DNA of 29,395 nucleotides from an uncultured Planctomycetia bacterium (GCA_964650985.1 CAZYZC010000001.1:1-29395); one strand, 5' to 3'. Positions 1 through 29,395 are shown, numbered from the stretch's first letter. Translations and numbers: made by a program. Notes: a model not told the origin generated them from the sequence alone.

Positions 1-1
1 A

Positions 2-3000
2 TATCCGGCTTTAAGAGCCGCGAGCGTCATAGTTCCGGATTCGAAATCTACGGTGCTCTTTGCGGATGACTTCAGCGACTCGAGCCTCGTTTCCGGATAC
101 TTCGGTTATCGCAGCGGCGATATAGAAAATTTATGGCAGGTGTCAAACGGCGAGACGAGGCCGCTCGATGTGACGAACATCCCCGCATACCTCGAAAAGT
201 CGTTCAGCGTACCTCAGGGCGGTGAGTATTTCCTCTCCTTCGACTGGGGGCTCTCCGCCGGAGCCGGCAAAACGATGACTATGGAGGTATATGTTGATGG
301 GGAGCTGGAAGATAGCTATACGAGGAGCGTATCGGCAGGGGCCGACGAGTCTCCGGATGGCATAGAATTCGCCGGCGGCCACTCTTATGTAGTCAGATGG
401 ACGTACCTGAATACGGGAGCGGCGGACGGCGGTACCGCGCATATAGACAATGTAAAGTTCAGCGTCGCCGGCCGTCAGGGGACAGAAGGCTACCGGACGA
501 GCGGATTTGACGTTTCCTGGCTTTTTACAGACGGCGAAGCCAGACCGCAGGACGTAACGAACATGCCCGTATCTCTGGAAAAATACTTCAGCATACCTAG
601 TATTGGTGGTACGTATGTGCTCTCCTTCGACTGGGGGCTCTCCGCCGGAGCCGGCAAAACGATGACTATGGAGGTATATGTTGATGGGGAGCTGGAAGAT
701 AGCTACACGAGGAGCGTATCGGCAGGGGCCGACGAGTCCCTGGAAGACATAGAATTCGCCGCCGGCCACTCTTATGTCGTCAGATGGACGTACGTTAATA
801 CGGGCGCGGCGGACGGCAATACCGCGCATATAGATAATGTGGAACTTTTGGAAAAGAATCCGTACCTCATCTCAAGCGTCGATAAGTTCCTGGCCTTCAT
901 GAACAATCCGGACCTTAGCGAATCGGCAGTGTATCACCTGAGCGAAGACATAGCTCTTACCGGCTTAACCTGCGTTCCCATAGGCACTAGCGCGAACCCG
1001 TTCAGGGGCAAGTTCTATGGTAACGGCCATACGATCACAGGACTTAGCCTGGCCGGGAGCGGCAATATAGGCCTTTTCGGCTATGTTGTCGGCGCCACAA
1101 TACAGGATCTGACGCTTATAAACGTTGATATTTCCGGTACCGGTTCCTCTGGAAGCTCTGCAGGCGGCCTGGCCGGTCGAGCCTACAATGCTACCATCAG
1201 AAATTGCCATATTAACGGCGGTATTGTGAAAAACGATTGGAGTTCCGGCACGAGTTACGGAGGAGGGCTCGCCGGCTATATATATGGCACCGCAATTCAT
1301 AATTCATCCGCCGCCGGGATAACCGTGGGTTACCACGGAGTTGGGGACACCACGGTATTGATAGCCGGCGGCTTAGTCGGTTATTCCCACCAAGGCTCCA
1401 GTATTAACGCCTCATCTGCTGCCGCATGTAATGTCCGCGGCCGTGATGCCGGCGGGCTTGTGGGAGAAGTGTATTTGAGTGCCTCCATAAGCGACTCTTA
1501 CGCCACCGGAACCGTTAATGGCAGCTCCAGTGCCGGCGGGCTTTTAGGGAGGAGTGCGTCTTCGGATAATACCATAAGCCGAAGCTACGCCGCGTGCAGC
1601 GTGCCTGGCGCCGGCGGATTTGTGGGCGGATTTATAGGATATCCATATTCGAGCTCTGTTCCGGAGCTAAGCGGTACAAACTGCGGTACAAACTACTGGG
1701 ATTCTACTCTTGGCGTGGCTACCGGCCTGGGGCGCGGCTATACCAGCGCGAATCTTATCGGCAAAACAACCGACGAGATGAAGGACCCGGCAACCTATGT
1801 GGGCTGGGACTTTACGGATATATGGGTGACACCCAACGGCAGCTATCCGACTCTCGTGCCGCAGGCAGTGACGTCGCCAGGGATCCCCGAATATATCGAG
1901 CGCGGCTCGGAAGATTTCAGCGGAGCGGATATGCCGGCTACTTTCCGTAGCTTCTCCACTATGGCTACGTGGGCAGTGGACGACGGCATGGCGCAGGCGC
2001 TTGATACGACAAACGTGCCGGCGTATGTGGAAAAGGTTTTTACAGCCACTATAGGGGCTTCGTATTTTCTCAAGTTTGCCTGGGGCCTCTCTCAGGGCTC
2101 CGGCAAGTCTTTGATGATGCAGATATATGTCGACGGAGAGCTCGATCCGAGTTACACGCTGGACGCCGCCTCCGGCACGATGGAACCATTGACCGGCATC
2201 GAACTTACGGCCGGCCACTCGTACACCGTCAGGTGGACTTATATGAATACCGGTGCCTCTGACGGCGAAACAGCCTGGATAGACAACATCAGGTTCGAGG
2301 AGTATTTTCTCGCTTACTCGGAAGATTTCTCATTCGACTCTCTGCCCGACGGTTATCAGGTTAATTACAACGAATTTTGGCTGTTATCGGACGGCGAAGC
2401 CAGTCCGCAGGATATAACGAACATGCCCGTATCTCTGGAAAAATACTTCAGCGTACCTCAGGGCGGTGAGTATTTTCTCTCCTTCGACTGGGGCCTCTCC
2501 GCCGGAGACGGTAAAACGATGACTATGGAGGTATATGTCGACGGGGAGCTGGATGAAAGCTACACGAGGAGCGTGTCGGCAGGGGCCGACGAGTCCCTGA
2601 ATGACATAGAATTCGCCGCCGGCCACTCTTATGTCGTCAGATGGACGTACGTTAATACGGGCGCGGCGGACGGCAATACCGCGCATATAGATAATGTGGA
2701 ACTTTTGGAAAAGAATCCGTACCTCATCTCAAGCGTCGATAAGTTCCTGGCCTTCATGAACAATCCGGACCTTAGCGAATCGGCAGTGTATCACCTGAGC
2801 GAAGACATAGCTCTTACCGGCTTAACCTGCGTTCCCATAGGCACTAGCGCGAACCCGTTCAGGGGCAAGTTCTATGGTAACGGCCATACGATCACAGGAC
2901 TTAGCCTGGCCGGGAGCGGCAATATAGGCCTTTTCGGCTATGTTGTCGGCGCCACAATACAGGATCTGACGCTTATAAACGTTGATATTTCCGGTACCGG

Positions 3001-6000
3001 TTCCTCTGGAAGCTCTGCAGGCGGCCTGGCCGGTCGAGCCTACAATGCTACCATCAGAAATTGCCATATTAACGGCGGTATTGTGAAAAACGATTGGAGT
3101 TCCGGCACGAGTTACGGAGGAGGGCTCGCCGGCTATATATATGGCACCGCAATTCATAATTCATCCGCCGCCGGGATAACCGTGGGTTACCACGGAGTTG
3201 GGGACACCACGGTATTGATAGCCGGCGGCTTAGTCGGTTATTCCCACCAAGGCTCCAGTATTAACGCCTCATCTGCTGCCGCATGTAATGTCCGCGGCCG
3301 TGATGCCGGCGGGCTTGTGGGAGAAGTGTATTTGAGTGCCTCCATAAGCGACTCTTACGCCACCGGAACCGTTAATGGCAGCTCCAGTGCCGGCGGGCTT
3401 TTAGGGAGGAGTGCGTCTTCGGATAATACCATAAGCCGAAGCTACGCCGCGTGCAGCGTGCCTGGCGCCGGCGGATTTGTGGGCGGATTTATAGGATATC
3501 CATATTCGAGCTCTGTTCCGGAGCTAAGCGGTACAAACTGCGGTACAAACTACTGGGATTCTACTCTTGGCGTGGCTACCGGCCTGGGGCGCGGCTATAC
3601 CAGCGCGAATCTTATCGGCAAAACAACCGACGAGATGAAGGACCCGGCAACCTATGTGGGCTGGGACTTTACGGATATATGGGTGACACCCAACGGCAGC
3701 TATCCGACTCTCGTGCCGCAGGCAGTGACGTCGCCAGGGATCCCCGAATATATCGAGCGCGGCTCGGAAGATTTCAGCGGAGCGGATATGCCGGCTACTT
3801 TCCGTAGCTTCTCCACTATGGCTACGTGGGCAGTGGACGACGGCATGGCGCAGGCGCTTGATACGACAAACGTGCCGGCGTATGTGGAAAAGGTTTTTAC
3901 AGCCACTATAGGGGCTTCGTATTTTCTCAAGTTTGCCTGGGGCCTCTCTCAGGGCTCCGGCAAGTCTTTGATGATGCAGATATATGTCGACGGAGAGCTC
4001 GATCCGAGTTACACGCTGGACGCCGCCTCCGGCACGATGGAACCATTGACCGGCATCGAACTTACGGCCGGCCACTCGTACACCGTCAGGTGGACTTATA
4101 TGAATACCGGCGCCTCTGACGGCGAAACGGCCTGGATAGACGACATCAGACTAGAGTGGGTGAGCGCCCCCGTTTACTCGGAAGATTTCTCAGGGGCCTC
4201 TATGCCTGACGGCTATCAGGTTAATTACGCGGGCGGATCGTGGCTCTTATCGGACGGCGAAGCCAGGGCCGCCAACATAACGAACTCTCCGGCGGTTCTC
4301 GAAAGGTCTTTCGGTGCAGCGGCCGACGGAGCGGCGCATATTCTTTCCTTCGACTGGAGCTTATCTTCAGGGGAAGGCAAATCGGTTGAGATGCAGGTGT
4401 ATGTAGACGGCGTGCTCGATCCGAGTTACGATCTCAGCCTTGCCGCCGGAACAGGCGAAACGGTAAGAGATATCAAATTTGAGGCGGGCCATTCCTATAC
4501 GGTAAGGTGGACATACGTAAACGGCGGCGAGGCGGATGGAAACACGGCGAGCATAAGCAATATAAGTTTTGTAATGAGAGGCGTGTATATCGCGACGGCC
4601 GAGGAGTTTCTGGCGTTCGCCGGCAGTCCTGCCCTGAACGACCCCACAGCCATTTATTCCCTGGGCGGAAATATCGATTTGACAGGCCTGGGCCCCATAC
4701 TGCCGATAGGTACGGCGGCCGACCCGTTCATGGGCAGATTCTACGGCAACGGATACACGATAACAGGGCTTGCCATAACCGGCGGCGACAACACGGGGCT
4801 CTTTGGATTTACGAACGGGGCCTTGATACAGGACCTCGGCCTTGTAGACGTAATGATAACGGGCGGCGATAACACCGGCGCGTTAGCCGGAAGTTGCGAG
4901 AACTCCGAGATCTGGAACTGCTACGCCACCGGGGTTGTAACCGGCGGCGGGAGCGTCGGCGGCCTCGTAGGTTACAATCTTAACTCCAGCGTAGATGATT
5001 CTTACGCGAGGTGCGCTGTTACCGCGGCCGGAGAGCGCTCCGGCGGGCTTGTGGGCTATAACCGCTATTCCTCAATAAGTAACTCGTTTGTCACGGGCAC
5101 CGTGTCCGGCACAGACGCGGTCGGCGGCCTGGCGGGGTACAACGAGAACTCGGAGATACGCAGCTCTTTCGCCACGGGCACCGTGTCCGGCACAAACGCG
5201 GTCGGCGGACTGGCGGGGTACAGCCTGGGCAACTCGGGGATATATGAATCGTACGCCGTGTGCGCCGTAACCTCCGACGGAAATTACGCCGGCGGCCTCG
5301 CGGGGCGTAACAGCGATTCCGCTGTGCGCGGTTCGTACGCAGACGGAAGCGTCAACGGGAGTTATTACGCCGGCGGCCTTATCGGGCGCAGCGACAGGTC
5401 GGATATCAGGCATTCTTACGCCATCGGCAGGGTGAGCGGGAACAGTTACGCCGGCGGCTTTATCGGGTCTGACAGCGACTCCGTAATATACGATTCTTAC
5501 GCCGCGGGAGCAGTGGCCGGAACCAGTTATGCCGCCGGTTTTATGGGAAGCTCCGTAGGTACGGTATTCGGCGGCAACAGTTACTGGAACACTACCAAAA
5601 ACCCCGATCTTCAGGGCATATGGGGCGGGGACTCTCCCGCCAATCTGCGCGGCGTTACGGACTCAGCAATGAAGATCCCGGCTACATATCAGGGATGGGA
5701 CTTCTCAGAATTATGGCAGGCCGGCGGCGGCAGGTACCCGTTCTTTAAGAGCGCCGGCGGCTCTTTGGTAACCGTCTTGTCAGATGATTTTACCGGATCC
5801 AGCCTGCCGGACGGTTATAGGATAAGCGGCGGGGCCGTGAATCCGTATTCCGCCTACCGTGACGCCTCGTTCGAAGCGCTGCGGGAGGCCGTAGCATCGG
5901 GGGCGCCGGTTATAGCCTATCTGGAGCCCGGCCATTACGTGGCCGTGGTCGGCGTGGATGAGTTCGGCAGCGTATCCCTGATAGAGAACAACCGGCCGGT

Positions 6001-9000
6001 CGGCGTTTCGAGAACGCAGTTTGAATCCAAATGGAGCGGTATCATGCTGACTTCGTATGATGCCGCCGCTTCCGGCGCTTCCGTCATGAGCTCTTCGGAG
6101 GCGCTTGCCGTAAGAGGCGCGGGCCTCAGCATATTTAGCGGGGCTACCGCGGGCTGGACAAACCCGTCGATATATGATTTCCTTCCGCGCTTCGGGTTCG
6201 CCGGCTACGATCCGTCGGCTCTTTTGCGGGAGCTTGGCGGAAACTCAATGTACAATCAATATCGCATCACGCTTATGGTTGAGCAGAGGACGCTGCGAAA
6301 CGACGAAAGCGAGTGGGCGAGCAGGTCTTACTATACCGCCAACCCCGGCAGGCTGAACGACGAATACGGACTGTTTACGGGCATGATAGAAAACCCCCAC
6401 AAGCCTCCGGAGAGACAGTCGTTCAATAAATACGTCCGGGGCAGGGCAATTGATGACATCGATGGAATACCGAGAATAGGGTACGAAGTATCGTATTATT
6501 CGAAAGATGTAGGCGATGCCGGCAGCGAATATTCGAACGAAGCCATACATATGGAGGTACTCACGGACGCGGCCGGAGATCTGTTTTTGCAGAGCATGTG
6601 GGCGCCGACGTTCGACTGGGCCACAGACAGCTCCGACGCCGACAGCGGCACAAGGCTTTCAAGGCAGATAACCGTGCTGGATCTGGATATGGCTCCTGCC
6701 GCTCGTCCCATACCCATAAACAACGATCTTATGAGGGGCTCCTACTTTAAGGTGAGGTCTGCCCTGGCCGTATTTCAGGAACTCTCCGAGTTATATAAAT
6801 CCGGCGAGCTGTCGTGCTTTACTCAGGGCGCCGCGTCCCTGATAGGCGCCTGCGCCACCGCGATAGACGCGTTATGGGCCCGGGAGGCCGTTGTCGAAGA
6901 TTCGTTCTGGACGGGGGCCCAAAGAGAGATCGGCAGATTCGCTGGCGACCTTGATACTGCATGGAAGTCTCTCCTGCGCGGTGTGGCCGCCGATATAGCT
7001 GGAGCCGGTATCGATCTTCGGGAGGTGTCGATGGACGCGTGGATACAAGGCCGGGCCTCTTTTTCCGACTGGCCCAGCTGGTACGATGACGGCGGGGATA
7101 GCGCAATCGCGGATTATACCATAGTGCGAAATGCTTACATGTCTCAACTGACCACAAACTCTATGAAACTTGGGGATGTGCTGTTCGACGGCACCCTGTC
7201 ACTTTCCGAAAAATGGGCCAAGATAGAGTCTGCTATAAAGGGAGCGTTCAGAGAGATGACGAGATACCTGTCGGGCTGGAAGGAACGCTTCGTTAACGTA
7301 TTGACTAATAAGATAGCGGCCCTGAACGTGATGGATTTTGCGAGCACTGCCGCCGCGCATTTTCTCCAGAAGCTGATCGATGATGCCGATGCCGCTAAGG
7401 CGCGCATGACCGATGCGCTCGGGAGCGATATACTGAATCCCGGCCCCGGCCCTGGCCTGGGCCTGCCGGACGTAGACGGCGTTGCTTTATCGGACGAAAG
7501 CCGCATAACCGATCCCCTGACAGCCGTTAGAGACGCTATAGACCCATTGAAGCAAAAGCTCACGAACCTAAAGGACGATCTTATCGATAGACTCACACAA
7601 GCCCGCGATGATGCCGTTCGGGCCCTCGAAGCAGCCAGGACAAAATTTACCGAAGGTATGGACGCAGTTTTAGGATCTGTTGCCGCCGGCCTTAGCAACG
7701 TTACGAGTTATTTGAGTGCCGTGATGGGGTCGGCACGCACATTGGAAGATACAGATGTCAGGTTCAGAATAGATAGCTCTAGCGAAGGTGATGAAAGCAT
7801 GAATTCCGCCCAGCCAGCCGGCGGTTTCCAAGGGCCAAGCTATACGAGCATATCGTTTGCCGGCATAATATCTCGGCCCGGGGAGGCGTTAGCAATGATA
7901 AACGAGCAACTCAGCCGCCGGCCAGATGAGCATTTAATGTCAGTTACGGTGAGCGCCGGGCGCAGATACTACACCATTCCCGATGTGGAATACACCAGAT
8001 ATGACAACGGAAATACGCTTTATGTTTCCGCCATGGATACGACATACGGCATAACATACAAGACCGGCGGTATTACTATAAGCACGCCGGAAGGCCCTGT
8101 AGTTATCGACAGTATAGGAAGATGGCGAACCGCCGACGACGGATCCGTTCAGCTCGCTGTCGCAAAGGATATTCTGGAGTATCTGTATTACGAAAGCGGC
8201 GGCACATATACAGCTATTTGTCCCGGCGGCGCCGTTGACGACGCTTCTATACTTGACGCCAATACTTTTATAAGGGACAACATCGGGAATATATACTTGA
8301 TGGCGGCCCCGGACAGGTACATCCCGATAGGGTTCTATACCGCGGCCAACGACCAGTCATATATTCACGCGTCCTCCGGTTATGCCTATAAGCTCCGGGA
8401 AGAAAGAGTATATGACAGCTACCTAATAAATCCGACAGCCAACACCGCGGAAATTACTACTATCACCACAAATTATCAGGCGGTCGACGCGACATACACC
8501 CAGCTCGATCCCGGGGTTAGTAATACCCAGAATGTGGCGCTAGTTGAGCATTTTGATATAGTGGCTATCCCCGGTTCGGGGCCAACCACGGTGCTTTATG
8601 ACGGTGATGATGAAGACATGCCTATGAGTGAGGCGCAGATGCTGCTCCTGGACAGGCCGGACAGCCTATTCTCCCTGCCGAGCGAGGATCTAAATAGAAA
8701 TGATGTGTTTGATGAGGGCGAGGATGTAAACGTTAACGGCATTTTCGAAATAAAGCCCACCGTATATATCTCGTATGTGATATCCTGCCCCGAAACACCG
8801 GGCCCTGACTACCCCGGAACCCCAGGATATTATATTTACACGCGCATGAACAGCTTCGTTCTCAGCATAGTGGGGGTCCACGCAGGCGAACTGGAGCGGG
8901 CGCTGGCGGCTTACAACGCGGCCGTGCGCGCCATGCCAGACCTGAACGGCATATTCGACTCGATAAAAACCGCGTACACCGGCCTTGTCAACACGGTCAT

Positions 9001-12000
9001 CTCTTCCATAAGGTCCCAAGTCTCGGCGGAGAGAACCATACTGAGCGCGCTTAACTCACGGATACAGGTCATAATGAACGATTATATGTCCATATTCAAT
9101 ACGCTCTCGGCAGTCCGCACTGAACTGTCCGAGGAACGCGACATAGAGCGCAGGCTGGTAGCGTCTCTCGACGAGGTGAATCCGTTCGCAAGCCTCCCGT
9201 GGGAGGTGCGCCAGAACCAGTTCATAGAGGTGCTCAAAAAGGTCGACGAATCACTAAGGCTTCTGGCTAAGCAAAACTTTACGTCCATCGGCGACAGGGT
9301 GGCAAAAAGCGTACACGATGCGTTTGCCGCGAACCCCTTCAATCAGGGTATGCCGTCATTCGGCGGCCCCGCGGACGACATACAGGACGCGATGGATAAG
9401 CTGAGCGAGCGCAGCTCTCTCAGCGGAATACTGACAAGCCTTGAAAGCACCAAGGCTAATGCCGATACGCTGGTTTTGAACCTTGAGACCAGGCTTACGA
9501 ACGCCGGGACGATAAAGCAGAGCTGCGAAGACGCCGTGAAGAACGCCAAAGAAGCCGTAGCAAAGGCAGGAATGGCAGTATCGCACTTCGATCTGAATGT
9601 ACTCGCGGACAGGATGGGAATGGATGCTTTTGGCCTCGCGGCCAATAATCTTCTTGAATGCGCGCGAAATTCACTTACGGCGGCCGAGGAAGCCTATGCT
9701 AAGGCTGCAGCCGCGGAGAAGAGCATAGAAGAGGCAGTCGATGCGGCGAAGGAGCACAGGGATCTCATACAGGAGCTCATAACTATAGAGACGGCCCTGC
9801 GCACCACGGCATCCGGCCCCGTAAGGGAAGCGCTGTCCGCGCTCAACACGCTAAAAGACAGGGCTGCCGAGCTTGCGCTGGATGCCCTTGAGTCCGGCTT
9901 GTCGGCGGCCCCGGCGGTCATAGATGGGACGGATTATTTTACAGTGCTCATCGCGGCCAGGGAAAGAGTTGATAAGATCGGGGAGATGATCGACAGGGCC
10001 GCGGAGCTCGGAGATAAGATCGTCCTTACCAAGAAATTGACAGACAAAAAGATGGTCGAGTGCAGTGAAGCTGTGGACGCGGCAAAAGAGAAGATAGGCG
10101 CCATGATCTCTGTCGCGGAGGATCTCGCCTCGGCCTCCGGAGGGCTCGCGTCAACCGCGCCTTATACCGACAGCCTGATAGCTCCCGATAGTTTGGTATC
10201 GGGAGCTATATCCAGTGAATGCGCGTTTGCGGTAGGCGAGTATGATTCAGCGGTCGTGGAAGCTGCCGAGGCTATTATAGATGAACCCGCCGCCATAAGG
10301 AGCGTGCCCGCGGACAGTTACGCCATGGACAGCGCTTACGCCTCGGATATTTCAATGGGGCGCTCTCTGGGGGCAGGCATAGAGAGAGGTCTGAGCGAGG
10401 GCGAGCGAAAGGTCAGGGCGGTCGTTTTTTCGGGAATAGACCTCGCCTCGATGTTGTCGCCGGCCAACGTTTCGTATGGATGGGATTTCGCGGGATCCGA
10501 AGGCGGCAGGCTTGTGCCGGGCGCCGCGACAGTTAGTGATATAGAAAGCATGCTTTTGAGTATAGACGAAGTGATCCTCTGTTATGCTTCACCGGCCCTT
10601 ATAGCGGCGCTTAATACCGCCAAATCAAATGCGCAAGTCGCGTTAGATGCCGCGGAAGCGTTGGCGACAGCGGCCGATACAATGTACTCCAAAGTTAAAG
10701 AGTCGCAGGAAAAAGCCCATCAGGCGCTTGAGGCCGCGACCTCCGCGGCCCTATTGGCGTTAGAGTGCGCCCCGCCAATACGCGCGGCCGCCGTAGAGGC
10801 GTATACAGGGGCAAAAGCCGCGGCCGATAAGGCGGATGCCGCCCTGGGAACTGCTCTTGAAGCCAAGAAGGGGGCCGATAATGTCCGGGACCGAATTGCA
10901 GAGCATATGCAGGGCCTTACCGATATGATAGATAATGTCACGACGCTTGGGGATGCCGGGTCAAGACTCATACAGGACGCCAAGGATGGCCTGAATACGC
11001 TTAAAGAATACGCCGATCTGCTGATCGGCGACCCCGGCAACGAAACTTATCTCAAACAGTACGAGGCATGTCGCGCCGTTGTGAGCCGGCGGCTGCAGGC
11101 GATAAAAGACACCGTAACGGCTGTGATAGACGCCGATAGCGGTATGGCGGCGCGGATGGCGGCGATAGATATCGCCCGGACCGAAGCCATCACTAAGATA
11201 GGCGAGGTTTATCCGCAGGTTTCCGGTCTGGGGATACTTGCCGGCACGCTTCGTTTGAATGCTTCGGACTTGAATACGATCGGTTCCGGCGCCGGCGTAA
11301 CGGCGGCGCTCCGGTCTCTAATAGTCGACCTGGATGCGTATTCCGGCCAGCTCGTAACGCTATCTTTGTCCGCCACAGCGGCCGCAAACGCTGCCCGGAG
11401 CCTTGCGGGCAGATTTGTGATTTCAAACATCTATTACGACGCGGCTTGTTCCGCCGGACTCACGGCCGGTATTACGCCGGTAAACAGGCTTTTACAGGTT
11501 GAGCCGGTTCTTTACACATACGGCAGCCTGTACCCGCAGAGTTACGAGCCGTGGAGGCTTGAGGACCAGGTATTCAGGTGGATCGGCTCCAGAACCTGGG
11601 ATATAGCCATGCTCATAAGCGAGGGTGCCCGTTACGGCAGTTCCCGGGCCACAGACCCTCCTTTCGACAGGTCTTCCTTCGGAGAAAGAGTAGACAAAGC
11701 CTTTGATGATCTGCAGAATGCCATAGAAGGGTTGTCTACCGTCCTGAAGGCCAATCTCGAGATCGCCGCGCGGAACTATCGAAACAGGCAGAAAATTGAG
11801 CTCAACTGGACCGCGAGCGCCGTAAGGCCCATAATAACCTGGGTCGCGAATAATGCTAATAACTACATATTGAACCGGTATCTTTCCCAGAAACGGGAGC
11901 TTGACGATATGAAGCGTGAGAGGCTTCTTGCCGTGAAGAACGCCAAAGATGAGGCGCTGAACAACCTCGTGATACAGGAATGCAATATCCGGCGCAGCCA

Positions 12001-15000
12001 CATAATACAATTAAAGGATAGGGTGGAAAAAGCGGCTAAGAGTTTGATCGCGCAGATGCAGCCGCCGTTTTATTCCGGCCTCCCGTTTACCCTTCCGCCC
12101 GAGATGATGGGGCTTATAAGCGCGCCGGTCACCAGTTTTAACGTGATAAATCCTTTCGTCCTCCGGAACAAGGAGGATGAATATCTCGAACTGGTGTCGG
12201 ATCTGACAGCCTTGATACTAGGCTACGTCTCGTCCTCGACTTCCCCCATATTGTCGGCTGCAATGACGGCCATAATCACCGAACTTAACAGAGATCTAGA
12301 TGTGTCGGAGGAGAACACGTTCCGGTCGCTGAACGATATTGCCAATTACACTACCGACGTGATCGATTCTTACAACTCGCAGAAAAGCTCTATCAACGAT
12401 ACCTACAGTTTGCTGCTCGCTAAAGCCGGTGAGGCAAGGGATGGAGATATCGCTACCATTGACGCGGCCGCGGCTGCCGCTTTGAAAGAGATGACGCTGC
12501 CCGGTCAATGGGCGGCCGAGGGAGATTATGACCATATATCGAAGTTCCTCGATATGGCTGAAAAAGCGGCGGCGAAGCTTATAGACGAAGGCCTCAGGGT
12601 CATTTATGAAAGGGACAAGGACGTCGAGCTCGGGACCTGGGAGATATACCCGATTAGCGAGAGGGTCATAAAAATGAAGACGCCCGGTAATCTTTTTCAG
12701 AAAATCAGTTCGATATCCAGGAACTGGCTGCTTACGGAGCAGAAACTCGAGATAGTCATAACGCCCGGTATCGACCTGGATACCGGATATATTACAGAGT
12801 TCTTCGGCACCGCGACGATGCAGCAGGCCGCTATGACGGCAAGCAGATGGGAGGCTAAGCTGGTCGATATGGCGATCGATATCATCACCCAGTCTAAGGG
12901 AGCCGTTGCCATGGCAGGCCTGGAAGACAGAAGGGGGCGGATATTCCGAGGCGAACGCGGACGACAGGTACCGGGGTCCAGGGGTTCGCTTAAGCAGGAT
13001 GTATACGGCTTCTACAGATTGACCAATGACACTAGTAGGAGAAACCGCGGTAAAGAAGATAAGACTACGATGGTGCCGGTATTGTTATTTGGCGACGTGT
13101 ACAGTTCGGGGAAGACCCTCGGCGGATTGCCGCCCGGAAGGTATATATCCGAGACGCAGACAAACTTCGACAGGGGCGCGCTAGACGAGAAAGGTAATCC
13201 GATCGCGATCGAATCCATAACCCTGCAGTACAATCCGAAGTCCGCCAAAAAAGAGGTTGTCCAGTCGATTCACGGCGTAAGGGACGCCAACGGCAACTGG
13301 TTCTACAATACGCAGGGCGGCGAGGCCATCTCGTTCGAAGATATTCTGAGGATGAGGGGCATAGTAGGGAGGGTGCAGCTTGTGCCCGCCAACAATGTAA
13401 ACGGAATTCAGATAAGAGGCTGGCTGACGGAATTCCTTAAATCCGGGCTCGGGAGGATAACGTTGAAGATAGACGGAGCCTTGACCGGCAGGAACGCCGA
13501 TCGGGGAAGAGAATTCATGCTGGCTCAAGGCGGAAGGAATGTAAATGAGCTGATACGGTCCGCGGACGGCGCTTCTGCCATCGTGCCGTTCCTTATAGGC
13601 GAAAACCAGCTGTCGTCCGGAGCCCAGGCCAGCATGGCTTCGATCGCGCGCATGGCGCTGAAAATTCCGGGCCCGCATTCCGCGAAAGTTTTTCTCGGTA
13701 TGGTAAAGGATACGGTTGTCGGGGATCTCGGACTTCCGGGTCTCGGCTCCTTTGATGCGAGCGTTTCCGACAGTTCCGGCAGGACGGTTGCGGCGCTTTC
13801 AAGGAATGTCGATGATGCCGGCGCCGGCGCCTGGAACCTTACCCTCATGTATCATAACATAAGAAGCGGCCCCGGCGCGGGCGGATCCTTAGTAATGAAC
13901 ATAATGAACGCGGACGGCTCGCTTAGCGACACGTTGTTCAATTTGTATTTGATGGGCACGTCCTCCGCAAGAGAGGCGAGCGAGGCCGCCGCGGGCGGAG
14001 ATCCGCTTAAAGCCGCGGCAAACGCGTTTGCGTCCGCGACGAACGGAGCCTTTGCGTCGATAATGGATTCCACGGGCAAGACGGCTTTTCTTACGGGCGC
14101 GATGAATATCGGCGGATCCCGGCAAGCTGTTGCCATCGATATGCGCGACGGGAGCAAAATAAGGATATATTCGCCCGGATCGGACGGCAACGCCGCCACA
14201 GCCCATAGCAGCACGCCGTCAGGGGTCGGACTTGCCGGAAACATCCGGGGCGTGACAGTCACTAATACCGTGTCGGCCGAAGGCGGTATGGACAAGGCCT
14301 TGGCGGACGCTCTCGGGAATGCCCTGCCACAGGTGCTCGGGTCCCTGTATGAGATAGGCACTAATAAGTTCCTGATAAAAACGGACGCGCAAGGCAATGA
14401 CAGGGAGTTTGCGCGGATGGTAACGGTCGGCGGTATGGAGCGTTATCTTACCGCAAGGGAAGTTTCTGCTGACGGAGCTGTCATAACGCGCAGTATCTTG
14501 GCTCTCGAAGGGCGGGGTGCCCGAGTCCGAAGATCCACCGAGACATTGACGGTGAGCCGGCTTGCCGGAACGCTTACAAGTCCGGCAGGAGACAGATTTG
14601 ATTATACCAGCTTCATTAGCGCGTCGCTGTCAGGAGACGCGGACCTTCAGAAGGAGGCCGTCGATAACAGCTTGTTCATGCCTGACGGACTTGAGCAGAA
14701 TTTTAAAGGCGACGCGCTGGTGTCGGCCACTCTTGACAATATGTCGATGTACCGCGCTGAAGGATATCAGAAAGGCGCCTATACGATGGAGGCGTATCAG
14801 CAGACGGACACCGGTTTTATTAAAGTGGCTATAACCAAGATGGAGAAGATGTCCGGGTTGGTACCAAATATCGGCGCATCATACGTGTGGAAGCTTACCC
14901 GCACCATGGTAACGGGCCTTGCGGATACTGATCAGAACACCCTGGGACGGCTCGGTTTCGGCGCCGGAACGGTGTATTATGACGCGTCCTTCCTTGTGCT

Positions 15001-18000
15001 CGGGATTCAGAATCTGTTGATCCCCGGGAAGTTAAGCGTGGTATCGACCCCGCAGAGCGAGTGGGAAAGGGACGCCCAGACCGGCGACATGGTCCGACAG
15101 ACGAGTTATTTTGTGGACCTTTTTAAAGGCAGAGGCGCAGAGGAGGTCATAGTAAAGGATATCATGAAATCGGCCGGCGGGAGTTTTACGGCGCTGGGTT
15201 TAACGGACCCGATAGGATATACCGCTACCATAACCCGTATATTGACCGGCACAGATGACACGATAGAGGCCCTGGGCGGCATGGGAATAATGAACAGCAC
15301 CCAGTACCTGGATGGCGGCGAAGTCGTACTTACACAGCTAAATAGGAACGGCGTTGAAATATTCCAGACGTCAAAGTCCGCCGAAGGCAAGTTCAGGTAC
15401 TTCGTCACCACTGCGCATGGCCGTGAAGCCATCGATGTAACCGAGACCAAGCGTAATGAACCGGGCGTAATGGGGGAGGGCAGAGAAGGGTTCTCCTACG
15501 ACAGCATTGTGACGGTGACTCATTCCGGTTCCGCCGCGGCGTTGTCGAAACTCGGCACCGCCGGCATTGCCGACTACACCAGCTACTTCAAGGGCGATGC
15601 CCTACAGGCGCGCGTTTATGATGTAACTTCCGGGACCGACGAGAAGAGCGGCAAGTATACCATAAGTGCGGTTGCTCTCTTTGACGCCAACGGAGATACC
15701 ATAACGGGTGCCGGGCAATTATACGCTATCACATTGGGTGACAAAACCCAGATCGGCAGGATCGTCGCTTCCATCAGCAGCCCTTATAAAATGACGCTTC
15801 CCGATGGATCGGAACTTACAGCGCGTATCGCGAACGAGGATGCGGTGATATCGGGGTTTGAAGGAATAGCCGCTGATATAATGAAATCTTTTGCTTCCTC
15901 GCTGGGTATGTCCCAGCGCATAGAGCTCATGCAGGGCGACCAGATATTTGCGACGGCCTTATTGGTCAAGGATGCGGATACGCCGTTAATGTTCTACAGG
16001 GCCGGCTCCAGTGAGATTATAGGCATCGGCACCGCAGCCGGTATACGCGTGCTGGTGACCGATGGCGGCACGTATACATTCAATGAAGCCGGGACCGGAT
16101 ACAAGAGAGTCGACTCGGTTACAAATATATTCACCTCGATTATCGGCCCGGAAGAATTTTTCGCGGCAGGCGGGAAATTCGGTGATGTTCAGGCCCAAAA
16201 TCTCGCCACAGCGTCTATAGATATTCGTGGCGGAGACCTGACCGCTAAAGAGAAGGAGTCTCTTATCGGTGACTTTGCCAGTATGGGCCGACTTGTGGCC
16301 CAGGACGCCGTTTGCATAATGAATAAGGAAGGCGTGATGATAGGCCAGTCCATTAGCAGAAATGAAAGCGGCGTTGTTACGGGGGCCATTGTAGGCAATA
16401 AACCATATGCGCTATCGAGCGGGAAATACGTTGAAGTAGTGGCAGGCATGACTAAGATGTCTAAAGAACAGGCCGCCACTATGCAGAAAGCAGTGGAGAG
16501 AGTGATGGTTAAGAATTTCGGTATAGACTCTCAGGTTAAAATACTGGGAGGTATGGACGTAACGAATAAAGACGCTTTTGGCGGAGCCGGTGAGCTCGAT
16601 ACCGCCCGTGGTGTCTTAAGATCCATGGGTGTCAGGATAGGCGAGTTCGGTTTTGAAGTTGTGAATAAGACTACCGGAGCGCTCCTCCAATCGGGCAATC
16701 TTAAGGTCGCCAATGACGGATCATTTATCACAACTTATGCCAGAGATGGGATAGATATCATCGCTTCGTTCATAAAAGAGAACCGGTTGTCGGAAGCCGA
16801 AGCCGGGGTTGCGGCCATTGACGGATTCTACTATGGAAAGCTGCGGCGTAATTCCGAGGGTAAGTTAATAGAATTAAGCGGCGTCCCTGTCGGGATAATA
16901 GACGCCGACGGCAACATGGTCGCGGCCATAGGACGCGACAATATAGATTCGGCTACTTTCATCAAGCTTAACAATAAATTTGCCTTCGGCGCGGGGGCAG
17001 GCCTTGTGAAGATAGATTTAAGCGGTATAGAGAGGCATACCAAGGTAGGAATAGTTGATGGCCGTCTTGATATGTCGGTTGCTCTTGCAGGGGCTGAAGT
17101 AATGACCCTGTGGGGAGGCCTGAGCTACTATGCGGATGTAATAGACGTCGGCGCCACGCCCAGCGCCCTGCATTTCGACGCCGCCGGCGGGCTTGTATTC
17201 AGCGGCGTTATACACGGATATCAGAAATATCAGCCTGGTGAGGGACAGGGAGCCAATGCCCCCAACGATAAGACGGATCAGGAGCGTACCAACCACAAGA
17301 TAATGGAACAGAATGGCGGCGCCTACCTACTCTACGGCAATATCGAATACAAAGAAAACAGATCCCTCGCATTCTCCAAAGGAGCCTATGTCGAAATATC
17401 CGCAAATCTTACCGGCGGCGCCGTCATATTCGGCCGCACGATAGGCGCCGGATCCCTCATCAAGATAGGCGACGGAAGCACGATAGTCGACCAGGTCGAA
17501 GGAAGCATAACATCCGATTCTATCCGCGGAAATAAGAACACCGTTGTGGGCGTAAATAATTCTAACGGCCTGGAGCTTAAGATAGGCGAAAGCGGCGTTA
17601 TAGAGTTTAAGACCATAAAACATAAGGATGGAACGCGCGAGCAGGTTCCCGTTGAAGGCACCCAGTACCGGATAAAGAACGCCTTTGGTTATAATGGCGG
17701 CGCCGTCACGATCGAGATAGGCGGTAAAGCCGGTGGATGGCTTACCATGGGCGGAAACGGGATCAATCTGGCCGGAAGCGTGGTTACCGCCGCTTCGATA
17801 ACGGGAGCGTTCAACGGTAAGCCGGTAACCGTCGATGTCCCGCTATCGGCCATAACGAGCGTATATTTATCCAGTGGCGGCAAGGTCTTGTTTAACACGA
17901 ATGTCTTCGAGGTCGACGGTGTCGTATATAATTTTGCGGCTGCCGACAGCGGTGCCCAGGCCGGCGCCGCGGGCGGGGCGGAAAAGAAGCCATTCGCATC

Positions 18001-21000
18001 CAGAGAAACCAGGCTTGATATTACGGCCTGGGACTCCGAAAATCCGGATACCTGCCTTTTGACCGGCAGCCTGGAAATAAGGGGCGGGGAGCTCTCGGTC
18101 ATGTCCGCAGGGGCCGAGATCAAGAATAAAACGGGCCAATACGCGGTTATAAACGGAACTTATGTAGTTCCGGGGCAGACCGCGCGGATAATGGCGGGCG
18201 GGGCGGTGATGGTCTTCGATACTTCTGCCATGGAGTCCTCCGGTTCGGCACAGGGCAAGATACTTACGGACGGCAAATACAGGGATGTGGTTGCCTACGC
18301 CGGCGGCGGTATGAGGTATACCGGTTCTTACGGAAATTGGCACTCGTTTAAGACCGGATGGAACGAAACTCTTGCGGAGCTTGGCTCGGAAAACCGCAGC
18401 GTAGGATGGGAAGGCACGGTCGAGGCGGCGGCCAAGATGAGAGTGGGCACGGCTATGCGTTTTGTCGACGGAGCGGCCAGGGCTTTAGGAAATGCCGGAT
18501 TGTGTCTTTGGAATGCCGCGAAGGCCGTTTTCGGAGTTGGCCGGGCCATAGCCATGCAGTGGATGACCGGCGAATTTGACTGGTCTGTAGCCATATCAGG
18601 AGCGGTTAAAATATTGCCAAACCTTATCGGTGTATTTACCGCAGCGTTCTCCGGCACCATCGGCAATGTCGCGAGGACTCTGTATCAGCCGTTCAACTGT
18701 AGGGAGATAAATAACTTTTTTGTCGGTTTGGGTGAGAGGGCGGCAAATCACATATCCGTGAAGCTGGAAGAAAAAGGGATGTCGCTGGAAGGGGTCTATA
18801 CCAACATAGGAAAAGGCGCCGGATCTTGCGCGGTGATCGGTATGTTTGCCGGAGTTATTCTTGGTAGTCCTATTCCGGTTTTAGGTAATGTCGCTGGCGG
18901 GATAATAGGATTTGTGATAGGCGCGGTAGTCGGAGTCCTGCTCGGCGCGGGGCTTTCCGTCGCCCAATATGCCGGGTCTACCGGAGATAGGACCCGGATA
19001 AATACGGCGCGTGGCTATAATTATACTTCGAGCCATAAGTTCATGGACTCACTCGCAAAGAGGACCGATACGCAAGGCAAGATCATATTTGAGACATTAA
19101 ACGGGTTTTCGGCATTAGTACGCGGTCTTTCTATGGGCCTCGGCGCCATAGGAGGAGCCTTCGAGGTGCATAGGGCAAGCAAGGTCATAGGTAAGGCCCG
19201 CTGGGGCGGGTATAGCATAGGAGACGTCCTGGAGCTGGTAGGCGTCCTGATAGCGTCGTTTATCATGTCAAAGGGTATAAACTCTGTAATAGGTAAGGGA
19301 GGTTACTTCTCCAGAGTCACAAGTCGTATAGGAAAAAGTCTCATCGAAAGCCATGGGCGGTTAGGTAAAGCCGCAAATGCTATCGCGCGTACATTCGGAA
19401 AGGTATATAGTCATCCGCTCCTGAATAAAGGGAATACAGTCGGATTAGAGAGAGGTACCGCGGCTGCAGTCAGGTTCCTGTCTTTAAAGGGAGCCGCGAT
19501 AGGACTTGCCTCAACTACAATCGGCATGGCCCAGGCAGGAGGAGCCATATGGGTAATGGGCAGGGCGGTGGTCACACCTCTTATGATAGCCGTTACCGGT
19601 GCGGAATCCAGACTCGATCTCATGAATACGCTGGCCAAAAGGCCGGATGGAACCATGAAGACCGTGCTTTCTACGCTGGCAAGCTTCGGGTTCAATTACA
19701 AGATAGATCCGGCAACCGGAAACTTCATAGAGGGCTCCACCAGCGTATTGGATGGGATAGCGGGCACCACAGTAAATAACCCGCAGTTTGTGCTGATATT
19801 CTTTGTCGCGGGCCCCGTCGTGGAGATGTTCGGCACGCTGTTGAGCAATACTTTGGGCAGGGCTGGTAATATAGTCAATACTCTGGTCATGGGGAAGGCA
19901 CTGAACAATCCCATCGGCTATGCCATATTCAAAGGCACGATGGCGGTGAAGAGCTTTATAGTAGGCGCGGCTAAAGCCACCTGGAATTTTATTGCCAAGT
20001 TCGCCAGCAAAGAAGCCCTGGAAAAAGGTTTTGGCGCCATATTCGAGGAAGGCATAAAAGAGCCGCTTATTAGCGCGGCCCTGCAGATGTTGGGAGTTTC
20101 GCAGGGTATGGCGGAGTATTTGGTCGAATTCTTCGACCTGGACGGATCTCCCGGTATCAATATGGCTGTCAAGGGTCTTACCAAAGCTGCAGGTAGCGCG
20201 AACCTCGGCAACCTCGCCGTCCGGGATGGTTTGCGCCAGGCAGTTGGAGGCAGCCCATCGCTCATTCAGACGATAGATGAAGTACAGTCTAACGGCGGTT
20301 CCATGGCCTCGGTCCGCGCGCTTGCCGGCCAGCTTTCGCGCCTTAATTTGAATGATGCGAATGTATCACAAGGGCTTGAGAAGGCAGGGCTCTTGAGCGC
20401 GGTTAAAGAGATGCGGCAGTCGGCGGCGCAGAACGCGCCCATAATCAGCGCTGTGGAAAATGCTTTGAATAATAACGATACGTCTGCCCTTCAGTCCATG
20501 GGCCTTACGCCGGAACAGGCGCAGAACAGGGATGTTGTGGAGGGGCTGGGTTTCCTTGCCTCGATAGGTGTCGTGACATCGAAGAATATCTCCAATGTCG
20601 CCGGTCTCATGGCCGCCGGCCTCCGTATGTCAAGAGTTGAAATAGGCTCCCTTACCGCAGCGGGGGTAAGTAGGGACAATCAGACCAAAGCCGAGAAGCT
20701 TGCAGCTGTAAATCAATCAATAGTTCGTAATGCCGGCGAGGCACTTTTGAGCCAGCTTGCCATGGGCAGGATCGGATCTCTGGACTCCATGGTCAGCCGC
20801 TTGCTCGACGGCGCAGCCTTAAGCCATCTGGCGTCCCTGTCCACGCGAGCCGTGGCCCCGCAAGCGGCACCGGCCGGACAGCAGGCCGCTCAACAGGCCG
20901 CCACAGTCATCAGCCCGTTTGAAGCTGCCGCGAATGCCCTGGCTGATGCAGGGGTTCCGATGTCAGTCACTTTGTTCGCAAGAGCGGTTGTGAAAGAAGG

Positions 21001-24000
21001 ATTTACAGCCCGGGAGACCTCCTCGATACTGAACGAGGCCGGGGCAGCTATAATGGCTAGCGCTGCTTCGCAGATCCCGATAAATGGCATTCTCATCGGG
21101 GCCATGGCCGGCATTCTCGGCGCAAGGATCCTGGATCATAAAAAGATGCTGATCGATAACAAGATAGAGTCGCCTAACTTCATGAAAGCTGTGGAGGCCC
21201 TTAGACAGGATACGGCCAAGGGTGACGGAATGATCATGGAACTCGGCAGGGAGATGCTGGCCGGCAACATGGATGAAGGCAATGCCGTAAACGCCGCGGC
21301 TCTGGTAATAATCAAAAACTACACCCAGGACGTATCGTCACAGGAAAAACTCCTGAAAAACATAGGAATGGATTCCGGGGACGCCCGCCAGCTGGCGGCG
21401 CTCGTAGGGGCGATGAACAGGTTCGATGTAGAAACGGCCAGGGCGGATCGTATTTCGGTCGAGCAGGATTACCGAGGAGGCGTGACTACGCTTCTTACCG
21501 TGAATATGATGGCCAGGGCGCCTAATACGGTGACAGGCCTTATAACCTCCTTAAGGGCGCACGCCCAATCTGCCGTAATACTCCAATCCGGCGGCAATAT
21601 CACCGGAATCCACCTGGACACCCTGACGAAAGACCTCGGCATGCACAAGGAAGACGCCGGACTCATAGGCATAGTAGCGGGTTCCCAGGACGCCAACAGG
21701 ATTTCCATAATAAATAATATAGCGCATAGCATACCGAATTCCGGCGGGGAATTTGCCCGTGTGGTCATAGGGTCGGTGATAGAAACCGCCGCCGATGTTC
21801 CGGGGACCCTCAGACTTCTTAACAGAGGAACGGATGCGTACCGGGGGATGAATATAAAACAGGATACGCTTGAGTATCTGATAAGCGCCGTAACGACGCG
21901 CCTCGATGACATAAGCCCCGATATAGTAGAGGCTGTAAGGCACGACATATCAAGAGCGTTAACGCAGAATCTCGGCCATACCCGTCGGGGTGATATAAGG
22001 TTCAATACTGACAGGGTAGTGGCCGGGGCGTTATTCGCCAATTGCGGCGGGAATTTATCCTCGATCGCGCCGGCCTTAACGGCAATGAATATAGACATTT
22101 CCGAGATCGTCCCCAATAATCTTTCTGCGGAAGACCTCGTAAAACTTACCGGCGATATCGGCGCGCATCTTCTGGAAGCAGGGTTCATAGAAGGCGACGC
22201 GTTAAAGAGCCTTGATAAAATAAATACACAGGATATGGTCCGCGTCTCCGCCCAGATATGCATGCCGGGCGTATCCAAGGACGCAAAGGCCAATGCCGCT
22301 GTATCCCAGATAATGCGCCACTACAGGATAGACAAGCTTAGCCTGATGGACAGTGCCAAGATATCGAAGCTTATGGGTGACATCGCCATGCCTTTGTCGG
22401 GCGACTACACCGATATGCTGGCTTTCCTCAAGGCCGAGCCCAACATCCTGCTTCGCGGGCTTACGGAAGACCGCCTTGCTACTATAGGGGCCCTGGCCGA
22501 GAGCCTCATAGGTATGAAGCCCGGCCAACTTATGATATACCGCATGTATGGAATAGCGAATCTCGGTAAGGCCGAAACAGCAAGGCTTCTGGAACGTTCA
22601 GCCAAGTCAGGAAATAAACTTCTCATGGTAAACTCCGCAGGCAATATAGTGCTTACCCCGAGACTGCGCCTGGTTCTGGGAAGCAACTTTGACATGATTA
22701 TGGACGCAAACGCCTTCGAAATATCCTTCGGAGATCTCGCAGACAGGATATCGGCCAAGCTCGGCAATACGGAAAACTTCCTGGATGAGGATAGCGCCAA
22801 AAATATAGTCTACGCCGTTGACTCGCTCGGTCTGCCCGTATTCTCGAAGACCCATAATGGAGGAAAGGACCTGCGGCAGGCAAACGCCGTATTCGCCATG
22901 CGCGCCAGAATGACGGGGCGGCTCATGACCGTCGTGGCCCGGCTTGTCGAGGAAGGCTCTTTGAGTGAAAGCGCCGGACAGTCCCTTTCGGGCACGCTCG
23001 AATACCTCAAATTGCGCCAGGGATTCCTTGCCCGTATCTCGAAGATGAACGTGGGCGCTTTATCGGCGAAACTCGATGAAAAGACAGTAAAAGGATGGAT
23101 AAAGTCCGACGAATCCGTGTTAAGAAGCGTAAAGAACTTCTTTAAAAGGCTGTTAGGCAAGCCCGGATCTCTCTGGTACTCGAGCAATACGAATATCCGC
23201 AGGATGCTGAGCCGTTACAAGGATGCCGCGGAGCTCGACAGTGTGCTTGCCCGCGTGACCACGAGCGTCGATGAAAAGAACGCGGTGAAGGAAGCTTTCC
23301 TTAATAATAAATCTATAAGGGCTGCCTTAAAGTACAAGAACTTAAGTATGGAAGGCCTGGCGAGAAAACTCAGCGTTATACAAGCGCTTACCTTGGATAA
23401 CAAAGCCATGCTTGGTAATGTCGTTGATAAAATAGCCGAAAATTTGAAGATGGACCCGTCCAGAAAGGCAGAGCTTTATAAAGCGCTTGTAAGCGAAGGT
23501 AAGCTTCATGAAGCACTCAAGCACTTAGGTATAGGCATAGACCAATTAGCCGGACTCCTCAAAAAAATGACCCTGGCGCTTAAGGAAAAAGCCAAAAAAG
23601 ACGGTCTTTCTGAATCCGTGGTCATGGACGCGACCGCTGCCTTCATGATAACGGCTGCTATTACCAGGGACCAGACGCCTTTTGCCGAACAGATATTCGC
23701 CGGGAAGATGCTTGCGGACGGGAAAGTGGTGCAGTTAGGAACGGGTGAGGGCAAGACTCTGGTAAGCGCGATGGCGCTTTATTTCAGGGCTCTTATGGGC
23801 GGCGGGGTCCACCAGATGGTGCAGTCGGACTTTCATGCGGACAGAGACTTCGCGGAGATAAGTCCACTCCTGAAAGCGCTTGGTATAAAATGCGATATCG
23901 TGACAAAGGATATGGGGGTCGACGCTAACGCCCCCGACAGGGAAGAGCAGATCCTGGCCAAAAAGCAGAAGGCGTATGGCGCCGAGGTCGTATATGTTGC

Positions 24001-27000
24001 GGCCTCAACGGTCGCTTTCGACAGGCTGCACGATCTCAAAGCGAGGGCCGGTCAAAAGTATATACAAGCCGGTAAGGTAGCATACGCCAACGTAGACGAG
24101 GTGGACAACGTATTCCTGGAACAGGGCTTGAGCGGATTCCTGCTTTCGGAGAGCCAGGGTGCGCTTAAGTCGGGCGAGGCCGCGGCCTACCGCATAGCCG
24201 ATATGATAGCCAGGGAGATGATTAACGAAGGAGCCGAGATACAGGTCGCCTTGAGGAAAGCGTCTGGGGAAAGCGCGCCGTCCGGAGGGAACCATTACTT
24301 TACCTTCGACATTATAAATAAGAACCTCACCCTTACGGCTGAAGGCAGGCGGGCGTTAAGCGGTATCCTCGGCTCGATCAGGGCCATGCCGCAGATGAAG
24401 AACCTGCCCGAGGTTACCGTAGAAAATGTGCAGAGGGCTCTCGAGGCCCATAAGCTTTACAAGAAGAACGTCCACTACAGGATAAACGTGACTACCGATA
24501 ATAAGGGCGAGCTCGTGATAGTATCTGAAGCGACCGGTCGTGATATGACCGGCCAGAGATGGGAGAACGGGCTGGCCCAGGCGGTGGAAGCAAAAGAGCA
24601 TAAAGATATAAGCAGTATACAGGCCGAAACAAGGACCACCGCCAAGATGCAGATACGCGAACTCATGTTGAAAGGGTATAAGACATTTGGCGCGACGAGC
24701 GGCACCGTGGTCGAGTCGGCCGAAGAGTTTGCCGCGCTTTACGGCAAGGAAGTAACCGATCTGCCCAGCCACTACGCGAAGATACGCATAGATAATGAAA
24801 CTAAGATATTCCGCACCCGCGCCGAAAAGATAAACCAGATGAAGGATCAGCTGGAGTGGATACGTCAAAACCGCTCCGGGGCGCCTATATTGGTCACGTT
24901 CCGCCACATGGACGACGCGCAGGATTTCTATGAGATGCTTAAAAACAAACTTGGTCAAGACTCGATTCAACTTCTGGATGCGTCTTTGGAAGGGCAGGAG
25001 AAGAAGATAGTGGAGACCGCCGGCAAGCCCGGCATGGTCACTATAGCCACCAACATAGCCGGCCGCGCGACGGATATACAGCTCTCCAAGAAAGAGGCCA
25101 TAGAAAAGATGGCTGAAGCGCTGGTCAAGGACGACTCTATGACAGCGGATCAGCTTGCTGAATTCAGGACGCTACTCTCTATTATGGATGCCGACAGGAA
25201 CGCGGAGAACATGGGTAAGAAGGCCGATGACGTCAAGAAATTCTTCAGTGATAATAAAATAAACAGTCCTGAGCTTGAGAGACAGGTAAATGCGACCTTC
25301 GTATACGGTTTACAGCTCATCCGTGAGGTAAACGAGTCCCGCAGGATAGACCGCCAGGCCGACGGAAGATCCGCCAGACAGAACAATCCTGGAGAGACAT
25401 GGTCCTTCATGTCGCTTGAAGGCGACGACCTTAATATACTGACCCAGGGGCTCTATTATGCAGGGAGAAAGTGGAGCCTGAGTAAGGAAAAGCGGGACAG
25501 GTCGACACTTGCAGCTATAAACCGAATCATGCGCAAAGGCGGTGAAATAACTTCCGAGGACCAGCAGTTCATACGCCGCTCGATACGCCGCGCCCAGGAT
25601 AATATTGATAGTATGCACTTTAAGCAGAGGGCCTCCGCCGCTAGATTTAACCTCTTCGACTACAACATGCAGGAGGCGTATCACGACGTAAGGAACGCCG
25701 TGATGGAGAACACACACAGCCTGATAAGCACCGGCGCCATAGTGGACCGCGCGATAGGTATCATCGTAGGAAAGTATAAGAGCGGAGAGATGACCCTCGA
25801 GAATATGCTGGACGTGATAAAGTCGCGCTTCATGGTGGAGCTTACGGATGTCTCCGAAGGGCTGATGAGGCGGCTTGACTCCGAAAGTCTTACGGAGACT
25901 ATCGTAAGCGCCATAAGGGGCAGTAAGAGCGACGGAGAGATACAGCAGGTTATAAACAGGGCCATGGATGATATGTGGGTGGACTTCTTAGGTAAGTCCA
26001 GGAATGTGAAGGCCAGGACGCGCGGGTATCGCGGTTACGCTAAGCAGATGACCAAGGAATTTACGCACCTTATGGTGAATTTTTCGGACAATGTGGCGGC
26101 GGTAGTCGCTACGAGATCCGGCTCTAAAGCGTCCGAGGTCAAAGATGAGGCCGTAGCAGGCGCGCTCTCTGCCGCCGAGATAGCTATAGGCTCCGCTAAG
26201 AGAAAGATGGATCGTGATGTTTCGCCGTCTCAGGAGAGGCATGAGCCCGGCGCGCTCTCAAGAGCATATGGCAGGTTACGCGGGTTAGGCGCCGAACGCA
26301 TGGTTCAGGTCGTTGTACCGATGAGCGCGGCTATGAAGGCTGAAAGCGCCGACGCTTCCCTTCAAGCAACCGGAGTGACTAGAGTATCTCTCGCGGATGC
26401 GGCTAATATGTCCGCCATAAGAGACTCAACGCAAAGGCTTCCGGGTCCATTAGCGGCAATCGACGCCGCCGGTAAAGAGGTATATGCAACTGTATTAAAG
26501 TCTAAAGAGGCCGATGGGGCCGGCTCCATGGCTCTGGCCGCCCGGGCGATCGCAGGAGCGCGCGATGAAAGAGGAGGCATGGAAACAGTCGTCGTATTGA
26601 TACCGCAGGACACCGACGATACTGAAGTAGATGCGATTGTCAGGGATGCGGTATCGAAACTTTCCGTAGATGACAGCTCGATTTATGCGGTGATAGTCCA
26701 AAAAGACGCCGCAGGAAAACTTCATAATACGATCATGGTCATGACCCCGGCCGAGGCCGACGCCATTCTTGCAGGATACGCAGGCCTTACGCCTACATCG
26801 GTCGATGGGCATAGTTTCGGGGCATTCACGGTAAGAGGTAAGGACTTTACGCTCATTACGCTAAGTGACGGCACCAGGGTGATACGCGGCGCGGCGAAAG
26901 GCGTTACCGCCGAAGAAAGAAGGTTCTTGAGGATACTCGATATCCGCGCGAATCCTGCCCGGAACGCGCGCGCCATTGCCGGGCTCAAAGGAAGCCGGGA

Positions 27001-29395
27001 ATACGCAATAGTAGATAAGCTGTTGAAAGCGGGCCTGGTAACGACAAATAGCGACGGCACGATGGCGATAGGCAGGAATAAACAGACCGCCGCGGAATTT
27101 TACGGCATTTTGCGTAAGGCCGGCATCTATTCCGAAGAAATAATCGTTCCAAGCGCCATAGAGCGGTTCATCCTATCGATAGAGAACCTCTTTAAGCGCG
27201 ACGCGTCGGCCTGGCAGAACGAAGGAGCTTTGCCAGAGGCTACAGCGCTCTTAAAGGCCGCCATCTCCGACGATAAGCTTTTCCGCAGACTGCCTCTCGG
27301 TTCGGTAGCCGAAGTCGCCTTAGGTTCGATGACGGTCATCGACGCGATAAGGGGTATAAATGAAGCGGAATTAAATACGCTGCAGCGGCTGTGGAATAAT
27401 GTCATGGGTACCTTTATGCCGCAATTCACGCACCGCTTCGTGATGTTCGGCGGCGAGCAGTGGGGCGTCAGGAACAGGCCGCTCTTCCACGCGTCGTTGA
27501 ACCTTGAGCGCATGGTAAAATCGATCGCTGAAAAGAACAACCGCATGCCTAACGCGGCAGAGATAAGTACCTTCGCTGTGCAGAATCGCATGAACGAACG
27601 TCAGGTTTATGCGCTGCTCGGCCTGGAAGGATTCACCCCTGCGCCTGTTACCAAAGCCATTGAGACCGCTAAGCCCGAAGCAGCAGATGTCAAAGATGAG
27701 ATCCGTTTAGAAGGACTTAATGTGTCGCCGTTATTGGCTGGCCTTGTCAATGATCCTGTCACGGGCAGATTCCTTTCGGAGACACTACATATAAACAGCG
27801 TGTATACATTGGATCCCGCCGTCGCGGCAGGCAAGATATGCGGATTCTGTGTGGAATCCGGGGTCAGGGCCGATGGCACGGTCACCTACAGGGTAGGTGT
27901 GACAGCCGACGCTTCGGCGGATGTAATATTCCACGAGTTACTGCATGCCTTCTGGCGCAACAAGGCATCAATAAGAGAGCACTGGAATATGAAGGGATGG
28001 GGCGAAATAGTCACACTCGACCGTGACATCAAAGATGATAGCTCTCTTAAGAGCGAGGAAGCCTTCTGCGACCTGTTTGAGTGGCAGAGTTTTGTAAAAG
28101 GCGGTATTGACGCAAAAGTCTCTCTTGAAAAACCGGGGGAACGCCTTACCAGGGCTGAAATAACCAAGCGTTCGGAAGAGATACGCAGGTTTTTCAGCGA
28201 TGTATTAGCCATGAATCCGGGTCTGGGAGAAGTTTTAAAACGCCTTAAAGATCAGGAGCCAACCACCGGTAATCGTCCCACTTTCCCGAAGTTGGAAAAT
28301 GTCGCGACTTACGCAAGCTCTTTCGGCGTCGGCGCCATGATACCGGCTTCAAGGAATATATACAGGATAGCCAGGTGGTTAGTGCAGATGCTCATATATG
28401 CCGTGCATGCCGTGCGCGCCGCCGTTAGTCAGAAGGCTATTAGCAAGTCCACCGTAGTTTCGGCCAAGCCGGTCGTTGCAGCCGCGCCGGCGGAACCGGT
28501 CTCTGCTGTAGCCGCTGCTGAAGCAAATATTGTTTCCGGCCTGACGAAGCTCGGCAGGGATGTCGGGTCGAGGGTAATTGCCATAGCTAAAAAGGTACTG
28601 CCGCACGCCATAATACTTCTTTTTATAGTTATGGTTCCGGGATTTGCTACAGCGTTCATAGTCGGCTTCAATACTACCTTTGCGATGGGCGCGGCGGCGC
28701 TGGTTGCAAGCTTCTTGGTTACTGTGCCATTAGGCCTGAAGGCAGGGGTTTTGACGGAGACGTATCTGTTCAATTATCTCAAGACCACTAAATATGTATC
28801 TGCATATAGGGAAGGGCGCAAGGTCACGCTGCATGTTACAAGAAATCTCGGATCCTTAAGGAGCGAAAGATCTCCTTTTAAGGCGATAATTGCCGATACG
28901 CTGCAGGCGGTAAGCGAAACTCTGAGCCGCATAAAGACCGATCCTAAATTTAGGAGCGTAACTTCTATCGAAGCGGTGTCCCCTCTGTTATGGATCTACG
29001 ACAGGGAAAAAGGCAGGGATTACGCCAATCCCGCGTTTGTCAAGGCATTGAGCAGGCTCGGCAGTTACCCGATAACCCCGCGTGATTCGAGCTTCCCGCT
29101 CAATTTTGTCGGCAGGTTGGCGATGCTTTCGCTTGGCGGCGTGAGCAAGATATCCTTAAAGAGCGTATTGGGCGTGTTTTCGCCCACTCCTCTTAAAGAA
29201 GGATCCCTGATAATTGACATCTCAACTCCGGAAAAACGAGCCGAGCTTGAAGAAAAGCTTGCTGTGGTGCTTAGCGCCGCGCCCGGTGTTGCGGTTGCCG
29301 ATAGAGATGCGGCTGTAATGGCGCGCATAGCCGAATCCGCCAAAGCGAAGACCGTATTCGGCCTGACGCAAGCCGGTGTGGCGGAGGCCGCGGCG
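2..29395 (+). CDS. Giant multidomain protein, partial at both ends (at least 9,798 aa): adhesin array, C39-like half domain, helical stalk, beta-rich region, hydrophobic/glycine-zipper region, SecA-family ATPase, HExxH peptidase, TM hairpin
   Basis: I translated frame +2 line by line and found no TAA/TAG/TGA. It begins YPALRAASVIVPDSKSTVLFADDF and ends KAKTVFGLTQAGVAEAAA at exactly nt 29395. Recognisable domains fall in this same frame throughout. No long + strand ORF appears in the ORF track, which is consistent with an open frame lacking a stop (inference about how the track was built). Confidence 0.96.
860..1855 (+). other. GLUG-motif beta-helix block G1
   Basis: N-cap PIGTSANPFRGKFYGNGHTITGL..GNIGLFG, six rungs of the type AGGLAG/AGGLVG...I..S.A.G.V, and C-cap KTTDEMKDPATYVGWDFTDIW..GSYPTL. 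These match the GLUG-repeat domains of surface proteins. Confidence 0.9.
2717..3712 (+). other. GLUG-motif beta-helix block G2 (copy of G1)
   Basis: Same translation as G1 at an offset of 1,857 nt. Confidence 0.9.
4583..5746 (+). other. GLUG-motif beta-helix block G3 (divergent, nine rungs)
   Basis: PIGTAADPFMGRFYGNGYTITGL..DNTGLFG, nine rungs such as SVGGLVGYNLNSSVDDSYARCAV and AVGGLAGYNENSEIRSSFATGTV, and cap MKIPATYQGWDFSELW..GRYPFF. Confidence 0.9.
5846..6049 (+). other. C-terminal half of a C39-family (papain-like) peptidase domain
   Basis: YSAYRDASFEALREAVASGAPVIAYLEPGHYVAVVGVDEFGSVSLIENNRPVGVSRTQFESKWSGIML matches the C39 pattern L....P.I......H(F/Y)VV...d....i.(D)......s..eF...WsG..L. 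His is at 5933-5935 and an acidic residue (Glu) is at 5984-5986. No catalytic Cys motif lies immediately upstream. Confidence 0.75.
6086..6121 (+). other. Internal double-glycine-type leader/cleavage motif MSSSEALAVRGA
   Basis: Aligns position by position with the C39 substrate consensus LSxxELxxIxG(G/A) and lies 12 residues after the C39-like WSGIML. Confidence 0.6.
8684..8749 (+). other. Tandem DxNxN(G/D)xxDxGE EF-hand-like calcium-binding loop motif
   Basis: EDLNRNDVFDEGEDVNVNGIFE: one 12-residue loop (D1, N3, N5, D9, E12) followed by a partial second loop. Confidence 0.5.
8873..12601 (+). other. Long Ala/Leu/Glu-rich alpha-helical (coiled-coil or helical-bundle) region
   Basis: Long runs poor in Pro and aromatic residues with heptad-like character, e.g. 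LTAAEEAYAKAAAAEKSIEEAVDAAKEHRDLIQELI and AKAAADKADAALGTALEAKKGADNVRDRI. They are broken by short non-helical inserts near 10150-10550 and 11430-11680. Confidence 0.7.
18482..20143 (+). other. Gly/Ala-rich hydrophobic region with several candidate membrane-inserting helices, including a glycine-zipper hairpin at 18827-18964
   Basis: CAVIGMFAGVILGSPIPVLGNVAGGIIGFVIGAVVGVLLGAGLSV, with further apolar segments at 19217-19294, 19475-19600 and 19781-19843. Confidence 0.75.
23522..26110 (+). other. secA: Embedded full-length SecA-family translocase ATPase (NBD1, PPXD, NBD2, HSD, HWD, IRA1); a domain of the giant protein, not a stand-alone gene
   Basis: Q-motif TPFAEQ; Walker A TGEGKT (23741-23758); motif Ia region ALMGGGVHQMVQSDFHADRD; Walker B DEVD (24095-24106); PPXD TGRDMTGQRWENGLAQAVEAKE (24533-24598); SGT (24698); motif V ATNIAGRATDI (25046-25078); motif VI ESRRIDRQADGRSARQ (25334-25381); scaffold RRAQDNID (~25592); IRA1 MDDMWVDFL...RGY (25964-26038). 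About 863 aa, similar in length to canonical SecA. Confidence 0.93.
27782..28222 (+). other. Zincin-like HExxH metallopeptidase domain
   Basis: GFCVES...YRVGVTADASADVIFHELLHAFW, with HELLH at 27932-27946. Downstream EEAFCD (28055-28072) resembles the third-ligand helix of gluzincin-type enzymes. Confidence 0.7.
28595..28738 (+). other. Predicted transmembrane hairpin
   Basis: VLPHAIILLFIVMVPGFATAFIVGFNTTFAMGAAALVASFLVTVPLGL is 48 residues with no D, E, K or R, flanked by KK upstream and K downstream. Confidence 0.7.

What the first reader, a model, noticed from the sequence alone, without database searches (positions are those of the whole stretch)
5771..6049. Half a C39 peptidase: His/acidic half present, Cys half absent, fused to the stub of a B module
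After G3, a seventh B module starts (TVLSDDFTGSSLPDGYRISGG, compare VYSEDFSGASMPDGYQV) but breaks off after about 20 aa. The sequence then switches to the second half of a C39 fold. There is no CG.A.L-type nucleophile segment nearby; the nearest upstream Cys residues lie in beta-helix rungs. Three readings are possible: (a) a split protease, with the >1,900-aa adhesin array inserted inside the C39 domain and the Cys half upstream of the window; (b) a catalytically dead leader-binding module, analogous in role to the HlyB C39-like domain; (c) a recent deletion. Option (a) would be a striking domain-insertion design that lets the adhesin cassette be exchanged within a protease loop.
Basis: partly seen in the sequence, partly recalled or inferred. 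Interest (0 to 1): 0.78.

Follow-up and report, generated by a model that had tools for sequence, protein, structure and literature searches.

The report
Protease domain split by adhesin array
In a giant surface protein of an uncultured Omnitrophota bacterium, a small self-cutting protease domain is interrupted by an inserted array of more than 2,300 residues of binding modules; its two halves lie on two contigs yet keep every catalytic residue and the cut-site motif.

Summary
Window 5834-6058 encodes only the C-terminal (His/acid) lobe of a C39-type peptidase fold, preceded by a 21-residue B-module head (5771-5833).

The missing half exists. The window is a whole contig (C1) of an Omnitrophota MAG. 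Contig C23 (minus strand) carries the complementary N-terminal lobe just before the start of the same B-B-G array. A family profile built without this gene matches C23 at positions 2-97 and C1 at 105-199. Five orthologues in other genomes have the domain in one piece with the same downstream sequence. So reading (a), a domain split by a nested array of at least 2,309 aa, is right in topology, although the C23-C1 join is inferred.

The nucleophile is Ser (motif HFG.SAF), not Cys. Across 163 copies that position is Ser 134, Cys 28. His, Glu/Asp and a downstream double-glycine-type motif (here MSSSEALAVRGA|G, 6086-6124) are near-invariant. This argues against a dead module and against a deletion.

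The "stub" equals the two strands missing from the array's first, headless B module.

This scan has already found serine-type C39 self-cleavage modules on other DNA, and C39 domains in these giant proteins are published. The huge nested insertion is the new part.

The parts
2..5770 (+). Window part of the nested array. It holds the last ~10 aa of a GLUG beta-helix (G) module, then three B-B-G units (CBM/MAM-like jelly-roll B modules plus GLUG/Peptidase_M26_N-like beta-helix G modules).
   Evidence: Translation. Pfam Glug at 1.9e-33 and Peptidase_M26_N at 1.8e-13. B-module alignment. B model with pLDDT 85 and CBM35/CBM6/MAM-like Foldseek matches.
5771..5833 (+). Orphan B-module head (TVLSDDFTGSSLPDGYRISGG). 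It corresponds to the two N-terminal beta-strands of a B module, which are exactly the part missing from the first B module of the array on contig C23.
   Evidence: Alignment of all B modules, the C23 first module and the stub. In the B model, strands E9-14 and E25-27 lie in this head.
5834..6058 (+). C-terminal (beta-sheet, His/acid) lobe of a serine-type C39-like peptidase domain.
   Evidence: Family profile positions 105-199, 56.9 bits, E 9.4e-16 genome-wide. Pfam C39 profile positions 75-128. Alignment with five contiguous orthologues.
5933..5935 (+). Codon of the catalytic His (H1978 in GHYVAVV).
   Evidence: Aligns with family column H129, which is His in 163 of 164 copies.
5984..5986 (+). 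Codon of the catalytic acid (E1995 in SLIENN).
   Evidence: Aligns with family column 145, which is Glu in 85 and Asp in 76 of 165 copies.
6086..6124 (+). Double-glycine-type leader-like motif in cis, MSSSEALAVRGA|G. The predicted scissile bond lies between nt 6121 and 6122.
   Evidence: Family columns 191-194 read [IV][RK]G[AS], with Gly in 154 of 154 copies. The pattern matches the leader positions -12, -7, -4, -2 and -1 used by LahT (PMC6363468). The equivalent segment of the paralogue model has pLDDT 97 over residues 181-190.

Best explanation
Window 5834-6058 is the His/acid lobe of a C39-type (papain-fold, double-glycine) peptidase domain. The domain belongs to a giant protein of more than 14,500 aa from a lake-water Candidatus Omnitrophota bacterium. 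Its nucleophile lobe is encoded on another contig of the same bin (C23, minus strand, nt 1396-1097). It is followed there at once by the beginning of the same B-B-G array that fills window 2-5770. The ~170-aa protease domain is therefore interrupted by a nested array of carbohydrate-binding-like jelly rolls and GLUG beta-helices. The insertion sits in the loop between the last helix of the helical lobe and the first strand of the sheet lobe. At least 2,309 aa of the array are observed, and about 2,500 or more are likely. The array is a phase-shifted excerpt of a tandem repeat. It starts with a B module that lacks its two N-terminal strands and ends with exactly those two strands (the 'stub', 5771-5833). 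Inferred: the stub completes the first module, closing the array into a loop and bringing the two protease lobes together. The domain belongs to a large Omnitrophota family in which the C39 nucleophile is Ser (motif HFG.SAF), sometimes Cys. His and Glu/Asp are retained, and a double-glycine-type motif follows about 20-25 residues downstream. Inferred: the reassembled domain cuts its own chain after ...AVRGA (between nt 6121 and 6122). That would separate the N-terminal adhesin-bearing part from the remaining ~7,700 aa, which carry membrane segments and a SecA-like motor. Shown here: the complementary halves, contiguous orthologues, the fold of the paralogue, residue conservation, and a real junction. 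Inferred: C23-C1 continuity, catalysis by Ser, cis cleavage, and the strand clasp.
For: - The window is the whole of contig C1.
- In the six-frame translation of the bin, the family profile A3 (built without this gene) hits only three places: C38 (a complete domain), C23 at profile 2-97 (58.7 bits, E 2.7e-16) and C1 at profile 105-199 (56.9 bits, E 9.4e-16). The same split appears with a single-protein query.
- C23(-) ends inside a G module and C1 begins at the end of a G module. Their modules are 45-59% identical.
- Five orthologues (G043, G002, G015, G048, G024) have the domain in one piece, followed by the same downstream region as the window. In G024 the best matches to the C23 half and to the C1 half are adjacent on one contig.
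- Independent runs span the junction.
- The AF2 model of the contiguous paralogue has pLDDT 88.4 and pTM 0.83. It matches LahT150, PCAT1 and ComA peptidase domains at Z 12.8-13.4, rmsd 2.2-2.4, over 121-122 residues. The start offsets (model residue 34 = LahT 22, ComA 12, PCAT1 16) put Ser39 on LahT Cys27 and ComA Cys17 (residue numbers from PMC6363468 and PMC10630487).
- hhalign against Cys-type C39 domains of the same phylum gives the same register.
- Census of 163 copies: position 39 is Ser 134, Cys 28; Ala40 160; His129 163 of 164; position 145 is Glu 85, Asp 76; Gly193 154 of 154. Orthologue G015 has Cys at that very position.
- His at -4 occurs in the Ser type (HFG.S motifs) and is N, Y or another residue in 27 of 28 Cys-type copies.
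- Of the 150 representatives, 11 carry nested LamG-like or beta-propeller-like inserts of 80-440 aa at another loop, and three more have breaks of about 20-30 aa. All keep Ser, His, acid and G[AS].
- The B-module head forms two strands of the jelly roll.
Against: - C23 and C1 are not physically joined. No 55-nt overlap links them to each other or to another contig of the 62%-complete bin. No other assembly with the same junction was found.
- The B module occurs in none of 400 other genomes of the class. The same-genus genome G001 has no copy of the gene. The insertion may therefore be recent, and nothing shows purifying selection on the halves since it happened.
- No serine-type C39 has been shown to be active, and Ser for Cys in papain folds can mean a pseudo-enzyme (my own knowledge).
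- I could not co-fold the halves or inspect model coordinates. Reassembly, the Ser-His geometry and docking of the motif are untested.
- The window half alone is below Pfam's cut-off.
Confidence: 0.7

Rival explanations
1. The domain is split but dead. A recent insertion of a foreign adhesin array destroyed the self-cleavage domain. The two halves are relics that have not yet decayed, so the protein is no longer cut here.
For: The B module is found only in this genome among 401 of the class. The same-genus genome lacks the gene. No relative shares this insertion point.
Against: All catalytic residues, the HFG.SAF motif and the full GG-type motif are intact in both halves. The ends of the array are phase-complementary, which a random disruptive insertion would not need. 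B modules within the array are only 44-59% identical, which suggests age, unless the array was imported already diversified. Family members with other nested inserts keep all catalytic residues across deep divergence.
Confidence: 0.15
2. It is a non-catalytic leader-binding module, like the HlyB C39-like domain. The fold only holds the adjacent leader-like segment, as a tether or chaperone, without cutting it.
For: There is no Cys. The HlyB CLD (3zua) matches the paralogue model as well as true peptidases do, at Z 12.7. No biochemical evidence exists for a Ser-type C39.
Against: The nucleophile position takes only Ser or Cys in 162 of 163 copies. His and Glu/Asp are kept in more than 97% of copies. 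A co-varying His at -4 is specific to the Ser type. Cys-type C39 domains in large ORFs of the phylum carry a textbook ELVSIKGG in the same cis position.
Confidence: 0.1
3. The two half-domains belong to two different genes or strains (mis-binning or mis-assembly), and there is no single split domain.
For: There is a contig gap, and the bin is 62% complete with 232 contigs. No overlap was found.
Against: There is exactly one orphan N half and one orphan C half in the bin, with complementary profile ranges 2-97 and 105-199. Both are of the orthologue type rather than the C38 paralogue type. Both abut the same rare B-B-G array, found in no other genome searched. A missing head at one end matches a spare head at the other. 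The junction in the window is reproduced in independent runs.
Confidence: 0.05

Closest known systems
Peptidase C39 domains of PCAT/AMS ABC exporters (LahT150 6mpz, PCAT1, ComA 3k8u; Pfam PF03412)
   Same: The contiguous paralogue has the same papain-like fold (Z 12.8-13.4). His and acid sit in the same positions, with the same His-to-acid spacing of 16. The recognition motif is of the LSxxELxxIxGG type, with hydrophobic -4/-7/-12 and G at -2.
   Different: The nucleophile is Ser (HFG.SAF) instead of Cys. The domain is not fused to an ABC transporter but embedded in a giant protein. The substrate motif lies in cis, C-terminal to the domain. Here the fold is interrupted by an array of at least 2,309 aa. 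The window half is below the Pfam cut-off.
C39 peptidase domains of giant Omnitrophota proteins (West-Roberts et al. 2023, bioRxiv 10.1101/2023.11.21.568195) and the serine-type C39 self-cleavage modules noted earlier in this scan
   Same: Same phylum, same protein class (SecA-like domain, membrane segments) and same proposed role in autoproteolysis. The same Ser-type motif and cis GG motif appear in earlier scan reports on other DNA.
   Different: The preprint gives no nucleophile, no cleavage site and no split domains; it says cleavage points are unknown. None of the earlier scan notes retrieved describes an adhesin array nested inside the domain.
HlyB-type C39-like domain (CLD, 3zua)
   Same: Same fold (Z 12.7) and no catalytic Cys.
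   Different: According to Lecher et al. 2012 (cited; details from my own knowledge), the CLD replaces Cys with a non-nucleophilic residue and binds RTX substrates without cutting. Here the position is Ser or Cys with an intact His and acid, and a GG-type motif follows.
Nested domain insertions in the same family (LamG-like or YVTN beta-propeller-like inserts)
   Same: A binding domain is inserted in a surface loop of the serine-type C39 domain, and all catalytic residues are retained.
   Different: Those inserts are single domains of 250-440 aa, in the loop before the His strand (profile ~116). The window gene has a multi-domain array about 8-10 times larger in a different loop (profile ~97-104), closed, if at all, by a swapped strand pair.

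Membership tests
Peptidase C39 (Pfam PF03412 / MEROPS C39) | Score above Pfam's gathering cut-off (22 bits) | tested here: not met
   The window half scores 19.1 bits over profile 75-128 only, or 18.6 bits. The contiguous paralogue on C38 passes with 35.6 bits, but over profile 44-128 only.
Peptidase C39 (Pfam PF03412 / MEROPS C39) | Papain-like C39 fold | tested here: met
   Tested on the contiguous paralogue, not on the split copy. The model has pLDDT 88.4. LahT150 gives Z 13.4, PCAT1 Z 13.1 and ComA Z 12.8, with rmsd 2.2-2.4 over 121-122 residues. The split copy is tied to it by the family profile.
Peptidase C39 (Pfam PF03412 / MEROPS C39) | Catalytic Cys at the N-terminus of helix 1 | tested here: not met
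   The position is Ser in the gene's N half on C23 (HFGFSAF) and in 134 of 163 family copies; it is Cys in 28. The register comes from hhalign and from structural offsets to Cys27 of LahT and Cys17 of ComA.
Peptidase C39 (Pfam PF03412 / MEROPS C39) | Catalytic His and Asp on adjacent strands | tested here: met
   H1978 (nt 5933-5935) and E1995 (nt 5984-5986) align with columns that are His in 163 of 164 and Glu/Asp in 161 of 165 copies.
Peptidase C39 (Pfam PF03412 / MEROPS C39) | Cleaves after a double-glycine-type leader motif | not testable with these tools
   The motif MSSSEALAVRGA|G is present in cis, and [IV][RK]G[AS] is invariant in the family. Cleavage itself needs an experiment.
Peptidase C39 (Pfam PF03412 / MEROPS C39) | N-terminal fusion to an ABC exporter (PCAT/AMS) | tested here: not met
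   Pfam finds no ABC transmembrane or ATPase domain in the 9,798 aa of the window. It finds Glug, Peptidase_M26_N and SecA domains only.
HlyB-type C39-like domain (non-catalytic) | Nucleophile replaced by a non-nucleophilic residue, with loss of the catalytic constellation | tested here: not met
   Only Ser or Cys occupies the position in 162 of 163 copies, and His and acid are retained.
Omnitrophota serine-type C39 self-cleavage module | Q..HFG.SAF nucleophile helix, His, Glu/Asp, W.G, and [IV][RK]G[AS] about 20-25 aa downstream | tested here: met
   All of these are present, but divided between C23 (QPSHFGFSAF) and the window (GHYVAVV, LIENN, KWSG, AVRGA).
Nested (split) domain | Two complementary, non-overlapping halves of one domain flanking the insert on one polypeptide | tested here: inconclusive
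   Complementarity is shown: profile 2-97 on C23 and 105-199 on C1, with one of each in the bin. Orthologues are contiguous. Continuity across the contig gap is not shown.

The most novel reading that the evidence does not exclude
The array closes on itself. The two-strand head at its far end (window 5771-5833) completes the headless first B module about 2,500 residues upstream. The two lobes of the protease then meet, and the chain is cut at RGA|G, only after the whole adhesin array has been made, exported and folded. That would be a built-in folding or export checkpoint. It would also be by far the largest nested insertion tolerated by a small enzyme domain, and it would allow binding cassettes to be exchanged inside a protease loop.
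Probability: 0.25. Interest if true: 0.85.

Novelty: new variant of a known kind. Interest (0 to 1): 0.62.

Why it matters
Whether and where giant Omnitrophota proteins (tens of thousands of residues) are cut into working pieces is an open question. The 2023 preprint says that cleavage points are unknown.

The serine-type C39 module with its cis double-glycine motif gives a precise, testable cut site; this scan has noted that before on other DNA. This locus adds two things:

- The module is a recurrent host for nested binding domains.
- In one case it appears to tolerate a multi-domain array of about 2,500 aa placed between its two catalytic lobes.

If the halves do reassemble, this is an extreme natural case of split-enzyme complementation, possibly coupling self-cleavage to completion of the adhesin. 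It would also be a natural template for insertion-tolerant protease scaffolds.

Tried and rejected
- **Search for the same junction elsewhere.** The metagenome-contig scan with window 5771-6430 found only three distant relatives at 31-34% identity.
- **Joining C23 to C1.** No 55-nt end overlap exists with each other or with any other contig. Only C1's 3' end overlaps, with C147. The B-G query hits no other contig of the bin.
- **Same-genus genome G001** (91% complete). It gave no match to either half, so the insertion cannot be dated.
- **Genome-contig scan with alignment A3.** It failed for lack of a conserved stretch. It was repeated with A1, which served only to name the relatives as Candidatus Omnitrophota.
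- **A canonical Cys-type C39 in the own bin.** None was found.
- **My first guess that Phe36 replaces the Cys** (aligning FG with CG). Rejected: hhalign, three structural offsets and the Ser/Cys interchange all place Ser39 at the nucleophile position.
- **Co-folding the two halves, or the headless B1 with the stub.** Model coordinates cannot be read either, so Ser-His distances and docking of the motif were not measured.
- **Literature search** for self-cleaving or serine C39 domains. It found only the polymorphic-toxin Tox-PL-C39 class and the Omnitrophota preprints.
Full report
**What the window is.** The 29,395-base window is one open reading frame of 9,798 codons, open at both ends. It is the whole of contig C1 of a metagenome-assembled genome: 232 contigs, 1.40 Mb, 62% complete. 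Relatives found with a family alignment are named Candidatus Omnitrophota MAGs. The DNA occurs in lake-water metagenomes. Pfam finds GLUG and Peptidase_M26_N repeats in the first 1,900 residues and a SecA-like domain set near residue 7,850. This is the giant-protein class described for Omnitrophota by West-Roberts et al. 2023, who already report C39 peptidase domains in such proteins, propose autoproteolysis, and state that cleavage points are unknown. The 3' end of C1 overlaps contig C147 by 55 nt and the gene ends there.

**The observation.** Residues 1924-1944 (nt 5771-5833) align with the first ~20 residues of the six complete B modules, and then the sequence leaves the B alignment. From nt 5834 on, Pfam Peptidase_C39 matches only profile positions 75-128 of 133, below its cut-off (E 1.2e-3, 19.1 bits). 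That hit alone is weak. A profile of 21 related Omnitrophota domains, built without this gene, matches residues 1955-2045 at positions 105-199 with 56.9 bits, E 9.4e-16 against all six frames of the bin. The window has no nucleophile segment. Logan contigs of independent lake-water runs cover the junction without a difference (X3 5755-6063, X4 5551-5827), so it is not an assembly chimera.

**Where the other half is.** A tblastn of the array against the bin finds only one other contig, C23. On its minus strand C23 is a 3,879-codon open frame that ends, at the contig end, inside a G module after a headless B and a full B. Just before that array lies ...AYLNGQPSHFGFSAFNVIAMIL.... A third contig, C38, carries a contiguous paralogue of the domain that passes Pfam's C39 cut-off (35.6 bits).

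- Used as a query, the paralogue's residues 23-83 hit C23 and its residues 108-198 hit the window.
- With the family profile, the whole bin contains exactly three matches: C38 (complete), C23 at positions 2-97 (58.7 bits) and C1 at positions 105-199.
- Five orthologues in other genomes (ORFs of 1,532 to 10,747 codons) have the domain in one piece, followed by the same downstream sequence as the window.
- An alignment shows the C23 piece stopping, and the window piece resuming, at the same loop.
- In G024 the best matches to the two halves are adjacent on one contig.

The domain is therefore split by the array: 365 aa on C23, an unassembled gap, and 1,944 aa in the window. That is at least 2,309 aa, and about 2,500 if the gap holds only the rest of one G module. 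The join itself is inferred. No overlap or bridging assembly was found.

**The fold and the nucleophile.** The AlphaFold model of the contiguous paralogue is confident (pLDDT 88.4, pTM 0.83). It aligns with LahT150, PCAT1 and ComA peptidase domains at Z 12.8-13.4 (rmsd 2.2-2.4, 121-122 residues) and with the HlyB C39-like domain at Z 12.7. The aligned ranges start at model residue 34, equal to LahT 22, ComA 12 and PCAT1 16. This puts the family's conserved Ser39 on LahT Cys27 and ComA Cys17 (residue numbers from PMC6363468 and PMC10630487). A profile-profile alignment with Cys-type C39 domains of the same phylum gives the same register (96% probability).

A profile search of 1.84 billion representatives found 1,103 hits. 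In 163 domain copies from the best 150:

| Position | Residues |
|---|---|
| 39 (nucleophile) | Ser 134, Cys 28, Val 1 |
| 40 | Ala 160 |
| 129 | His 163 of 164 |
| 145 | Glu 85, Asp 76 |

One orthologue (G015) has Cys at exactly this place. Ser-type copies have His four residues earlier (HFG.S), whereas 27 of 28 Cys-type copies have N, Y or another residue there. This pattern fits a working catalytic centre that uses Ser or Cys, not a dead binding module. Activity of a Ser-type C39 has not been shown by anyone.

**The cis motif.** About 20-25 residues after the domain, the family has [IV]-[RK]-G-[AS], with Gly in 154 of 154 copies. It is preceded by a helix with the spacing of a double-glycine leader. 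In the window this reads MSSSEALAVRGA|G (nt 6086-6124). Met-12, Ala-7, Val-4, Gly-2 and Ala-1 occupy the positions that LahT reads with hydrophobic pockets for -4, -7 and -12. In the paralogue model the equivalent helix has pLDDT 97. Cys-type C39 domains in large ORFs of the phylum carry ...YDELVSIKGG in the same place. My census agrees with them.

**The stub and the insertion.** The first B module on C23 begins at SWQTVGG..., which aligns with position ~34 of complete modules. It lacks the head. The window's stub is that head and nothing more. In the B-module model (pLDDT 85), the head forms two strands (E9-14, E25-27) of a CBM35/CBM6/MAM-like jelly roll. The array is therefore a phase-shifted excerpt of a tandem repeat: body...head. 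A nested insert needs its two ends close together, so I infer that the stub completes the first module and closes the array. This is untested.

The insertion point (profile ~97-104) lies between helix 87-96 and strand 102-105 of the model. That is where the chain passes from the helical lobe carrying the nucleophile to the sheet lobe carrying His and the acid.

Nested inserts recur in this family. Among the 150 representatives:

- 11 carry inserts of 80-440 aa in the loop before the His strand (profile ~116). Five are LamG-like (250-260 aa), five are YVTN beta-propeller-like (310-440 aa), and one 80-aa insert is unassigned. One of the LamG-bearing proteins carries a second LamG-like insert after the acid.
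- Three more have breaks of only about 20-30 aa, one at that loop and two at profile ~138.
- All of them retain Ser, His, the acid and G[AS].

The window case differs in loop, size and multi-domain nature. Its B module was found in none of 400 other genomes of the class.

**Most likely mechanism.** The two lobes reassemble into one serine-type C39 domain, and the adjacent leader-like helix docks in its groove. The chain is then cut after Ala2040, separating the N-terminal part with the adhesin-like array from the C-terminal ~7,700 residues plus the tail on C147.

- Shown: complementary halves, contiguous orthologues, the fold of the paralogue, conservation of the catalytic and motif residues, and a real junction.
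- Inferred: continuity of C23 and C1, reassembly, catalysis by Ser, the site of cleavage and the strand clasp.

The main rival is that a recent insertion killed the domain and the halves are relics. The lineage-specific array fits that view; the intact residues and phase-complementary ends argue against it.

**Verdict.** Its reading (a) is right in topology but wrong about the Cys motif. Reading (b) is disfavoured and (c) is refuted. C39 domains in these proteins are published, and the serine-type self-cleavage module was already found by this scan. The new element is a nested multi-domain array of about 2,500 aa inside that domain, together with the finding that the domain is a recurrent host for nested binding domains. 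I rate this a new variant of a known kind, of moderate to high interest. The contig gap and the absence of any biochemical evidence limit the rating.

Noticed in passing
window 29341-29395 and contig C147 of the same bin: The last 55 nt of the window are identical to the first 55 nt of contig C147. The reading frame continues there for about 845 more codons to a stop. With C23 (3,879 codons, still open at its 5' end), the gene exceeds 14,500 codons.
   Followed up: partly
L038 (G082:C24) and L042 (G149:C12), locus nt ~1411-1920: Cys-type C39 domains (NNTCGPYAL...) inside ORFs of 2,082 and 1,628 codons of other Omnitrophota are followed on the same chain by a textbook double-glycine motif, ...YDELVSIKGG. 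This is the Cys counterpart of the serine-type cis arrangement.
   Followed up: partly
Representative proteins P0064, P0079, P0087, P0095, P0100, P0101, P0102, P0104, P0117, P0142: The serine-type C39 domain is split in these proteins by nested LamG-like (250-260 aa) or YVTN beta-propeller-like (310-440 aa) domains in the loop before the His strand. P0100 carries two LamG-like inserts. All keep the catalytic residues.
   Followed up: partly
Family alignment columns 35-39: His at -4 from the nucleophile (HFG.S) goes with Ser. Cys-type copies read N-V-I-N-C-A or similar, and only one Cys-type copy keeps the His. This may be an adaptation that activates the Ser.
   Followed up: no
Contig C38 (L002) nt ~5630-6400 and the ORF end near nt 8180: In the paralogue, the predicted cut site IKGS|C is followed at once by a long Gly-rich hydrophobic stretch (membrane-like). 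The ORF ends with a segment holding a Cys/His pattern reminiscent of a small papain-like amidase. Neither was examined.
   Followed up: no
window 143-829 vs 2384-2686 and 965-1300 vs 2822-3157 (minus-strand ORF list): Chance ORFs on the minus strand recur at an offset of 1,857 nt, which reflects the near-identical B-B-G units 1 and 2. This repeat probably explains why the assembly breaks in the array.
   Followed up: no
window 1877-3733 (one B-B-G unit): Database homologues cover only about 54% of the unit, the GLUG beta-helix part. They come from many phyla (Bacteroidota, Planctomycetota, Firmicutes). The B module is much rarer, and its source is unknown.
   Followed up: partly
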